DNA of 64,000 nucleotides. It comes from an uncultured Ilumatobacter sp. (lineage in GTDB: Bacteria > Actinomycetota > Acidimicrobiia > Acidimicrobiales > Ilumatobacteraceae). Both the position numbers and the translations under genes were made by a program. The stretch covers positions 161,457 to 225,456 of the forward strand of contig CAJQPY010000003.1 in assembly GCA_905480335.1 (NCBI GenBank), in the 5' to 3' direction. Shown here one piece after another: positions 1 through 64,000 of this stretch. Each line of letters starts with the position of its first letter. Position 1 is the stretch's first letter. The notes beneath the pieces were generated by a model. It saw only the letters and a program-made list of their open reading frames with translations. It had not been told where the DNA came from and ran no database searches.

Positions 1-424
1 TCTGTGCCCATCATAAACCGGCCGCCGGGGATGGTAAGCAGTCGATGGTCTGGCGCCGACGCCGCCAGCGATGCAGTGCTAGTCGGTTGGGCGCACCCCT
101 TCGTCGGTTGCCGACTTGGCGCGCAGCACCCGTTCTGCGACGAGTCATTAGTCACCGAGGCAAGATACCAAACGCGTCGATTCGAGCGGCGTTAAGGCCG
201 ACCCCCAGTTGTCTCCTCGCACGAGGGCATGGCACTACGGATAACGGCGCGATCAATGAAGGAGCGCGAATGCGGACTTCTGAGCAACAACCTCGGACAG
301 AAAGTCGAGGCAGCCGCGATGCTGCATTGCGACCGATCCTTGCGTTTACGAGGATGGTGTTGCTTATCTGCTTGCTCTAGCGACCGGAATTGCATCGCGA
401 GCGGCAAGCGTGGCTAGTCGACGA

Positions 425-2077
425 CTAAGACCTGGGGGCGCTCTCCGCCAGCGCGTTGAGCAGATCGTACAGTTGCTCGACAGGGAGGTCGACAGCTTCG
501 CCATACAGCTTGACTTTCGGCTCCGTCCCGCTCGGCCGGACCTGGAGGCGGGCGCCGTTGACGAGCATCAACCGGACCAAGTTTGCCTCGGGATATGACG
601 TAACCACCTCGACCTCAATGCCGCCGATCTTGCCAGGAGGATCGGCGTCGATCGCAGCAACCCACTGGGCGCCGACCGACGGTGGGATGCGCACGGATAC
701 CTCGGCGGTCACATAACGACCAAAGCGGTCGGCGATCGCATCAAGGCGATCCTGCATCGTGACGCCGTCAGCAGCGGCACACGCAGCGATCTCGGCCATC
801 AGTACGGCAGCAGAGATGCCGTCCTTGTCGAGCGGGCGGTCGGTCACTAGATAACCAAGCGCCTGTTCGTAACCGAACACAAAGCGCTGTCCTTCAGCGG
901 CGCGGTCGTTTGCGATTCGCCCGATCCACTTGAACCCCGTGAACGTCTCCACCGAATGCACGCCATACGCCTTGGCCATCTGAGCAAGCAACGACGACGA
1001 CACCAGTGTCGTCACTACGAGCCGCTCATCGCCCGACGTATGGGCGAGGATGTGATCGGCGAACAGCCACCCGATCTCATCGCCCTCGAGGCGCCGCCAA
1101 CCGCCGTCGAGCGTCGGAATCGCAACTCCAAGCCGGTCGGCGTCGGGGTCGTTAGCCAACGCGATCATGGCATCGGACTCCCCAGCCGTTTGAAGCAACA
1201 GATCCATCGCCCCGGGTTCCTCCGGATTCGGGAATGCAACCGTTGGGAACGTGCCGTCCGGTTGATGCTGCTCGATCACCGGGATCGGCGCGTCGAGTCC
1301 TGAGGCAACGAACGCCATCTCAATGGTCTCGGCGCCCACACCGTGCATCGCCGTATACGCGACCGGTACACCCGGCACATCGGGTCGGAGACGCACGGCC
1401 GGAATCGACGCTACGTACGCCCTCTGCCACGAGCTATCCAGGTGCAGAATCAGGTGATCATCTTCACGGGCAAGCTCCACTGCGAGCGGGTCGACTTGGT
1501 CGATGCGGTCCGAAATCTCGCTGTCAACAGGGCTTACAATCTGCGAGCCCGTCTCAAGGAACACCTTGTAGCCATTGTCGGCCGGGGGATTGTGCGACGC
1601 AGTGACGACGACCCCCGCTGCGGCGTCGAGTCCGGTGATCGACCAGGCGAGCACGGGGGTCGGCTGGACACCGGGGTGCAGCATCGAACGGATTCCCATA
1701 GCTGCGAGCACCCGAGCCGTGTCGAGCGCAAACACGTTGCTCTTGCGACGCGCATCGTTGGCGATGACCACGCCGCGTTCTGCGGCGTTCTCAATTCTAC
1801 CCGCCGACTCCTCATCGAGCAGCCACCGTCCAAGGCCGGCAGCGGCCTGGCGGACGACTAGCCGATTCATTCGCATAGGACCTGCGGCCACCGCAGCGCG
1901 AAGGCCTGCCGTACCAAACTGGAGCCGACCACCGAATCGCGCGGCGAGGTCTTCGCTGGCAGGTTGATCCCCGGCGTCAGCAGCTTCAACCAGCGACGAG
2001 AGTTCTCCTCGCAGGTCTTCGTCTGGTTCGGCTGCTATCCATGCCTGCGCCGTCTTGAGGAGGTCGGTGTCAGTCAT
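425..2077 (-). CDS. alpha-D-phosphohexomutase family protein (phosphomannomutase/phosphoglucomutase-like)
   Basis: 550-aa ORF with the phosphoserine loop TASHNPPADNGYK and a four-domain length. It overlaps the upstream kinase gene by 8 nt. Confidence 0.85.
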   Translation of the reverse strand: MTDTDLLKTAQAWIAAEPDEDLRGELSSLVEAADAGDQPASEDLAARFGGRLQFGTAGLRAAVAAGPMRMNRLVVRQAAAGLGRWLLDEESAGRIENAAERGVVIANDARRKSNVFALDTARVLAAMGIRSMLHPGVQPTPVLAWSITGLDAAAGVVVTASHNPPADNGYKVFLETGSQIVSPVDSEISDRIDQVDPLAVELAREDDHLILHLDSSWQRAYVASIPAVRLRPDVPGVPVAYTAMHGVGAETIEMAFVASGLDAPIPVIEQHQPDGTFPTVAFPNPEEPGAMDLLLQTAGESDAMIALANDPDADRLGVAIPTLDGGWRRLEGDEIGWLFADHILAHTSGDERLVVTTLVSSSLLAQMAKAYGVHSVETFTGFKWIGRIANDRAAEGQRFVFGYEQALGYLVTDRPLDKDGISAAVLMAEIAACAAADGVTMQDRLDAIADRFGRYVTAEVSVRIPPSVGAQWVAAIDADPPGKIGGIEVEVVTSYPEANLVRLMLVNGARLQVRPSGTEPKVKLYGEAVDLPVEQLYDLLNALAESAPRS

Positions 2078-3098
2078 CGCTGCGAAGCGTATGCAACTCG
2101 ACCAGCGGGCGCGGACCTACATGGCTGATCACTTCGGCCGCGGCGATCGAACCGAGTCGGCCACACTCTGAGACGTCGGCACCGGTGGTGAGGCCGTGCA
2201 GGAAACCGGCAGCGAACAAGTCGCCGGCGCCAGTCGTGTCGACTACGGCTTTCACTTGGACTGCGGGCACCTCGACGAGCTCGTCATGGGTGACCACGAC
2301 ACAACCGGCTGCACCGCGGGTGACGACGGCCATCGAACATTCTGAACGCAGCGCCGCCACGGCATCGTCGAACGATTCCAACTGGTACAGCGACAACAAC
2401 TCATCCTCGTTCCCGAACAGCAGGTCGACACTGTCAGCCACAAGGCCGCGAAAGTCGTCGCGATGACGGTCGACACAAAACGAATCCGACAGCGTGAGCG
2501 ACACGGTCCTGCCGTGCTCGTGTGCCACACCTGCGGCATGACGGAAGGCCGCCTTCGCATCGTCGCGATCGTAGAGATACCCCTCCATGTAGAGGATTTG
2601 GCCCTGAGCGATGACTTCCTCGTCCAAATCGTCGACGCTCAACATCGACGACACGCCGAGGTAGGTGTTCATGGTCCGCTCTGCGTCGGGGGTCACCACG
2701 ATTACGCATCTGCCGGTCGGAATCGGCTGCTCGCTACGCCCGCCCGCAAACGTCACGCCCACGGCTCGCATGTCGTGACCGAAGACCTGCCCGAGGTCGT
2801 CGGTGTTGACTTTGCCGATGTACGCCGCCCGGCCGCGGAAGCTCGCTACGCCGCACACGGTGTTGGCGGCTGACCCGCCACTCATCTCAACGGCGCCAGA
2901 CAAGGCGGCATACAACTCAACGGCGCGCTCCGTCTCGATTAAGGTCATCGACCCCTTTACAAGTTGCTGGCTCTTGAGGAAATGTTCGGGAGCGTGAGCA
3001 ATCACGTCGACGAGCGCGTTTCCGATGCCAACGACGTCGTAGCGGGGCTGGTCCAAAGACGACGAGCGGGATGACTGTGAGCCGAACACGGACATCAA
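2070..3098 (-). CDS. PfkB-family carbohydrate/nucleoside kinase, adenosine-kinase-like
   Basis: 342-aa ORF. N-terminal YDVVGIGNALVDV and C-terminal DTTGAGDLFAAGFL are PfkB signature 2 with the catalytic Asp. Confidence 0.75.
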   Translation of the reverse strand: MMSVFGSQSSRSSSLDQPRYDVVGIGNALVDVIAHAPEHFLKSQQLVKGSMTLIETERAVELYAALSGAVEMSGGSAANTVCGVASFRGRAAYIGKVNTDDLGQVFGHDMRAVGVTFAGGRSEQPIPTGRCVIVVTPDAERTMNTYLGVSSMLSVDDLDEEVIAQGQILYMEGYLYDRDDAKAAFRHAAGVAHEHGRTVSLTLSDSFCVDRHRDDFRGLVADSVDLLFGNEDELLSLYQLESFDDAVAALRSECSMAVVTRGAAGCVVVTHDELVEVPAVQVKAVVDTTGAGDLFAAGFLHGLTTGADVSECGRLGSIAAAEVISHVGPRPLVELHTLRSDD

Positions 3099-3123
3099 CG
3101 CTACCCCCGCTACTCTCCCGCTT

Positions 3124-5694
3124 ATGTCGTCTGCGAACGCGTCCGCCCTCGTCGCCCCAGATCCATTCCGGCTCCCAAGTCACGTGCGCCCAACCCGCTA
3201 CGACGTCCTCCTGCGGCCGACACTCGACGACGCTTCGTTCAGCGGCGAAGTCTCCATCAAACTTGATGTAAGCGAACCGACCACATCAATTGTCCTCAAT
3301 GCAGTCGAACTCTGGATCGACGAAGTTCGCGTTGAAGGAATCAATGCCACGTGGAGCCTCGATGAATCGACGGAACGAATGACTGTCGAACTTGACGAAG
3401 CGGTCGCCGAATCGACCACCTTGTTCGTGCGCTTTCGCGGAACCTTGAACGACAAGCTGCGCGGTTTTTACCGGAGTACGTACATTGACGCTTCCGGCAT
3501 TGCGCACGTGATCGCTACATCCCAGATGCAGGCGACCGACTGTCGCCGAGCGTTCCCTTGCTGGGACGAGCCAGCGTTCAAGGCGGTGTTCGGGATCACG
3601 CTTGATGTTGCAGACGGATTGTCCGCAATCTCAAACGGCTCCGAACTCGGCCGGACGAGCGACGACGGCCGGACCCTGATCCGTTTTGCCGACACGATGA
3701 CTATGAGCTCTTACCTCGTCGCTGTCGTCGTCGGTGAGCTCGAAATGACCGATCCGCTCGATGTCGACGGAACCCCCCTCCGCATCGTTCACGTGCCCGG
3801 TAAGTCAGGACTGACGCAATTCGGTCTCGAGGTCGGTGCATTCTGCCTGCGCTGGTTTCAGGAGTACTACGACATCGAATATCCGTCTGACAAAGTCGAC
3901 CTCGTCGGACTTCCCGACTTCGCCGCCGGGGCGATGGAAAACCTTGGTTGCATCACGTTCCGTGAAAGTCTGCTGCTCATCGATCCCGACCGATCGACAC
4001 AGCACGAGCGGCAGCTGGTCGCCGATGTCGTCGCCCATGAACTCGCCCACATGTGGTTCGGGGACCTCGTCACAATGAACTGGTGGAACGGCATCTGGCT
4101 CAACGAAGCCTTCGCGACGTTCATGGAGATCGCCGCATGCGATGCGTTTGCGCCGGAGTGGGAGCGATGGACCAGTTTCGGACTCGAGCGGAGCGTCGCA
4201 TTCGAGGTCGACTCACTCGCCAGCACTCGTTCGGTTGAGTTCGAGGTGCGCTCACCCGCCGAGGCCGACGGCATGTTCGATGTTCTCACGTATCAAAAGG
4301 GTGGCGCGCTGCTTCGCATGCTTGAGCAGTACCTCGGCCCAGCTGAGTTCCGCGCTGGCGTTTCGCACTACCTACGTACCCACGCTTACGCCAACACCGA
4401 GACGAATGACCTCTGGGACGCTATTGAGGCCACGTCGGGCGAGCCGGTCCGCCGACTCATGGATTCATGGATTTGGCAGCCCGGATTCCCGCTCGTGTCG
4501 GCCGCACTAATCGACGTCGATGGTGTTCCCCACGTGCAACTCCAACAGGAGCGGTTCTCCTACGGTGAGAGCGCGCAAACTAATAGCTGGGTGATCCCGG
4601 TGCACGTTCGCTCAGGTATCGAGACTCACACGGTCATGATCGAATCGAGCGATCCGGTCACTATTGCCCTGCCCTCCGACGACGACGCGGTGGTTGTCAA
4701 CGCCGGCGGTCATGGGTTCTTCCGAGTTGCCTATGGGCCTGAGTTACGTGCGCGCATTGCCGACCCTCTTAATCTCGCACGACTCGACACCCTCGAGCGG
4801 TACAGCCTCGTCGATGACGCCTGGGCGGCGACTATCGCCGGTCGAATGTCGGCAGCTGATCTCCTCGGGTTACTTGAGAGTTTCGGTGCCGAACGCGAAT
4901 ACGGCGTATGGCACGCAATCACGATCGCCCTGGGTGGGATGGCTCGTCTCGTCGACGACGAAGCGCTTGACGCGTTGCGGACCCGAGTGCGCAGCCTCGT
5001 AGCTCCGGCGCTCGAACCACTCGGGGATCCAACATTCCATGAACCAGACCTGACCGGCAAGCTCAGAGGGCTACTCACCCGCACGATGGGGTCGCTCGGC
5101 CGCGACACTGCCACCCAGACCCACTGTGGCGAGCTCTTCGCTGCTGCCCGGCGCGGCGAGTCAGTCGATAGCGAAATGCTCTCGGCCTCCACAACCGTTG
5201 TGGCCGCAACCGGCGGTATCAACGACTACGAGCAGATGCTCGACGGTGTCACCAGCGCCGCTACGCCGCAGGAACAGCTTCGACTGTTGTACGCACTAGC
5301 CGAGTTCGACGATGCCGATCTCATTGCCCGCACGCGGACGCTGGCCATGAGCGACGCAGTAAAAACTCAGAACGCTCCGTTCCTGTTACGTTCCACGATC
5401 GCGAACCGCCTTCATGGCCCTGTGTCTTGGGAGTTCGTTAAGACCCACTGGGACGAAGCGACCCAGCGGTTTCCCGCTAACACAATCGTGCGAATGGTCG
5501 ACTCCGTGAAGCATCTCACTGCGCCGGGTGCCGTCGACGACGCCGCCCAGTTTTTTGCCGAGCACCCAATTGAGCAGGCCAGCCAGACGCTCGAACAAAT
5601 TCTTGAGCAACAGCGCGTGAACTCTGCGCTGCGTGCCCGCGAAGGACGGGCCTTCGGTGCGTTTCTTCTGGAATCATCGGTCCAGCCGACATGA
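3124..5694 (+). CDS. pepN: aminopeptidase N (M1 family)
   Basis: 856-aa ORF with the GAMEN motif (AAGAMENLG) and the zinc site HELAHMWFGDLVT...WLNEAF (HEXXH-18-E). Confidence 0.92.
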   Translation: MSSANASALVAPDPFRLPSHVRPTRYDVLLRPTLDDASFSGEVSIKLDVSEPTTSIVLNAVELWIDEVRVEGINATWSLDESTERMTVELDEAVAESTTLFVRFRGTLNDKLRGFYRSTYIDASGIAHVIATSQMQATDCRRAFPCWDEPAFKAVFGITLDVADGLSAISNGSELGRTSDDGRTLIRFADTMTMSSYLVAVVVGELEMTDPLDVDGTPLRIVHVPGKSGLTQFGLEVGAFCLRWFQEYYDIEYPSDKVDLVGLPDFAAGAMENLGCITFRESLLLIDPDRSTQHERQLVADVVAHELAHMWFGDLVTMNWWNGIWLNEAFATFMEIAACDAFAPEWERWTSFGLERSVAFEVDSLASTRSVEFEVRSPAEADGMFDVLTYQKGGALLRMLEQYLGPAEFRAGVSHYLRTHAYANTETNDLWDAIEATSGEPVRRLMDSWIWQPGFPLVSAALIDVDGVPHVQLQQERFSYGESAQTNSWVIPVHVRSGIETHTVMIESSDPVTIALPSDDDAVVVNAGGHGFFRVAYGPELRARIADPLNLARLDTLERYSLVDDAWAATIAGRMSAADLLGLLESFGAEREYGVWHAITIALGGMARLVDDEALDALRTRVRSLVAPALEPLGDPTFHEPDLTGKLRGLLTRTMGSLGRDTATQTHCGELFAAARRGESVDSEMLSASTTVVAATGGINDYEQMLDGVTSAATPQEQLRLLYALAEFDDADLIARTRTLAMSDAVKTQNAPFLLRSTIANRLHGPVSWEFVKTHWDEATQRFPANTIVRMVDSVKHLTAPGAVDDAAQFFAEHPIEQASQTLEQILEQQRVNSALRAREGRAFGAFLLESSVQPT

Positions 5695-5719
5695 CCGGCG
5701 ACGGCGCCGGACACGACAA

Positions 5720-5759
5720 GACCCCAGGCCTTTAGCCGGGCTCGCCGACACCTGGGGTC
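5720..5759. terminator. stem-loop between convergent pepN and tRNA-Ala (possible bidirectional terminator)
   Basis: Perfect 9-bp arms GACCCCAGG / CCTGGGGTC around a 22-nt loop. Only a weak U tract follows, on the minus strand. Confidence 0.4.
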
Positions 5760-5767
5760 CTTGGGCG

Positions 5768-5840
<73 letters not shown>

Positions 5841-5892
5841 GAAGGCCGGAAGTGTAGCGGGCGGTTGTCAGTCCCCGCACCAGGTTTCGGGC

Positions 5893-6672
5893 TCAGCTAA
5901 GCCAGTTGTCGTACGGCAAGCTGGCCTCACGCTGATTGCTCTGGGCAAGTAGATAAACGTACCCGCACAGTGCCAGGAACGCCAGCACGAAGGCGTACAA
6001 CATGACCGTGGAGCCGGTGGTAGCCGCCAGGAAGAGTGTGCACGCAGTCGCAACCACCAGCACAAACAAGATGTTTGTTCGGCGTTGTTTCGACGAACTG
6101 CACTGAGCGGCAGCAGCTGACGGTCGATGCTGGCCCCCTGTCGGGTCACCGTGCGACCGGCGACCAGTCTCGGCGTACCCATCTGCGATCGGGTAGCGCT
6201 CGTAGCTGGTCAGACGGGACCGGCGTTGGCCGTCGGTGGACTTGGAAGGCTCGAAACTTTCACTCGGCTGTCGGCGGGTTTCCGGGCGAGGCTTCCCCCC
6301 GGTCGGATCCCCATGAGACCGGAACCACGGTCCGTCGACGTCAGAGTCGACGGGACGGCTGGGCGAAATTGCAGTGTTTGAGCGGGCGGCCAGATCGGAC
6401 TTGGACGGCTGTTTGATGACCCCCTGCCGCAGCGCCGGCCGACCGGGGCGCCCTGCAGCAACAGGACGGCTTAGCGGTGATTGTGCCAACGGCCGACCGA
6501 TCGCTCGAATGCCTCCTCGTGGCGGCGTCGCCGTGTGCTGCAGCTTGGTGAGCTGACGGCGAAAGTCGGTGACGGAGGAGTTCGGTCTGTTCTCGACTCG
6601 CGACCGGAGCATCGGCGGGATGAGAACTGCGAGCCATGCCGCAGCGACCACTAAGAGAATGAGTTGAGCCAT
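5893..6672 (-). CDS. hypothetical membrane protein with Pro/Arg-rich linker
   Basis: 259-aa ORF with an N-terminal TM (LILLVVAAAWLAVLIPP) and two C-terminal TMs. The low-complexity middle carries a duplicated RSHGDPTGG. Confidence 0.55.
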   Translation of the reverse strand: MAQLILLVVAAAWLAVLIPPMLRSRVENRPNSSVTDFRRQLTKLQHTATPPRGGIRAIGRPLAQSPLSRPVAAGRPGRPALRQGVIKQPSKSDLAARSNTAISPSRPVDSDVDGPWFRSHGDPTGGKPRPETRRQPSESFEPSKSTDGQRRSRLTSYERYPIADGYAETGRRSHGDPTGGQHRPSAAAAQCSSSKQRRTNILFVLVVATACTLFLAATTGSTVMLYAFVLAFLALCGYVYLLAQSNQREASLPYDNWLS

Positions 6673-6789
6673 AAGAAGGGTGGAGTGAACTGCAGGGGCT
6701 TCAGGAACGATGGGAACGCTCGAGAAGTTCTAAGTATGACGAGTCTATGACGTTTGTGACAAGTCGCGCAACGACTTCCGTAGCAAACG

Positions 6790-7311
6790 TCATACCTCTT
6801 CAACGGGTTGTTGGGTCTCAACCGCTTCGTCTTCGACGAATCGGCGGTAGGTCCCCGAACGTCCGCCAGTCTTCTCCCATAGCGTGAGCTCGCCGATCAC
6901 CATTGCCCGATCGGCTGATTTACACATGTCGTAAACCGTCAATGCTGCAGTGCTGCACGCATGCAGCGCCTCCATTTCGACACCGGTGCGGTCGACGGTG
7001 TCGACCTGCGCCTCAATCTCGACGAAGTCGTCGCCGAGCTCGAAGTTGATCGACACCGCCCCTATAAGAAGCGGGTGGCACAGCGGGATCATGTCGGAGG
7101 TGCGCTTGGCCGCTTGGATTCCGGCGACTCGAGCGACCGACAGCACGTCGCCCTTCTTCACCTCACGGTTCGCAATTGCCGTCGTCGTCTCGGGCTTCAT
7201 GATTACCTTGCACCGAGCAACTGCTCGACGGTGGGTGGGATCTTTCGGCGTCACATCGACCATGCGGGCCCGACCGAGAGGGTCAAGGTGGGTGAATTCG
7301 ACATCGCTCAT
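6790..7311 (-). CDS. moaC: cyclic pyranopterin monophosphate synthase MoaC
   Basis: MoaC-like sequence (MVDVTPKDPTHRRA..., IPLCHPL). The ORF-track start at 7389 adds an unlikely Arg/Gly-rich 26 aa, so the ATG at 7311 (MSDVEFTHLD) is preferred. Confidence 0.85.
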   Translation of the reverse strand: MSDVEFTHLDPLGRARMVDVTPKDPTHRRAVARCKVIMKPETTTAIANREVKKGDVLSVARVAGIQAAKRTSDMIPLCHPLLIGAVSINFELGDDFVEIEAQVDTVDRTGVEMEALHACSTAALTVYDMCKSADRAMVIGELTLWEKTGGRSGTYRRFVEDEAVETQQPVEEV

Positions 7312-7379
7312 CGACCGTGCACGGTAGCCGCGACCGGCTCCCTGCGCGACGAACGGGCAGACCGGGGTACGTTCAGCAG

Positions 7380-8153
7380 ATGGCATCAAGTAGCAATCTC
7401 CCCTACGACGCGCTCGAAACCCTCCGCGTCGACGGCGCGGGCTTCATCGATCTCATCAGGAACAACGACCCCGACATAGCGGTTCCGGCCTGTCCGGGAT
7501 GGACGCTCGCCGACCTCGCCTATCACCAGGGCGAGGTCTGGCATTTCTGGGGCCGGATCGTCGCGAGCGGTATCACCGAGCGCGAACAGCTGAGGGCAAT
7601 CCGCCAGATCGAACAACCGAGCGGGCCGCTGCTGGTCGACTGGTTGGCGCTTACGCACAACGAACTGTTCTCGGCACTCGTTGATGCCGGAACCGACCAG
7701 GAAGTATGGACATGGACGGGCGCAAACAGAGACACAGCATGGGTCCGCCGCCGAGTAGTCCAGGAGACCGCGGTCCATCGTTTCGACGCTGCAAGCGCCG
7801 TCAGCGACCCGTACAAAGTGCCGAGAGCTATCGCTGCCGACGGGATCGACGAGTTCTTAATGTGGTTCGCCGGTACCGAACGCCGGGAGGGCGAGATGAA
7901 GCCCGGCGGCACGGTGCACCTGCACTGCACCGACACGAGCGAAACCGACGTCGCCGCGGGCGAATGGTTCGTCTCAAGTCTGAAGGAGCCGAACTGCACC
8001 TTCACCCGTGAACACCGAAAAGGCGATGCGGCGATCCGGGGGCGAGCACACGACATCTTGATGTGGTTGTGGCGTCGCAGCGATGCCGGCATCGAGATCA
8101 TCGGCAACGACGTCGTGGCACGCCGATTCCGCGCATACACCAACCTCGACTGA
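7380..8153 (+). CDS. DinB/MDMPI-family protein (mycothiol-dependent maleylpyruvate-isomerase-like N-terminal domain)
   Basis: PGWTLADLAYHQGEVWHFW is a helix-bundle N-terminus typical of the actinobacterial TIGR03083-type family. The start is taken at the ATG at 7380 (MASSSN). Confidence 0.6.
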   Translation: MASSSNLPYDALETLRVDGAGFIDLIRNNDPDIAVPACPGWTLADLAYHQGEVWHFWGRIVASGITEREQLRAIRQIEQPSGPLLVDWLALTHNELFSALVDAGTDQEVWTWTGANRDTAWVRRRVVQETAVHRFDAASAVSDPYKVPRAIAADGIDEFLMWFAGTERREGEMKPGGTVHLHCTDTSETDVAAGEWFVSSLKEPNCTFTREHRKGDAAIRGRAHDILMWLWRRSDAGIEIIGNDVVARRFRAYTNLD

Positions 8154-8238
8154 TTGGTTTCGCAGTGCCGCAGGTGCCGCCCGATGCCGGGCCAGCCTGT
8201 CAAAGGGCACGGCCGCCGCATGTCAGGCCGTTATCGGC

Positions 8239-9282
8239 TTAACCGCCGATTTGGCTCATTGACTTGGACGGTCGGGTGAAGGTCACCTGGTTGATCTGGT
8301 GGCCGGCCCACTTCGTCGCAACGGCCCTTTCGATCCGAGCCGCTATTTGGTCGTCGGTCTCCCCGCTCCGAAGCGCCGACAGAAGATCGAACTCTCTGGT
8401 GGCGAAGAGGCAGGTCCGAAACTCCCCCTCAGAGGTCAGCCGAACGCGATCGCAGTCGCCACAGAACGGCTTCGTGACGGTGGGGATGATGCCAATCTTG
8501 GCCCCCGGAGCATCATGATCACCGTGGAGGCCGCCGTCGAGGTAACGGAACCGGTCAGCGGGGGCGGCGCCCCGCGCAGGCATAACCTCAATCGGATGGA
8601 CAGCGCTCAGCACCGCAACGATCTCGTCCTGCCCGACGACCTTGTCCTTCATCCATTGCCCCTCGGCGTCTAGTGGCATGAACTCGATGAACCGCACTTC
8701 GACGTTCTGCCTTCGCCCGAAGTCCGCAAGCGCCACGATCTCATCGTCGTTGACACCGCGCTCAATCACAGCGTTGATCTTGACCGGATCAAAGCCGGCG
8801 GCCTGTGCGGCGGCGACGCCTTCCAGCACGTTGTCGAGCTGGTCACGTCGGGTCATCCGGTGGAACTTCTCGCGGTCAAGCGTGTCGAGACTGATATTGA
8901 CCCGCTGCAACCCAGCCTGTCGGAGGCCATCGGCGGCAAGGCGCATCGTGGCGCCGTTCGTGGTCATCGCCAGGTCGATCGACCCTCCCGAGTGCTCGAG
9001 TTGCGCAAGCTTACGGATAAGAACGGGCAGGTGGGCACGGACGGTCGGCTCGCCGCCTGTGAGCCGTATCCCGCGCACTCCGTAGCGTTCGACAAAGATC
9101 CGCGCTATGCGCTCAATCTCCTCGAACGACATAACCTCCGAACGCGGCAGCCACTGCATCCCTTCTTCGGGCATGCAGTACGTGCACCGGAAGTTGCAAC
9201 GGTCGGTAATCGAAATCCGGAGATCTTTGATCACGCGTCCGAACGGATCGACGAGATCCTGATGCGCACGACCCCCTGGCAT
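8239..9282 (-). CDS. moaA: GTP 3',8-cyclase MoaA (radical SAM)
   Basis: 347-aa ORF with the CNFRCTYCMP radical-SAM cluster motif and a C-terminal CGDCDR second-cluster region. Confidence 0.92.
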   Translation of the reverse strand: MPGGRAHQDLVDPFGRVIKDLRISITDRCNFRCTYCMPEEGMQWLPRSEVMSFEEIERIARIFVERYGVRGIRLTGGEPTVRAHLPVLIRKLAQLEHSGGSIDLAMTTNGATMRLAADGLRQAGLQRVNISLDTLDREKFHRMTRRDQLDNVLEGVAAAQAAGFDPVKINAVIERGVNDDEIVALADFGRRQNVEVRFIEFMPLDAEGQWMKDKVVGQDEIVAVLSAVHPIEVMPARGAAPADRFRYLDGGLHGDHDAPGAKIGIIPTVTKPFCGDCDRVRLTSEGEFRTCLFATREFDLLSALRSGETDDQIAARIERAVATKWAGHQINQVTFTRPSKSMSQIGG

Positions 9283-9321
9283 GTCTACACGCTACTGCCC
9301 GATTTGCCCAGTCCCGATAGA

Positions 9322-10560
9322 TCAGTGGAGGAGGAGGACCGCAACATCGGCACCAGCGGGGAGGCCGTCCCCGTCGGGAATGACCGCCATCGCGTCGGCC
9401 GACGCTGTTGCCGCCAGCTGATGGCTTCCCTGGGCGCCGACCGGACGCACGTGATACCGGCCGTCGTCTCCAAAGTCGCCGTTCACCCGAGCAAAGTGGA
9501 CCTTGCCGTCGGCGCTGCGCCTGAAATCGGCATCAGCCACCGCAACCAGGCTCGTGCGGGTGAGCCGAAGGTGGCCCATCATCCGACGCAGCGCTGGGCG
9601 CGCCATCAGCTCGTAGCTCACTAACGAACTCACCGGATTTCCGGGCAGCCCGAAAATCGGGACTATGGCGCCGCCCGGTCCAGCGAGCGTCCCAAACGCG
9701 AATGGCTTGGCCGGCTTGATCGCCATCTGCATCCACGTCATGTCGGCGATGCGCCCGAGGACCGCCTTCACGACGTCGTAATCGCCCATTGATACGCCAC
9801 CACTTGAAACAATCGCGTCGCATGTCTCCGCCGCACCACGAAGCACCCGCTCGAGCTCGACCTCGTCGTCGCGCACCACGCCGAGGTCGACCACGTCGCA
9901 GCCCGTCCCGACCAACATCCCGGCCAACATGGTCTTGTTGGACTCCCGGATCTGTCCGACTTTGAGCGGTGAGCCGTCGTCGATCAACTCGTCACCCGTC
10001 GACAGAACCGCCACCCTGATCCGCGGGAACACACTGACCTCGTTGGCATTGACGCTGGCGAGCACTGCTTGGATCGCCGGGGTGATTGCGATACCGGCAG
10101 AGAAGATTTGGTCGCCGGCTCGAACATCGTCTCCAGCACGACGGACAGCTGCTCCCGCAGAAACGGTCGCGGAAAGACGGACCCGCTCTAGGCCATCGTC
10201 GCCGATTCCGAGTCGCTCGGAGTCCTCCACCATCACAACAGCATCAGCTCCATTGGGCATCGGTGCCCCAGTCATAATCCGGATCACCTCACCCGATCCC
10301 ACCGGGCGATCTGGGGCGATGCCTGCGGCGATTTCACCGACGACAACCATCTCGACCGGCTCCTCCGTTGCGGTCGCAACATCGACACTTCGCACGGCGT
10401 ACCCATCGACGGCGGTATTGTCGAATGGCGGGACAATCTCGCCCGAGACCACTGGAGCGGCCAGCACGAGGCCGTTCGCGTCCTGTCGACGCATCGTCAC
10501 AGCCGCCCGGGGCGGGCACGATCCGAGCACAAACTCCTGGGCGTCTTCCAAAGGCGTCAT
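9322..10560 (-). CDS. moeA: molybdopterin molybdenumtransferase MoeA
   Basis: 412-aa ORF with MoeA domain order, LSTGDEL and SSGGVSMGDYD motifs. Confidence 0.88.
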   Translation of the reverse strand: MTPLEDAQEFVLGSCPPRAAVTMRRQDANGLVLAAPVVSGEIVPPFDNTAVDGYAVRSVDVATATEEPVEMVVVGEIAAGIAPDRPVGSGEVIRIMTGAPMPNGADAVVMVEDSERLGIGDDGLERVRLSATVSAGAAVRRAGDDVRAGDQIFSAGIAITPAIQAVLASVNANEVSVFPRIRVAVLSTGDELIDDGSPLKVGQIRESNKTMLAGMLVGTGCDVVDLGVVRDDEVELERVLRGAAETCDAIVSSGGVSMGDYDVVKAVLGRIADMTWMQMAIKPAKPFAFGTLAGPGGAIVPIFGLPGNPVSSLVSYELMARPALRRMMGHLRLTRTSLVAVADADFRRSADGKVHFARVNGDFGDDGRYHVRPVGAQGSHQLAATASADAMAVIPDGDGLPAGADVAVLLLH

Positions 10561-10650
10561 GGATTGCAGGGTAGGGCCGTCGACGCCCGAGGACAGCGTC
10601 CGACTGTTCGGGATCCCGACGCGTCCCGACCGTTCGCACTCCTAGCATGA

Positions 10651-11211
10651 ATGACAATGACGACGATGACGGCGTTCCCCGCTGATGGGTACACGGTTCG
10701 GTGGCAAACTTGGGACGGTCAGGGCGACGAGACGGTCACGTTGCGCTGGGAAAACGAGGGCTGGACGGCACTCGGCGAAGTGACCAGGGAGCGTGTGTCA
10801 TACGTGATCCGCCTCTCTGCCACCTGGCAGATCCGCCAGTTTCTTCTCTTTCGGGACCAGGACGAACCTGACCTCTGGCTCGGTACCGACGGTAGCGGCC
10901 GCTGGGGTGAGGTGAACGGAGTGCACCGGCCTGATCTGGATGGGTGCACCGACATCGACCTGCACGCCACCCCCTTCACGAACACGATCCCGATTCGGCG
11001 ACTACAACTCGACAGCGGCGACGCCGCCGAAATCACCGTCGCGTTGATCGACGTCGACACCCTCGGCGTGATTCCGGTGCGGCAACGCTACGAACACCTG
11101 CCGACAGGCGCATGGCGCAAAGTGCACGCGAAGACCGGCGCAGCCCTTGACTTCAAAGTTGACGCGTACGGGCTCGTACACGACGAGCCCAATCTCTTTC
11201 GGCGCCTATAG
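10651..11211 (+). CDS. putative glycolipid-binding domain protein
   Basis: 186-aa ORF. GCTDIDLHATPFTNTIPIRRL matches my memory of the PF06475-type family core. Confidence 0.6.
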   Translation: MTMTTMTAFPADGYTVRWQTWDGQGDETVTLRWENEGWTALGEVTRERVSYVIRLSATWQIRQFLLFRDQDEPDLWLGTDGSGRWGEVNGVHRPDLDGCTDIDLHATPFTNTIPIRRLQLDSGDAAEITVALIDVDTLGVIPVRQRYEHLPTGAWRKVHAKTGAALDFKVDAYGLVHDEPNLFRRL

Positions 11212-11239
11212 CGGGCGAGTCAGGCCCACCGTCGGCATT

Positions 11240-12106
11240 TCAGGTTCCGAGGCCTGACAGAAACGAGCGGAGATCGGTGCCGAGTTCGGGACTCGTCAGG
11301 CCGAGCTCGATCGACGCCGTGAGGAAGCCGAGCGGGTTGCCGGTGTCATAGCGACCGACATCAGACAACACGGCATGGAACGGCGAGCGGGCGGCCTGCG
11401 CCCTCAGCGCATCGGTCAGCTGCAGCTCGCCACCTCGACCCGGGGTAAGGGCATCGATTTCAACCCATACGTCGGCGGTCAGCACATATCTGCCGGCGAT
11501 GATGAAATTCGATGGCGCTTCATCAACCGGCGGCTTCTCGACGAGGTCCGTAACTGCGATCACCCCATCGGCGGAGAGTGGCCCCGCCGGGTCGATCACC
11601 CCGTACGAACTCACCTGATGTCGGGGAACCTCGGCCACGGCTACCACGCTTCCACCGGTCGAAGAACAGACGCCGTTCATCTGCGCCAACAAGCCAGACG
11701 ATGCCATCAACTCGTCCGGGAGCATCACCGCAAACGGTTCAACACCCACCGCTTCGCGGGCGCATCCAACGGCATGACCGAGCCCCTTTGGGTCGTCTTG
11801 GTACACGATGCTCACGCGCCAGTCGCGACCAATGGCACGCAACCGCTCAGCGGTGTCGGACTTGCCCTTTGCCTCGAGTGCATCAAGGAGTTCGGCATCA
11901 GCTTCGAAGTACTGCGCAACCGCCGGCTTCGATCGGCTCGAGACCACTACGATGTGATCGATTCCTGCGCCGAGCGCTTCGTCGATGACGACTTGAATCG
12001 CCGGCTGATCACCGATGGGAAACAACTCCTTCGGCACCGCCTTCGTTGCCGGAAGGAACCGTGTTCCGAGTCCTGCTGCGGGGATTACCGCACTACGTAC
12101 CTGCAC
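11240..12106 (-). CDS. galU: UTP--glucose-1-phosphate uridylyltransferase
   Basis: 288-aa ORF with the N-terminal nucleotide-binding loop VIPAAGLGTRFLPATKAVPKELFPI. Confidence 0.92.
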   Translation of the reverse strand: MQVRSAVIPAAGLGTRFLPATKAVPKELFPIGDQPAIQVVIDEALGAGIDHIVVVSSRSKPAVAQYFEADAELLDALEAKGKSDTAERLRAIGRDWRVSIVYQDDPKGLGHAVGCAREAVGVEPFAVMLPDELMASSGLLAQMNGVCSSTGGSVVAVAEVPRHQVSSYGVIDPAGPLSADGVIAVTDLVEKPPVDEAPSNFIIAGRYVLTADVWVEIDALTPGRGGELQLTDALRAQAARSPFHAVLSDVGRYDTGNPLGFLTASIELGLTSPELGTDLRSFLSGLGT

Positions 12107-12133
12107 CTCGATAACGATAGCTTTTTAAGTCCA

Positions 12134-12538
12134 ATGCCTACTTACGTCTATAAGTTCGTCGACACTAATGAGACCATTGAGGTCCAGCAGGCGTTCACCG
12201 ACGAATCGCTCACCGAATACGCTCATCCCGAATCCGGCGTCATTCTGCCGATCAAGAAGATATTCCAGCCCGTTGGCGTCACATTCAAGGGTTCTGGCTT
12301 TTTTAAAACCGACAACCGCGACTCCAAAGCAACCACCCCGCCCGGTTCAAGTTCGGACTCGCCGAGCGGTGTGTCAACCGATGCGGGTTCTTCTGGCTCG
12401 GATTCTTCGGACTCATCGAGCGGCACCGCGTCGACCACCTCCGAGTCCAAGGGGTCCTCGACGTCGACGAGCACTCCGTCGAAATCGGCGCCATCGTCGA
12501 CCGGATCGTCCCCGAAGTCAACCAGCACATCGGATTGA
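12134..12538 (+). CDS. FmdB/Ruc-family protein lacking the zinc-ribbon cysteines, with Ser-rich disordered tail
   Basis: The ATG at 12134 gives MPTYVYKF...VGVTFKGSGFFKTDNR, the FmdB core MPTYxY...FKGSGFY.TD. All four CxxC positions are non-Cys, and about 75 aa of Ser/Thr/Gly/Asp tail follow. The first 253 codons of the ORF-track entry 11375..12538 are antisense to galU. Confidence 0.75.
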   Translation: MPTYVYKFVDTNETIEVQQAFTDESLTEYAHPESGVILPIKKIFQPVGVTFKGSGFFKTDNRDSKATTPPGSSSDSPSGVSTDAGSSGSDSSDSSSGTASTTSESKGSSTSTSTPSKSAPSSTGSSPKSTSTSD

Positions 12539-12541
12539 TGA

Positions 12542-13360
12542 TTGGTGGAGGTTCCCCTCGATTCTCGGGCGGCTGACCTCGGCGCCGATGTCGGAGTGTT
12601 TGGAGGGTCGGGATTCTATGAGTTTCTCCGCGACGCTGAGGACGTCGAACTTGACACACCATTCGGTCGGCCAGCCTCGCCCATTCGTGTTGGCACCCTC
12701 GCCGGGCGGCGAGTCGCGTTCATTGCCCGGCACGGACTGACCCACGAATTTGCGGCCCATCGCGTGCCGTTCCGCTCAAACGTGTGGGCCCTGGCGTCGC
12801 TAGGTGTGCGGTCGATTGTCGCCCCGTGTTCGGTTGGCTCGCTCCAGCCGCACCTCGAAGTTGGCGACTTCGTAGTCCTCGACCAACTCGTCGACCGTAC
12901 GAACGGTCGCGCCAGAACGTTCCACGATGTCGGGGCGGGTGACGGACTGCCAGGTTCGGACGGTCCGGTTCACCATCAACCGTTCGCCGACCCATACGAC
13001 AGCGGGGTGCGCTCGGCATTGTTGGTCGCTGGCGACGAGCTTGACGGCCCGATGGTGCATGACGGCGGAACGATGGTCGTGATCAATGGACCGCAATTCT
13101 CGACCCGCGCCGAATCGCGGTGGCACACTTCGATGGGCTGGGACGTCGTGAACATGACCGGCGCGCCGGAGGCAGCGCTGGCTGCCGAGGCCAGTGTCCC
13201 GTACGCAACTGTCGCTCTGGTGACTGACCGCGATGCCGGCGACTCGGGTCGTGCTGATGGCGTGGCGCCGGTGACGATGGACGACGTGATGGCGATCGTT
13301 CGCAACAACGTCGTCCACGTTCGACAACTGATCGAACTGGCGCTCCCACACCTGCCCTGA
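12542..13360 (+). CDS. mtnP: S-methyl-5'-thioadenosine phosphorylase
   Basis: 272-aa ORF in the PNP/MTAP family (VGVFGGSGFYEF, FIARHG, NMTGAPEA). TTG/GTG start 4 nt after the upstream stop. Confidence 0.85.
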   Translation: MVEVPLDSRAADLGADVGVFGGSGFYEFLRDAEDVELDTPFGRPASPIRVGTLAGRRVAFIARHGLTHEFAAHRVPFRSNVWALASLGVRSIVAPCSVGSLQPHLEVGDFVVLDQLVDRTNGRARTFHDVGAGDGLPGSDGPVHHQPFADPYDSGVRSALLVAGDELDGPMVHDGGTMVVINGPQFSTRAESRWHTSMGWDVVNMTGAPEAALAAEASVPYATVALVTDRDAGDSGRADGVAPVTMDDVMAIVRNNVVHVRQLIELALPHLP

Positions 13361-14017
13361 ATCCACCAAACCGCGAGTTGTTGCAATATTCGGACACCGC
13401 TGGCTCCCTCTAACCCTTACACCGATGAGAGAAGACCCGACGTCATCCGCACTGCGCAAGATGCCTCCCGCGCGTCCCAGCCACAACACCCGACTCGTAC
13501 TCGCCGCCCGACCATGAATCTGTTGATCCACCGTCGGCGCGGTCGCAGCATCGACCAGCACCTCGGTCCATACGCAGATCCAGTCGCTTAATACGGCCTG
13601 CGCTCGTCGAGCCAACCGGCAGCGCGTCCCGGTCGCACCGGCAATGCGCTCAGACCGTCGGCGCTCACCTTGGAATGGAGGTCCATCCCGGCAGTCAGCG
13701 TGCCCGACAGTGATTCACTGTCGATTCCTGACGAATTCATCCCCCAACAACACCTCGGTACGGCAGAGATCATCGTCGGTGCCGGCCACGGCCCAACGGT
13801 TGGAGCAATGGACGGGTGCTCGCCGAGGAGGCGCGTATCGTTGAGGTCGACGGATCGGTATTGTTCGCAGAGACGGAGGGCGCCGATAGGGGGCGAAGAA
13901 GCACAGACCCGACAGATTTCGATTGCTCCCGTCGCGCCTCTTAACGACCCCTGCCCTGGCCGCTGCGATCACTTCCGGTCGACTCCGCTGCGATTATGGT
14001 GACCCCCATTCGCCAAG

Positions 14018-14569
14018 ATGACAGAGTTCACCCCGGACTGGAGACCTGCAATGAGCGACGCCGAACAGATCGATTACGAAGACCTAACCGACATGCGCCT
14101 CGACGACGCTGCGTTAGCCGAGTTGCTCGATGCCGGCGGCGAATGTGTATTCAACTGGACGACCAAGGATGGGCATCCGGTCGGTGTTGTCGTAGCTTTC
14201 GTGTACCACGACGGAAAGTTCTTCACGACCTGCGCCGAGCGCCGCAAGCGGGTCCCAGCACTGCGGACACGACCACAGTCAGGGATCGTCATCAACAATG
14301 CTGGCAAGACGGCGACTTTCAAAGGCGAATCGATCGTACACGCGCACGGCGACGATAAATTCGACGAACTCAAGCAGTGGTTCTACGCCAAGTTGTCACG
14401 CGTCGACGAGCAGCCTGACGATGAGTACCGACAGAGCTTCAACAAGTTCCTCGACTCCCCGCACCGCGTGATTATCGAAACCGATGCTCGCTTGGTCGTC
14501 GCGTTTGACACCGCCAAGTTCCATTCGTTCACAGTGAAAGCGATGGCGGCGGGTCACGGCGCCGACTGA
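14018..14569 (+). CDS. pyridoxamine 5'-phosphate oxidase-family (FMN/F420 split-barrel) protein
   Basis: 183-aa ORF. The pattern ECVFNWTTKDGHPVGVVVAFVYHDGKFFTT resembles PPOX-class split-barrel proteins. Confidence 0.5.
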   Translation: MTEFTPDWRPAMSDAEQIDYEDLTDMRLDDAALAELLDAGGECVFNWTTKDGHPVGVVVAFVYHDGKFFTTCAERRKRVPALRTRPQSGIVINNAGKTATFKGESIVHAHGDDKFDELKQWFYAKLSRVDEQPDDEYRQSFNKFLDSPHRVIIETDARLVVAFDTAKFHSFTVKAMAAGHGAD

Positions 14570-14572
14570 GCG

Positions 14573-15424
14573 TCAGCCCGAGCCGTCGCGTAGGCCGGTT
14601 GCGATCAAGACGAGAACGAAGACACCCAGCCCGATCCGGTAGATCACGAACGGCATGAAACTCCGGGTTCTGATTAATCGCAGCGTGCCCCACACGGCGA
14701 CCCACCCAGATAACCCCGACGTCATGATTCCCACGACCATCGGAACGTATAGGTCCCGGTCGACCTCACCGGTGAACAGCCCTGCGGACTTGACGACAAC
14801 GGCCCCGGCAATCACCGGGATCGACATCACGAAACTGATCCGCGCTGCGGCGTCACGATTGAAACCGAGCCAACGAGCGGCCGTTATCGTGATCCCCGAC
14901 CTCGAAGTGCCGGGGTTGAGCGCGAGCGTCTGCGCCAAGCCGACTTTCAGCGCATCAGGTGCTTTGAACTCCTCAAGATCCCGCTGTCCTGTCAACCGGT
15001 CGGCCCATCCGAGCAGGAGGCCAAACAGAATCAACGAAATCGCAATGATGAATGGAGTACCGAGCGCGGAATCGATCACATCTTCGAACAGAGCTCCCAC
15101 CGCAGCTGCGGGAAGCGTGGCAAGGACGAAGAACCACGCCAGGCGTCCTTCGACCGTGGTCGGGCGTTGACGCGAAAACACGAGTCGGGTGCCCTCGCGC
15201 ACGTACACCATCACATCGCGCCAAAAGTACGCGACAACCGCCACCAACGTGCCGAGATGCAGCGCAACGTCGAACGTCTTCTTCACGGAGTCGCCGTTCG
15301 GTCCAGAGAAGTCGTTCCAGCCAAATAGCCAGGGGACGAGCAGAAGGTGACCACTCGACGAGACCGGAAGAAACTCCGAGAAGCCCTGGACGAGACCGAG
15401 AACGATCGCGTGGAAGATCGACAC
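14573..15424 (-). CDS. uppP: undecaprenyl-diphosphate phosphatase
   Basis: 283-aa polytopic membrane ORF with the BacA/UppP motif GLVQGFSEFLPVSSSGHL. Confidence 0.92.
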   Translation of the reverse strand: MSIFHAIVLGLVQGFSEFLPVSSSGHLLLVPWLFGWNDFSGPNGDSVKKTFDVALHLGTLVAVVAYFWRDVMVYVREGTRLVFSRQRPTTVEGRLAWFFVLATLPAAAVGALFEDVIDSALGTPFIIAISLILFGLLLGWADRLTGQRDLEEFKAPDALKVGLAQTLALNPGTSRSGITITAARWLGFNRDAAARISFVMSIPVIAGAVVVKSAGLFTGEVDRDLYVPMVVGIMTSGLSGWVAVWGTLRLIRTRSFMPFVIYRIGLGVFVLVLIATGLRDGSG

Positions 15425-15493
15425 GCCGCATTTCTATCTGACCAGCAGCATCAGTCCCCGTCTCCTCGACCGCACGTATCTTTCACCACTGCC

Positions 15494-15990
15494 GTGAGTA
15501 CACGCCGCCAGATGATGTTGGTGACCGGCGCGTCCGGCTTTCTCGGTCGTCACGCCGCACGTCGTGCGATGTCGGAAGACTGGCAGATAATCGCACCGCC
15601 GTCTCACGCAACGGATATCACCGTCGCGCAGCGGGAACAACGACAATCATCGGGCCGAGACCCGACGCAGTGATCCGTCTCGCCTGCGGCCAGATGATCA
15701 CCGAGCGATCGTCAACACACCCCCCGTCTTGCCCTAGCCGCAGATGCAGCTCGATCTCGCTTCGCGCAGGTTTCGGACCGACATATTTTTCGCAGGCCGC
15801 ATACGCCGAGTACAACGAGCCAGACCCGATTATTGAACACGGCCGCCACGGGGCTGACCGGCTCGCTGCGGCCCACACCGCCGACATCCGAAACCCTCTG
15901 AGCCGCGCTGCTCTGCGTAACCAACTCCCCTTCGCCGTTCCTCGGGACGGCCATTGTCGGCGTACCGAGCAAGAACCTCCGACGCTGGGG
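15494..15990 (+). pseudogene. decayed, truncated dTDP-4-dehydrorhamnose reductase (RmlD)/NAD-epimerase-like gene
   Basis: The Rossmann start MLVTGASGFLG...DIT is followed by PDAVIRLAC in a second frame. AIVNTPPVLP*...TDIFFAG (compare VNA.G...L....STDYVFDG) carries an in-frame TAG, and YAEYNEPDP lies in a third frame. The relic ends against the metY 3' end after about 150 codons. Confidence 0.6.
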
Positions 15991-15991
15991 G

Positions 15992-17302
15992 CTACCGGGC
16001 AGCAGCGAACCCGGCTTCAAGGTCGGCGACGATGTCGTCGATCGATTCGAGCCCGACCGACAAACGCACTAGTCCAGCGGTGACTGCACTGGCAGCCTGC
16101 TCCTCGGCGTTGAGCTGACTATGCGTGGTCGAGCCTGGATGGATCACAAGGCTGCGGGCATCGCCGATATTGGCCACGTGACTGTGCAGCGACAGGCCTT
16201 CAACGAACTTCTTGCCTGCTTCGTGGCCGCCCTGGATCTCGAATGCCAATACCGAACCGTAACCCATGCCGCCGGTGAGTTCCTTGGCCCGCTCGTGCCA
16301 GGGGCTCGACGGAAGACCCGAGTAGTTGACCGACTCGACCTGGTCGTGTCCATCGAGAAACTCAGCAACCTTCTGAGCGTTCGACCAATGGCGTTCCATT
16401 CGCAGGCTCAGTGTTTCGAGACCTTGCAGGAACATAAACGCATTAAAGGGGGAAATCGCCATGCCGACATCTCGAAGCAACTGGACGCGCGCCTTGAGAA
16501 TGAAAGAACCGTGACCGAGGGCCGGCCAGTACGCAAGGCCGTGATAACTCGGATCGGGTTCGTTGAAGTTCGGGAAACGCTCAGCATTGCCATAATCGAA
16601 CGTTCCGCCATCGATAATCGCGCCGCCGATCGACGTGCCATGTCCGCCAATGAACTTGGTAAGGCTGTGCACGACGATGTCGGCACCGTGTTCAAGTGGG
16701 CGAATCAGATACGGGGTCGCAACGGTGTTGTCGACAATCAACGGCACACCGACCTCGTGGGCGACGTTGCTTACACCTCTGATATCAAACACGTCGTTTT
16801 TTGGATTGGGAATGACTTCGCCGTAGAACACCTTGGTCCGCTCGTTCGAAGCAGTCCGCCACTGGTCGAGATCGTCAGGGTCCTCGACGAAGGTGACTTC
16901 GATCCCCATTTTGGGCAGCGTGTAATGGAGCAGGTTGTAGCTGCCGCCGTACAGCGACGGCGACGCGACCACGTGGTCACCGGCCTCGGCAAGGTTCATG
17001 AGCGAAAGCGTTGAGGCCGCCTGCCCTGATGCCACGGCAAGCGCGCCGGGCAGACCAATGGCGGTGATGCAGCCACCCTCAAGCGCGTTCAGTCGCGCCT
17101 CAAGCGCGCCCTGCGTCGGGTTCATGATTCGGGTGTAGATGTTGCCAACCTCGGACAACGCAAACAGGTTCGCAGCGTGGTCGGCGTTCTGAAACTCGAA
17201 CGATGTCGTTTGATAAATCGGGACGGCTCTCGCCCCGGTGGTCGGGTCGGGTTCGCCGCCGACGTGGATTTGCTTAGTTTCAAAGCCCCAGTTGTCACTC
17301 AT
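15992..17302 (-). CDS. metY: O-acetylhomoserine aminocarboxypropyltransferase/sulfhydrylase
   Basis: 436-aa ORF in the Cys/Met-metabolism PLP family (FETKQIHVG, SLTKFIGGHGTSIGG with the PLP lysine). Confidence 0.9.
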   Translation of the reverse strand: MSDNWGFETKQIHVGGEPDPTTGARAVPIYQTTSFEFQNADHAANLFALSEVGNIYTRIMNPTQGALEARLNALEGGCITAIGLPGALAVASGQAASTLSLMNLAEAGDHVVASPSLYGGSYNLLHYTLPKMGIEVTFVEDPDDLDQWRTASNERTKVFYGEVIPNPKNDVFDIRGVSNVAHEVGVPLIVDNTVATPYLIRPLEHGADIVVHSLTKFIGGHGTSIGGAIIDGGTFDYGNAERFPNFNEPDPSYHGLAYWPALGHGSFILKARVQLLRDVGMAISPFNAFMFLQGLETLSLRMERHWSNAQKVAEFLDGHDQVESVNYSGLPSSPWHERAKELTGGMGYGSVLAFEIQGGHEAGKKFVEGLSLHSHVANIGDARSLVIHPGSTTHSQLNAEEQAASAVTAGLVRLSVGLESIDDIVADLEAGFAAAR

Positions 17303-17481
17303 GGCGGCGCACCCTACGGGATAAAAGTTGACCTCACAAGTCAGGATTCGTCAGAACCCTGTTACTCGGAACACTGCGCCGCCGCGGATGAGTCACCCGC
17401 ACGACCGACCGGTCGCACCGCCAGCCCGGCATCTGGGACGGAGCACAACCAGTTCTAGGGGCCAATAAATTGATGACTCGA

Positions 17482-18636
<1,155 letters not shown>

Positions 18637-18671
18637 CTAGCCAGCCACTGCTGGATCCGGGCCCTCGACAA

Positions 18672-19226
18672 TCAGTTCGCGACGCGCAGACGCGAACTGC
18701 GGTCGAGTTTTGGAAGCGCCACCCGGCCAGTGCGTTGGAGTTCAACAATTCCGTGCGAGTCGAGTAGCTCCTCGAAGTCGTCGAGCTTGTCGGGATGCCC
18801 CTCGATGCTGAGTGTCAGGTTGTCCTCCGAGACGGCAAGGATCTTGCCTTCAAAGATCTGAGTGAGCGTCTGCAGCTCCACACGCAGCGCTCCGTTGGCT
18901 TTGACGGTGGCAATCATGAGTTCGCGCTCGACGCTCTGCGCCGGGTCGAGCTCAGAGATCTTGATCACGTCAATCAGCTTGAACAGCTGCTTGGTGATCT
19001 GCTCAAGCGGCGCCGAGTCCAGGTCGACCACGATCGTGATGCGGCTCATCCCTTCCTGCTCGGCGGGCGCCACAGCGAGCGAGAAAATGTTGTAGCCGCG
19101 GCGAGCAAACAGTCCGGACACTCGAGCGAGCACACCAGGCCGGTTCTGGACGAGCACCGACAGGATGTGGTGGTTGAAACCATTCTGCGGGTACGTGTTG
19201 GTGCCGTAGTCACGGACGCGACTCAT
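18672..19226 (-). CDS. ilvN: acetolactate synthase small (regulatory) subunit
   Basis: ACT domain HILSVLVQNRPGVLARVSGLFARRGYNIFSL. The start is taken at the ATG at 19226 (MSRVRD). Confidence 0.9.
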   Translation of the reverse strand: MSRVRDYGTNTYPQNGFNHHILSVLVQNRPGVLARVSGLFARRGYNIFSLAVAPAEQEGMSRITIVVDLDSAPLEQITKQLFKLIDVIKISELDPAQSVERELMIATVKANGALRVELQTLTQIFEGKILAVSEDNLTLSIEGHPDKLDDFEELLDSHGIVELQRTGRVALPKLDRSSRLRVAN

Positions 19227-19275
19227 GAACGGCTCTCTAATTCTGAGTAGGGCCACTGGTGGCACGATTCGGTAC

Positions 19276-21081
19276 TCACGCCAGACCGCCCTTGCGGTCC
19301 TGCTGAGTGGGATGGAGGATGACGTCGTCGTTGCTCGCACCTGCGGGCACCATGGGGAACACTCCTTCGGCAGCTTCGGTCCGAAATTCAACGACCACCG
19401 GGCGGTCGTTAATCGAGTTCGCCTTCTCGATAGCCGGACCCACCTCTTCTGGCGACTCGACCCGGATCGCGGCGCAACCCATCGATTCGGCCATCATCAC
19501 GAAGTCCGGAAGCGCGGCCGAGTCGAGGAACACTGAGGAGTACCGCTCGTCGTAGAACATCTCCTGCCACTGACGCACCATGCCGAGGTAGCTGTTGTTT
19601 AGTAGCGCCACCTTGATCGGCAGACCCTCAAGCGTGGCGGTAACCAGCTCCTGGGCCGTCATCTGGAAACAACCGTCCCCGTCGATCGCCCAGACGGTGC
19701 GATCGGGCATCGCAGCCTTTGCACCGATCGCCGCAGGAATCGAGAAACCCATCGTGCCGAGCCCACCCGAGTTCACCCACGTATACGGATCGTTAAAATG
19801 CCAATACTGAGAGGCGAACATCTGATGCTGACCAACCCCGGAGGCAACGATCGTCTTGTCTGGCGCCAGGTCGCGCAGCTGCTCGATGCAGTACTGAGGC
19901 TTTAGCGCGGCACCGGGCTGTGACTGCTGGTATGTCATCGGGAACTGTTCCTGCCAGCCCGACACTTTGCTCTTCCACGCCCTTGTATCGGCCTGCGTCA
20001 CACCAGCAGCGCGAAGCGATTTGATCTCGTCGATGATCTCCTCAATCACGAGACGGGCGTCGCCGACGATCGGAACGTCGGGCTTGCGGACCTTACCCTG
20101 CTCCGCTGGGTCAATATCAACGTGGATGACCTTGGCTTGCGGGGCGAACGCATCGACTTTGCCGGTGATTCGGTCGTCGAACCTCGAACCGAGGGCGACC
20201 AAGAGATCCGCCCTCTGCATTGCGGTGACCGCAGTTGCGTTGCCGTGCATGCCCGGCATTCCGAGGTTCAGTTCATGGTCATCCGGAAACGCACCGCGGG
20301 CCATGAGCGTAGTGACCACATGGATGCCGGTCAGCTCGACGAGCCTGGCCAACGCTTCGGCGGCACGAGCCTTAAGAATGCCACCACCGGCGTAGATGAC
20401 CGGACGCTCTGAGTCGAGGATCAGCTTCGCCGCCTCCTTAATCATGCGCGGGTGACCCTTCATGTTCGGGCGATATCCCGGCAGGCTGGCGAGGACCTCC
20501 TCATCAGTCGGCCAGTACCACTCCATCTCGCTGACGAGCACGTCCTTGGGCACGTCGACCAAGGTCGGGCCCGGCCGGCCGGTCGTTGCGATGTGGAACG
20601 CCTGACGGATCGCCATCGGAAGACCCTGACTTGTCATGACCAGTTCGTTGTGCTTCGTGCACGAACGGGTGATGCCGACCGTGTCGCATTCCTGGAATGC
20701 ATCAGAGCCGATAGCCGCTGTCGGGACCTGGCCGGTGATCGCGACCATCGGGATGGAGTCCATGAAAGCGTCCATCAGGGGCGTGACGAGATTGGTGGCT
20801 GCCGGACCCGAGGTGACCATGGCGACGCCTGGTCGACCCGTCACGTGTGCATACCCTTCAGCCATGTGACCTGCGCCCTGCTCGTGACGCACAAGGACAT
20901 GGCGGATCGGCGAGTCGAGCATTGGGTCGTATGCAGGGAGGATGCACCCGCCGGGGTAGCCGAACATCGTGTCGACCCCCTCCATTTCGAGCGACCGAAT
21001 CAGCGCCTGCGCGCCGGTGATCCGTTCACCTTCGACGTACTGCGGCGCTGCGGCCGGTGTGTCGGTTGATTGCTCAGTCAT
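19276..21081 (-). CDS. ilvB: acetolactate synthase large subunit
   Basis: 601-aa ORF with TPP enzyme N/M/C domains and the TPP motif IDGDGCFQM...NN. Confidence 0.93.
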   Translation of the reverse strand: MTEQSTDTPAAAPQYVEGERITGAQALIRSLEMEGVDTMFGYPGGCILPAYDPMLDSPIRHVLVRHEQGAGHMAEGYAHVTGRPGVAMVTSGPAATNLVTPLMDAFMDSIPMVAITGQVPTAAIGSDAFQECDTVGITRSCTKHNELVMTSQGLPMAIRQAFHIATTGRPGPTLVDVPKDVLVSEMEWYWPTDEEVLASLPGYRPNMKGHPRMIKEAAKLILDSERPVIYAGGGILKARAAEALARLVELTGIHVVTTLMARGAFPDDHELNLGMPGMHGNATAVTAMQRADLLVALGSRFDDRITGKVDAFAPQAKVIHVDIDPAEQGKVRKPDVPIVGDARLVIEEIIDEIKSLRAAGVTQADTRAWKSKVSGWQEQFPMTYQQSQPGAALKPQYCIEQLRDLAPDKTIVASGVGQHQMFASQYWHFNDPYTWVNSGGLGTMGFSIPAAIGAKAAMPDRTVWAIDGDGCFQMTAQELVTATLEGLPIKVALLNNSYLGMVRQWQEMFYDERYSSVFLDSAALPDFVMMAESMGCAAIRVESPEEVGPAIEKANSINDRPVVVEFRTEAAEGVFPMVPAGASNDDVILHPTQQDRKGGLA

Positions 21082-21157
21082 CGGTGGCGCCTTAATTTTG
21101 GTTCGGTCAGGATTCAGTGTGGTGGCACGAGAACGGTTCGACGCCTATTCGGCGCCG

Positions 21158-21189
21158 AAAAAGCAAACGACCCCCCGATTGGGAGGTCG
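21158..21189 (-). terminator. intrinsic terminator hairpin in the ilvB leader (candidate attenuator; could also end folD transcription)
   Basis: The minus strand reads CGACCUCCC-AAUC-GGGGGGUCG (9-bp stem, 4-nt loop) followed by UUUGCUUUUU. It ends 77 nt upstream of the ilvB ATG and about 215 nt downstream of the folD stop. Confidence 0.7.
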
Positions 21190-21219
21190 AAGCACGCGTG
21201 GAGTGTGTAGCAGCGCGCG

Positions 21220-21261
21220 CTACCAGATAAGTACTACAAGCAGGTTTGAAAGCGTTCCCAC
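21220..21261 (-). promoter_or_regulatory. candidate ilvBNC leader peptide MGTLSNLLVVLIW
   Basis: GTG GGA ACG CTT TCA AAC CTG CTT GTA GTA CTT ATC TGG TAG has six consecutive Leu/Val/Ile codons, several of them A/T-ending. Its stop lies about 30 nt upstream of the terminator hairpin. Confidence 0.45.
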
Positions 21262-21403
21262 GGGAGTTATTCAACCACGACTGCACCGTCGAAGGCAAGT
21301 CGTGAACGTTTCTGTTAGCTCGTTGCCGCCAATGCCCCGTACCGGGTCCCAGGTATGGCTGGGCGAAACCAGAGCAACGGGTAGTTGTTCCCTGGCGAGA
21401 CGC

Positions 21404-22273
21404 CTAGGTGAGGTCAACGACATCTTGCAGCGCAGCGGCAGAGAGCGTGTTCTCCAAGAGACAGGCGATCGTCATCGGTCCGGTTCCGCCGGGCATGGGC
21501 GTGATCCAGCCAGCCACTTCGGCGACCGAGGCGAAATCGACATCGCCGACGATCCCGGCCTCGGTCCGCGACACGCCCACATCGATGACGGCAGCGCCCG
21601 GTTTGATCATGTCCGCAGTGATCATCCGCGCCTGCCCTGCGGCACCCACAACGATGTCGGCCTCTCGGACCACAGCCGCCATGTCACCCGTGCGGGAATG
21701 GGCCATGGTGACCGTGGCATCAACGCCCTTGCGGTTGAGTAACAGCGAGAGCGGCAACCCAACCAGCGTCGACCGTCCAATTACCACGGCACGCTGGCCA
21801 CTCGTCGGGATCTCGTACTTTTCAAGCAGCCGCATCACGCCGAGCGGTGTGCAGCTCACCAGTCCTGGACGACCCCGAACAAGGCGACCCATGGATCGTT
21901 CGGTCAGCCCGTCGACGTCCTTCTCCGCAGGCACCAGGTCGAGAACGGGTTCGGGATCAAGCCCCGAAGGCAGAGGTAACTGCACGAGAATGCCGTGTAC
22001 CGTCGGATCTGCAGCGAGCTCCCGAACGATTGCTTCGACTTCTTGTTGGGTGGCAGTAGCCGGAAGCTTGCGATGGCGGGACACCATGCCAGCCTCAGCC
22101 GCCTTCTTGTGCTTTGAGTTGACGTAGCGCCGCGACGGACCGTCGTCGCCGACGAGGACCGTTGCGAGACAGATCTCGGGCGACCCGAGGTCGGCGATGC
22201 GAATTGCTAGGCCGGCCACGGTCTCGTCACGAAGTGCGTTGCCGTCCATCGAGATCGCCGCCATGGCGCGCAC
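21404..22273 (-). CDS. folD: bifunctional methylenetetrahydrofolate dehydrogenase/cyclohydrolase
   Basis: 289-aa ORF with FolD-like layout (YVNSKHKKA, VIGRSTLVGLPL, PGGTGPMT). Confidence 0.9.
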   Translation of the reverse strand: MRAMAAISMDGNALRDETVAGLAIRIADLGSPEICLATVLVGDDGPSRRYVNSKHKKAAEAGMVSRHRKLPATATQQEVEAIVRELAADPTVHGILVQLPLPSGLDPEPVLDLVPAEKDVDGLTERSMGRLVRGRPGLVSCTPLGVMRLLEKYEIPTSGQRAVVIGRSTLVGLPLSLLLNRKGVDATVTMAHSRTGDMAAVVREADIVVGAAGQARMITADMIKPGAAVIDVGVSRTEAGIVGDVDFASVAEVAGWITPMPGGTGPMTIACLLENTLSAAALQDVVDLT

Positions 22274-22486
22274 GCTACCCCAGCGACGTCGGGTCCTGCG
22301 ACAACAAATCGGATCTGCCAGCGCAATAAGACCTTCGCAGGACGACGGAGGTTTCAGCTCCCGGAGCCTGAATCAGATCCCACGGAATTTGATGTCCTCC
22401 GAGAGGGCCATTCGCCGGCAAGTCCCGAAGCGGCGGCGATGAGCCTTGCTCAGCGACGACTGCTCGCAGCGACGTATTCAAATGAT

Positions 22487-23788
22487 CTAGCCTGCCTCGG
22501 AGTGGGTGACGGCGGTTTCACCCATCCACTCGCGCAAGGTGTTCTTGAGCTTGGTCTGCTGAATGAACAGGTCGGCCTCGGCTGGGACTTCACCGGCGGC
22601 CTGAGGGGCCTTTAGGTAAAAGCTGAGCCACTCCTGAACTCCGCTTTCGCCCGCCCGGTGTGCAAGGTCCATGAATAGTGCGAGGTCGAGCACTATCGGC
22701 GCCGCAAGAATCGAGTCGCGGCAGAGGAAGTCGACCTTGATCTGCATTGGGTAGCCGAGCCAGCCGAAAATGTCGATGTTGTCCCAACCTTCCTTATTGT
22801 CTCCACGCGGGGGGTAGTAGTTAATGCGCACAACGTGGTCGATGTTGCCGTAGAGGTCGGGATAGACCTCAGGCTGCAAAATGCCGTCGAGCACGCCGAG
22901 TTTTGAGACTTCCTTCGACTTGAAGTTTTCCGGATCGTCGAGCACTTCGCCGTCACGGTTGCCGAGGATGTTGGTCGAGAACCACCCGCGTACCCCGAGC
23001 ATGCGGGCCTTGAAGCCGGGCGCGAGCAGGGTTTTCATTAGCGTCTGGCCGGTCTTGAAATCCTTTCCGGCGATCGGGACACCATTGGTCTTCGACAACT
23101 CGATCATGCAGTCGAGGTCGGTGGTGAGGTTCGGAGCACCGTTGGCGTATGGAACATCGCTTTGCAGCGCGGCGTAGCAGTAGATCTGCGAGGGCGAGAT
23201 GTTCTCGTCGTCGTCGCGCAGTCCCTGCTCGAACGAGGCGACGGTGGCGTGCACTGCCGATGGCTCCTGATACGCCTCGGTAGAGCCGCACCACACGATG
23301 ACGAGCCTGTCACAGCCATTCTCCTCTTTGAAGCGAGCCATATCAGTGATCAATGCCTCCGCTTGGTCCCACTTGTTCGGAATGTCCTTGACGCGAACGC
23401 CGTCCAAACGGCTCACCCAGCGCTGGTCGAACACGGCCTCCATCGGGACGATGCCTTCCATCTCGGCGGAGATGGCATCGAGGTCGCTGCCTTCGAGCAC
23501 GCCGGCGGTCTTCGCCGCTTCCATCGCGTTGGACGAAATCGGATCCCAGCCACCGAACACAATGTCGTCGAGTTCAGCGAGCGGCACGAACTCCTTGATC
23601 AGCGGGTTGCGGTTCTCCTCCTTCGTTCCGAGGCGGATGTGGGCCATCTGCGATACCGAACCAATCGGCGCGGAAATGCCTTGGCGGGCAGCGAGTACGC
23701 CGGCGATGAACGTGGAGGCAACAGCTCCCATGCCGGGGGTGAGGATGCCGAGCTTGCCGGCGGCGGGTGCGATGTCACGAGCTGTCAT
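22487..23788 (-). CDS. inositol-3-phosphate synthase, long (eukaryote-like) form
   Basis: STNILGNRDG and CRDSILAAPIVLDL resemble the MIPS core (compare LGNNDG, CEDSLLA.P.IIDL). The ATG at 23788 (MTARDIAP) is preferred to the TTG at 23806. Confidence 0.7.
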   Translation of the reverse strand: MTARDIAPAAGKLGILTPGMGAVASTFIAGVLAARQGISAPIGSVSQMAHIRLGTKEENRNPLIKEFVPLAELDDIVFGGWDPISSNAMEAAKTAGVLEGSDLDAISAEMEGIVPMEAVFDQRWVSRLDGVRVKDIPNKWDQAEALITDMARFKEENGCDRLVIVWCGSTEAYQEPSAVHATVASFEQGLRDDDENISPSQIYCYAALQSDVPYANGAPNLTTDLDCMIELSKTNGVPIAGKDFKTGQTLMKTLLAPGFKARMLGVRGWFSTNILGNRDGEVLDDPENFKSKEVSKLGVLDGILQPEVYPDLYGNIDHVVRINYYPPRGDNKEGWDNIDIFGWLGYPMQIKVDFLCRDSILAAPIVLDLALFMDLAHRAGESGVQEWLSFYLKAPQAAGEVPAEADLFIQQTKLKNTLREWMGETAVTHSEAG

Positions 23789-23796
23789 GCCCAACA

Positions 23797-23850
23797 GAGT
23801 AAGCAACCATGTATTACTTTATCTATTAGTGAAGAATAACTGAACTATCC
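23797..23850. promoter_or_regulatory. AT-rich divergent control region with dyads (candidate LysR operator/promoters)
   Basis: GTAAGCAACCATGTATTACTTTATCTATTAGTGAAGAATAACTGAACTATCC contains ACT-N9-AGT and TAGT-N13-ACTA dyads between the divergent LysR and MIPS genes. Confidence 0.3.
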
Positions 23851-23858
23851 TGCGTGGG

Positions 23859-24746
23859 GTGTCACCCGCTGCAGTCCCGTTTTCATTGCCCGACATTTCG
23901 ATCCGTCAGTTGGAGTACCTGATCGCAGTTGCCGACGCACCGACGTGGAAGGTTGCGGCCGATCGCGTGGGGGTCAGTGCATCGGCGCTGTCTCAGGGCC
24001 TTGCCGAACTCGAACGTCGAATCGGCGTTCAGTTATTCGAGGCGCACGGACGACGGCGGGTGCTGCGAACCACCTGTCGGCCCGTGCTTGACCATGCCCG
24101 GCTGGTCGTGACGTCCACGTCTGACCTGGTTGACTGGGCGAGGCGCCTGAGAACGGCGGCGACTGGGCGCGTTCGGCTCGGGATGATCGACGTTGCAGCG
24201 GTGACCCACTTCCCCGATGTACTGCGGGCGTTTCGCGCCGAGCAAAACGACGTCGACCTCACCCTGTCGGTTGCACCGTCACGCGCCTTACTCTCGGACC
24301 TGAAGAGCGGGGCCCTCGACCTCGCCGTGTGCGTCGAGCCCACGACGCCGATTCACGGAATCACCACTATCTCACTGCTGAGCGAGCAACTCCTGGTCTA
24401 CGGGCCTCCGGGCGTCACCCTCGGCCCACCTGCGACCTGGGGACCGTGGGTCCTGTTTCCCGCTGGTTCGCACACCCGGCACGCCGTGACAACAAGCCTA
24501 GCTGCCCGTGGCGCTCCGCTAGACGTGGTTGCCGAATCGCACCAACCCGACGTGCTCCGCGAGATGGTGCTGCTCGGGCTCGGATGGACCGTGCTCCCCC
24601 GCAGTCAGGGCGAACTCGGCAATCTCGAACTGACAGTCGGCGAGCAAATCACGAAACGCCGCCTCGTACTGGCGCGTCGCCGTGATGCGATTACCGACCC
24701 GGCGGTCGACGAACTAGGCGACCGCCTGCTCCACCGTCGCAATTGA
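23859..24746 (+). CDS. LysR-family transcriptional regulator
   Basis: 295-aa ORF with the N-terminal wHTH IRQLEYLIAVADAPTWKVAADRVGVSASALSQGLAELERRIGVQLFE and an LTTR substrate-domain length. Confidence 0.88.
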   Translation: MSPAAVPFSLPDISIRQLEYLIAVADAPTWKVAADRVGVSASALSQGLAELERRIGVQLFEAHGRRRVLRTTCRPVLDHARLVVTSTSDLVDWARRLRTAATGRVRLGMIDVAAVTHFPDVLRAFRAEQNDVDLTLSVAPSRALLSDLKSGALDLAVCVEPTTPIHGITTISLLSEQLLVYGPPGVTLGPPATWGPWVLFPAGSHTRHAVTTSLAARGAPLDVVAESHQPDVLREMVLLGLGWTVLPRSQGELGNLELTVGEQITKRRLVLARRRDAITDPAVDELGDRLLHRRN

Positions 24747-25042
24747 TGGCCATCAGCTCGGCAGGATCGCGCTCTGGTGCGGCATTTCTTCTCCTGTCCG
24801 GAAGTCCAGCGACGGGCCAGCACAGTCAAACCGCGCTGGGTTGATCGGCGCCAAATCGGGCAGACCCTTGGCGAAATCCTCTCCATCGAACGGTATGCCG
24901 CTTACTGACCGCGACCGACAGGTCGCCTTCGGTCGTTGCGGCGATGATCACGCCGTTGACCAAACCCCACAAACCGCTTGTCGTTCCAGGTGAGATGCCC
25001 GTACTTTCCCGGCCGGCCTCGCTACGCGTCAGGTCAAAGTCA

Positions 25043-25087
25043 GCGTTGGGCGTTGGGCGTTGGGCGTTGGGCGTTGGGCGTTGGGCG
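25043..25087. repeat. heptanucleotide tandem repeat (GCGTTGG) x 6.4
   Basis: Six perfect head-to-tail copies plus GCG, 90 bp downstream of the 5-FCL stop in a region with no intact gene. Confidence 0.95.
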
Positions 25088-25176
25088 AGATTGTCGACAG
25101 CATCTGGTCCCAGATGTCGAACGTTGACGCCGAATTCGATGGCGACAGGGTCAACTCGGACGCAAACGGCGGCGTC

Positions 25177-25719
25177 TCACGGCGTCGTTCGCCTATGCGT
25201 CCAGGTCGGCCCAACCTCGGAGACGATGCAATCGAGTTCGATGTCGTGGACATCGGTGGGCACGATGTCCACGACTTGTGGTTCGAATCCGATCCCGATG
25301 GTGAGTGCATCCTTTCGCCGACCCTGCAGAAAGCGGTCGTACCAACCGCCGCCTTGCCCCAGCCGTTGACCCTTCAGAGTGAAAGCTGTGCCCGGCACAA
25401 TGATTGCGTCGGGCCAATCAGGCGAGACGTCGTCCTCCGGCATGCGCACGTCGACACCGCGTGCCCGAAGCCAGCCGACGACAGATACCGGGTCCACCTC
25501 ACCAAGGACCGCCTTGTAGGCCATCACCCGCGATGCTGCCGCCAGCGCAGGCAAAGCGACGAGATGTTCGGCGATGATGGCCGAGCGACGTTCACGATCC
25601 GGAAGCTCACGGCGCATCCGTCGCATCGAATCACGAAGGATTCGTTTGGCATCGACCTGGCACTCACCACCGTCCGGATTGCCGTTCATCACAATGCGGG
25701 AGCGTACAGTTCGACCCAT
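25177..25719 (-). CDS. 5-formyltetrahydrofolate cyclo-ligase
   Basis: 180-aa ORF with the C-terminal GQGGGWYDRFL motif (G.G.GYYDR) and family-typical length. The start is uncertain (ATG at 25719 or an internal Met). Confidence 0.8.
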   Translation of the reverse strand: MGRTVRSRIVMNGNPDGGECQVDAKRILRDSMRRMRRELPDRERRSAIIAEHLVALPALAAASRVMAYKAVLGEVDPVSVVGWLRARGVDVRMPEDDVSPDWPDAIIVPGTAFTLKGQRLGQGGGWYDRFLQGRRKDALTIGIGFEPQVVDIVPTDVHDIELDCIVSEVGPTWTHRRTTP

Positions 25720-26242
25720 GACTGCTCTGCCGGATAAGGCCTTCGACTCGGATCATTTCCGCATGGTGATGGGACACTTCCCTACCGGAGTGACGGTTGT
25801 AACGGGCCGGGACGCTGGCGGGTCTCCCCACGGATTCACTATCGGCTCGTTTACATCGGTGTCACTCGATCCACCGATGGTCGGCTTTCTTCCCCAGATC
25901 GGGTCCGCGACGTGGGAAGCGATTTCTGCGTCAGGCAGCTTCTGCGTCAACGTGTTGAGTGATCAGCAAAGCGATCTGTGCTGGAAATTCGCCAAGTCCA
26001 CCAACGACGCCTCGCGATTCGACGGCGTCAAATGGCATGCAGCACCGTTGGGGTCGCCGATTCTCGATCGCGCCGTTGCCTGGATCGACTGTGCAGTGGA
26101 GCACGTGTACGACATGGGCGACCACCACTTCGTGCTCGGCCGGGTCAAAGGGCTTGACGCCGACGCCGATCATGACGGTCGCCCGCCCGAGCCTTTACTG
26201 TTCTTCAAAGGCACGCTCGGCGGGTTCGCCTCCGAGGGCTGA
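25718..26242 (+). CDS. flavin reductase-like FMN-binding protein
   Basis: FPTGVTVVTGRD...HGFTIGSFTSVSLDPPMV is an HpaC/NADH:FMN oxidoreductase-type split barrel. The start is taken at MTALPDK. Confidence 0.8.
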   Translation: MTALPDKAFDSDHFRMVMGHFPTGVTVVTGRDAGGSPHGFTIGSFTSVSLDPPMVGFLPQIGSATWEAISASGSFCVNVLSDQQSDLCWKFAKSTNDASRFDGVKWHAAPLGSPILDRAVAWIDCAVEHVYDMGDHHFVLGRVKGLDADADHDGRPPEPLLFFKGTLGGFASEG

Positions 26243-26270
26243 TCGCCCCCTCGACAGGCAGACTGTTGGA

Positions 26271-26645
26271 ATGCAGAATCGCCTTCCGATCGCCGCCGGC
26301 CTCGACATGTTCGTCGTAATCGCATTTGTCGCAATCGGGCGCCGCAACCACGACGAGAACCCCGGACTCGCAGGACTTGTTGACACCGCTGCCCCATTCG
26401 TGCTCGGGCTCGTCCTGGCGTGGACAGTCGCCCAGGCGTGGAGCGCCCCGTGGAGCGGGAGGACCGGTCTTATCGTCTGGCTCGGCACGGTTGCCGGAGG
26501 GATGGTGCTCCGTAAGTTCCTCTTCGACGAGGGCACGGCGCTGTCGTTCGTTATCGTCACGACCGTCTTCCTTGGCACGTTCCTGAACGGCTGGCGAGCG
26601 TTTGCACGGTCCTTCGCCGACCATCGCGCACCGTCGGACACCTAA
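26271..26645 (+). CDS. DUF3054-like small membrane protein
   Basis: The ATG at 26271 gives a 124-aa protein with four predicted TMs and VAIGRRNHDE after TM1. Confidence 0.6.
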   Translation: MQNRLPIAAGLDMFVVIAFVAIGRRNHDENPGLAGLVDTAAPFVLGLVLAWTVAQAWSAPWSGRTGLIVWLGTVAGGMVLRKFLFDEGTALSFVIVTTVFLGTFLNGWRAFARSFADHRAPSDT

Positions 26646-26669
26646 TCCCGACTCGACGTTCAGTCAGGA

Positions 26670-26888
26670 TCACCCTCGCACTGAAACGGCCCCATAACCT
26701 TCTGCGACGGGGATCTCCTCTGCCCGGGTCGGTGGGACCATGAACTCATCGGGCATCGTCGGCTGCGCCACATACGGGTAGTCGTACGTGCTGCGGGAGA
26801 GAGCCGTGAACGTCACGGAGATGAACGACGCAACGTTGACATCGTCATCAGGTTGAAATCGGAGCACCTCAAACTTCCTGCTCGCCAC
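26670..26888 (-). CDS. hypothetical small protein
   Basis: 72-codon ORF (GTG start) with G/C-biased third positions. No recognisable motif. Confidence 0.35.
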   Translation of the reverse strand: MASRKFEVLRFQPDDDVNVASFISVTFTALSRSTYDYPYVAQPTMPDEFMVPPTRAEEIPVAEGYGAVSVRG

Positions 26889-27233
26889 TGCAGTAGGAAC
26901 GCGGGCAAATCAGACGCACAAAGAAATGGGTTTTCAAGTGTGTCACCAACCGAAATATCTACGCGTTTGGGCGCCGCCACTGACCTGGGACTTACGAGCG
27001 GTTCATATGGGAAGCTGGCCGATGACTGCAGCAACTTCCTCGTCGGCAAGGGACGCCCCGTCCACCACCGAAGCAGACTCCATTCCTACCGGTCGAAGTG
27101 AGCAAGTAGGGGGTGCGACCGTCTCGTCGAGATCATCGCAGATGCTGCCGGCTACCACTCAACGCGCAACTAGCCCATTCAGTTCCCAAACCCGGTGCGT
27201 CGCGAAGTCCCGCAGTTTGACAGGCTGGCCGCA

Positions 27234-28463
27234 ATGAGTGCTCTCGACAGCCCGGCCGACCCCACGACTCTCGGATTCGATCCAGCGCGACTGCAACGAA
27301 TCGACAGCCATTTCGCCGATTACGTGGATTCCGGGCGCCTCGCAGGCTGGCAAGTTGCGATCATGCGCGACGGACAGCTGGCGCACCATTCGACCTACGG
27401 GAAACGAAACCTCGAGACCGGCGTCGAGTGGGCGCCCGACACCATCGCCCGGATGTATTCGATGTCAAAGCCGATCACTTCTGCGGCAGCGATGATCCTG
27501 CATGAAGAGGGTCATTTCCAGCTTAAGGATCCGGTCTCAAAGTTCATCTCGTCGTTCGCCGATACGCCCGTCTACCGCAGCGGTTCAATCCAGGCTCCGG
27601 TGACTGAGCCGCAAACCGAGCAGATGCGGATCTGGCATTTGCTCACGCACACGTCGGGCCTCACGTACGGCTTCCACAACTCCCACGCGACCGATGCGAT
27701 CTACCGCAACGCCGGATTCGAATGGGGGGCTCCTGCCGGGCTCGACCTCGAAGCCACTTGCAACGGGTGGGCTGAACTTCCTCTCGTGTTCCAACCCGGC
27801 ACAGAATGGAACTACGGCGTGTCGACCGACGTCCTCGGTCGGATTGTGGAAGTGGTCTCCGGGCAATCGCTCGACGTGTTCCTGCGTGAACGCATTCTCG
27901 ACCCGCTCGGCATGAATGACACGGAATTCTGGGTGCCCGAGGACAAGCAGGACCGGTTTGCGAGCCTCTACTTTCGGAACCCATCGACGAAGCAGGCGAC
28001 GAAGATGCGCACTCCGTCGCTGCGATCGAAACCGACAATGCTGAGCGGAGGCGGTGGCCTCTGCGGCACAGCGACCGACTATCTGCGCTTCAGCCAAATG
28101 CTGCTGAACAAGGGCCAACTCGACGGCGTCCGGGTCCTTGGGTCGCGCACCGTGGACTACATGACCCGTAATCATCTCCCGGGTGGCGCGGAGCTTGAGG
28201 CCCTTGCCCGGCCAACATTTGCGGAGACAGCGTTCGACGGAGTCGGTTTCGGGCTTGGGTTCTCGGTCATCCTCGACGCTGCCGCAAGCCGCTCGCCAGG
28301 GACTGAGGGCAGCTACTCGTGGGGCGGCGCCGCCAGCACGATCTTCTGGAACGACCCGGTAGAAAACCTCACTGCGCTCTTCCTCACCCAGCTGTTGCCA
28401 TCGAGCACGTACCCGATCAGGCCACAGCTCCAACAGCTCGTGTACCAGGCGCTCGTCGACTGA
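27234..28463 (+). CDS. serine hydrolase, beta-lactamase (class C/esterase) family
   Basis: SxxK motif (YSMSKPITS) and a YxN-like AIYRN. The ATG at 27234 is preferred. Confidence 0.85.
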   Translation: MSALDSPADPTTLGFDPARLQRIDSHFADYVDSGRLAGWQVAIMRDGQLAHHSTYGKRNLETGVEWAPDTIARMYSMSKPITSAAAMILHEEGHFQLKDPVSKFISSFADTPVYRSGSIQAPVTEPQTEQMRIWHLLTHTSGLTYGFHNSHATDAIYRNAGFEWGAPAGLDLEATCNGWAELPLVFQPGTEWNYGVSTDVLGRIVEVVSGQSLDVFLRERILDPLGMNDTEFWVPEDKQDRFASLYFRNPSTKQATKMRTPSLRSKPTMLSGGGGLCGTATDYLRFSQMLLNKGQLDGVRVLGSRTVDYMTRNHLPGGAELEALARPTFAETAFDGVGFGLGFSVILDAAASRSPGTEGSYSWGGAASTIFWNDPVENLTALFLTQLLPSSTYPIRPQLQQLVYQALVD

Positions 28464-28484
28464 TAGCACTTCACTGAATTTCGG

Positions 28485-28670
28485 TTAATTGTCGCTGCGC
28501 AACCTGAAGTACAGCCAGAGGAGCGCTCCGATTACGACGAGAATTGCAACGAATCGCAGCAGCACTCGGACCGCCCCGAAGATCCAACCGAAGAAGAAGT
28601 ACACGATCAGCGCGACGATCAACCAACCGATGATTGAGGCGAGCAACGATCTCGGTCGGGACTCGGGCAT
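28485..28670 (-). CDS. small two-TM membrane protein
   Basis: 61-aa ORF, LLASIIGWLIVALIVYFFFGWIFG...FVAILVVIGALLWLYF. The overlapping 142-aa frame turns Arg-rich in this span. Confidence 0.5.
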   Translation of the reverse strand: MPESRPRSLLASIIGWLIVALIVYFFFGWIFGAVRVLLRFVAILVVIGALLWLYFRLRSDN

Positions 28671-29077
28671 CGGACCAGCCTAAGGCAATCCACCCGACGC
28701 AGGATCGTGAAAGCGTGCTCGGAATGGCTGCCTGTGCCTCCAGGGTGACCGTGAGTTCACTTCGGAATATCGAGCGACGGACACCCACGTCATCGTTTCC
28801 GCTGGCGTCCGCTGCGCTGTAGTGCTCACCGGTACAGGTCCATGCTGGTCTGCTCCCGACATCCGTAATGGGGATCTCGTTGTGCGGTGGTGTGATCATT
28901 TAGAACGGTGGGCTGGGGTGTCTCCACGGACGCCGCGTCGACGCAGAACAGCGGCGACAGATGAGATCTGGTCCAGCCTTGACTGTTCGTTGACCCAGCC
29001 GCCAGCCACGAAAGCGTTAATGTGCACCGTCGCGGCCCCGACCACTCCGCTGTTTGCGAAGTCTCGGGCCCAGCGAA

Positions 29078-30811
29078 TCAGAGGGTGTTGGTGATCGCTC
29101 CGGTTTCGGCGCCCTGCACCAGGCGGGCGTACTTACCGAGCACGCCGGTGGTGTAGCGGGGTGTATTCGGCTGCCATCCCTGCTTACGCCGGGCCAGCGT
29201 CGCGTCGTCGACGTGCAGGTCGAGGGTCTTGGTCGGCACGTCGACCAAGATGATGTCGCCCTCCTCAATAAAAGCGATCGGTCCACCGTCGGCAGCCTCC
29301 GGTGCAACGTGGCCGATACAGAAACCCCACGTGCCACCCGAGAATCGTCCGTCGGTGATCAGTGCGACGTCGCCACCGCGACCTGCACCTTTCAGCGCAC
29401 CGGTGATAGCGAGCATCTCGCGCATACCCGGGCCACCCTTCGGGCCCTCGTAGCGAATGACGATCACATCGCCAGCATTGATCTGTCCCGCGAGGATCGC
29501 TTCCATTGCGAACGACTCGTCGTCGTAGACGCGCGCAGGACCCTCGAAATGCATCTGCTCGGCGCTCAGGCCTGCGACCTTTACAACCGATCCGTTTGGC
29601 GCAAGCGACCCAGTGAGAATGTTGATGCCACCCTCATCGTGGATCGGTGCGTCGACCGGATGCACAACGACGCCATCAGGATCCGGGAGATTCATTTCGA
29701 CGAGGTTCTCGGCCATCGTCTTGCCCGTGACGGTCATGCAGCCACCGTTGATCATCCCGTTGTCGAACAAGTGCTTGAGCACCATCGGCACGCCACCAAC
29801 CTTGTCGAGGTCGCTCATATGGAACTTGCCGCCTGGCGTCATGTCGGCGATGTGGGGAACTCGGTCAGCGATTCGGTTGAAATCGTCGAGCTCAAGCGCG
29901 ACACCGGCCTCGTTTGCAATGGCCAGCAGATGCAGCACTGCGTTGGTCGAACCGCCGAGCGCTGAGGTGAGTGCGATCGCGTTCTCAAAGGCTGCCTTCG
30001 TCATCACCTGGCGCGGCGTGATGCCGAGCCGCAACTGGTTAACGACGGCTTCACCCGCCCGGCGGGCGTCGACCTCGCGGCGGCTGTCGATGGCCGGCGG
30101 TGATGCGGAACCAGGGAGGCTCATGCCGAGCGCTTCCGCGATCGAACTCATTGTGTTTGCCGTGAACATGCCTCCGCAGGCACCTTCGCCCGGGCACGCC
30201 TTGACCTCGATGTCATGAAGTTCCTGATCGTCGATCGTGCCGGCAGCATGCGCGCCGACCGCTTCGAACACCGAAGTGATGTCGAGCGCCTTGCCGTTGT
30301 GTTCACCTGGCATGATTGAGCCGTTGTAGACGAACACCGACGCGAGATTGAGCCGGGCGGCTGCCATCAACATGCCGGGGATCGACTTGTCACAACCGGC
30401 GAGTCCGACGAAACCGTCAAGGCGTTCGGCGTGCATCACCGTCTCAACGGAGTCGGTGATGACCTCGCGAGAGACCAGCGACGCCCGCATGCCTTCATGG
30501 CCCATCGAGATGCCATCGGACACGGTGATCGTGCCGAACTCCATCCCGAACCCACCGGCCGCGGCTACTCCAGCTTTTGCGTGTTCGGCCAACTTTCGCA
30601 GCGTCATGTTGCACGGCGTGACCTCATTCCACGACGACGCGATCGCCACCTGCGGCTTGTCCCAATCGTCGTCGCTCATGCCGATCGCACGCAACATTGA
30701 GCGGGACGGAGCCTTCTGCATGCCATCGGTGACGTCTCGCGACCGCGGTTTAATGTCCACGGGGGTATCTGCGCTTGCTTGCGCCGTCTTATCGGATTCA
30801 TCTGCAGGCAT
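29078..30811 (-). CDS. ilvD: dihydroxy-acid dehydratase
   Basis: 577-aa ORF in the IlvD/Edd family ([28 protein letters not shown]). Confidence 0.93.
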
Positions 30812-30902
30812 GGCGTTCAGAGTAGTGGCCGGCGACCATGTTGGGCCTGGTGTTCCGCAAACCCGTGCGGCGACCTTGCGTTATTCGGGCCAGAATGAGG
30901 AG

Positions 30903-31388
30903 ATGACCGAGGTGAGAGAAACCCAGCTGCCGGGCGTCGGCGTCAAACATGACTTCACGACCGACGACGGCCGCGAGGTGGGAGTGCTGGCCCACAAGGA
31001 TGGCCGACGGGAAATCGTCGTGTACGACGCGGTCGACACTGACAAGTGCTCGGTGCAAATGTCGCTCTCCGCAACCGACACCCGCACCCTCGCCGAGCTG
31101 CTCGGCACCAGTCAGGTCAACAGAGCGATTCAGGCCGCACAACAGGAAATCGAGGGTCTGGCGATCGATTGGCTGACCATCGAGTCCGACTCGCCATCGG
31201 CTGACAAGTCCATCGGCGATGGCGAGTTCCGCACCCGCACCGGCGTCTCAATCGTCGCCGTGATTCGCGGGGACACGCCCTTTCCGGCGCCTGGACCCGA
31301 CTTTAGGCTGCGGTCAAATGACGTCGCTGTGTGCGTCGGGACGATGGATGGGCTCGACCGGATGCGCCAGCTGATCGCTCCGCGCTGA
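30903..31388 (+). CDS. TrkA-C/RCK_C domain regulatory subunit of a CPA2 antiporter (KhtT-like)
   Basis: 161 aa from the ATG at 30903 (MTEVRETQLPGVGVKHDF...), with a C-terminal RCK_C-like GDGEFRTRTGVSIVAVIRG. It lies directly upstream of the antiporter gene. Confidence 0.7.
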   Translation: MTEVRETQLPGVGVKHDFTTDDGREVGVLAHKDGRREIVVYDAVDTDKCSVQMSLSATDTRTLAELLGTSQVNRAIQAAQQEIEGLAIDWLTIESDSPSADKSIGDGEFRTRTGVSIVAVIRGDTPFPAPGPDFRLRSNDVAVCVGTMDGLDRMRQLIAPR

Positions 31389-31408
31389 TCGCCGAAGCCG
31401 GGTTCACG

Positions 31409-32599
31409 ATGCCGATGCTCGCCGCCGGTAGCTCCGAAGCTGCCCTTGCCTTCCTCGAAGTCGGCGCCGTCGTGCTCGGCCTTGGCTTGCTCGCCAGGCT
31501 CGCCGGGCGTATCGGAATCACGGCAGTGCCGCTCTATCTCGTCGCCGGGCTTGCGTTCGGCGAGGGCGGCATCGCTCGACTTGACGTGAGTAAGGACTTC
31601 ATCGCTCTTGCTGCCGAGATCGGTGTGCTACTCCTCTTGTTCTCCCTCGGGCTCGAGTACAGCCAGCCGGAACTGCGTCAGGGGCTGCGCACCGGCGTCC
31701 CGCCCGGGGTTTTCGACATGGTCGCCAACGCCATCCCCGGGGTTGCACTCGGTTTCATCTTGGGTTGGGATCCACTCGCTGCAGTGCTGCTCGGCGGTGT
31801 CACCTGGATCTCGTCAAGCGGCATCATCTCCAAGGTGCTCGCCGATCTCGGCCGGTTGGCCAACCGTGAGACACCGGCAATTCTCAATCTGCTCGTGATT
31901 GAGGACCTCGCCATGGCCGTGTATCTCCCGGTCGTCGCTGCGCTGATCGTGGGCGGAAGCATCGAAGATATTTCAACGAGTGTTGCGATCGCGATCGTCA
32001 CACTGACGCTGATCCTTGTGGCCGCACTGCGATACGGACGCCAGTTCACGACACTGCTGGGTGGCGGCTCCGACGAGTCCTTACTGCTTTCGGTTCTTGG
32101 TGTCACGCTGCTGGTCGCAGGGGTGGCCCAATCGCTGCAGGTCTCGGGAGCGATCGGCGCATTCCTGGTCGGCCTAGCGCTGTCCGGCCCCGTAGCCGAA
32201 CGCGTAGAGCGACTGATGAATCCGTTGCAGGACCTCTTCGCCGCAACGTTTTTTCTTGTTTTCTCGTTCCAGATCGACCCCGCCGATCTCTTCGCTGCAG
32301 CGGTCCCCGCGATCGGGCTTGCACTGGTGACTATGACCACGAAACTGGCAACCGGCTGGTTCGCTGGCGCGCGGGTCGGAGCCGGACCACGAGGTCGAAT
32401 TCGTGTCGGCACGGCGCTGATGGCGCGCGGCGAGTTCTCAATCGTGATCGCAGCGCTCGGCATTGATCTCGCCAACGGACCTGAGCTCGGCGCTCTTGCC
32501 GCAGGGTATGTGTTGGTCACCGCAATCGTCGGCCCGATCGCCACTCGATATGCCGATCTCATCCCGATCGGACGGCTCGCCACCCCCCGAGCACGCTGA
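31409..32599 (+). CDS. cation:proton antiporter (CPA2 family, KhtU/YhaU-like)
   Basis: About 396-aa polytopic ORF of the Na+/H+ exchanger family type (VPLYLVAGLAFG, ARGEFSIV). The ATG at 31409 is preferred. Confidence 0.85.
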   Translation: MPMLAAGSSEAALAFLEVGAVVLGLGLLARLAGRIGITAVPLYLVAGLAFGEGGIARLDVSKDFIALAAEIGVLLLLFSLGLEYSQPELRQGLRTGVPPGVFDMVANAIPGVALGFILGWDPLAAVLLGGVTWISSSGIISKVLADLGRLANRETPAILNLLVIEDLAMAVYLPVVAALIVGGSIEDISTSVAIAIVTLTLILVAALRYGRQFTTLLGGGSDESLLLSVLGVTLLVAGVAQSLQVSGAIGAFLVGLALSGPVAERVERLMNPLQDLFAATFFLVFSFQIDPADLFAAAVPAIGLALVTMTTKLATGWFAGARVGAGPRGRIRVGTALMARGEFSIVIAALGIDLANGPELGALAAGYVLVTAIVGPIATRYADLIPIGRLATPRAR

Positions 32600-32654
32600 T
32601 CATTGATCCTCGCGACGCACGTCATCATCGCAGTACGGCACTAACTTCAGCGCC

Positions 32655-33476
32655 GTGATCACGTCCACGACCGAGACCGCTACAACCGCCGACGGCTTAG
32701 CCCAATTGCGCCGGCGATGGGTACCTGCCGGGCCTCCACACGCCGCTATGTTGATCGTCCACGGAATTGGCGAACACTCTGGGCGCTACGAACATGTCGG
32801 CGGCCACTTCGCCGATGCCGGAATTGATGTGTTGTCGTACGACCAACGTGGCTTTGGTGAGAGCGGCGGACACCGCGGTCACGTCGAAAGATTTGACGAG
32901 TTCCTTGACGATGCCGAGGTCTTGTTGTCGGAGCGTCGTTCACTCAATGTTCCGACCATCCTCCTCGGTCACTCTCTCGGTGGGCTCGTGTCTTCCAGTT
33001 ATCTCGTCAGCAAACGTCCACAACCGGACCTAGCAGTGTTGAGTGCACCTGCCCTTGATGCCGAGCTCCCTTCGTGGCAGCGGTTCGCTGCGCCAGCGCT
33101 CGGTACCATCGTCCCTCGACTCAGGATCCCCGCCGATTTCGACGGAAGCGTCCTCACACGAGACGAAGCCGTCCAAACGGCCTATGAGACCGATCCGCTC
33201 CGGGTCCCCGCTTCGACCGCCCGGCTTGGTCGCGAAACGTTGCGGACGATGAAGCACGTTCAGATGACCCTCGATCGTCTCCGGATTCCAACCTATGTGC
33301 TCCACGGAAGCGACGACACACTCGTCCCACCTGCAGCTTCGGAGTCGCTCGCTTCGCTTCCCAACGTGACACGCCAAATCTGGGATGGGCTGCGGCACGA
33401 GTGCATGAACGAACCAGAGCACGCCGAGGTCATCGCAGAAATCATCACGTGGATCAACGCGCAGCTCGATGTCTGA
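32655..33476 (+). CDS. alpha/beta hydrolase (monoacylglycerol lipase/lysophospholipase-like)
   Basis: HGIGEHSGRYEHV oxyanion region, GHSLGG nucleophile elbow and a C-terminal LRHE. Confidence 0.8.
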   Translation: MITSTTETATTADGLAQLRRRWVPAGPPHAAMLIVHGIGEHSGRYEHVGGHFADAGIDVLSYDQRGFGESGGHRGHVERFDEFLDDAEVLLSERRSLNVPTILLGHSLGGLVSSSYLVSKRPQPDLAVLSAPALDAELPSWQRFAAPALGTIVPRLRIPADFDGSVLTRDEAVQTAYETDPLRVPASTARLGRETLRTMKHVQMTLDRLRIPTYVLHGSDDTLVPPAASESLASLPNVTRQIWDGLRHECMNEPEHAEVIAEIITWINAQLDV

Positions 33477-34824
33477 CCTTCCCAGTCCAACCGATCCCAC
33501 CGCCGAGTTCGCCGACGACTCCAACGGAGCGTCCACATCGCCAGTGAGTCCGGCCGCAGAGGACGCGGCTCGAGCCGACCGCCTCCACCGGGCCACCATC
33601 GAGTTCGGCCTCGACAGCGAGCAGGCGGAACTCTTCGAGACTGCCGTCGACGCTGCCATGACCATTCCTGATGACATTACGGCCGTCGTCGCAGCACTGG
33701 CTGATCCCGATGTCGCCGAGGCAGTGTGGACTCGCTGGGGTGATATCGAGGTACTGGGCCCAGCCCTCGACGGTCTCATCGCCCGTCTCGACGGCGTTGC
33801 CAATCCCAACGGTGGAACGGTGTGGCTAACCGCCCGCCACGAGGCGTGGCACGGCCGCACCTCCGAGGCGGTCGAGCGACTCGAACGCGCCGCCGAAGTC
33901 GAGTACCCAATGGTCCTAATCGATCTGGCAGCCACCGAAGCGGATCGGAGCAATCCGCTCGGTGCACGTGACCTGCTCGTTCGGGCCGGCATCGATGTCG
34001 ACATCGACTTGGACGCTGCGTACGATCCGCATCTTTCAGGCACAGACTTCGGCGCTGAACTGGCTGAGGAGGTGGCGCCATTCGCTGCGATGCGGCCACC
34101 TGCGATGGCCGGACGGAACGAGCGCTGCCCGTGCGGCTCGGGTACGAAGTACAAACACTGCCACCTCGGCAACGAGCTGCACCCGCTCACCGATCGTGCC
34201 GGATGGTTGTACGTAAAATTGATGCGATTTATGCAAGTGAATCACCCGCAGATCCAGAGGGCGGTCGCCGACGACATCGTCGAATCGGTCGTCGACCCCG
34301 GTCTCCGCTCCATGGTCCACGAGTCATATCTCGGCATTGACCTCGCATTGTTCGAAGGGGGTATCGCAGAACGCTTTCTCCATTCCAAGCGCACGGTTCT
34401 GCCCGCCGACGAGGCCGCACTCCTGCAAACATGGATCGATGCGTCACGAACGGTGCTTGAGGTCAAGCGCTCACGACCTGGCTCAATGGACGTCGTCGAC
34501 CTCGCCACACGCGTTCAGGCAACTGTCGTTGACACGGTGCCGGAGGAGCCAATCGAAATCGGGTGGAAAGTTATCGGACGGCTCGTTCCGGTCGGTGACT
34601 CGCACCGCGCGTACGGCGGCTTTCTTCCCGTGAATGACGACATGGTTACAGCAATGCTGGACGCGTTCTCAACACGTGAACTCGAGACGGCGACAATCGC
34701 GCTCGGCCAAATCTTCGATACGGCGACCACGCAGGACGAGATCCAGGATTTGTTTGCGGAAAGCCTCGACACGGGCGAGCTCAGCGCGCTCCTAAAGGAG
34801 ATGGGTAGCGCTGATGGGGTATAA
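33469..34824 (+). CDS. SEC-C motif domain protein of unknown function
   Basis: 451-aa acidic ORF with an internal CPCGSGTKYKHCH metal-binding SEC-C motif. Its start overlaps the hydrolase stop by 8 nt. Confidence 0.7.
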   Translation: MSDLPSPTDPTAEFADDSNGASTSPVSPAAEDAARADRLHRATIEFGLDSEQAELFETAVDAAMTIPDDITAVVAALADPDVAEAVWTRWGDIEVLGPALDGLIARLDGVANPNGGTVWLTARHEAWHGRTSEAVERLERAAEVEYPMVLIDLAATEADRSNPLGARDLLVRAGIDVDIDLDAAYDPHLSGTDFGAELAEEVAPFAAMRPPAMAGRNERCPCGSGTKYKHCHLGNELHPLTDRAGWLYVKLMRFMQVNHPQIQRAVADDIVESVVDPGLRSMVHESYLGIDLALFEGGIAERFLHSKRTVLPADEAALLQTWIDASRTVLEVKRSRPGSMDVVDLATRVQATVVDTVPEEPIEIGWKVIGRLVPVGDSHRAYGGFLPVNDDMVTAMLDAFSTRELETATIALGQIFDTATTQDEIQDLFAESLDTGELSALLKEMGSADGV

Positions 34825-34887
34825 CAATTTGCGGCGTCTCGACTCGAACAAATGAGAAACCGGAAGCTCTATGCAGTCAGAGTGAGC

Positions 34888-36366
34888 TCAGCCCATCCTT
34901 TTGTTGAGTAGCACGTTGACAGCTTTGCCGTCGGCCTGACCCCTCGACGCCTTCATCACCTCGCCGACCAGAGCGCCGCCCGCCTTTGCTTCGCCAGCGC
35001 AGAATTTGGCCCAAGCCTCGGGTTGTGCTGCGATCGCTGCGTCGACCATCGCTTCGAGTTCGGACGTCTCCATGGCTTCGAAGCCGAGCGCTGCAGCGAT
35101 CGCTTCAGGGTCACGTTCGTGGTCCCCGGCAATCATTGCGTCGAGTAAAATTTTAGCCTGCGTCGCTGTGATCGCTCCGCTTGCTTCCATGGTCGTGAGG
35201 ACAGCAAGTCGACCGGTCGGCACCACGATCGAAGCCTCAGGAGACTCCTTGACATGTTTGAGGGCCAGTCCAACGTCGCCATCTTCGCGACCAACGTTGA
35301 GAACGTAAACATCCTGATCGCGTTCCACCACGAGCATCACGGTCTCGGAATCCGCCGACTGACCGCTTGCATCCGCAAGTGCCGTTCGACGCGCTGCAGG
35401 TAACGGCGCCAGCTCGGCGCGAACTCGTTCGATCCATTCGGGACCCGGGTCAACCACGACCAAGTCAGGCTCTAGGAAGTATCGGTAGTCGTCGGCATCT
35501 TCCTTCGAGCGCAGGGTGTGCGTCTTGCCGTCGTTCTCGTCCCAGTGGCGGGTTTGCTGGATAACCGGCTCACCGGCCTCATGGAGGGTGATCTGGCGCT
35601 TTGCCTCGTACTCGATGGCCCGGCCGAGCGACCGAACCGAGTTGACATTCTTGATCTCACATCGTGTGCTGAAATCGGCCCCCGGCCGACGGACGCTCAC
35701 GTTGGCATCGACGCGCATGGAACCCTCCTCCATTTTCGCGTCGGACGCGCCAATCGCCACAAGGATCGCACGGAGCTCGGTTGCGTAGGCCTTGGCCTGA
35801 TCGGGATGACGGATGTCTGGGCGACTGACGATTTCGACTAGGGGAACGCCGGCACGGTTGAAGTCGATGAGCGAGTAGTCCGAGCCGTGAATCCGTCCGC
35901 CAACGCCACCAACATGGGTGGACTTGCCTGTGTCCTCCTCAAGGTGACCGCGCTCGATGCCGACCCGAAATCCATTGGGCAGGTCAAGCCATCCGTCGGC
36001 GGCGATCGGCTCTTCATATTGACTGATCTGATACGCCTTCGGCATGTCGGGGTAGAAGTAGTTCTTGCGGGCAAACGTTGACTTCTGAACTCGACAATTA
36101 AGCGCAAGCCCGAGGCGCATCGCAAGCTCAACAGCTCGGCGGTTGAGCACTGGGAGCGCACCCGGGAGCCCCAAGGTGACGGGGTCGATATTCGTGTTGG
36201 GTTCGTCGCCGAAGCGGTTCGGCGACGCAGAAAAGAGCTTCGTCTTCGTGGCAAGCTCGACATGCACCTCAAGACCGACGACCATCTCCCATCCGTTGTT
36301 CGTCCACCGCTCGTGGTCGGCATTCGACGGGTGGAACTCGTCGTCGTTCACGTAAGCAATCGTCAT
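34888..36366 (-). CDS. gatB: Asp/Glu-tRNA amidotransferase subunit B
   Basis: 492-aa ORF (WEMVVGLEVHVEL, GatB/YqeY C-terminal domain). Confidence 0.93.
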   Translation of the reverse strand: MTIAYVNDDEFHPSNADHERWTNNGWEMVVGLEVHVELATKTKLFSASPNRFGDEPNTNIDPVTLGLPGALPVLNRRAVELAMRLGLALNCRVQKSTFARKNYFYPDMPKAYQISQYEEPIAADGWLDLPNGFRVGIERGHLEEDTGKSTHVGGVGGRIHGSDYSLIDFNRAGVPLVEIVSRPDIRHPDQAKAYATELRAILVAIGASDAKMEEGSMRVDANVSVRRPGADFSTRCEIKNVNSVRSLGRAIEYEAKRQITLHEAGEPVIQQTRHWDENDGKTHTLRSKEDADDYRYFLEPDLVVVDPGPEWIERVRAELAPLPAARRTALADASGQSADSETVMLVVERDQDVYVLNVGREDGDVGLALKHVKESPEASIVVPTGRLAVLTTMEASGAITATQAKILLDAMIAGDHERDPEAIAAALGFEAMETSELEAMVDAAIAAQPEAWAKFCAGEAKAGGALVGEVMKASRGQADGKAVNVLLNKRMG

Positions 36367-36451
36367 CGGTCAACCTCGGTCATTTGTTGTGTTCTGGACC
36401 GGGTTGATCGTTGGGAAATTTGTTGGTGCCGGGGCGGCGCAGATCGTTTGA

Positions 36452-37900
36452 TCATGAATCGGCTCCCGTTGTCGGGGAACATCGTTCGAGCTCGCCCGCA
36501 ACGCGGAACATCATGGCGTCGTTGAGTGCTGGTGCGAGCACCTGCACGCCAACCGGCAGCCCACCGTCACCGGTCCCGAACGGAACGCTCATACCCGGGT
36601 CACCGGACAGGTTCGACGGAATGGTGTACGTGTCGCACAGGTACATGGCCAGTGGGTCCGATGACTTATCACCGATCTCGAAAGCCACTGTGGGAGATGC
36701 CGGCGTGAGCAACACATCGACCTTTGCGTATGCGGCGGCGAAGTCGCCTGCGATCAATCGGCGGATCTTCTGCGCTCGGCCGTAGTACGCGTCGTAGTAG
36801 CCGGCCGAAAGCGCATAGGTCCCGAGCATGATCCGCCGCTTGACCTCTGCGCCAAAACCCTCAGTTCGCGTGGCCATGTACATCTGATTTGTGTCTGGAG
36901 CAGCAACCCGCGTCCCAAAGCGGACCCCGTCGAACCGGGCCAGGTTGCTCGATGCCTCTGCCGGTGCTATCAGGTAGTACGCCGTGAGGCCGTAGCCGAA
37001 TGCCGGAACCTCGACATCGACGATATCGGCACCGGCGTCAGCCATCGCTTCAAACGCCTCGTCAAGCCTCGCCTGGACGTCTGGGCTGGCGCCGCTGGGG
37101 AGGTCGGTGATCCGGCCGACACGCAACCCGGCCACACCCATTTGCAGATTTGCCCGAAGATCGAGCGGTAGCTGCTCGATACTCGTCGAGTCGGCGGGAT
37201 CATGGCCAGAGATGACTTCAAGCGCCAGCGCAGCGTCGTCGACGGTCGTGGCGAACGGGCCAATCTGGTCGAGGCTCGATCCGAACGCAATGAGTCCAAG
37301 ACGGCTCACGGCGCCGTACGTCGGCTTGACGCCAACGGTGCCGCACAGTGCAGCCGGCTGCCGGATCGAGCCGCCAGTATCGGATCCGAGGCTGAGCGGC
37401 ACGAATCCAGCTGCGACAGCGGCGGCCGATCCTCCCGATGAACCGCCTGGCACACGGCTGGTGTCGAGTGGGTTCCTCGTCGGCCCAAAAGCAGAGTTCT
37501 CGGTGCTGGACCCCATGGCGAACTCGTCCAGGTTCGTTTTGCCAAGCACAATCGCTCCGGCCTCGCGCAAGCGCGTCACCACGGTGGCGTCGTACGGGGG
37601 CTTCCAGTTACCGAGGATCTTGGACGAGCACGTCGTCGGGATGCCCTGCGTGCACAAGTTGTCCTTGAGTGCCACCGGGACTCCTGCAAGGGGTCCGGGG
37701 TCGATTCCCGCCGCAACCATCTCATCGATGGATGAGGCGTTTTCACGTGCCTCGTCAGCGAGGACCAGGTTGAAGGCGTGGATTTCGTCATCGAGCGCGT
37801 CGATCGCGGCAAGGTGACGCTCAACAACAGCGGCGGCGGTGGTCGTGCCAAACCGGACCTCTTCGGCAATCTTGGCTGCGCTAATAGGTTCGTTCATCAT
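36452..37900 (-). CDS. gatA: Asp/Glu-tRNA amidotransferase subunit A
   Basis: 482-aa ORF with the amidase signature GGSSGGSAAAVAAG. Confidence 0.93.
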   Translation of the reverse strand: MMNEPISAAKIAEEVRFGTTTAAAVVERHLAAIDALDDEIHAFNLVLADEARENASSIDEMVAAGIDPGPLAGVPVALKDNLCTQGIPTTCSSKILGNWKPPYDATVVTRLREAGAIVLGKTNLDEFAMGSSTENSAFGPTRNPLDTSRVPGGSSGGSAAAVAAGFVPLSLGSDTGGSIRQPAALCGTVGVKPTYGAVSRLGLIAFGSSLDQIGPFATTVDDAALALEVISGHDPADSTSIEQLPLDLRANLQMGVAGLRVGRITDLPSGASPDVQARLDEAFEAMADAGADIVDVEVPAFGYGLTAYYLIAPAEASSNLARFDGVRFGTRVAAPDTNQMYMATRTEGFGAEVKRRIMLGTYALSAGYYDAYYGRAQKIRRLIAGDFAAAYAKVDVLLTPASPTVAFEIGDKSSDPLAMYLCDTYTIPSNLSGDPGMSVPFGTGDGGLPVGVQVLAPALNDAMMFRVAGELERCSPTTGADS

Positions 37901-38211
37901 TAATCGTTAAGCCCGAGAATCGGCGGGACGCGAAAGCGGCGATCTTCAGCAAGAGGTGCTGCGGCGAGCACCTCGTCGCGGTCGAGGCACTCCCCTACCA
38001 CGTCGTCACGCATCACGTTGGCGAGATGCGTCGGATTGTTCATCGGCTCAACACCGTCAAGGTCAAGCGCATCGATCTCGCCGAAGTAGTCGAGCATCGC
38101 TCCGAGTTCGGTCGTGGCAGTGGCAAGTTCTTCATCGGTGAGCGTGAGCCGGGCTAGCGCGGCAACCTTGCTCACGTCCGCAGGCTCGATTCGATTGGTC
38201 ACGGCCTGCAC
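37900..38211 (-). CDS. gatC: Asp/Glu-tRNA amidotransferase subunit C
   Basis: 103-aa ORF immediately upstream of gatA (1-nt overlap), with VAALARLTLTDEEL typical of GatC. Confidence 0.88.
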   Translation of the reverse strand: MQAVTNRIEPADVSKVAALARLTLTDEELATATTELGAMLDYFGEIDALDLDGVEPMNNPTHLANVMRDDVVGECLDRDEVLAAAPLAEDRRFRVPPILGLND

Positions 38212-38303
38212 GATAACCGTTCGAGATCGCGCCCGGCATGGAAGAAATCCCTCATCCGCACTGCTCCTGGCACGTGGGCGCTGTGATGCAGGATCCCTGC
38301 TGG

Positions 38304-40442
38304 TCAGTCGAGACGGGCGAGCGTGAACAGGACTGCTGACTCAGGGTGGAGCGTAGGCGGCTGGATGCCGTGGAACGCGAGTTGCCGACCCGACAGGGTG
38401 ATCCCCTCGGCCATCCAGACCGGCTGTGTTCGCCCTGCTCCCCATCGTTCGTGGGGAACTGGCAGATGCGCAACCCGGTACTGGGCATCGAGATCGAGAC
38501 CCGGCATCCGCAGCGGCGGCGGCGTCTGGCTCGGCGCTGTGGCGAGCTGTGCGAACGACACGATCGCATGTGAACGGTCACGGGCGTAGACACCGTGGGC
38601 GTTGAACGACGGGTCGGTGGAGAAGCGCACGGTGTCACCGCTGTGCAGCAACTCGCGGTGCTCCTTATACATCGCGATAATCGCACGCAGCGTTGTATGG
38701 TCCTCGTCGCTGAGCTCCGTGACGTCCCATTCAACGCCGAGGTGCCCAAACAGCGCTGTCGCGGCCCGGAACGACAGCGAGTGCGTCCGCCCAGTGGTGT
38801 GGGATTTGGTCGGCCCGATATGGGCACCCATCACTTCGGGCGGGATCAACATCGATGCACCCCGATGAATCGTCTGGCGTTCGAGCGCATCGTTGCAGTC
38901 GCTCGTCCAAACCCGCTCGGTGCGACGCAGGATTTCGTGGTCGATCCGGGCGCCGCCGCTCGCACACGACTCGAATTCGACTGCCGGATGCTTAGCGCGA
39001 AGCGCGTCGAGCAATCGGTACAGCGCAAGAGTCTGAGCGCGGGTGCCCGCTGCTCCGTCTCGCCCGCTGCTTTGTATGTGGTCACGATTCATGTCCCACT
39101 TCACATACGCGATGTCGTGATCACGCAGCAGCGCGTCGAGTGCCTCTTCAATAAACGCGAAGGCGGCTGGATTGCCTAAGTCGAGCACAAGTTGCTGACG
39201 ACCGAGCAACGGCTCGTAGCCATCAGTGATCAGCGCCCAGTCCGGATGAGCGCGAAACATGTCACTGTCCGGGTTGACCATCTCAGGCTCGACCCAGATT
39301 CCGAACTCCATGCCCAGACCGGTGACATGGTCGATCAACGGTCCCAGACCATCGGGGTACACCGTGTCGGACACCCACCAGTCACCGAGGCCCTTAGTGT
39401 CATCACGTCGCGAGCCGAACCACCCGTCATCGAGGACAAATCGTTCGATGCCAAGGTCAGCTGCGGCGTCGGCGAGCGCCTTCAGCTTGTCAACGTCATG
39501 ATTGAAGTAGACCGCTTCCCACGTATTCAATAACACTGGCCTCGGCGTCACGGTGTGGGTGTTGCAGGAACGCACTGCTCGGTGAAATCCCCACGCTGCC
39601 CGGGAGAGACCCGTGGGAGAGCACACAGCAATAAAGTCGGGAGTTGAGTAGCTTTCGCCCGGCTCAAGGACTACCTCGCCGGGGTGTAACAACTCGCCTC
39701 CCTGCAGATAGCGGCGGCCGTCGGGAAGCCTTTCGGCGAACAATGTGTGGTTACCACTCCATGCAACGTGAGCGCCCCACACCTCGCCACTCCACTCTGT
39801 GAAATCGCGTTCCCCGGCAAAGACGAGCGAAGGGGTTTCGTGAGATGTTCGTCCGCGTCGGTTCTCCACGACGTACGAGCCATGCAGCCATTCACGGCGA
39901 AGCGGGTGAAACTCGCGAGACCATCGACCTTCAAATGTGAGAAGTTCAGCGGCGTGCTCGGCGAGCGGCAGGGTCACTGACAGTGCGTCAAGGGAATAGC
40001 GCCGCCCACCAACATTTCTTACCGTCGCAGTTATGCGCAGAACATGATCGACCGTAATCGAAGTCGTGAGCGCTAGGCCGGCGAGTTCGTCGATGGCATC
40101 GACGGTGAGGCAACGCCCGACCTGTGAGTGGGAAACGGTCGAAAATCGAGGTGCCCATGCACGGCCACCGCCACGCCGACCGAGTAGCCCTGGTCGACCC
40201 GTAAATCCGGAACCGTGCTCTGGGACGACGGAAACCGGCGCAATTGCGTCACACGCGCCGTTGACAATTGGACGATCCAACGCTGGGCCAATGGATCCCA
40301 TGACGGCTTCGGCTCCGAGAGGTGTCCCCCAGTACAAAATCGTCGGAGCACCGGTCGAGACATCGATCACAGCCTCCACGTGAACGCCGGTCAGTTGGAC
40401 GAGTGCTGTCATCGCGGCCTTGTTCACTCGAGGCGCGTGCAA
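38304..40442 (-). CDS. alpha-galactosidase (GH36)
   Basis: 712-aa ORF with FVLDDGWFGSRRDD...GLGDW and a KWDMNR catalytic region. Confidence 0.88.
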   Translation of the reverse strand: MHAPRVNKAAMTALVQLTGVHVEAVIDVSTGAPTILYWGTPLGAEAVMGSIGPALDRPIVNGACDAIAPVSVVPEHGSGFTGRPGLLGRRGGGRAWAPRFSTVSHSQVGRCLTVDAIDELAGLALTTSITVDHVLRITATVRNVGGRRYSLDALSVTLPLAEHAAELLTFEGRWSREFHPLRREWLHGSYVVENRRGRTSHETPSLVFAGERDFTEWSGEVWGAHVAWSGNHTLFAERLPDGRRYLQGGELLHPGEVVLEPGESYSTPDFIAVCSPTGLSRAAWGFHRAVRSCNTHTVTPRPVLLNTWEAVYFNHDVDKLKALADAAADLGIERFVLDDGWFGSRRDDTKGLGDWWVSDTVYPDGLGPLIDHVTGLGMEFGIWVEPEMVNPDSDMFRAHPDWALITDGYEPLLGRQQLVLDLGNPAAFAFIEEALDALLRDHDIAYVKWDMNRDHIQSSGRDGAAGTRAQTLALYRLLDALRAKHPAVEFESCASGGARIDHEILRRTERVWTSDCNDALERQTIHRGASMLIPPEVMGAHIGPTKSHTTGRTHSLSFRAATALFGHLGVEWDVTELSDEDHTTLRAIIAMYKEHRELLHSGDTVRFSTDPSFNAHGVYARDRSHAIVSFAQLATAPSQTPPPLRMPGLDLDAQYRVAHLPVPHERWGAGRTQPVWMAEGITLSGRQLAFHGIQPPTLHPESAVLFTLARLD

Positions 40443-40445
40443 CGC

Positions 40446-41390
40446 TCAGATGAGCGGCTCACCCGTCGAGGGGTCTCCACCAGGGTCAATTTTAGTTCGA
40501 CTGTCGGTGCCTTCGAGATCATCACCCAGGCTAATACCGCCGACCGTGCTGTCGTCGGGCGCGTCGCCCAGAGGTTCTATCTCCGGTCGAGCGCGGAGCA
40601 CGAAGAACAGCGCCAGCCCGACGACAACCGATCCGAGTGCAACCCACTGATTCCAGCGGAACGGTCCGACGTCGTCAGCTGGGTCAACGCGCAAACCTTC
40701 GACCCAGAAGCGGCCCACCCCGTAGAAGGCCAGGTACAGCCCCATGAGCGAACCACCGCTGGGACGCCATCGGCGGTCGATGTACAACAGCACGAACACC
40801 GTGGCCAGACTCCATAACGATTCATAGAGAAACGTCGGATGGAAGGTAGTTCCGACTGCGAACAGTTCTCCGGTCGCCGGATTCTCGACTAGGTGGTCCG
40901 CATCAATCTCGAGCGCCCACGGAAGGTCGGTCGGCCGGCCGTAAAGCTCCTGGTTGAAGTAGTTGCCCCAGCGTCCGATCGCCTGCGCCAGCGGAATCGC
41001 AGGCGCCGCGCACGTCGCTGCTGTGGCGAACGGGATCCCCCGCTGTTTGGCCATGTATAGACCGACCGGGATGCCGAACAACAACCCGCCAGGAATGCCA
41101 AGGCCTCCTTCCCACAGCTTCGGGATGTCGGCGTAGTTATTCTCGAAACGATCCCAGTCGGTGGCGACGTGATAGAGCCGGGCGCCGATGACGCCCGCAA
41201 GCACCGCCCAGATCGCGATTGAGCTCGCATCGTCCTGGGTTCCGGCGCCACGTTCTTCCAGTCGGCGCCCGAACAGCCAGACCCCTGCCACGACACCGAA
41301 CGCAATGGCGAGGCCATAGATGTTCAGGCTCAGCGGGCCGATGTCGATTGAGTTGAACGACGGGCTCGGGATGGAGGCAAGCGTGCTCAA
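40446..41390 (-). CDS. lgt: prolipoprotein diacylglyceryl transferase
   Basis: 314-aa membrane ORF with Lgt-like motifs (YGLAIAFG, GRWGNYFNQELYG) and an acidic C-terminal extension. Confidence 0.88.
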   Translation of the reverse strand: MSTLASIPSPSFNSIDIGPLSLNIYGLAIAFGVVAGVWLFGRRLEERGAGTQDDASSIAIWAVLAGVIGARLYHVATDWDRFENNYADIPKLWEGGLGIPGGLLFGIPVGLYMAKQRGIPFATAATCAAPAIPLAQAIGRWGNYFNQELYGRPTDLPWALEIDADHLVENPATGELFAVGTTFHPTFLYESLWSLATVFVLLYIDRRWRPSGGSLMGLYLAFYGVGRFWVEGLRVDPADDVGPFRWNQWVALGSVVVGLALFFVLRARPEIEPLGDAPDDSTVGGISLGDDLEGTDSRTKIDPGGDPSTGEPLI

Positions 41391-42163
41391 CTCGTCACCC
41401 GTTCGATGAAGGCGAGGCTCCGCTCGTTGATCAGGTCACGGTCGTAGTCCTGCGTCGCAACATGGAAACTGCGCTCAAGCGTCACAAACTCGACGTCTCC
41501 GCCGGCGGTGTCACGCAAGTGCACACTGCTTTCGGGCGGAACGACGTGATCTGCCGACGACGACAAGACAAGAACCGGAATCCGCAACTCGGCGAAGCGA
41601 TCGGTGATCGGAGCGAGCCCATCGTTATTCAGTGACATTAGCTGGCGCAACGGGGTTCCCTCGTAGCTGATCTCGGTTTCGTCAGGGTTGGCAATGTCGT
41701 TGCCGATTGCTGGGGAGACCTCGATGCCGTCGGACAACATGTCCTCGAGCATTTCGACAACATCGGGGGGCTGTGGCATCGTGGCCGCGTTCACGCAGAT
41801 CAGGCCTTTAAGCCGACCGTCGTCGACTCGTTGCAGCCCAGTCCACAGCGCCAGAGTGCCACCCATGCTCAATCCGATCACAACGACGCGGTCGGCGCGT
41901 TCGACAAGTCGGTCGTACGCAGCTGCCGCCTCCCCTGACCAATCGAACCAATCGGTGGTCTGCATGTCGGCGAGCGTGGTGCCGTGACCGGGCAAACGAG
42001 GCTGCTCGACATGGTGCCCGGCGGCAGCGAACGCCTTGGCCTGGTGTGTCATCGACGAAGGATTTCCGGTGAACCCATGCACCACGAGCACCCCGGTCGG
42101 CGACGAACCGACATAGGAGAACGGTTCACATCCGGGTATGACGTCGACGTCACTCATCCCCAC
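41387..42163 (-). CDS. alpha/beta hydrolase (carboxylesterase/lipase-like)
   Basis: HGFTGNPSSM oxyanion loop and GLSMGG nucleophile elbow. It overlaps the lgt start by 4 nt. Confidence 0.8.
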   Translation of the reverse strand: MGMSDVDVIPGCEPFSYVGSSPTGVLVVHGFTGNPSSMTHQAKAFAAAGHHVEQPRLPGHGTTLADMQTTDWFDWSGEAAAAYDRLVERADRVVVIGLSMGGTLALWTGLQRVDDGRLKGLICVNAATMPQPPDVVEMLEDMLSDGIEVSPAIGNDIANPDETEISYEGTPLRQLMSLNNDGLAPITDRFAELRIPVLVLSSSADHVVPPESSVHLRDTAGGDVEFVTLERSFHVATQDYDRDLINERSLAFIERVTS

Positions 42164-42249
42164 TGTCTAGTGGTTGGCCGCACGCTGGCACGGTCCCGTG
42201 GCAAGTTTCTGAAATCGGTTCGTGACCGTCCGACTATCTGCCCGCTCCC

Positions 42250-43128
42250 TCAGCGAGCAGCGGCCTGGTGAGCGCGACGACGTTTGCCGGCCGCACGCAA
42301 CGCATCGCGGTTGTGATCACCGACCGCCATGAACGCGTCCCGCCAGTCGTCGCTCCCCCACCGCTGCGATGCCTGCACCGTCGTCCGCGGAGCGATCGAT
42401 GACTCGACCACATTAATTGCAAGCGTCACGATGTTGCGCTGCATTTCTTGAGCGCCTGGCTTCCCGCACGGATTACCCAGCGGAAAGTCAACGAAAACGA
42501 AGCGCGGGACCCCGGCCTCCTCGACGATGTCTCGGGCGCTCCCGACGACCACCGTTGCGATTCCTGCTGCCTCGAGGCGACGGGCGACCAGACTCACGGT
42601 CTGGTGGCACACCGGTCAAAGTGGAACGAGCAGCGCGACGTCGACGCCATCCTGTTCACACCACTCGGCGACCTGATCGGCGTCGAGCCCGGTCCGACGC
42701 TGGCTGTACTCGGTGGGCACACCGAAAAATCGGCCGTTAAGTGATCCGATCACACCGTCATCGGAGAGCGCCTGCAACGACGAGAGCGGCAGGAACGACT
42801 CGGTGTCTTCGGTGTGTGTTGCCTGCTTGTCCCACGAGAGATCCTCGGTGAACATCCGGTCGGGAACGTCGGCGACCGGATGGAAGTAAACAACCTTGTC
42901 GGTTGCGGGTGCACCGAAGTACGAATCGTGGTGGCGGAGAAACGAGGTGGTCACCACCGCGACGTTGGATTCGCTCATCAGCTTTGACGGACGGGTAAAA
43001 GGCACCTGGTCGAACGCCGCCCACCGATAAGCCTGCTCAAAGCCCTGCGCTTGGTAGTACTCCCGCGATTTGTCGATATAGCTGACGTGACTGCGCTGCT
43101 CCAGCTGGCGATCGGCTCGTTCGGTCAC
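42250..43128 (-). CDS. PrdB/GrdB-like reductase (selenoprotein B family), candidate selenoprotein with in-frame TGA at 42616-42618
   Basis: ORFs 42616..43299 and 42250..42612 share one frame and are separated only by TGA plus one Pro codon. Read-through gives ...DGVDVALLVPL-U-PVCHQTVSLVARRLEAAGIATVVVGS...FPLGNPCGKP, which parallels the clostridial PrdB motif U-G-T-C-H-R-S...EEAGIP as I recall it. The GTG start at 43128 lies 35 nt after the upstream stop. The alternative is a nonsense-mutated pseudogene. Confidence 0.6.
42587..42605 (-). promoter_or_regulatory. SECIS-like stem-loop downstream of the in-frame UGA
   Basis: The mRNA reads UGA-CCGGUGUGCC-ACCAGAC-CGUGA-GUCUGGU. This is a perfect 7-bp stem starting 10 nt after UGA, with a 5-nt apical loop containing GU, and it is extendable by 2 bp across a C:C mismatch. 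Confidence 0.5.
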
Positions 43129-43162
43129 ATGACAGAAGGTAGCCGCGCCGGCAGCGGTCGGG

Positions 43163-44233
43163 TCAGCTCGGCCAGGTGTCGGTGATGCGGTAGCCGAGCG
43201 GCCATGGATCCGTCGGGTCGACGCAGTAGTTAAACCGCCCGTATCGCCACGCCCGACCGGACACGATCGGCACGATTGCGTCTCGGGCGTCGGGGCCATC
43301 GCCGATTGTCGTGTCGGCTTCGATGCGTCCGACGAACTCCGACCCGATCACCGATCGCATTCGGAGTCGATCACCAACCTCCATCATGCCGCAGGAACGC
43401 AGCAGGGCCATCCGCGCCGACACGCCGGTACCGGTTGGAGATCGGTCGAGCTTGCCTGGCTCGACCACGACCGTGTTGGTCATCGAGTAGTCGCCGTCGC
43501 CGTGGTGTTCGAGCGGGCCAGCGATCTGACAGAACGAGAAATGGTTCCAGGCCGAGGCCGGATGCTCGAACGTCAGTTGTGCGTTGGCCGCCCGGGTAAT
43601 CTGCGAGCCGATGCGCGCCAGGGCCAGCCCGTTCTCGGGAACGATGTCAAGGCCGAGGTCGCTCGCATCGACCATCACGAAACTGTCGCCACCGAACGCC
43701 GTGTCGACGCGCAGGTCGCCGACACCGTCGACGGTCAGAGACACGTCGCGCTCTGCCACGAATGAGGCAACGTTGCGGATCGACACCGATTCCACCTTGC
43801 CATTGCGGCAAGTTGCCACCGCTTCGACCACTCCCCCGGGAGCATCGAGCAGCACCGTCGTGGTCGGCTCGGTCATCGTAACGATTCCGGCTTCGAGCAC
43901 CACGGTGGTGACGCACATCGAATTGGAACCGGACATCGGCGGGGTATCCATCGGCTCCATGATGATGAAGCCAATGTCGGCTGCGGGGTTGACCGCGGGG
44001 ACGAGCAGATTGATGTGCTTAAAGACCCCGCCTCGTGGCTCGTTGCCCAACAGCGACCGAAGTCGACCATCGCGTGCTACGAAGCGGGACTGTTCCCACA
44101 CGGTTTTGCCGGGCGGCGTGGCGATGCCCGAGACGATCACATCGCCAACCTCGCCCTCGGCATGGCAGCCGACGACCTCAATTGGGCCGGTGACGATGTC
44201 TTTTAGATCGACGTTCACCTCAGTACGGGTCAT
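43163..44233 (-). CDS. proline racemase-superfamily enzyme, dehydratase-type signature (3-hydroxyproline dehydratase-like)
   Basis: 356-aa ORF. PPMSGSNSMC is the first catalytic region and DRSPTGTG carries Thr instead of the racemase/epimerase Cys at the second position. Confidence 0.75.
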   Translation of the reverse strand: MTRTEVNVDLKDIVTGPIEVVGCHAEGEVGDVIVSGIATPPGKTVWEQSRFVARDGRLRSLLGNEPRGGVFKHINLLVPAVNPAADIGFIIMEPMDTPPMSGSNSMCVTTVVLEAGIVTMTEPTTTVLLDAPGGVVEAVATCRNGKVESVSIRNVASFVAERDVSLTVDGVGDLRVDTAFGGDSFVMVDASDLGLDIVPENGLALARIGSQITRAANAQLTFEHPASAWNHFSFCQIAGPLEHHGDGDYSMTNTVVVEPGKLDRSPTGTGVSARMALLRSCGMMEVGDRLRMRSVIGSEFVGRIEADTTIGDGPDARDAIVPIVSGRAWRYGRFNYCVDPTDPWPLGYRITDTWPS

Positions 44234-44537
44234 GTTCTGAGAGCGGGAGGGCCCACCAGTCGGTGGGCACGTCTGCCGCCGACCAATCGGGATGCGGGTG
44301 AATGCAGTCGACCGGACACACCGGCAGACACTTGTCGCATCCGCTACAGAGTGCAGGAATGATCACGACGTCGGCTCCATGGTTGAAGATTGCCCCGAAG
44401 TTTGGCGGGCAGTGCCGCAGGCATGCATCGCAGTTGATGCAATCGAGCATGTCGATGTACAGCGGCGGGTTCTGCCACTTCGGATTACGCTCTCGCCGCT
44501 TAATGCGCTCGTCGCGGTTGGTTGCGTCCCCAGCCAT
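44220..44537 (-). CDS. 2[4Fe-4S] ferredoxin
   Basis: 105-aa ORF with two CxxCxxCxxxCP motifs (CINCDACLRHCP, CSGCDKCLPVCP). Its stop overlaps the downstream gene start by 14 nt. Confidence 0.85.
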   Translation of the reverse strand: MAGDATNRDERIKRRERNPKWQNPPLYIDMLDCINCDACLRHCPPNFGAIFNHGADVVIIPALCSGCDKCLPVCPVDCIHPHPDWSAADVPTDWWALPLSEHDPY

Positions 44538-44806
44538 CGCAAGAGTGTATGACGCGCGGCGTCAGCTGCCGGATTCGGCATCGGGGCGCGAATGCCGAGC
44601 TTTCATCACCTCGACGAACGCCGTCATGAGATGTGGATCGGACTAGTCACCGCTGCCCGCCGGGGCCGATTACCAGGCACGCTTCGCTACTTGACCTCGC
44701 TGAACTCGTCAATGTCGAGCGGACCAGGTTTGATCTCGACTGCGGAGATCGGTCGCTCGGCCGATCGGAGTGCATGCCGTCATCATCGTTCCTATCATGT
44801 TTACCG

Positions 44807-45709
44807 ATGGCCGTCATGTCCTCTCCCAGACATCGTCGGCACGTTGAACGGTCTGCGTTGTGGGCGTTCGTCCCGGTTGCCGCGACGCTTCCGTTCGCAT
44901 TGCTTGCCCTCGTCGTTATCTGGTTCCCAGTACGCCTTGTGACTGAAATGCCTTTCGTCTGGGTTCTGATCGGATTCGCCGCAACAGGTCCGCTGCTGTT
45001 CGTTCGCCGCTTCCAGATCTGGGTTCTCACACCGGTTATCGGCGCCAGACAACCGACCCAGGCTGAACAGTTCGCGATTGAACCACTCTGGCACGCAATC
45101 GTCCGCACGAATGGCCTTCCCGACGACCACTACGTCGTGCGAATCCTCCCCTCCGACGAACTCAACGCGTTCGCGTGTGGCGGTCACCTGGTCGTCGTCA
45201 CCTCGTTCGCAGTCGACGAACTGACCACGCAAGAATTGCAGGGCGTGCTTGCGCACGAGTTGAGTCACCACCTCGGCCTGCACACCGTGGCGATCACGAT
45301 CGGCCACTGGCTGTCGACCCCGGTGGTGCTACTGGCTCGAATCGGTGTCTTCCTTGAGAACGTCGCAATTGCAGCACGCCGGTCATACGGCCGCGACTCA
45401 CCACTGATCGGCATGGTCACCAACGCAACGGCGGCGGTGATCCGGGCCGTCTCCTGGGTCTTCACCGCAGGAGTCCGTGCCAGTGCTGCACTCGGCAATC
45501 TGGTCGGACACCAATCCGAGTTTGATGCCGATCAACGTGCCGTCCGAATGGGGTTCGGCCGCGAGTTGTCGGGTGCACTGCGGCGGGTGCTCGCCGCCGG
45601 ACATCACCCGCGACCGGTGGGATGGCGCGAACGCATCGCTGCATCTCATCCGCCAGCGCGAACACGGGTGGCGCGCATCGAGGCGCTGATGCGCCACCCC
45701 GCTCGCTGA
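44807..45709 (+). CDS. M48-family zinc metallopeptidase (HtpX-like)
   Basis: HELSHHLGLH (HEXXH) after N-terminal TMs. The start is uncertain within the 44633-44816 frame. Confidence 0.75.
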   Translation: MAVMSSPRHRRHVERSALWAFVPVAATLPFALLALVVIWFPVRLVTEMPFVWVLIGFAATGPLLFVRRFQIWVLTPVIGARQPTQAEQFAIEPLWHAIVRTNGLPDDHYVVRILPSDELNAFACGGHLVVVTSFAVDELTTQELQGVLAHELSHHLGLHTVAITIGHWLSTPVVLLARIGVFLENVAIAARRSYGRDSPLIGMVTNATAAVIRAVSWVFTAGVRASAALGNLVGHQSEFDADQRAVRMGFGRELSGALRRVLAAGHHPRPVGWRERIAASHPPARTRVARIEALMRHPAR

Positions 45710-45733
45710 TCTAGTTCGGCGCAGGGCGTCACC

Positions 45734-46204
45734 TCACGCGGTAATCGGGGCGATCGTTGCGTTGAGGAGTCGGGCAAGATCTGCAGGGTCGAGCGCAATG
45801 TCGAGGCCTCGGCGACCGCCGCTGACGTAGACAGTGTCGAACAGGCCGACGGTCTCGTCGAGCACCGTACGCAACCGCTTTCGCTGACCCAGTGGGCTGA
45901 TCCCCCCAACTACGTATCCGGTGACCCGTTCGGCATCGGCTGGATCGCACATTGCGGCCTTTTTGCCGTTGACTGCCGCAGCGACGAGCTTCATCGAGAC
46001 CATGCAGCTCACCGGGATGACCGCCACGACCGGATCTCGCTCACCGTCGACGTTGATGAGGAGCGTCTTGAACACCTGGTCGTACGCGAGTCCAAGGGCC
46101 TCAGCCGCTTCTCGCCCGAAATCACGAAGTTCGTCACCGCTGTCATATTCATGAGCGACGAACGCCACCGCTTCGTGTTCGAGCAGTGCGATCGCCGGCG
46201 TCAT
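45734..46204 (-). CDS. ybaK: Cys-tRNA(Pro)/Cys-tRNA(Cys) deacylase YbaK
   Basis: 156 aa from the ATG at 46204 (MTPAIALLE...KTLLINV...GGISPLGQ). The upstream part of the ORF-track entry is antisense to the thioesterase gene. Confidence 0.78.
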   Translation of the reverse strand: MTPAIALLEHEAVAFVAHEYDSGDELRDFGREAAEALGLAYDQVFKTLLINVDGERDPVVAVIPVSCMVSMKLVAAAVNGKKAAMCDPADAERVTGYVVGGISPLGQRKRLRTVLDETVGLFDTVYVSGGRRGLDIALDPADLARLLNATIAPITA

Positions 46205-46306
46205 GAGTTCCAGTATCCCTGCGCTCGGGCCACCAATCCGGGATGGATGTCGCCGCCCGGACTCGATGACTGGAGATGAAGGACGCTGGGGTGCGAAGAT
46301 CGGCGG

Positions 46307-46735
46307 GTGCGCCTGTCCGCCGAACCGTCCGTTCACCCCGCCGATCACGAGTTCTCCCACAACATACGGGTGCGATTCGTCGAGACGGATGCAATGGGCA
46401 TTGTCCACCACTCCAACTACCTTGCCTACTTTGAGGAGGCGCGCGTCGCCTTTCTCGCCCACATCGGCCATCCGTTCACCCGGTGGCGGGCCGACGGCCT
46501 GGAGTCACCGGTACTCGAATCGTTCGTCCAATATCGACAACCGTGCCGATTCGACGAAGTCGTGACTATTCACCTCACGCTCGCAGCGGCAACCCGGGCA
46601 ACGTTCCAACTTAGCTACTTAATCACCGTTGATGACGAGGTGCGCAGCACTGGGGTCACCGTCCACGGCTGCACGACACTTGCAGGCAAGCCGACCCGGC
46701 TCCCCGCATGGCTGGTGGAACTCGCAGCCCGCTGA
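46307..46735 (+). CDS. acyl-CoA thioesterase (4HBT/YbgC hotdog fold)
   Basis: VRFVETDAMGIVHHSNYLAYFEEAR contains the catalytic Asp region of the 4HBT family. Confidence 0.8.
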   Translation: MRLSAEPSVHPADHEFSHNIRVRFVETDAMGIVHHSNYLAYFEEARVAFLAHIGHPFTRWRADGLESPVLESFVQYRQPCRFDEVVTIHLTLAAATRATFQLSYLITVDDEVRSTGVTVHGCTTLAGKPTRLPAWLVELAAR

Positions 46736-46747
46736 GGACCGACCCGG

Positions 46748-47530
46748 TCACATCCGCTGGGTGAGTCCTCCGTCTACAACAAAGATCTCGCCGCTCGTGT
46801 ACTTATTGCGGAGCAGGGCGAGGACCGCCTCAGCGCAGTCCTCGGGGGTCGCTGAGCGCGGCACCGGAGCGGTCGCTGCGACTGCGGCATGCATTGCGTC
46901 CCAATCAGCGGTCCAGCGTGTCGTGACGAGGCCGGGAGCGACTGCGTTGACCCTGATTGGCCCATACGACTTTGCGAGCAGCAACGTCATCTGATTCAAC
47001 GCAGCCTTGGTCATCGAGTAGGCGATTGAGGACCCGACGGGGCGGACGCCAGCGATCGAGGTGATGTTTACGATGTTGGCGTTGTCGGACTTACGCAAAT
47101 GAGCGATCGCATACTTGGTGAGCCACCAGGTGCCGAACACGTTGACGTCGAATGTCTTCTGGAAAATCTCGTCGGTGAGCCCGTCGAGATCGGAGTGATC
47201 AATCGATGTGGTCCACCCTGCGTTGTTGATCAGGAAGTCAAGCCGTCCGTACTGCTCAATCGTGGCGTCGACGAGCGCATGGCCCTGAACCCGATCGGCG
47301 ATATCGGCTTGGACGTACATCGACTTGCCTGGCAGTGAGGCAGATACCTTCTCCCCTATTTCGACGGACGATGCCGAGTTGACAACCACCATTGCACCGA
47401 GCGCCGACAACCGGCGGGCGGTCTCTTCGCCGATCCCGGCCGACGAACCCGTCACGATCGCAACCCGTCCGGAGAACTCTAATTCGCTCATCACCGTCAA
47501 CGTAGTGAGATCATCGGACATGGCCGTCAT
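46748..47530 (-). CDS. SDR-family oxidoreductase
   Basis: TGSSAGIG cofactor loop, NNAG, and YSMTKAAL (YxxxK). The exact start is uncertain (Met at codons 1, 4 or 14). Confidence 0.85.
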   Translation of the reverse strand: MTAMSDDLTTLTVMSELEFSGRVAIVTGSSAGIGEETARRLSALGAMVVVNSASSVEIGEKVSASLPGKSMYVQADIADRVQGHALVDATIEQYGRLDFLINNAGWTTSIDHSDLDGLTDEIFQKTFDVNVFGTWWLTKYAIAHLRKSDNANIVNITSIAGVRPVGSSIAYSMTKAALNQMTLLLAKSYGPIRVNAVAPGLVTTRWTADWDAMHAAVAATAPVPRSATPEDCAEAVLALLRNKYTSGEIFVVDGGLTQRM

Positions 47531-48146
47531 CGATCATCTTGTACTCGCCGTCCCCGACCTCGACGCAGCGATCGCTGATTTCGAACTCAGCTATGGCGTC
47601 AGACCGGCGATCGGTGGACGACATCAGGGACTCGGCACACACAACGCGCTCATCTCGTTCGGTGAGTCGTATCTCGAGTTGATCGCACCCGATCCTTCAC
47701 AGCCGGATCCAGATAGTCCGCGGCCGTTCGGCGTAGACGACATCGATGTCCCGCGGCTTGCAACTTTTGCCGTCCGCCCAGATACTGCGAACGGCGAGAC
47801 GGTCGAGATCCTGATCGCCGCTTGCCAGGCCGCTAGTCACGACACCGGCCCCCTCGTCTCGATGTCGCGTCAAGCACCCGATGGGAGCGTCCTCACCTGG
47901 AGGCTCACGTTTCCGACGATGACCCACGACGGTCTCGTCCCATTCCTTATCGATTGGGGCGGCACCGTCAATCCTGCAGCAACCGCGCCCGGGGGCGTGT
48001 CGCTCATCGAGGTGTCGGGCGCCACCTCAGACCCGGCTGGCGCCAACGCGGTGCTTAGGGTCCTGGCACTCGCCGAGTTTGCCCGCCCGGTCGGCGCATC
48101 TCACCCCGGACTCGCCGCCAACATCAGCGCCCGTCACAGCAGTTGA
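47520..48146 (+). CDS. VOC/glyoxalase-like domain protein
   Basis: The ATG at 47520 gives MAVIDHLVLAVPDLDAAIADFE...GTHNALISFGESYLELIAPDP. Confidence 0.65.
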   Translation: MAVIDHLVLAVPDLDAAIADFELSYGVRPAIGGRHQGLGTHNALISFGESYLELIAPDPSQPDPDSPRPFGVDDIDVPRLATFAVRPDTANGETVEILIAACQAASHDTGPLVSMSRQAPDGSVLTWRLTFPTMTHDGLVPFLIDWGGTVNPAATAPGGVSLIEVSGATSDPAGANAVLRVLALAEFARPVGASHPGLAANISARHSS

Positions 48147-48264
48147 ACTGGCCCTCGCAACTTTGCGGGAACCAGTTTGTGCTCGGGCGGGGCTTAAAGC
48201 CCGGGATGGCCAGGAACAACAGCCCTATGAGGAGCGTGATTAGTCCAGAGCCTTGGAGCGGCAT
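48124..48264 (-). CDS. candidate 46-aa membrane peptide with Cys-rich C-terminus
   Basis: MPLQGSGLITLLIGLLFLAIPGFKPRPSTNWFPQSCEGQFNCCDGR has strongly G/C-biased third positions. It overlaps the VOC 3' end by 23 nt. No homology is recognised. Confidence 0.3.
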   Translation of the reverse strand: MPLQGSGLITLLIGLLFLAIPGFKPRPSTNWFPQSCEGQFNCCDGR

Positions 48265-48810
48265 CGACTCGGCCCCGTCCGAGGGACGTTTCCGCCAGAG
48301 GAGACCGACGACTCGACCTGCGGTTGTGGAACCATTCGCTGAGGCGGCGAATTCTTGACCACAAACCGCAACACCATCGGACCAGGGATGGGAAAGGTCC
48401 AGTCGCCGCCGCATCGCTACGGACGTAAATGACAGCGAGTCTCAGGGACCACAGATTGTCGCAATAGACGGGGTCCGTCAGAGGGCCTTCGATTTGATTT
48501 CGACGAGTTGATTCAACGTCGCGACCGTCGAAACGGTCGCCGCGCTGCCGAGCGTGTCACCATCGACCGTAACCTCGTACTTCGCGACCAAGGAGGCGCT
48601 GGTCCCCTCAACGCAACAGCCGTTAAGGCAAGTGGAGCGAGTTACTCGCGACAGATTAAGCCGACCGGACCTCATGGCGTTTACTCCACCGGTGAACAGG
48701 ATCTGTGGCGGCGGTGGGTTTGAAGCGGCGCCCCCTGTCTACAGCACAAACACTGCTCGCCTGGTCGTCAACCCCGGCAAGACGAAACGGCCGCTACCGT
48801 TACATCTCCG

Positions 48811-49965
48811 TCATGGCTCGGCGATCACACTGACCTGAGGTATGAAGACGAGTTCCATCTCGATGCGTTCACCGCGAGTTTCGGCAAGAGTCGCAGCAAG
48901 CTCGTCCGGATCGCCGCTCAGTTCTGTTCCGGTGACGATGATTGTGACTCGTCTTGGTGTCTGCTTAGGATCGACCTGAACCTCTTCGAGGCGAAGCTCG
49001 CTGTCCCAAGCCTCGACCGCACGGGCTGCCTCCACGGTGAAGTTTGAGCGCTGGAGTTTGGTCGCTGTGTTGGATGCCAATGGCACTGCCATAGCCAAGA
49101 CAAAGACCACTGCTGCCGCCAACCCCAAGGCACGTTGACGAAGCCGTTCACGCGGAGGAACAAAACCAGCGAGCGCGAACGTGACCCCAGCGGCGAGCGC
49201 GATCGCAGCGAAGTTTGTGAGGAATAAAAGCAATGCACCGCGCGCCAAATCGTTGCGGTCTGCTGCAAGCGTTACCCCGACCGATGCCAGAGGAGGAACC
49301 AATGCTACGGCGATGCCTACACCTGGCAGCGCCGACCCGGCCTCACTCCTCACAGTCACGTACGCCCCGGCGGCCCCAGCGAGAATTGCAATGCCAAGAT
49401 CAGCAAGATTTGGTGCAGTTCGGGCCATCACTTCTGCGGGCACCGGCGAGTCTGCGCCGACTCTGGGAACAAACTGTGTCCACAACCAACCCATGGCGAT
49501 ACCGAGCAAAGCACCGCTGGCTACGATCGCAAACGATTCGACAATACGTTTGGTCCATGTCTGAACCAGCGCAGCAGCGAACGCCATGATTGGAGTCATG
49601 AGCGGGGCGACGAGCATCGCTCCGATCACGACGGCAGTGCTGTCGTTCATCAGCCCGAGCGCAGCGATCGATGACGAGAACACCATCAGTGTCACGAAGC
49701 GATATATGTAAGGCTTGCGTCGAACACCTTCGAAGAACAAAACGTCAAGGATTTGCGAGCGCTTTTCGAGGTCGAGATCTCGACCTAACGTTCCCATCTT
49801 CCCGCGCGGGACAAGCGAATGCCCAACGCTCTTAGCCGACTCTCGCGAGGCGTTGGCTGAATCCGACTTCATTTCCTCAACAGTAGGGCGCAGCTCGTCG
49901 GAGAAGAAACTCTGTGTTTCGATCGACATCGCAGGGCTACCGAAATACTCCAAGGCGTTTTGCAC
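48811..49965 (-). CDS. DUF389/TIGR00341-family membrane protein
   Basis: 384-aa ORF whose hydrophobic core (AVVIGAMLVAPLMTPIM) is typical of the DUF389 repeat, with a soluble C-terminal domain. Confidence 0.65.
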   Translation of the reverse strand: MQNALEYFGSPAMSIETQSFFSDELRPTVEEMKSDSANASRESAKSVGHSLVPRGKMGTLGRDLDLEKRSQILDVLFFEGVRRKPYIYRFVTLMVFSSSIAALGLMNDSTAVVIGAMLVAPLMTPIMAFAAALVQTWTKRIVESFAIVASGALLGIAMGWLWTQFVPRVGADSPVPAEVMARTAPNLADLGIAILAGAAGAYVTVRSEAGSALPGVGIAVALVPPLASVGVTLAADRNDLARGALLLFLTNFAAIALAAGVTFALAGFVPPRERLRQRALGLAAAVVFVLAMAVPLASNTATKLQRSNFTVEAARAVEAWDSELRLEEVQVDPKQTPRRVTIIVTGTELSGDPDELAATLAETRGERIEMELVFIPQVSVIAEP

Positions 49966-50291
49966 CTCCTGAGGGTCCTGAACCTGCGACTCATTGACTG
50001 TCCGAAGGTCACGCTGACAGACGGCAAGACCCGATAGACGCGACGTTCGTGTCGGCTAACAGTCCAGAAACTAACCCAAGCCCACCGCACGTACGGCGAC
50101 GGTGATGGTCGGGACAGCTATCTGAGACCTGCGGTTGACGGATTCTAGAGATGTCCGCCTAAAAGCTGAGATTGGGTAAGAGAGGCCGTCGCCACGACCT
50201 ATCGTCGTCCCGAGTGCCGGATGTGGTGCGTGAGTGGACGCACACGTACGAACATCTCGGCGATGAGAGTGCCTTCCTTTGCTCTGACGAC

Positions 50292-51836
50292 CTAAAGGAA
50301 CAGCTTGTATGCGGGGTTGCCAGTCTCGTCCCAGTGGCGGTAACCGAGCTCGGCAAGGAAATCGGTGAAGGCAATGCGATCGGCCTCTGGCACCTGCATC
50401 CCGACCAGCACCCGTCCGCTGTCGGAGCCGTGGTTGCGGTAGTGGAACAGGGAGATGTTCCAGTCAGGTTGCATCGCCTGGAGGAACCCGATCAACGCCC
50501 CAGGACGCTCAGGAAACTCGAATCGCAGGAGCAGTTCGTCGGACGCGAGTACAGACTTCCCGCCGACTAGATGACGAAGGTGGACCTTGGCCAGTTCGTC
50601 GTCCGTGAGATCAAGTGTTGCGAATCCCTCAGCACGGAAGATGGCCGCTACTGCGTCTGCCTCGTCACGTGATGTCACGCTGACACCGACGAAGACGTGA
50701 GCTTCTCGCTCGTCGCTGATCCGGTAGTTGAACTCGGTGACGTTGCGATGGTCGACGAGCTCGCAGAAACGTCGGAAGCTGCCGGGCTGTTCGGGCACGG
50801 TAACCGCGAACACCGCTTCGCGACGTTCACCGATCTCGGCGCGCTCCGATACGAACCGTAACCGGTCGAAGTTCATGTTTGCTCCGCACGCGATTGCCAC
50901 GAGGGTCTCGTCGCTGACGCCGGTCGAGGCGACGTACTGTTTCATCCCGGCGATCGCAAGGGCTCCGGCCGGCTCGAGCAACGTCCGGGTGTCGGTGAAC
51001 ACATCCTTGATCGCCGCGCATGTCTCATCGGTGTCGACAATCAAAATGTCGTCGACGTGCTCCTGCACCAGTCGGAAGGGCTCAATTCCGACTGACTTCA
51101 CGGCGGTGCCGTCGGAGAACAGCCCCACCCCAGAAAGCTCAACCCGTTCACCGGCTGCGATCGAACGTGCCATTGCGTCAGACTCGACGTGTTGAACACC
51201 GATCACCTTGATGCCGGGTCGGACTCTTTTCACATACGTGGAAATTCCGGCGATCAATCCCCCGCCACCGATGGCCACGAAAATCGCGTGGATCGGACGG
51301 CCGTGCTGTCGAAGGACCTCCATCGCAATTGTACCCTGCCCTGCGATCACGTCGGGATCATCAAACGGGTGCACGAAAGTGAGGCCGAGGTCGTGCATCA
51401 GCTCCTGCGCATGTTCGTAGGCCTCAGAGTATGACTCGCCGTGGAGCACTATCTCGGCGCCCCGCGCAGCCACAGCGTTGACTTTGAGCTCTGGCGCCGT
51501 CGTCGGCATCACGATCACCGCCCGGCAGCCGAGCTCGTTCGCTGCGAGCGCCACACCCTGCGCATGGTTCCCAGCAGACGACGCTATTACGCCACGTGCT
51601 CGCTGCTCCTCAGTGAGATGGGCCATCTTGTTGTACGCACCGCGCAACTTGAAGGAGAAGACCTCCTGCAGATCCTCGCGTTTGAGCAGAACGCGGTTGT
51701 CAAGCCGGCGGCTTAGGTCGGGGGCGGGTTCGAGCGGCGTCTCGATTGCGACGTCGTACACGTGCGCGTTGAGAATTCTCGGAAGGTAATCGATCCTCTC
51801 GTCGTTAGACGATGGATCACTGATCGGTGACACCAT
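50292..51836 (-). CDS. ilvA: threonine ammonia-lyase, biosynthetic
   Basis: 514-aa ORF with PLP lysine motif SFKLRGAYN, a GGGGL loop and two C-terminal ACT-like regulatory repeats. Confidence 0.92.
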   Translation of the reverse strand: MVSPISDPSSNDERIDYLPRILNAHVYDVAIETPLEPAPDLSRRLDNRVLLKREDLQEVFSFKLRGAYNKMAHLTEEQRARGVIASSAGNHAQGVALAANELGCRAVIVMPTTAPELKVNAVAARGAEIVLHGESYSEAYEHAQELMHDLGLTFVHPFDDPDVIAGQGTIAMEVLRQHGRPIHAIFVAIGGGGLIAGISTYVKRVRPGIKVIGVQHVESDAMARSIAAGERVELSGVGLFSDGTAVKSVGIEPFRLVQEHVDDILIVDTDETCAAIKDVFTDTRTLLEPAGALAIAGMKQYVASTGVSDETLVAIACGANMNFDRLRFVSERAEIGERREAVFAVTVPEQPGSFRRFCELVDHRNVTEFNYRISDEREAHVFVGVSVTSRDEADAVAAIFRAEGFATLDLTDDELAKVHLRHLVGGKSVLASDELLLRFEFPERPGALIGFLQAMQPDWNISLFHYRNHGSDSGRVLVGMQVPEADRIAFTDFLAELGYRHWDETGNPAYKLFL

Positions 51837-51898
51837 CTCCTCAGTCTGGCCGCTTGCCCGTACCTGCCCCCGGACATTCGTTTACTAGCGTAGATCCC

Positions 51899-52783
51899 GT
51901 GAAGCTCGGACTCGCCTTTGCCAACACCGGACCCTTCGCCGAGGCGGACGGCGTCGTGCAGATGGCTGTGGCCGCCGAGCGTGTAGGCGTCGAATCGGTC
52001 TGGACCGTCGAACACGTCATCTGGCCGAGCATCTACGACTCAGAATATCCGTACTCCCCCACCGGAAAGATGCCCGGCAACAAGACCTCACCGATCCCAG
52101 ATCCGTTGGTGTGGCTGTCGTTCGTAGCTGCGCACACGTCAAAGCTGCAACTCGGCACAGGCATCGTTATTCTCCCCGAACGCAACCCTGTCGTGTTCGC
52201 AAAGGAGGTCGCCACACTCGACCGCCTGTCGAAGGGCCGGATGCAACTCGGGATCGGCGTCGGCTGGCTTGAGGAGGAGTTCGATGCACTCGGGATTTCC
52301 TGGGCCCGGCGGGGTGCCCGCACCGATGAGTACATCCACGCGATGCGCGAACTCTGGAGCGGCGACGACGCATCGTACGACGGCGAGTTTGTGTCGTTCG
52401 CCAATGTGTCATCGAACCCGAAACCCGATGGCGGAACCGTCCCGTTCGTAGTCGGCGGCCACTCCACTGCCGCAGCAAAGCGTGCCGGACGGCTCGGCAA
52501 CGGTTTCTTTCCCGGCAAAGGCTCGATCGCCGAACTCACAGAGATGATCGACATCGTCCATCAGACTGCGGCCGCTCACGACCGCGACCCTGACGTAATC
52601 GAAATCACCGCAGCCCACCCCGGGCTGTTCGGCGGCGACCCGATCGGCGCGGCGCAGGAACTGGCGTCGATCGGCGTGCGCCGCACCATTGCCCCGGCGT
52701 TCATGTTGTTCGGGGGCGGAGGTGTCGAGGCTCAGGCCGCCGAACTGGCAGAAAAGATCATCGCGCCCATCGCCGAAGTCTGA
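51899..52783 (+). CDS. LLM-class (luciferase-like) F420-dependent oxidoreductase
   Basis: The GTG at 51899 gives MKLGLAFANTGPF...ESVWTVEHV..., an LLM TIM-barrel pattern. The earlier ORF-track start overlaps ilvA. Confidence 0.65.
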   Translation: MKLGLAFANTGPFAEADGVVQMAVAAERVGVESVWTVEHVIWPSIYDSEYPYSPTGKMPGNKTSPIPDPLVWLSFVAAHTSKLQLGTGIVILPERNPVVFAKEVATLDRLSKGRMQLGIGVGWLEEEFDALGISWARRGARTDEYIHAMRELWSGDDASYDGEFVSFANVSSNPKPDGGTVPFVVGGHSTAAAKRAGRLGNGFFPGKGSIAELTEMIDIVHQTAAAHDRDPDVIEITAAHPGLFGGDPIGAAQELASIGVRRTIAPAFMLFGGGGVEAQAAELAEKIIAPIAEV

Positions 52784-52810
52784 GCGCTCTGTTTCATTGG
52801 CTCCGACGCG

Positions 52811-54067
52811 TCAGCCCTTGGCGCGACCGGTGTAGCCGAACAACTTGCCGGCCACCTTGCGGATCTGGATTTCATCGGACCCTTCGGTGATGCGGTACCG
52901 CCGGTGGTGCCGATAGATGTGCTCAAACGGCATCGCCCGGTTGTAGCCCTGGCCGCCACACGTCTGCATCGCCTGGTCGGCCGCATTGCAGCAGAAGCGG
53001 TTGGCGCGGTAATTGCACATTGCGACTTTGTCGGTGATCTCCATGTGGTCAACCCCTGCGTCAAGTTGCCACGCGGTCTTCTGGATCAGTGCTCGCAACA
53101 TCTCGGCCTCAGCGGCGAGGTCGGCGAGCGGGAACTGAATCGCCTGATTCGTCGACAGCCGCTTGCCAAACGTGGTGCGTTCGTTGGCGTAGTCAACTGC
53201 GAGGTCGATGCAGTGCAACCCGGCGCCAAGTGACGATGCCGCCTGGCGGATGCGGTTCTCGTGAACAAACAGCTGCGCCGTCTGCAGGCCGAGACCTTCC
53301 TCGCCGAGGATGTCGTCGTTCCCCACGCGCACTTCGGTCAACCGAACATGAGCATGATCGGTGGGCATGTTGAAGGTCCACATGAACTCCTCAATCTCGA
53401 AACCAGGTGAGTCGGTCGGTGTGATGAAACAGGTGATACCACGTCCGTCTCCGGGTTCACCCGATGTCCTTGCAAAGATGTAGTCGTGGGTGGCGTGATG
53501 CAGCCCAGTGTTCCAGTATTTCTCGCCGCTGATCACCCACTCGTCGCCGTCGCGAACAGCAGTCGTCTCCATCCACGTGGCATCCGAGCCGTGCAGCGGT
53601 TCGGTGAGCCCGAACCCAATCCGGGCTGTCCCGCCGAGCATTTTCGGGATCCACTGCTCCTGCTGAGCCGCAGACCCGTACTTCTCCATCATCAAGACCG
53701 TGACGAGGTTGCCGACGATGGAACTCTCGTTCTGTAGGTCGTTGTGAAGACCCAATCCTTTACGAGCGAGATGCTCGCGCACGATCGCCATCTCCAGATT
53801 TGAGCCATTCTTGCCACCGAAGCGTTCGGGGAGTTGATACCGGTAGAAGCCGGCCTCGTCGGCCGCCACACGCATCTTTCGCAACAACGCCTCCCACTCG
53901 GCGTTTGGCAGCCCATTGCGGTCCCAGTCGGTTCGGGAGTCCTCACGGCGATGATCGAAGAACCGCATGTTGTCGTCTTCGGCTTCCATCGGCTTGATCG
54001 TCAACTCGATGAACGCGTCAAGGTCGTCAAGCAACTGTTGAGTCGATTCGGGCATTGCGAAATCCAT
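52811..54067 (-). CDS. acyl-CoA dehydrogenase
   Basis: 418-aa ORF with ACAD N/M/C domain pattern (GLTEPLHGSDA, QTCGGQGY, ITEGSDEIQ). Confidence 0.88.
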   Translation of the reverse strand: MDFAMPESTQQLLDDLDAFIELTIKPMEAEDDNMRFFDHRREDSRTDWDRNGLPNAEWEALLRKMRVAADEAGFYRYQLPERFGGKNGSNLEMAIVREHLARKGLGLHNDLQNESSIVGNLVTVLMMEKYGSAAQQEQWIPKMLGGTARIGFGLTEPLHGSDATWMETTAVRDGDEWVISGEKYWNTGLHHATHDYIFARTSGEPGDGRGITCFITPTDSPGFEIEEFMWTFNMPTDHAHVRLTEVRVGNDDILGEEGLGLQTAQLFVHENRIRQAASSLGAGLHCIDLAVDYANERTTFGKRLSTNQAIQFPLADLAAEAEMLRALIQKTAWQLDAGVDHMEITDKVAMCNYRANRFCCNAADQAMQTCGGQGYNRAMPFEHIYRHHRRYRITEGSDEIQIRKVAGKLFGYTGRAKG

Positions 54068-54576
54068 ACGCCGACCGTAGTGATCGGCCTTGCGTCAGGT
54101 CCGACGGAGCCCACCAACCGAGCGAGTGGGCCGCCCGATTCCGCCTTACTCGGACCCAGTCACGCCGGAGTCCGAGAAAGCGGATCAAGAATCACCCCTG
54201 GACTGACCGAAACGCAACCACAGCAGCGGCGCAGGGTCGGGCTCGACCCATTCGACTCACGCCGTTGTGTCGAACAACAACGCTCGCGTTCGATGATCGA
54301 GAGGTGCTGTGTCGTGCAGCATGGAGCGACGAACACCTGACCGAGGCTCGCTACCGCTCCGACGTAGTAGCGGGTCGGTGTCTCGTGGTACCCCGACGTG
54401 GTCGTGTTTTCGACACCGGTTTCATGGTTTTAGGCGCGGATCACACTTCGAGAAGGTCGAACATTTTCAACAGGTCCGGCACGCGGGCGTTGCATGGAAC
54501 ACGACAGGATGCGCCTCGTGGGTCCAGCCGGCTCTCGGCAGCGTCTGATCGCCTGATTCGTGGAATGTGTACCGAC

Positions 54577-56220
54577 TCACACGTAGGTCGATCCCTTCAT
54601 GCCATCAATGTCTTTGCGCATCTCGACATTGACCAGCGCAGGCTTTCCCGATGCGAATGCCCGCTCCAGGGCAGGCACGATCGCGTCCGGTTCGGTGACG
54701 TGCTCCCCGTGGCCACCAAGCGCCTCAACCACCTTGTCGTAGCGGGTGTAACTGAGCTCGGTAGCAACGAGACGATCTGGCCCGTAGATCATTGCCTGGG
54801 GCCGCATCATCTGCCCCCACGCTGCATCGTTGCCGACAATGCCGACAATTGGTAGTCCGAAGCGAACGGCCGTGTCGAACTCGAAACCATTCAACCCGAA
54901 CGCGCCGTCACCGTAAACGATCAGTACGCGCTGGTTCGGGAGCGAGAGCTGCGCCGCAAGGGCGAACGGCATACCGACACCAAGCGTTCCGAGTGGTCCT
55001 GGATCCATCCATGTTCCGTGCTCGGGAACCTTGATGACCTTCGACGCCTGCGCAACAATGTCGCCACCATCGCCGATCACGATCATCTCGTCGTTGGTTG
55101 CGATGAAATCGGCGATCCCGCGACAGAGGCGCATCGGGTCGATTGGGACTTCGTCGGAGTCGAGTTGGCTCGCCAAGGTCTGCTCGGCAGCATTCTCGAT
55201 CTCGCGAAGTGCCGCCGAATGTGCGGAGTAGTCAACTCCTCCCCTTCTTTCAATCCCCTCGCAGAGCGCGTCGAGATTGGCACCAAGGTTGCCGACGAGA
55301 CCGACGTCGGCCGAACGGTTCTGGCCGATCAACGTCTCGTCGAGGTCGAGTTGCACAATCTTCGCGTCTGCCGGAATCGATCCGCCGTACTTCATCCGAA
55401 AGTCAAGTGGGGTACCGGCCAGCACGACCAAGTCGGCCTGAGCAAGCGCATCTCTGCGGCTCCGGTTGAAGAACTGCGGGTGGCTCATCGACAGTTGCCC
55501 ACGCGCCATCCCATTCGCGTACGCAGGGATAACAGTCGCCTCGACAAACCGTTGAAGCGCCGGCCCTCCCTCGGACCATTTCAGCGCAGTTCCGGCCATA
55601 ACCATCGGATTCGTTGCCCTGCACACCATGTCTGCTGCCTGATCGATCAGTACGGAAGGCGCTGTGGACGCTACGCGATAGTCACGGAACCGAGGCATCT
55701 CGATGGTGTCGAGGTCAAGCGGCGAGTGGAGCACGTCCATCGGAATCTCAAGGAACGCTGGGCCAGGCACGCCCGAAAGCGCATGGCGAATCGCGAGCTC
55801 GACGTACTCGCCGAGGCGGGCAGCCTCGAAGCAGGCATCGGCCCACTTGGTTATCGGCTTCATCACCGACACGTGGTCCATCTCCTGCAGTGAACCGCGA
55901 CGCAGGTTGTTGAACGGACCCTGACCGCCAATCACCAGGATCGGTGAGTTCGCCCGCCATGCGTTGGCAACACCGGTAACGCCGTCGGTCACGCCCGGGC
56001 CAGCGGTCAGGATCGCCACCCCGACGCGTCCGGGGTTAAGCCGGGCCCATGCGTCAGCCGCATGAGCAGCAGCCTGCTCATGGCGGACGTCGATGACATT
56101 GATCCCCTCGTCAAGGCATCCGTCATAGATCCCCATCACATGCCCGCCCGATAGCGTAAATACGCACTCAACACCGGCGGCTTTTAACGCCTTTGCAACC
56201 AGCCGACCACCGTGGCTCAT
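54577..56220 (-). CDS. thiamine-diphosphate-dependent enzyme (acetolactate synthase/oxalyl-CoA decarboxylase/2-hydroxyacyl-CoA lyase-like)
   Basis: 547-aa ORF with an N-terminal Pyr domain (VRHEQAAAHAADAWAR) and the TPP motif GDGAFG...GND. Confidence 0.8.
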   Translation of the reverse strand: MSHGGRLVAKALKAAGVECVFTLSGGHVMGIYDGCLDEGINVIDVRHEQAAAHAADAWARLNPGRVGVAILTAGPGVTDGVTGVANAWRANSPILVIGGQGPFNNLRRGSLQEMDHVSVMKPITKWADACFEAARLGEYVELAIRHALSGVPGPAFLEIPMDVLHSPLDLDTIEMPRFRDYRVASTAPSVLIDQAADMVCRATNPMVMAGTALKWSEGGPALQRFVEATVIPAYANGMARGQLSMSHPQFFNRSRRDALAQADLVVLAGTPLDFRMKYGGSIPADAKIVQLDLDETLIGQNRSADVGLVGNLGANLDALCEGIERRGGVDYSAHSAALREIENAAEQTLASQLDSDEVPIDPMRLCRGIADFIATNDEMIVIGDGGDIVAQASKVIKVPEHGTWMDPGPLGTLGVGMPFALAAQLSLPNQRVLIVYGDGAFGLNGFEFDTAVRFGLPIVGIVGNDAAWGQMMRPQAMIYGPDRLVATELSYTRYDKVVEALGGHGEHVTEPDAIVPALERAFASGKPALVNVEMRKDIDGMKGSTYV

Positions 56221-56274
56221 GATTCGGGCTCCCTCTGCTCCATTATGCGACCGTAGTAGCTAAACAAAATGGAG

Positions 56275-58125
56275 TCAGGCGGCGCAGTGGTTGAGCCAAG
56301 CCCATTCGAGCTGACGAGCAACGTCACAGATGCAGCCGTGATGCGCTGCTTTTTCATCGTGTTGCGCGACGAGTCCGCCGATGGACACGGCGCCGGTAAC
56401 CCGGCTCGCACCCGCAGCAACCGGATGCCAGCGCCCCTCGAAAAAGGTGCCGATAACTTCGATGCCGTCGATTTCCGCCGGGTCAGCATCGAGCGGATTC
56501 CGGTCGACAACGGTGAAGCTTGCGAGCTTGCCCGGTTCAATCGAGCCAAGTTCGTGCTCGCGTCGCCACGAGTGGGCCGCTCCAAGGGTGACAGCGTGCA
56601 GCGCCTCGGCGATGGTGACGCGCTGCTCGGGCCCTGCGACCCGACCCGACGGCGTGACCCTGTTGACGGCACATGACATCATCCCGATCGGATCGCTCCG
56701 GCCCATCGGCAGGTCAGAGTGGAACGACAGCGGGATATGGCGATCGAGCACCGAGCGATGCCTCGTCATCACATCGGCTCGTTCCGGACCGAGACCGACT
56801 TCACCGAACTTGTCAGCAAATCCGACCGGGTAGTACGGGTTCGTGCTGACGATGCAGCCGAGGCGCGCTATGCGATCAACCTGCTCCTCGGTCGAATTCG
56901 CAAAATGAACGATCACCGTCCGATGGTCGGACCTCGGATGCTCTGCCATCCGACGCTCGATCGTATCGAGCACCATCTCCAAGCCGGCGTCGCCGTTGAC
57001 ATGGATGTGAATCTGAAAGCCCGCATCCCAGTAGAGCTTCGAGCGCTCCTCGAACATGCTTGGCGGCATGATCCACTCCCCGTGGTGGTCCGGGTTCGGG
57101 TCGCCCGCCCGGTCGAGGTACGGCTCTTGCATCTGCATCAGCTGACTGATGATCGCGCCGTCAGCAAACAGCTTGACCTGCTTCTCGAAGAACGACAGCT
57201 TCCCGCCAGGCGCCATCTCGAACTCCCTCTGAGCCCGCGCCAGCGTGTCATCGTGAGACATCCCGGCCTCAGCAGGCCCGCGACCATCGGTAATAAAGTA
57301 CGACGCAAAGGGCGTGTCGTCGTCGCCCAGGATTTGCTCGTACAGACCCCACGACCCAGGGACCAGGATCGCACCCGGCTCGTTGAACGCTGTCACTCCG
57401 TTCTGGTGCAAGTAGCGGACCATCTGCTTTAGGCCACGAGCGAATCGCTTCGGCTCGAAGAGCAGCGGCGCAACGAGAGGGAAGACCAATGCAAAGGCGC
57501 CGCGCTCCCAGAAGTGACCCAACGCAACATCGGAGGTTGCCGCCACGTCGGCCTCGAGGCCCCCGTGCGCGACCTCTGCCGCCAGATCTCTGTCGAGTAG
57601 TCCGAGCACTCGCAACGCTGCCGTGTTGAAGTAGAACTCGTGGCACGATCGTTGCCACACCCCAATGGGTCGCGTTGCCGAGACGGTGTCGAGGACGTCC
57701 CGACTCAAATCCCCGTGCCACAGAGCGTGATAACCCCACGAAAACAGCCAAGCGTCGTCCGCTGCGGTAACCATCGCAGCGTCGGCCGCACGGAGACGCG
57801 CAACATACTCTGCATGCGAATTCGCTGCTCGGAAGGTGCGATCGGGGAGCACCCAGTCCTCGGTGGCAATGACCTCGGTCGCAAGCGTCGTCGCACCGAG
57901 GATTGGGTGCAAATGTTGGTCGATCAATCCAGGTAGCACAACACGATCCGCCAGGGACCGATCGACCTCATATGCCTCGGTTCCGATTGCCGCTATAACA
58001 TCGTCGAACTTACCGACAGCCACGATTCGCTCGCCCCGCACGGCAACGGCATCAGCGTGCGGTTGACGATCATTCATCGTGACGATGGTTGCGGCTCGGT
58101 GAACGGTGATCATGTCCGACGTCAT
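56275..58125 (-). CDS. amidohydrolase-family metallohydrolase (Amidohydro_3/YtcJ-like)
   Basis: 616-aa ORF with metal-binding PGLIDQHLHP near the N-terminus and HVNGD, HFAN, FHSD downstream. Confidence 0.75.
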   Translation of the reverse strand: MTSDMITVHRAATIVTMNDRQPHADAVAVRGERIVAVGKFDDVIAAIGTEAYEVDRSLADRVVLPGLIDQHLHPILGATTLATEVIATEDWVLPDRTFRAANSHAEYVARLRAADAAMVTAADDAWLFSWGYHALWHGDLSRDVLDTVSATRPIGVWQRSCHEFYFNTAALRVLGLLDRDLAAEVAHGGLEADVAATSDVALGHFWERGAFALVFPLVAPLLFEPKRFARGLKQMVRYLHQNGVTAFNEPGAILVPGSWGLYEQILGDDDTPFASYFITDGRGPAEAGMSHDDTLARAQREFEMAPGGKLSFFEKQVKLFADGAIISQLMQMQEPYLDRAGDPNPDHHGEWIMPPSMFEERSKLYWDAGFQIHIHVNGDAGLEMVLDTIERRMAEHPRSDHRTVIVHFANSTEEQVDRIARLGCIVSTNPYYPVGFADKFGEVGLGPERADVMTRHRSVLDRHIPLSFHSDLPMGRSDPIGMMSCAVNRVTPSGRVAGPEQRVTIAEALHAVTLGAAHSWRREHELGSIEPGKLASFTVVDRNPLDADPAEIDGIEVIGTFFEGRWHPVAAGASRVTGAVSIGGLVAQHDEKAAHHGCICDVARQLEWAWLNHCAA

Positions 58126-58829
58126 TGATCAGGCAGCCGTCGAGGCGAGTAAACGTTCAGTGTCGGGATCGATTGTCGGAGAGAACGCGCCACGCAGGTA
58201 CCACGGCGACACGAAGTGCGACCACGCGCGAGCCGGTCGGCAATCGCCGCTGAGTTGAGCCCGACCCAGCGGCTCCGAAAAATCCAGACGTTTGCTCTGG
58301 TGGCGGTGCGCGGAACCAAGCAGGCCTGCCAACTGACCACGCCATCTATGCGTGAATAGCTCGACGTGTTGGGAATGGTGACGGGCGGACGGTACAAATC
58401 GCGCACCTCTTGTCCGAAGTCTGATGAGTGACACCGACTCAATGCCTCCCACGTGGGTCGGGCGGTTGGGGCGTCCTCTTCGAGCATCTGGATGTGACTG
58501 TCGCGCGCTACCACTTGACATACGACGTCGGTCCGGGCATGGGCCAAGTCTCGCGCATGTATCCCACCGAGGCTGCAGCCTACGATTGGCACCGGTCCCT
58601 TGCGCCGCTGATACGTCTGGTCGAGCTTGCCGACGAGGCCCTCCAAGATGCGGCGCATCCGACCGACGTTGACGCCCAGATCCCAACGGTAGGTCCGGTA
58701 GTCGAGTTGGCGGAGCAGGTTGCGCAGCGGGTCGGTCGACCGGTCACTCGCTGAGAACCCCGGCAGAACCAAAACTCGGTGCCCGTTGCTCGTCGGAAGC
58801 CGCCGCAACAGGAGAAGCATCGCCGACAT
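58122..58829 (-). CDS. alpha/beta hydrolase-fold protein
   Basis: 235-aa ORF with VLVLPGF, nucleophile elbow VGCSLGG and IADRLA near the C-terminus. It overlaps the amidohydrolase start by 4 nt. The middle segment looks divergent. Confidence 0.55.
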   Translation of the reverse strand: MSAMLLLLRRLPTSNGHRVLVLPGFSASDRSTDPLRNLLRQLDYRTYRWDLGVNVGRMRRILEGLVGKLDQTYQRRKGPVPIVGCSLGGIHARDLAHARTDVVCQVVARDSHIQMLEEDAPTARPTWEALSRCHSSDFGQEVRDLYRPPVTIPNTSSYSRIDGVVSWQACLVPRTATRANVWIFRSRWVGLNSAAIADRLARGRTSCRRGTCVARSLRQSIPTLNVYSPRRLPDQ

Positions 58830-58900
58830 CTATGCACGCTCGCCAAGCGACCTGAACTCAAACGCAGTCATCCGGGGAGAAGGTGCCGCAAGTTTTCCAT

Positions 58901-60625
58901 TCATTCGGAGTTCTTGCGCTTTGTTGAGATCTTCTTCGCTGCCACCCGCTTCTTGGAAGGGGGACTCTTCACCGCCGGCTTCTTCCCTGGCGAGCGCCTG
59001 GCTACCTCCTGCTTGGCCCTGGCCGACATCGATGCGGTGCGGATTTCGCGTTGCTTGTCAATTCGACGCGCCACCTCCGGGTTGCTAGGCGGGATCGCCT
59101 CCGTTCCATGTCCACCGCGCCGCATCGTCGCAGGAGCAGGCGGGACCGCCCATTCCGCGCCGGTGGCCTCGAAGAGCCGTTCGATCTCATCGACATGAAG
59201 GTCGGTCAGATGCCACAGATCAGGTATCAGCTCGCGGTCCGAGATAAGCCCAATGTCGAGGCGGCCCTCGTAGCTATGAACCGTAATGTTCAGACCGACA
59301 CCGTCGGAGATCGTCGACACAGGGATATAAGCGTCGAGTTTGGCGCCGGCGAAATACAGCGCCTCACGCGGCCCGGGGACGTTCGATATGACCACGTTGA
59401 CCGGTGTATTGACCCGATCGGCCAACTTGAGGCGACCAACGAGCCGAATTGCTGACGCAGCAATCACAGGTGACGTGATCTGAGAAGCCTCCATCATTGC
59501 CTCGGCAGGAAGCAGGTCCATCTGCCGCTTGGCGGCATGCATCGCCTGACGGCAAAGTTCGACGCGCTCGACCGGATCGGGGCAGTTGGTCGGCAGTTCG
59601 GCGACGATGGCCGAGACGCGGTTCGACCACACCTCGTCGCCCCGCTCTTCACCGGTTCGAATCGAGACCGGCACCATCGCGCGCAACGGCTCTTCGGGGA
59701 GCGCGTCGAGTTCAAGCAGGTACTCGCGTAACGCGCCTGTACACATTGCCATCACAATGTCGTTGATGGTGCCGCCGGTGGCGTCCTTGAGCGCCTTGAC
59801 GTTGGCGAGAGCCACCGACCGCATCGCAAACCGACGGTTAGGCGTGACAGATGCATTCCACGGCGTCGGTGGCGCCGGACTGAGCGGGATCGACACACTT
59901 TCCTCGTGCGACGATGCTGTGCCATGGGTCTGCGCCACCAGCGCTTTAAATGCGTCACGGGCCTGACCAGCGACACCGCCAACACTGTCAACTCCCGCTG
60001 TCTCCGCAAGCTGTCGCACAATCTTTAGCTGAAGGCGAGCGGCCTTCACCGGGTTGGCCGCAAGGTTGCGGGCAGTCGCCTTGAGTAAGTCGACGTCGCG
60101 AGGTATCTCTTCGCCGTGCCATTCGACCGGTTCCATCGTCCACTTAGAGTCCGGCGAGGGGTCGGTCAGGATTTTAAGCATGATCACGCCGGCTGCACCA
60201 TCGATCGTCGAGTGGTGGTACTTGGTCAACATCGCCCACCGACCATCGGCGAGACCCTCGATCACGTACGCCTCCCAGAGCGGACGTCGGCGATCCATGT
60301 GCCGACCGACGATGCGCGCCACCTGGTCGCCGAGTTGATCGGCTGCTCCAGGGGGCGCCAGGCCGATATGGCGGACGTGGTAGTCGAGGTCGAAGTCGGG
60401 GTCATCGATCCAGTACGGATGGTCGAGCCCGAACGGGACGTCGACTAGGCGTCGACGCATCGGCGAGAGGTGGCCGATGAGAGAGCCGAACCGCTCGTAG
60501 ACCATGTCGAACGGTTCGAAATCGGGCGACGGGCGCTCGTAGATAGCCACCGAATTGACGTGCCCGTAGGTATTCGGTGTCTCCATGTACAGAAAGCTCG
60601 CATCAAGCCCAGACAATTGCTGCAT
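58901..60625 (-). CDS. wax ester synthase/diacylglycerol acyltransferase (WS/DGAT) with Lys-rich C-terminal tail
   Basis: 574-aa ORF with the catalytic HHSTIDGAAG (HHxxxDG). There are about 75 extra C-terminal residues, ...SPGKKPAVKSPPSKKRVAAKKISTKRKNSE. Confidence 0.88.
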   Translation of the reverse strand: MQQLSGLDASFLYMETPNTYGHVNSVAIYERPSPDFEPFDMVYERFGSLIGHLSPMRRRLVDVPFGLDHPYWIDDPDFDLDYHVRHIGLAPPGAADQLGDQVARIVGRHMDRRRPLWEAYVIEGLADGRWAMLTKYHHSTIDGAAGVIMLKILTDPSPDSKWTMEPVEWHGEEIPRDVDLLKATARNLAANPVKAARLQLKIVRQLAETAGVDSVGGVAGQARDAFKALVAQTHGTASSHEESVSIPLSPAPPTPWNASVTPNRRFAMRSVALANVKALKDATGGTINDIVMAMCTGALREYLLELDALPEEPLRAMVPVSIRTGEERGDEVWSNRVSAIVAELPTNCPDPVERVELCRQAMHAAKRQMDLLPAEAMMEASQITSPVIAASAIRLVGRLKLADRVNTPVNVVISNVPGPREALYFAGAKLDAYIPVSTISDGVGLNITVHSYEGRLDIGLISDRELIPDLWHLTDLHVDEIERLFEATGAEWAVPPAPATMRRGGHGTEAIPPSNPEVARRIDKQREIRTASMSARAKQEVARRSPGKKPAVKSPPSKKRVAAKKISTKRKNSE

Positions 60626-60726
60626 GTCGTTTTCCTCGTTGTACCTGCGTCATTCAGAGTCGCCACGATCATCATGCCCCAGATCTAGTCCGGAGACCAC
60701 ATGGCGCAGCGGGTACCGTCAGCATC

Positions 60727-61992
60727 GTGACGAGCTCTCCACCCTCCCTTGAGGGTGTGCTCCGCCGGCTGCTCATCCCGGTGTACTTCCCGGTGGTTGC
60801 CGGGACGCTCGGCCTCGCACTCCTCATCCCCGTGCTGCCGCTGTACCTGACCCGGTCGGATCTCCCGCTCGGCACGACTTCGATCGTGCTTGCGGCGATC
60901 GGCGCGGGCGCGACACTCGGCGGTCTTCCGGCGGGAGCGCTGATCACCCGCTTCGGCGAACGCTCGGTGTTGATCGGCGCGCTCGCCGGCATCAGCGTGA
61001 CGTCAGCACTGCTCGGAGTCAGCGATGCTGCGCTCGTGCTCATCGGGTTGCGTTTGGGAACCGGCGCGTCGAACATCGGGCTTCGCCTGTCACGGCAGAC
61101 CTACATCACGCGACGCATCGACGCCGTCGCCCGAGGACGCTCAATGTCCATGATCGGTGGATCGTTCCGAGTTTCACTCTTCATCGGCCCACTCATCGGT
61201 GGTGTGCTCGCCGAGACCATCGGCTTCACCTGGACATTCATCGTCGCCGGAGGCTTGTCTGCATTCGGGTTGATTCCAGCACTGGTCCCGGACTCGCTCG
61301 CTCCGAAACCGGCAACACCGGAGCCAATTGTGGGACGGGGCCGCACCGGGTTCTTCTCCGCAATCAATCAACATTGGCGATTGCTGTCGGCCGCAGGGGT
61401 GGTTCCGATGCTGACCATGGCCGTGCGCGAAGGACGCTACGTAGTTGTTCCGCTGATCGGCAACGAACTCGGCTTGAGCGTCGCCCAAGTCGGCGTTCTC
61501 GTTGCAGTCGGCACCTTTGCGGATCTCGCTCTGTTTCCAGTTGCCGGATACGTGATGGATCGCTTCGGACGACTGGCGGCGATGATCCCATCATTCACGC
61601 TGATCGCTTTCGGCCTGGTCGTGCTTGCGCTTGCTCAAACAACAGCGGCCGCGATTGGAGCAGGGGTGATAATGGGAGTGGGTAACGGCCTGAGCTCCGG
61701 GTCAATGCTGACCCTCGGCAGTGACCTCGCCCCACGGAGCGATCCTGCGCCGTTCCTCGCAGCAATCGCAGTGATCCAGGACGTCGGCAAAATCATCGGC
61801 CCGTTAGTAGTGGGGTTCGTCGGCGCAGCGTTCGGCCTCAGTGCATCTGCGGCGGTACTCGCCGCGCTGATGCTCACCGTCGTGTTGTGGTTGTTGACTA
61901 TCGTCGGCGAAACGAGTGCTGCGCACCCCCGCCCAGCCCGCTCGGCAACGATCGCAAGAGCGGCCAGCCAAGAAGCGCGCTGTCCGCCGTGA
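60727..61992 (+). CDS. MFS transporter
   Basis: About 12 predicted TMs and an MFS-like loop. The GTG at 60727 is chosen because the ORF-track start at 60577 overlaps the WS/DGAT start. Confidence 0.75.
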   Translation: MTSSPPSLEGVLRRLLIPVYFPVVAGTLGLALLIPVLPLYLTRSDLPLGTTSIVLAAIGAGATLGGLPAGALITRFGERSVLIGALAGISVTSALLGVSDAALVLIGLRLGTGASNIGLRLSRQTYITRRIDAVARGRSMSMIGGSFRVSLFIGPLIGGVLAETIGFTWTFIVAGGLSAFGLIPALVPDSLAPKPATPEPIVGRGRTGFFSAINQHWRLLSAAGVVPMLTMAVREGRYVVVPLIGNELGLSVAQVGVLVAVGTFADLALFPVAGYVMDRFGRLAAMIPSFTLIAFGLVVLALAQTTAAAIGAGVIMGVGNGLSSGSMLTLGSDLAPRSDPAPFLAAIAVIQDVGKIIGPLVVGFVGAAFGLSASAAVLAALMLTVVLWLLTIVGETSAAHPRPARSATIARAASQEARCPP

Positions 61993-62071
61993 CGACCGGC
62001 GAAACTCCGCTACCAAGTCGTCGAGCACTCCGACTCGCCGGTTAACGCTGCGGCGGCAGAAGATAGGGACG

Positions 62072-62449
62072 ATGGCACTTGAACCAGGCCCAATGCAGGT
62101 CCTCCACGGCCACTTCACAACGAAGGCCGAGGTTCTCGACGAGATCAAGCGTCTCGACCTATGGCCGACGACCTTTGTCTCAGAACGCATGGCCGAACTC
62201 CCGGTGCACTGGCACGACATCGACAACCACGGCTTCGTGCTCGAAGGAAGCAGCTACGTGCTCGACGCCAGCGGTGAGCGAATTCCCCTCGGGCCCGGCG
62301 ACAAGCTCGTCATCCCGGCAGGCGCGCTTCATGCAGAGGGAGAAGTGACCCAGCGGATGGTCTACATCGTCGGGATTCCGGTGGCCGAGAACCTGCGCGA
62401 CGCGCTTGACCTGCTTCCAGCCAAAACCAGCCCGCTCAGCGCAGGGTGA
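62072..62449 (+). CDS. cupin-domain protein
   Basis: The ATG at 62072 gives a 125-aa protein. HWHDIDNHGFVLEG...G..LVIPAGALHAE is a cupin two-motif pattern. Confidence 0.65.
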   Translation: MALEPGPMQVLHGHFTTKAEVLDEIKRLDLWPTTFVSERMAELPVHWHDIDNHGFVLEGSSYVLDASGERIPLGPGDKLVIPAGALHAEGEVTQRMVYIVGIPVAENLRDALDLLPAKTSPLSAG

Positions 62450-62708
62450 CCGGAATATTACGCAATGAACGAACCGACCCGCGGGTCCGCGTGGTCTCCT
62501 GTTCTGAGTCGATGCCATAGTCAGAATCGCTGTGGCCCATTCCTGGAACGCGAGCTCCATCTCGCCGCCAGGCCAGGTTGGAACCGAGACGACGATGGAT
62601 CCAAAGATCTAGTGTGATGTGACAGTTCGCCTCACGACCAATGAAGAACTGGTCGAACCGCTCGAACATCTCTGGGGCGTCGTTGGTCGCCGGAGAGGTG
62701 ACGGGTAC
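62436..62708 (-). pseudogene. relic of a cytochrome P450 C-terminus (heme-ligand Cys lost)
   Basis: The open frame APEMFERFDQFFIGREANCHITLDLWIHRRLGSNLAWRR...VRSLRNIPVTLR* parallels the P450 tail DPDRFDI.R.ANRHLAFG.GIHFCLGA.LAR...LRGL..LPV. RR replaces FC. There is no N-terminal part, because the ATPase gene starts at 62759. Confidence 0.5.
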
Positions 62709-62758
62709 CTAGTTGCCGGCAATGTGACGACCGAATCGGGCCGGTACTCTCACGACCG

Positions 62759-64000
62759 ATGGGAAAGCCTGCGGTCGATATCACCCTCGGGCTGACCGCA
62801 GGGCAAGTCGCCGAGCGCCGCGACGACGGGCGCACCAACGACGTTCCCGACGCCCCCGTGCGCACATTGGGTCAAATCGTGCGTGCGAACGTACTCACCC
62901 CCGTCAACGCCATCATCTCGACGCTGTTCGTCCTGATCCTGGTCGCCGGCTACCCGCAAGATGCGCTCTTCGCCGGCGTCGTCATTTCCAACTCGATCAT
63001 CGGCATAGTGCAAGAACTCCGGGCTCGACGAACGCTCCACCAGCTCGAGCTACTCAATGCCCCGAGAGCGTTGGCGCGTCGTGACGGTGAGGACATCGAA
63101 TTGGCGGTCAGCGAGGTCGTCGCCGACGAGCTGCTCGTACTGCGACCGGGAGACCAGGTGGTGGTCGACGGTGACGTGGTGACTGCCGTCGGTCTCGACC
63201 TCGACGAATCGCTGTTGACCGGCGAAAGCGAGCCCATCACCAAGCGCCAACACGATCCCGTCATGTCGGGCAGTTTCGTGTCGTCAGGCTCGGGTCTATA
63301 CGTCGCGACGGCGATTGGCGCCAACAGCTACGCGGCCAAGCTGGCCGACGAAGCCCGAATCTTCAAGCTCGCCGACAGCGAACTACGCAGGGGTGTCAAC
63401 ACAATTCTCCGGTGGCTGACGTTCATCATTCCGCCGGCGTCGCTGCTCCTGCTGCTCCGCCTGTTGAGCAGCGACGAAGTCAACACTTGGCAGGAAGCGC
63501 TGCAGGGCACGGTGGCCGCCGCCGTGGCGATGGTCCCCGATGGGCTGGTGCTGCTCACGAGCCTGGCATTCATCGTGGGTGTCATTTCGCTCGCTCGCCG
63601 ACAGGCACTTGCAAAGGAGTTGGCATCGGTCGAGTTGCTAGCTCGCGTCGACACACTGTGCCTCGATAAGACTGGCACGATCACGACCGGCGAGATCAGC
63701 TACGGCGGCGTTCACCCACTCTCCGGCAGCGATATCAACGACGTGTCGGAGGCGTTAGGAGCCCTCGGTGCAGCCGACCCAAGTCCGAACCCGACATTGG
63801 CTGCGATCATCAGTGCACACCCTGCCCCTGACGGATGGGTCGCCGACGCAATCACACCGTTCAGCTCGGCCCGCAAGTGGGCGGCGACCCACTTCGAAGG
63901 ACGCGGAAGCTATTACCTCGGCGCACCCGAGATCCTGGCGGCTCCCGACGACGAGGAAACCCTGTCGACTGTTCGCGAGCGCGCTGCCTCAGGAAGCAGA
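62759..64000 (+). CDS. cation-transporting P-type ATPase (5' part; runs off the window)
   Basis: The frame is open from the ATG at 62759 to the window end. It has the TGES actuator motif (LLTGESEP) and the phosphorylation site CLDKTGTITTG. It is absent from the ORF track because no stop lies in the window. Confidence 0.88.
   Translation, partial: MGKPAVDITLGLTAGQVAERRDDGRTNDVPDAPVRTLGQIVRANVLTPVNAIISTLFVLILVAGYPQDALFAGVVISNSIIGIVQELRARRTLHQLELLNAPRALARRDGEDIELAVSEVVADELLVLRPGDQVVVDGDVVTAVGLDLDESLLTGESEPITKRQHDPVMSGSFVSSGSGLYVATAIGANSYAAKLADEARIFKLADSELRRGVNTILRWLTFIIPPASLLLLLRLLSSDEVNTWQEALQGTVAAAVAMVPDGLVLLTSLAFIVGVISLARRQALAKELASVELLARVDTLCLDKTGTITTGEISYGGVHPLSGSDINDVSEALGALGAADPSPNPTLAAIISAHPAPDGWVADAITPFSSARKWAATHFEGRGSYYLGAPEILAAPDDEETLSTVRERAASGSR

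Follow-up and report, generated by a model that had tools for sequence, protein, structure and literature searches.

A candidate selenoprotein gene of the PrdB/GrdB superfamily in Ilumatobacteraceae, with an in-frame UGA and a conserved downstream hairpin

Selenoprotein genes listed as "Proline reductase PrdB" are well represented in marine metagenomes. The Sargasso Sea selenoproteome included 42 such genes with selenocysteine (Sec) in a UxxC motif (Zhang, Fomenko & Gladyshev 2005, PMC1088965), and the GOS survey counted 235 Sec and 110 Cys homologues, which places the family among the most abundant marine selenoprotein families (Zhang & Gladyshev 2008, PMC2398784). Under this heading, UPVCHQ occurs 86 times and PVCHQT 55 times in the GOS supplement (PMC2398784), and 14 and 13 times, respectively, in the Sargasso supplement (PMC1088965). 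An example from the survey supplements (PMC1088965, PMC2398784) is AACY01093821, which reads ...AALLVPLuPVCHQTVGLVARHLESNGIPTVIAGSARDIIEQCGVPRFLFTDFPLGNP.... "Proline reductase" selenoproteins were also reported from Anaeromyxobacter and Geobacter in a 2006 genome survey.

The plasmid-borne genes annotated as prdB in Terrisporobacter and as grdF in Peptoclostridium acidaminophilum were recovered by tblastn, and both contain an in-frame TGA. The prdB of Terrisporobacter glycolicus plasmid pTG1 reads ...VLLTAG, the TGA, then GTCHRSAVLVQRAIEEAGIPTVII, which agrees with the motif UGTCHRS that the original prediction gave for PrdB; the grdF of P. acidaminophilum reads ...VILTST, the TGA, then GTCTRCGATMVKEIERAGIPVVHL.

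Here, we describe a gene from a 64-kb stretch of DNA (64,000 nucleotides, hereafter the window) of an uncultured Ilumatobacter sp. Its predicted protein carries the signature of the marine survey sequences, LLVP(L/S/N)-U-PVCHQ(T/S)V.LVA..LE ... PRF.F.DFPLGN, and the gene adds a new orthologue to a family that has been catalogued as a selenoprotein family since 2005.

The interrupted reading frame and its homologues

The ORF at 42616..43299 on the minus strand is terminated by TGA at 42618-42616, and the ORF at 42250..42612, also on the minus strand, continues in the same frame from a GTG start that follows this TGA and one Pro codon (CCG). Both the ORF coordinates and the translation thus bear out the arrangement first described, in which two same-frame ORFs are split by a TGA and a single Pro codon. 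Translation from 43128 to 42250 meets a single internal stop and reads ...DGVDVALLVPL, the stop, then PVCHQTVSLVARRLEAAGIATVVVGS...DFPLGNPCGKP, and the peptide predicted across the Sec codon is ...ALLVPL-U-PVCHQTVSLVAR. The selenoprotein gene probably starts at the GTG at 43128, which agrees with the N-termini of 170-aa database fragments and of the Ilumatobacter coccineus homologue; strain YM16-304 of this species has the orthologue. The features of the gene are as follows.

42250..43128, minus strand: candidate selenoprotein gene of 292 codons, with the GTG start at 43128-43126 and the final TGA stop at 42252-42250
42616..42618, minus strand: in-frame UGA, read as Sec171, the first residue of U-P-V-C
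42607..42609, minus strand: codon of Cys174, the partner in the U-x-x-C redox motif, invariant when aligned with PrdB, GrdF, and two Cys forms

Two scans of the 64-kb window for a second TGA-interrupted gene with coding signal on both sides of the stop returned no convincing candidate.

Protein searches returned two types of homologues. The first comprises dozens of 170-aa proteins (72-99% identity) that end in ...LLVPL, among them RefSeq entries of I. coccineus and I. nonamiensis. The second comprises full-length proteins of 285-311 aa (47-57% identity), and Cys occupies the TGA column (C-P-V-C-H-Q) in all 17 of those that were aligned; for nine Cys-form genes, the codon at the site was checked in the DNA and is TGC or TGT. 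An exhaustive HMMER search with a Cys form retrieved 1540 clusters (50% identity) at E<=1e-3, of which 83 reached E<=1e-30. Many of the cluster representatives stop one residue before the Sec column or begin just after it, which indicates that gene callers routinely split genes of this family.

At the nucleotide level, whether relatives have TGA or TGC at the site had been raised with the original prediction; TGA is present in all 152 related loci that cover the site (TAA or TAG in none), from at least five phyla, while the full-length homologues have Cys there. A genome scan (one genome per species), based on peptide patterns none of which spans the TGA site, yielded 77 loci, 75 of which cover the site, and in 74 of these 75 the TGA is followed by P[VI]CHQ[TS]. 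The loci belong to Ilumatobacter and other Ilumatobacteraceae, other Acidimicrobiales, Syntrophales and Smithella, Myxococcota, Spirochaetales, Dehalococcoidia, and, within the Pseudomonadales, OM182, HTCC2143, and Pseudohongiella. A metagenome scan seeded with Cys forms found TGA in 74 of 76 loci and Cys in the other two. The frame downstream of the TGA is open for about 120-130 codons in most loci, and median identity of the related loci to the window protein is higher after the TGA (61%) than before it (46%). The best genome match to the window, an Ilumatobacteraceae MAG with 85% identity, has the same gene order, and the exact 170-aa fragment occurs with identical synteny on at least 20 independent metagenome contigs.

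Profile searches connect the window protein to the PrdB/GrdB superfamily. The PrdB model TIGR04483 (NCBIfam) aligned with residues 48-242 over model positions 24-219 (E=1.1e-20), with a score of 74.2 bits that lies below the equivalog cutoff of 300. The NCBIfam models of GrdF, GrdH, and GrdB gave E-values of 1e-8 to 1e-12 (GrdF 2.2e-12), TIGR01918 matched residues 26-249 at model positions 196-428 of 431 (E=4.9e-10; 39 bits against a cutoff of 65.45), and Pfam PF07355 GRDB scored 20.8 bits against a cutoff of 22. When the sequences are aligned jointly, the TGA of the window gene shares its column with the TGAs of T. glycolicus prdB and P. acidaminophilum grdF, and the Cys at +3 is invariant; the proposed position of the TGA at the Sec/Cys column of the superfamily was thereby confirmed against the annotated prdB and grdF and the Cys homologues.

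The initial assignment as a PrdB/GrdB-like reductase therefore stands at the level of the superfamily and fails for canonical PrdB, given the score of 74 bits against 300 and the lack of a PrdA/PrdC or GrdE-type partner. In the window, tblastn found none of PrdA, PrdC, the small prd protein of pTG1, GrdG, and GrdX, and its only match in the regions flanking about 170 family loci was a weak PrdC-like one (L115). A canonical D-proline reductase subunit was rejected on the PrdB score far below the cutoff and the missing PrdA/PrdC at the locus level, and a component B of glycine/sarcosine/betaine reductase was rejected because there were no GrdG/GrdX matches and only model positions 196-428 aligned. 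On profile scores, alignment, and gene context, we classify the window protein as a member of a stand-alone, divergent clade of the PrdB/GrdB superfamily that is captured by no curated model.

The hairpin downstream of the UGA

The RNA 3' of the UGA reads CCGGUGUGCC, then ACCAGAC-CGUGA-GUCUGGU, which gives a spacer of 10 nt, a stem of 7 bp, and a loop of 5 nt that begins 17 nt past the UGA. Its elements are as follows.

42584..42608, minus strand: SECIS-like hairpin, supported by folding, comparative pairing, and synonymous constraint
42605-42599 pairing with 42593-42587, minus strand: 7-bp stem
42598-42594, minus strand: apical loop CGUGA, which contains GU
42608-42607 pairing with 42585-42584, minus strand: two extra pairs below a C·C mismatch

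The hairpin lies within the MFE fold of a 45-nt segment (-18.3 kcal/mol, z = -1.93), and 8 of 200 shuffled sequences folded as well; for a 66-nt segment, z is -0.93, a weak single-sequence statistic. As these folding statistics are modest, the evidence for a hairpin beyond chance rests on comparison rather than on energy.

In a set of 72 species-level loci, codons +4 to +9 (CAC CAG ACC GTG AGT CTG) have a third-position entropy of 0-0.5 bit, compared to 1.2-1.9 bit in nearby degenerate (three- to six-fold) codons, and this collapse of synonymous variation is confined to the six hairpin codons. For example, Thr+6 is encoded by ACC in 66 of 72 loci, whereas Thr+21 is encoded by ACC in 36, ACG in 29, and ACT in 5; Ser+8 is AGT in 67 of 72 and Leu+9 is CTG in 69 of 72. 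Among 127 distinct 45-nt sequences, 95.9% of the cells of the 9-pair helix are paired, compared to 20-33% when the partner is slid. Compensatory changes replace C15-G31 with U-A in ten sequences and A19-U27 with U-A in one. Of the 145 Sec loci scored, 127 retain all seven base pairs of the stem and 16 more retain six.

The hairpin is mostly conserved with little covariation, and the conserved H-Q-T-V-S-L peptide could in principle explain part of this conservation. Two observations argue against a peptide-driven origin: the freeze at synonymous sites and the decay of the stem in Cys forms that keep the peptide. Nine distinct Cys-form genes encode the nearly identical peptide CPVCHQT.SL.ARHLE, yet their stems are reduced to 3-6 of 7 bp and their Ser codon is AGC or TCN. 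The constraint thus goes with the UGA rather than with the peptide.

Rfam covers bacterial SECIS elements poorly, and searching it gave no SECIS or other match, either at gathering thresholds over the whole window or at E<=10 over 42520-42680. The SECIS-like hairpin originally proposed, with 10-nt spacing, a 7-bp stem, and GU in the loop, is present, is conserved at the RNA level, and shows compensatory changes. Judged from the comparison of sequences, we show that selection preserves both the UGA and the hairpin across phyla.

Selenocysteine machinery and alternative readings

Ilumatobacter is classified in the Ilumatobacteraceae, Acidimicrobiales. I. coccineus and I. nonamiensis are both SelD+/SelA+/SelB+ (Peng et al. 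2016, PMC5029168 Table S1), with 15 and 10 known selenoproteins, respectively (PMC5029168 Table S2). The remark made with the original prediction, that few selenoproteins are known to be described in actinobacteria, does not apply to Ilumatobacter, which is a documented Sec-using and selenoprotein-rich genus (PMC5029168). In the Actinomarinales, a sister order within the Acidimicrobiia, selA/B/C/D were found in all Actinomarina genomes (2026 preprint). ARAGORN detected only a tRNA-Ala in the window, and no tRNA-Sec in the 64-kb window or in 60 related loci. Similarly, E. coli SelA, SelB, and SelD used as tblastn queries matched nothing in the window or across 1.86 Mb of related-locus flanks. 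The Sec machinery is thus not linked to the selenoprotein gene.

The reading of the in-frame UGA as Sec is strongly supported. An improbable alternative is that the UGA ends a 170-aa protein and that translation restarts at the GTG to give a separate 120-aa protein, with the hairpin serving translational coupling or mRNA stability. The GTG is indeed only two codons past the TGA, several gene callers place a 120-aa ORF of its own there, and such fragments are abundant in databases. A plain stop would, however, drift among TGA, TAA, and TAG, yet all 152 loci have TGA, and the codon at +2 varies freely among GTG, GTC, and GTT, so that the start codon is not conserved. Two separate proteins would also cut the U-x-x-C motif in two, at a column where every uninterrupted homologue has Cys and which is the known Sec site in PrdB and GrdF.

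Far less credible still is a pseudogene, in which a TGC-to-TGA nonsense mutation would have hit a Cys-form gene and the hairpin would be coincidental. Cys forms of the family do exist and no Sec machinery is visible within the window, but retention of the TGA in 152 of 152 loci from several phyla excludes a nonsense mutation. Furthermore, the downstream frame runs on for about 120 codons without a stop, is better conserved than the part upstream, and shows no decay in close relatives, the hairpin codons are synonymously constrained, and the exact 170-aa fragment recurs with its synteny on the metagenome contigs. A sequencing or assembly error at the TGA has a negligible chance of being correct, as the identical N-terminal fragment ends at the same TGA on at least 20 independent contigs and all orthologues have the TGA as well.

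We therefore consider it very probable that the ORF pair is one gene, encoding a 291-residue selenoprotein of the Ilumatobacteraceae (Acidimicrobiia) with a UGA at the Sec/Cys column and a selected hairpin 10 nt further on. The literature searched reports no experiment on selenium incorporation for the U-P-V-C-H-Q clade.

The practical value of this Sec reading concerns annotation, as RefSeq and metagenome gene calls are cut at the Sec codon and leave 170-aa entries and orphan 120-aa ORFs. This is an abundant family among marine and soil bacteria, and its borrowed name, "proline reductase", is not supported by gene context or HMM scores. The biological value is modest, and the known distribution and mechanism of selenocysteine are unchanged by the result.

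Gene neighbourhood, predicted mechanism, and comparison with known systems

The selenoprotein gene is flanked by three genes on the same strand.

43163..44233, minus strand: proline-racemase-family gene, closest to trans-3-hydroxy-L-proline dehydratase (Pfam PF05544, E=4.8e-114)
44220..44537, minus strand: 2x[4Fe-4S] ferredoxin gene (Pfam Fer4_7, Fer4_21), with a 14-nt overlap with the start of the proline-racemase-family gene
41387..42163, minus strand: alpha/beta-hydrolase gene (Pfam Hydrolase_4, Abhydrolase_6), 86 nt after the selenoprotein stop

The proline-racemase-family gene scores 506.7 bits with NCBIfam NF047722 (cutoff 550) and lies 34 nt upstream of the selenoprotein start, with which it possibly shares an operon. 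The ferredoxin gene is upstream of the selenoprotein gene in nine syntenic Ilumatobacter/Ilumatobacteraceae species representatives, with the intervening gene present or absent, and the alpha/beta-hydrolase gene is syntenic in ten Ilumatobacteraceae species representatives. The dehydratase-like gene occurs in six of the nine ferredoxin-syntenic representatives, which are the closest Ilumatobacteraceae, and is absent from the loci of other phyla; a connection to hydroxyproline is thus a lineage-specific hint and not a property of the family. Clustering of the neighbouring ORFs of all loci found no partner gene common to several phyla and yielded the gene itself, an antisense ORF artefact, and scattered short-chain dehydrogenases. 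The gene contexts of seven Cys-form loci are all different.

AlphaFold2 predicted an alpha/beta fold (pLDDT 82.9, pTM 0.86), in which residue 171 is located in a loop between a strand (164-168) and a helix (173-187). Such a loop between strand and helix is the usual place of redox CxxC motifs. A sequence search of the PDB with the window protein returned chance matches only, and a Foldseek search of the model against the PDB returned no hit with E<0.01 and no TM-score >0.3.

Following the established bacterial mechanism, SelB with Sec-tRNA(Sec) would bind the hairpin on the translating mRNA, and Sec would be incorporated at the UGA without termination. By analogy to PrdB and to CxxC/UxxC oxidoreductases, the selenol of Sec171, positioned just before helix 173-187, may act as the catalytic nucleophile and form a selenenyl-sulfide with Cys174, and an external reductant would then re-reduce the Se-S bond. 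A candidate for this reductant in the Ilumatobacteraceae is the ferredoxin whose gene lies two genes upstream.

One testable lead on the substrate comes from the ferredoxin and hydroxyproline-dehydratase-like neighbours found in the Ilumatobacteraceae. The U-P-V-C-H-Q clade might be a selenoenzyme other than a proline reductase that works without a pyruvoyl partner and that, in Ilumatobacteraceae, together with the ferredoxin and the dehydratase-like enzyme, carries out a ferredoxin-driven, Sec-dependent reduction of a hydroxyproline-derived imino acid, e.g., delta-1-pyrroline-2-carboxylate. We regard this specific proposal as speculative and rather unlikely; if true, it would explain what one of the most abundant marine selenoprotein families does.

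The SECIS hairpin of E. coli fdhF carries a bulged U, whereas the window hairpin, which is unrelated to it in sequence, has a short, perfect stem without a bulged U. Shared with bacterial SECIS elements (E. coli fdhF type; bSECIS consensus, PMC1088965) are the location of the hairpin within the coding sequence immediately 3' of the UGA and a small, G-containing apical loop.

With clostridial PrdB, the window protein shares homology over nearly the whole PrdB length, the Sec column, and a U-x-x-C-H motif followed by ...E.AGI.TV. It is 26% identical to PrdB, is longer than PrdB by about 45 N-terminal and about 40 C-terminal residues, and has its own family-specific motif, DFPLGNPCG. Plasmid pTG1 carries prdC-prdA-x-prdB, whereas the window and about 170 family loci are without a nearby prdA, prdC, or small prd gene, apart from the one weak PrdC-like match. 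The hosts also differ: the window family is found mostly in taxa that are aerobic or environmental and are not Stickland fermenters. Compared to the selenoprotein B components GrdB, GrdF, and GrdH, the window protein is homologous to their C-terminal half and shares the Sec column but lacks about 195 N-terminal residues and the U-x-x-C-x-x-C extension, and no GrdE/GrdG-type proprotein, GrdA, or GrdX is encoded near the window gene.

The closest described system is the marine "Proline reductase PrdB" cluster, a name that the surveys gave by homology only. The window gene belongs to this cluster, with which it shares the motif, the architecture, the UxxC, and the similarity to pfam07355. Distinct from the marine survey members, the window copy is located in an Ilumatobacteraceae genome, behind genes for a ferredoxin and a trans-3-hydroxy-L-proline-dehydratase-like protein.

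Genes around the selenoprotein gene

Two genes lie directly upstream of the PrdB-like selenoprotein gene (window 42250-43128, minus strand) and overlap each other by 14 nt:

44537-44220, minus strand: 2x[4Fe-4S] ferredoxin gene
44233-43163, minus strand: proline-racemase-family gene

The latter scored 506.7 bits against the trans-3-hydroxy-L-proline dehydratase equivalog model, slightly below the cutoff of 550. Because it stops only 34 nt short of the selenoprotein start, the three genes may form one operon. The window also encodes a gatCAB operon, upstream of which are an alpha-galactosidase gene and lgt:

34888-38211, minus strand: gatCAB operon
34888-36366, minus strand: GatB, part of the operon
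36452-37900, minus strand: GatA amidase, part of the operon
37900-38211, minus strand: 103-aa ORF, the GatC counterpart, matching GatC of syntenic contigs
38304-40442: GH36 alpha-galactosidase gene
40446-41390: lgt

Long antisense ORFs over the selenoprotein gene (window 42417-42744, plus strand) were seen again in 80 related loci; we rejected them as genes and regard high GC content together with codon structure as their source.

A second paralogue in Ilumatobacter

Ilumatobacter genomes carry a second selenoprotein paralogue (~73% identity; loci L007-L019), which has the same TGA and hairpin as the first copy and a different gene context, with short-chain dehydrogenase genes on its flanks. 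Loci L006 and L015 both come from one MAG, 3300053784_11. Copies nearly identical to this Ilumatobacter paralogue group were found in a Candidatus Azotimanducaceae MAG (L007) and a Gammaproteobacteria MAG (L014), flanked by the same dehydrogenase genes as L009 and L013, and these are probably mis-binned Ilumatobacter contigs.

Truncation at the TGA in public annotation and possibly in Pfam

The Pfam GRDB model (PF07355) matches selenoprotein residues 26-167 at model positions 198-344 of 347, and ends three positions past the match, exactly at the Sec column. This suggests that the model was made from sequences truncated at the TGA, which would explain the poor GRDB scores of the selenoprotein family and of any C-terminal half. 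In RefSeq/GenBank, the annotated products of Ilumatobacter orthologues (P0043, P0026, P0018, P0021, and P0071) are cut to 170-173 aa, their public names leave the Sec unmarked, and some gene callers call an extra, separate 120-aa ORF (L170-L172, 10517-10879).

A possible residual hairpin in a Cys form

The Bradyrhizobium homologue P0112 (L158:8001-8876), which has Cys at the Sec column, keeps ACCAGAC-CGTGA-GCCTGGT 3' of its TGC, with six of the seven stem pairs retained and a loop identical to that of the Sec form. Unlike in P0112, the hairpin is gone from other Cys forms. The Bradyrhizobium hairpin looks like a fossil SECIS left by a recent Sec-to-Cys replacement.

Follow-up and report, generated by a model that had tools for sequence, protein, structure and literature searches.

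Gene organization of the locus

The window, which is the whole 64-kb stretch of DNA that was analysed and which comes from an Ilumatobacter-like marine actinobacterium, carries on its minus strand three co-oriented genes, for a ferredoxin, a member of the proline racemase superfamily (PRS) and a PrdB-like protein, where a first-pass annotation had placed them. The ferredoxin gene (44220..44537, minus strand) codes for 105 amino acids with a 2[4Fe-4S] dicluster, as judged from its ORF translation and from Pfam. The PRS gene (43163..44233, minus strand) codes for 356 amino acids and was assigned with the help of Pfam, NCBIfam and solved relatives. The PrdB-like selenoprotein gene (42250..43128, minus strand) has 292 codons, starts with GTG and bears its selenocysteine (Sec) at codon 171 in the sequence U-P-V-C. 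The ferredoxin and PRS genes overlap by 14 nt, as previously annotated, and the gap between the PRS and PrdB-like genes, given earlier as 35 nt, measures 34 nt. A divergent intergenic region (44538..44632) separates the ferredoxin gene from an M48 peptidase gene and, to judge from the gene layout, is presumed to hold the promoter of the three-gene unit. A promoter and terminator scan gave no match to the sigma-70 consensus here, a result that is uninformative for a high-GC actinobacterium.

When nearly all long ORFs in the window were scanned with Pfam, no PrdA/GrdE, GrdA, thioredoxin or thioredoxin reductase came to light, which bears out the earlier statement that PrdA, GrdE, GrdA and a thioredoxin system are missing from it. 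Neither SelA/B/D nor an OCD/MLD2 pyrroline-2-carboxylate (Pyr2C) reductase was detected in the same scan. Moreover, the motifs CGPC, CAPC and CPYC are absent from every frame of the window, its sole tRNA is a tRNA-Ala (no tRNA-Sec lies there), and no Rfam RNA family was matched across 41-46 kb.

A selenocysteine codon and its hairpin

The PrdB-like gene contains one in-frame TGA (42618..42616, codon 171). This codon (42616..42618, minus strand) falls in the column where the Cys-form homologues have the invariant Cys of LVPLCPVCHQT and read straight through. A TGA occupies the same column in 79 of the 80 genome loci and 78 of the 79 metagenome loci. About 10-13 nt downstream of it starts a SECIS-like hairpin (42583..42609, minus strand), recognized by folding and covariation, whose core (42605..42587; ACCAGAC-CGUGA-GUCUGGU) consists of a 7 bp stem and a 5-nt loop, with an outer 3-bp extension. 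The hairpin is nearly nucleotide-invariant in ~160 loci from several phyla, and the identical 20-mer is found, along with compensatory variants, in 61 of the 79 metagenome loci. In an alignment of 80 sequences (A2), its synonymous sites are invariant while the upstream codons vary, paired cells reach 92% versus 22-37% in slid controls, and compensatory changes occur at two pairs. Cys-form genes carry a degraded version of the hairpin.

A 170-aa N-terminal fragment appears as a separate entry in gene calls and databases, which would favour a true stop at the TGA and either a pseudogene or two separate small genes. However, the TGA column is kept in ~157 loci across phyla, the Cys forms read through, coding conservation goes on past the TGA, and a hairpin constrained at synonymous sites follows. 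We give this alternative practically no credence. An inactivated PrdB-like pseudogene, which the first-pass annotation had named as fatal to its own interpretation, is rejected on the conservation of the TGA, of the coding sequence and of the hairpin. Because the TGA lies at the Cys column and is followed by a near-invariant hairpin, this is a real selenoprotein gene, and the earlier designation as a candidate selenoprotein can be raised to that of a genuine one. The conservation pattern establishes the gene as one predicted to be translated through UGA-171, helped by the SECIS hairpin.

The PrdB-like protein and its family

With the NCBIfam PrdB model TIGR04483, the window protein scores 74.2 bits (E = 1e-20) and remains below the equivalog cut-off of 300. 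It likewise reaches neither the GrdB, GrdF and GrdH equivalogs (34-46, cut-offs 600-800) nor the subfamily score of TIGR01918 (39, cut-off 65.45), and its score with Pfam GRDB PF07355 is 20.8 (cut-off 22), over profile positions 198-344 only. The redox motif LVPL-U-PVC-HQT is of the UxxC type. Cys-form homologues of 291-297 aa align with the protein over its full length, and conserved family-specific extensions are present at the N-terminus (~47 residues) and the C-terminus (~50). More than 3,200 homologues were found (176 clusters at 50% identity, E <= 1e-30), with aerobic marine Ilumatobacter and Bradyrhizobium among the hosts. The AlphaFold model of a Cys-form homologue is confident (pLDDT 88, pTM 0.89); a Foldseek comparison of this model with the PDB returned nothing usable (best E = 0.058, TM <= 0.31), nor did a PDB sequence-profile search.

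'Proline reductase PrdB' is the name of a UxxC selenoprotein family in the Sargasso Sea and GOS selenoproteome papers, with 42 genes in the Sargasso Sea and 235 in GOS, Sec forms far outnumbering Cys forms (PMC1088965, PMC2398784). The window family is most probably this marine-metagenome 'PrdB' family, the two having been matched by description and not by direct sequence comparison. It appears in the literature as a selenoprotein, with no functional work reported (PMC1088965, PMC2398784, PMC13188914), and our literature searches retrieved nothing on what the stand-alone family does or on the ferredoxin/PRS/PrdB-like arrangement. The system had been presented as possibly undescribed, which goes too far: the PrdB-like family was already catalogued as a selenoprotein, and novelty is limited to a function without PrdA.

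The PRS enzyme and the ferredoxin

The PRS enzyme matches Pfam Pro_racemase (PF05544) with 381 bits and NCBIfam T3LHypDht NF047722 with 506.7 bits, narrowly missing the equivalog cut-off of 550. Among solved structures, 4K8L, 1TM0 and 4K7G ('3-hydroxyproline dehydratase') match it best, with E = 1e-121 to 1e-131. It has a Ser/Thr catalytic pair, set in motifs (MSGSNS ... DRSPTGTG) identical to those of 4K8L and 1TM0; the 'dehydratase-type Thr' had been correctly recognized in the first reading, and its partner catalytic residue is Ser, not Cys. A Ser90/Thr256 dehydratase, B9K4G4, has been described, and cluster 3 of the superfamily is functionally mixed, with 4HypE, t3HypD and promiscuous members (PMC4113996). 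On these motifs, the product of the PRS enzyme is expected to be pyrroline-2-carboxylate formed from 3-hydroxyproline. No hydroxyproline catabolic gene, transporter or OCD/MLD2 Pyr2C reductase accompanies the PRS gene in the 64-kb window. In another actinobacterial contig (L093), a 71%-identical dehydratase adjoins an OCD gene, so that a reductase partner would normally be expected for such an enzyme; another close dehydratase (L091) stands alone.

The ferredoxin has two CxxCxxCxxxCP motifs, exceeds the Pfam cut-offs for Fer4_7, Fer4_21 and Fer4, reaches no NCBIfam equivalog and carries family-specific extensions at its N- and C-terminus. Orthologues with 79-87% identity lie directly upstream of a PrdB-like or PRS gene in only nine related genome loci. 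The PRS gene is missing from L003, L007, L013 and L023, where the ferredoxin gene is directly upstream with gaps of 31-178 nt. No ferredoxin motifs were found beside homologues outside the Ilumatobacteraceae clade in the loci examined. Since the PrdB-like protein carries neither an Fe-S nor a flavin motif, it would be unusual for a ferredoxin to reduce a selenenylsulfide directly.

Gene neighbourhood across relatives

The survey covered the best 80 of at least 419 genome loci and an independent set of 80 metagenome loci; neighbours were called on simple ORF maps, and at least 1.5 kb of upstream sequence was available in only 40 of 79 metagenome loci. A dehydratase neighbours the PrdB-like gene in seven of 81 genome loci, is absent from the other 74, and occurs in none of the 80 metagenome loci. 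Neither a PRS nor a ferredoxin homologue was present in these independent metagenome loci. PRS and PrdB-like genes are adjacent only in the window, L001, L002, L004, L008, L025, Ilumatobacter nonamiensis (L090 and L005, two contigs overlapping by 30 nt) and the metagenome contig L092. The three-gene arrangement is restricted to one Ilumatobacteraceae subclade. Uniqueness to the window genome, which had been held out as damaging to the proposal, does not apply: seven or more further Ilumatobacteraceae sequences have the arrangement, among them that of the cultured I. nonamiensis YM16-303 (GCA_000350145.1), and it is kept across the clade at a PRS identity of ~74-100%. In L001, an unrelated gene lies between the dehydratase and the PrdB-like gene. 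No residues diagnostic of PRS-linked PrdB-like proteins were detected in comparison with unlinked ones. In a neighbour-joining (NJ) tree, the ferredoxin loci group together as a single clade, with the PRS loci falling inside it. In Ilumatobacteraceae, the ferredoxin was thus acquired first upstream of the PrdB-like gene, forming a two-gene unit, and the dehydratase was inserted later; the PRS/PrdB-like adjacency is a single evolutionary event.

Outside this clade, the PrdB-like gene has no conserved genomic partner. No PrdA, GrdE, GrdA, thioredoxin-system or Sec-machinery gene recurs beside the homologues in 160 other loci, and ORF clustering gave no neighbour family common to more than ~12 of 80 loci. 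A nearest-neighbour Pfam census of 76 loci counted Acyltransferase 9 times, SDR 9 times and Pro_racemase 5 times; Gly_reductase, GRDA and thioredoxin were not among its top 25 neighbour families on either side. The gene contexts of the Cys forms and of I. coccineus all differ; in I. coccineus YM16-304 (AP012057), the PrdB-like gene follows ligA and has neither of the two neighbours. The apparent paralogues in ORF cluster C0 were discarded as an artefact of single-linkage clustering, these genes being in fact SDR genes. The neighbourhood survey suggested by the first-pass annotation has two outcomes: PrdA-like genes are absent beside the homologues in ~160 loci, but the ferredoxin and PRS neighbours are not general.

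These data bear on whether the protein could belong to a canonical D-proline (or glycine/betaine) reductase as its B subunit, with PrdA, GrdE or GrdA encoded elsewhere in the genome. Homology to PrdB extends over nearly the full length, the UxxC motif is present, and a proline racemase superfamily member adjoins the gene, as prdF does in Clostridia. However, the scores lie far below the equivalog cut-offs (74 vs 300 for PrdB; 34-46 vs 600-800 for GrdB, GrdF and GrdH), the family has its own conserved N- and C-terminal extensions, no partner was seen in 160 loci, the PRS neighbour is of the Ser/Thr dehydratase type and not a Cys/Cys racemase, and aerobic marine Ilumatobacter and Bradyrhizobium are among the hosts. 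A canonical subunit is therefore very improbable, and we rejected this identity on scores, extensions, partner absence, PRS type and hosts.

Candidate roles of the PrdB-like protein

The three genes might form one pathway, in which the dehydratase would make Pyr2C from trans-3-hydroxy-L-proline and the PrdB-like protein, fed by the ferredoxin, would reduce it to proline or open its ring, replacing the NAD(P)H-dependent OCD/MLD2 reductase. Such a pathway is suggested by the operon-like packing of the genes, by their conservation in at least eight Ilumatobacteraceae sequences, one cultured strain included, and by the lack of OCD/MLD2 in the window, whereas the L093 relative adjoins OCD. A further point in its favour is the known chemistry of PrdB, where the target of Sec is the alpha-carbon of an imino acid (PMC11229817). 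Against it, the NJ tree indicates a single evolutionary event, the dehydratase is missing from 74 of the 81 genome loci and was seen in none of the 80 metagenome loci, and PrdB-like orthologues with and without it are indistinguishable. In addition, an unrelated gene is inserted in L001, the L091 dehydratase is partnerless, and there is no precedent for a Sec/Cys pair that reduces an imine or for a ferredoxin that reduces such a pair. A hydroxyproline-linked reductive pathway is thus possible but weakly supported, and we regard it as unlikely. The narrower proposal that 'PrdB', with its own ferredoxin, was recruited in one clade of aerobic marine actinobacteria as a Se-dependent, pyruvoyl-independent Pyr2C reductase seems to us quite unlikely.

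The interpretation first put forward for the locus therefore stands in part. The selenoprotein is real and has no PrdA, GrdE or GrdA encoded next to it, here or in ~160 related loci, but a general, dedicated 'reductive imino-acid system' is not upheld: the dehydratase occurs as a neighbour in a single subclade and goes back to one event. The insertion in L001, the lack of diagnostic residues and the occurrence of related dehydratases alone or next to OCD also count against it.

A different role is suggested by fusion proteins. In at least ten Pseudomonadota proteins of 793-817 aa, a Cys-form PrdB-like domain is fused to a full AMP-binding (ANL) enzyme; the domain shares 40% identity with the window protein across 267 aa (E = 8e-59). 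The family might thus act on carboxylates activated as acyl-adenylates or CoA thioesters, for example in the reductive removal of an alpha-substituent, where the thioester would do what the pyruvoyl group does in PrdA and stabilise the carbanion; the neighbouring ferredoxin and dehydratase genes would then be incidental. Several gene contexts point the same way. In L177, an unfused 297-aa PrdB-like gene is clustered with two AMP-binding, two CoA_transf_3, CoA_trans and ECH genes, and CoA_transf_3, ECH or ACAD genes are close to the Cys forms in L083 and L085. ACAD genes are denser less than 2 kb from the gene than farther off; SDR genes are likewise denser within 2 kb, and for both families the effect is confounded by shared ancestry. 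Conversely, AMP-binding genes are not enriched close to the genes of Sec type (at 0-2 kb 1.0 per 100 kb, vs 0.5-1.0 farther out), acyl-CoA genes are very common in such genomes, no ANL or CoA-transferase gene stands beside the window gene, and the fusion is limited to one Cys-type branch. We consider action on activated carboxylates rather improbable for the family.

On balance, we lean towards the view that the core of the locus is a Sec member of a large, widespread, PrdA-independent PrdB-like family, whose core chemistry would be independent of the dehydratase, at most a lineage-specific add-on. We infer that the PrdB-like protein would work alone as a selenol/thiol reductase. In a catalytic scheme borrowed from PrdB and GrdB, Sec171 would attack an electrophilic carbon of a small carboxylate, or of a substrate activated by other means; Cys174 would resolve the adduct to a selenenylsulfide, which a cellular reductant would re-reduce. 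In the Ilumatobacteraceae clade, the co-transcribed ferredoxin may join this electron transfer. The core chemistry would not need the dehydratase, which would form pyrroline-2-carboxylate from 3-hydroxyproline in a role that is at most lineage-specific; this product could, but need not, be the substrate of the selenoprotein.

Several points count against this preferred explanation. The 14-nt overlap and the 34-nt gap, kept across the clade, look like a functional operon. Furthermore, no canonical Pyr2C reductase is found nearby, and a replacement role for the PrdB-like protein is conceivable. The unusual nature of a direct step from ferredoxin to selenenylsulfide and the simple ORF maps behind the neighbour calls also weigh against it.

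Implications

The 'PrdB' UxxC family ranks with the most abundant selenoprotein families of ocean metagenomes. It still takes its name from a clostridial Stickland enzyme, and the obligatory partner of that enzyme, PrdA, is evidently missing from it. The database names 'glycine reductase' and 'D-proline reductase PrdB' and the 170-aa truncated gene models are misleading. The stand-alone occurrence (~160 loci), the extraordinarily conserved SECIS hairpin, the Ilumatobacter operon and the ANL fusions provide testable entry points to function. If recruitment as a Pyr2C reductase were true, a family catalogued for 20 years without a function would gain its first substrate and electron donor, and a new way of reducing or opening imino acids would have been found.

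Comparison with known systems

PrdB of Clostridium sticklandii and Clostridioides difficile is homologous to the window protein over ~195 residues (TIGR04483), has Sec in UxxC at the equivalent position after a beta-strand and is of similar size (~26-32 kDa). However, the window protein falls far under the equivalog cut-off and has extra conserved N- and C-terminal residues, its gene is not near PrdA (the pyruvoyl subunit), PrdH, PrdC or the PrdF racemase, and its family occurs in aerobes and many phyla. With GrdB, GrdF and GrdH (PF07355), which are 47-kDa proteins, the protein shares a Sec redox motif, and it matches their C-terminal half (profile ~196-430). In contrast to them, it has no N-terminal half, shows UxxC instead of UxxCxxC, is not accompanied by GrdA, GrdE or GrdC/D, and scores just under the Pfam gathering threshold.

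Like the window family, the marine 'PrdB' family (Zhang, Fomenko & Gladyshev 2005; Zhang & Gladyshev 2008) is of the UxxC type, mostly Sec-containing and abundant in datasets from the surface ocean and other environments; those papers catalogued it by homology only and did not give gene context, partner analysis or function. The trans-3-hydroxy-L-proline pathway (t3HypD of cluster 3 with OCD/MLD2; Zhao et al. 2014, Watanabe et al. 2014) resembles the locus in the Ser/Thr pair of its dehydratase and in closeness to 4K7G, 4K8L and 1TM0, but near the window PRS gene OCD/MLD2, DAAO, DHDPS and a transporter are missing, and a ferredoxin and a selenoprotein are found instead. Finally, the ANL/PrdB-like fusions of Pseudomonadota are Cys forms, joined to an adenylate-forming enzyme and belonging to another phylum, but they share with the window protein a C-terminal domain that is 40% identical, the N-terminal YxxxxRxYY...W motif and the CPVCHQ centre.

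Organization of the ferredoxin, PRS and PrdB-like genes

Three co-oriented genes occupy positions 42250-44537 of the minus strand. The first (44537..44220) encodes a ferredoxin of 105 aa with two CxxCxxCxxxCP motifs, which matched dicluster ferredoxin families of Pfam above threshold and reached no NCBIfam equivalog. It overlaps by 14 nt the gene of a proline-racemase-superfamily (PRS) enzyme of 356 aa (44233..43163, minus strand), which is followed after 34 nt by the PrdB-like gene (43128..42250, minus strand), with a GTG start and one in-frame TGA at 42618..42616. When scored with Cys substituted for the stop codon, the PrdB-like protein matched the PrdB model TIGR04483 with an E value of 1e-20 and 74 bits, where the cut-off is 300; GrdF, GrdH and GrdB were matched more weakly, and Pfam GRDB reached 20.8 for a threshold of 22. 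The first-pass annotation had described these three genes accurately, as judged from the ORFs, the overlap, the TGA and the family matches computed here, except that the PRS/PrdB-like gap is 34 and not 35 nt; the PRS active site is also corrected to a Ser/Thr pair, not Cys/Thr.

The gene content of the window was established from Pfam-annotated gene calls (10 kb on either side) and from separate scans of the remaining long ORFs. The genes around the unit have ordinary housekeeping functions (gatCAB, lgt, melibiase, alpha/beta hydrolase, M48 peptidase, YbaK, thioesterase, SDR, ilv genes, moaA/moeA, folD and others), and a tRNA-Ala is the sole tRNA of the window. Neither method detected in the window a gene for PrdA/GrdE, GrdA, thioredoxin, thioredoxin reductase, SelA/B/D or an OCD- or MLD2-type reductase, and a thioredoxin-type CxxC motif is absent from all its frames. 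The proposed lack of PrdA, GrdA and GrdE partners and of a thioredoxin system in the window therefore stands.

The PrdB-like gene encodes a selenoprotein

The PrdB-like gene is a genuine selenoprotein gene, as the first-pass annotation had suspected, and has a SECIS element. Full-length homologues of 291-297 aa carry a Cys exactly in the TGA column (LVPLCPVCHQT), and the Ilumatobacter database entries of the protein end at 170 aa. The TGA lies in the same column in 79 of the 80 loci from species-representative genomes (the best 80 of at least 419 genome loci) and in 78 of 79 loci from an independent set of 80 metagenome loci; these loci span Acidimicrobiia, delta-proteobacterial groups, Myxococcota, Dehalococcoidia, Spirochaetes and Alphaproteobacteria.

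A hairpin of 7 bp with a 5-nt loop (ACCAGAC-CGUGA-GUCUGGU) begins 10 nt past the UGA, within an element at 42583-42609 (minus strand) that has a counterpart in both sets of loci (L001-L080 and L095-L174). In an 80-sequence alignment, the hairpin codons hardly change at synonymous positions, even at the rare Ser codon AGT, whereas the three codons immediately upstream vary freely. Pairing is kept in 92% of cells, against 22-37% with slid partners, with compensatory changes at two pairs. The hairpin 20-mer is identical in 61 of the 79 metagenome loci, which also contain compensatory variants, and the hairpin is lost in Cys-form genes. On this comparative evidence, the hairpin is, short of experimental proof, a SECIS element. 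The conserved TGA/Cys column and the SECIS hairpin rule out that the PrdB-like gene is an inactivated pseudogene.

Most of the ∼160 loci, which come from at least five phyla, have the 20-mer (CACCAGACCGTGAGTCTGGT) with no nucleotide changed, and its rare AGT codon is kept in high-GC genomes. Such cross-phylum conservation is unusually strong for a bacterial SECIS and may mean that gene and SECIS spread together by horizontal transfer.

A large family without a PrdA-type partner

A word-indexed search returned >3,200 homologues; counted as clusters at 50% identity, the family has 2,356 members for E ≤ 1e-3 and 176 for E ≤ 1e-30. When all ORFs within 7 kb were clustered, no neighbour family was present in more than ∼12 of the 80 genome loci, and when the nearest gene on each side was assigned to Pfam families at 76 loci, no family was counted more than 9 times (PlsC-type acyltransferase upstream, SDR downstream). 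Gly_reductase, GRDA and thioredoxin kinds were not among the 25 commonest families on either side at these 76 loci, and no PrdA-like gene was seen among the frequent neighbours, in keeping with the lack of PrdA noted at first. The PrdB-like gene has no PrdA/GrdA-type partner in the window or at the ∼160 related loci. The contexts of Cys forms in Bradyrhizobium and two actinobacterial MAGs all differ.

The AlphaFold model of a Cys-form homologue (P0013) is confident (pLDDT 88, pTM 0.89) and alternates beta and alpha elements, with the U/CxxC motif at a helix start after a strand. Neither Foldseek with this model nor a sequence-profile search found a significant match in the PDB, which holds no solved structure for any relative, PrdB and GrdB included.

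In another Ilumatobacter group (L009, L011, L012, L016-L019; e.g. L016 3435-5787), an SDR gene follows the PrdB-like gene after 3-4 nt and a divergent PlsC-type acyltransferase gene precedes it; genes for a hydantoinase/oxoprolinase-like protein, a second SDR, rhodanese, Zn-ADH and a TauD-like dioxygenase lie in the vicinity. A predicted protein of 480 aa (P0255) contains both a Ser/Thr protein kinase domain and part of a PrdB-like domain, a combination that may be an artefact of gene calling.

The three-gene unit is lineage specific

Searching the 80 genome loci by tblastn with the window ferredoxin and PRS proteins, we found a PRS gene adjoining the PrdB-like gene only in L001, L002, L004, L008 and L025, and a ferredoxin gene directly upstream without PRS gene in L003, L007, L013 and L023; both were absent from the other 71, and a motif scan revealed no other ferredoxin adjacent to the PrdB-like gene. 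None of the 80 metagenome loci had a PRS or ferredoxin homologue, only 40 of them having at least 1.5 kb upstream. In L001, an unrelated gene for a predicted lipoprotein of 318 aa with an HEWGH metalloprotease motif (6982-7938) separates the PRS and PrdB-like genes. The order in another metagenome contig (L092) is HD-GYP, ferredoxin, PRS, PrdB-like, hydrolase, lgt.

Ilumatobacter nonamiensis YM16-303 also has the unit, across two contigs: L090 carries M48, ferredoxin and PRS genes and ends 34 nt past the PRS gene, and L005 starts just before the PrdB-like gene. Positions 8070-8099 of L090 equal 1-30 of L005; these 30 nt form a near-perfect palindrome (ATGTCCGTTGGTGCC-T-GGCACCGACGGACAT), which probably broke the assembly. 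Located between the PRS and PrdB-like genes, the palindrome may act as a regulatory hairpin or resemble a terminator; the 34-nt gap of the window does not have it. Ilumatobacter coccineus YM16-304 (L094 4918-7513) has its PrdB-like gene after ligA, starting 8 nt within the 3' end of this NAD-dependent DNA ligase gene, with no ferredoxin or PRS neighbour.

In a neighbour-joining tree of PrdB-like proteins, all ferredoxin-bearing loci form one Ilumatobacteraceae clade and the PRS-bearing loci a subclade within it, for which the simplest history is one ferredoxin gain followed by one PRS insertion. The unit is a lineage-specific operon, assembled stepwise, of the selenoprotein gene with a ferredoxin and a t3HypD-type enzyme. 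It is not unique to this genome, since it recurs at the five PRS-bearing loci (with the inserted gene in L001), in L092 and in I. nonamiensis; nor is it general in the family.

In most relatives, the gene next upstream of the ferredoxin gene encodes a TPR and HD-GYP (HD_5) regulator of ∼570 aa (L002, L003, L007, L008, L013, L023, L025, L092). The window is without it, and an M48 peptidase gene abuts the ferredoxin gene instead.

Possible functions

The nearest solved relatives of the PRS enzyme are 4K8L, 1TM0 and 4K7G_B ('3-hydroxyproline dehydratase'), with E values of 1e-121 to 1e-131; alignments to the first two show common MSGSNS and DRSPTGTG motifs. This group is 'cluster 3' of Zhao et al. 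2014 (PMC4113996), who solved the structure of the trans-3-hydroxy-L-proline (t3Hyp) dehydratase (t3HypD) B9K4G4 with Ser90/Thr256, found the cluster heterogeneous or promiscuous (t3HypD versus 4HypE) and reported OCD- or MLD2-type pyrroline-2-carboxylate (Pyr2C) reductases as its usual neighbours. From its sequence, the enzyme most likely dehydrates t3Hyp to Pyr2C. An Ilumatobacter relative 73% identical to it (L091) stands alone, and one 71% identical (L093) adjoins an OCD_Mu_crystall gene, the canonical reductase.

The pathway first proposed would lead from t3Hyp through Pyr2C to a ferredoxin-driven reduction that the selenoprotein carries out. Its chemistry is conceivable, and the lack of a Pyr2C reductase is suggestive. 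A single evolutionary event lies behind it, however, and the selenoprotein is indistinguishable from orthologues without a dehydratase nearby; no alignment column sets the PRS-linked PrdB-like proteins apart. We consider this pathway unlikely; the initial observation is confirmed and its interpretation supported only in part. In the favoured reading, the PrdB-like protein would act alone through a Sec171/Cys174 selenol-thiol couple, with PrdB-like nucleophilic chemistry, and in this clade the ferredoxin would be linked to its redox cycle.

An exhaustive profile search revealed a complete AMP-binding, adenylate-forming (ANL) enzyme of the acyl-CoA-ligase type fused to a Cys-form PrdB-like domain (P0244, P0245, P0246), and a follow-up search gave ∼10 such fusions of 793-817 aa in Pseudomonadota (P0244-P0246, P0391-P0399; L175 363-2780, L176 2760-5213). 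The fused domain is 40% identical to the window protein over 267 residues. At L177 (2427-17488), a 297-aa Cys-form PrdB-like gene shares a cluster with two ANL genes, one of them an unfused relative of the ANL part of the fusions, and with two family-III CoA-transferases, CoA_trans A/B and ECH; CoA_transf_3 and ECH genes also lie near Cys forms in L083 and L085. ACAD and SDR genes reach a higher density in the first 2 kb around Sec-type genes than beyond and ANL genes do not, counts that are confounded by shared ancestry. These findings hint at activated carboxylates as what at least one branch of the family works on, without identifying the substrate of the window protein.

The L177 cluster also has a TRAP-type transporter, an IclR regulator and a rhodanese; glutathione peroxidase, DAO/GCV_T (dimethylglycine-oxidase-like) and aldehyde dehydrogenase genes lie near the L176 fusion.

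Comparison with known selenoproteins

An abundant orphan selenoprotein family gains concrete experimental handles here: a cultured species that has the unit (I. nonamiensis), another species that lacks it (I. coccineus) and the ANL fusions. 'Proline reductase PrdB' (UxxC) was the third most abundant selenoprotein family of the Sargasso Sea, with 42 Sec genes and 1 Cys homologue (PMC1088965), and among the top GOS families (235 Sec, 110 Cys; PMC2398784); a further listing of the family covers non-Stickland organisms, among them Anaeromyxobacter and Geobacter (PMC1794560). Our literature search found no paper that deals with the three-gene arrangement or with what the stand-alone family does, and in recent reviews the clostridial enzyme is still the only one described (PMC13188914, PMC9312934). 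Genuine Prd requires PrdA, PrdH-dependent pyruvoyl formation and Sec151 of PrdB (PMC11229817), and a 2014 study of PRS neighbourhoods saw PrdA and PrdB only beside true racemases. The selenoprotein of the window, catalogued as such before, is a PrdA-independent member of the PrdB/GrdB superfamily.
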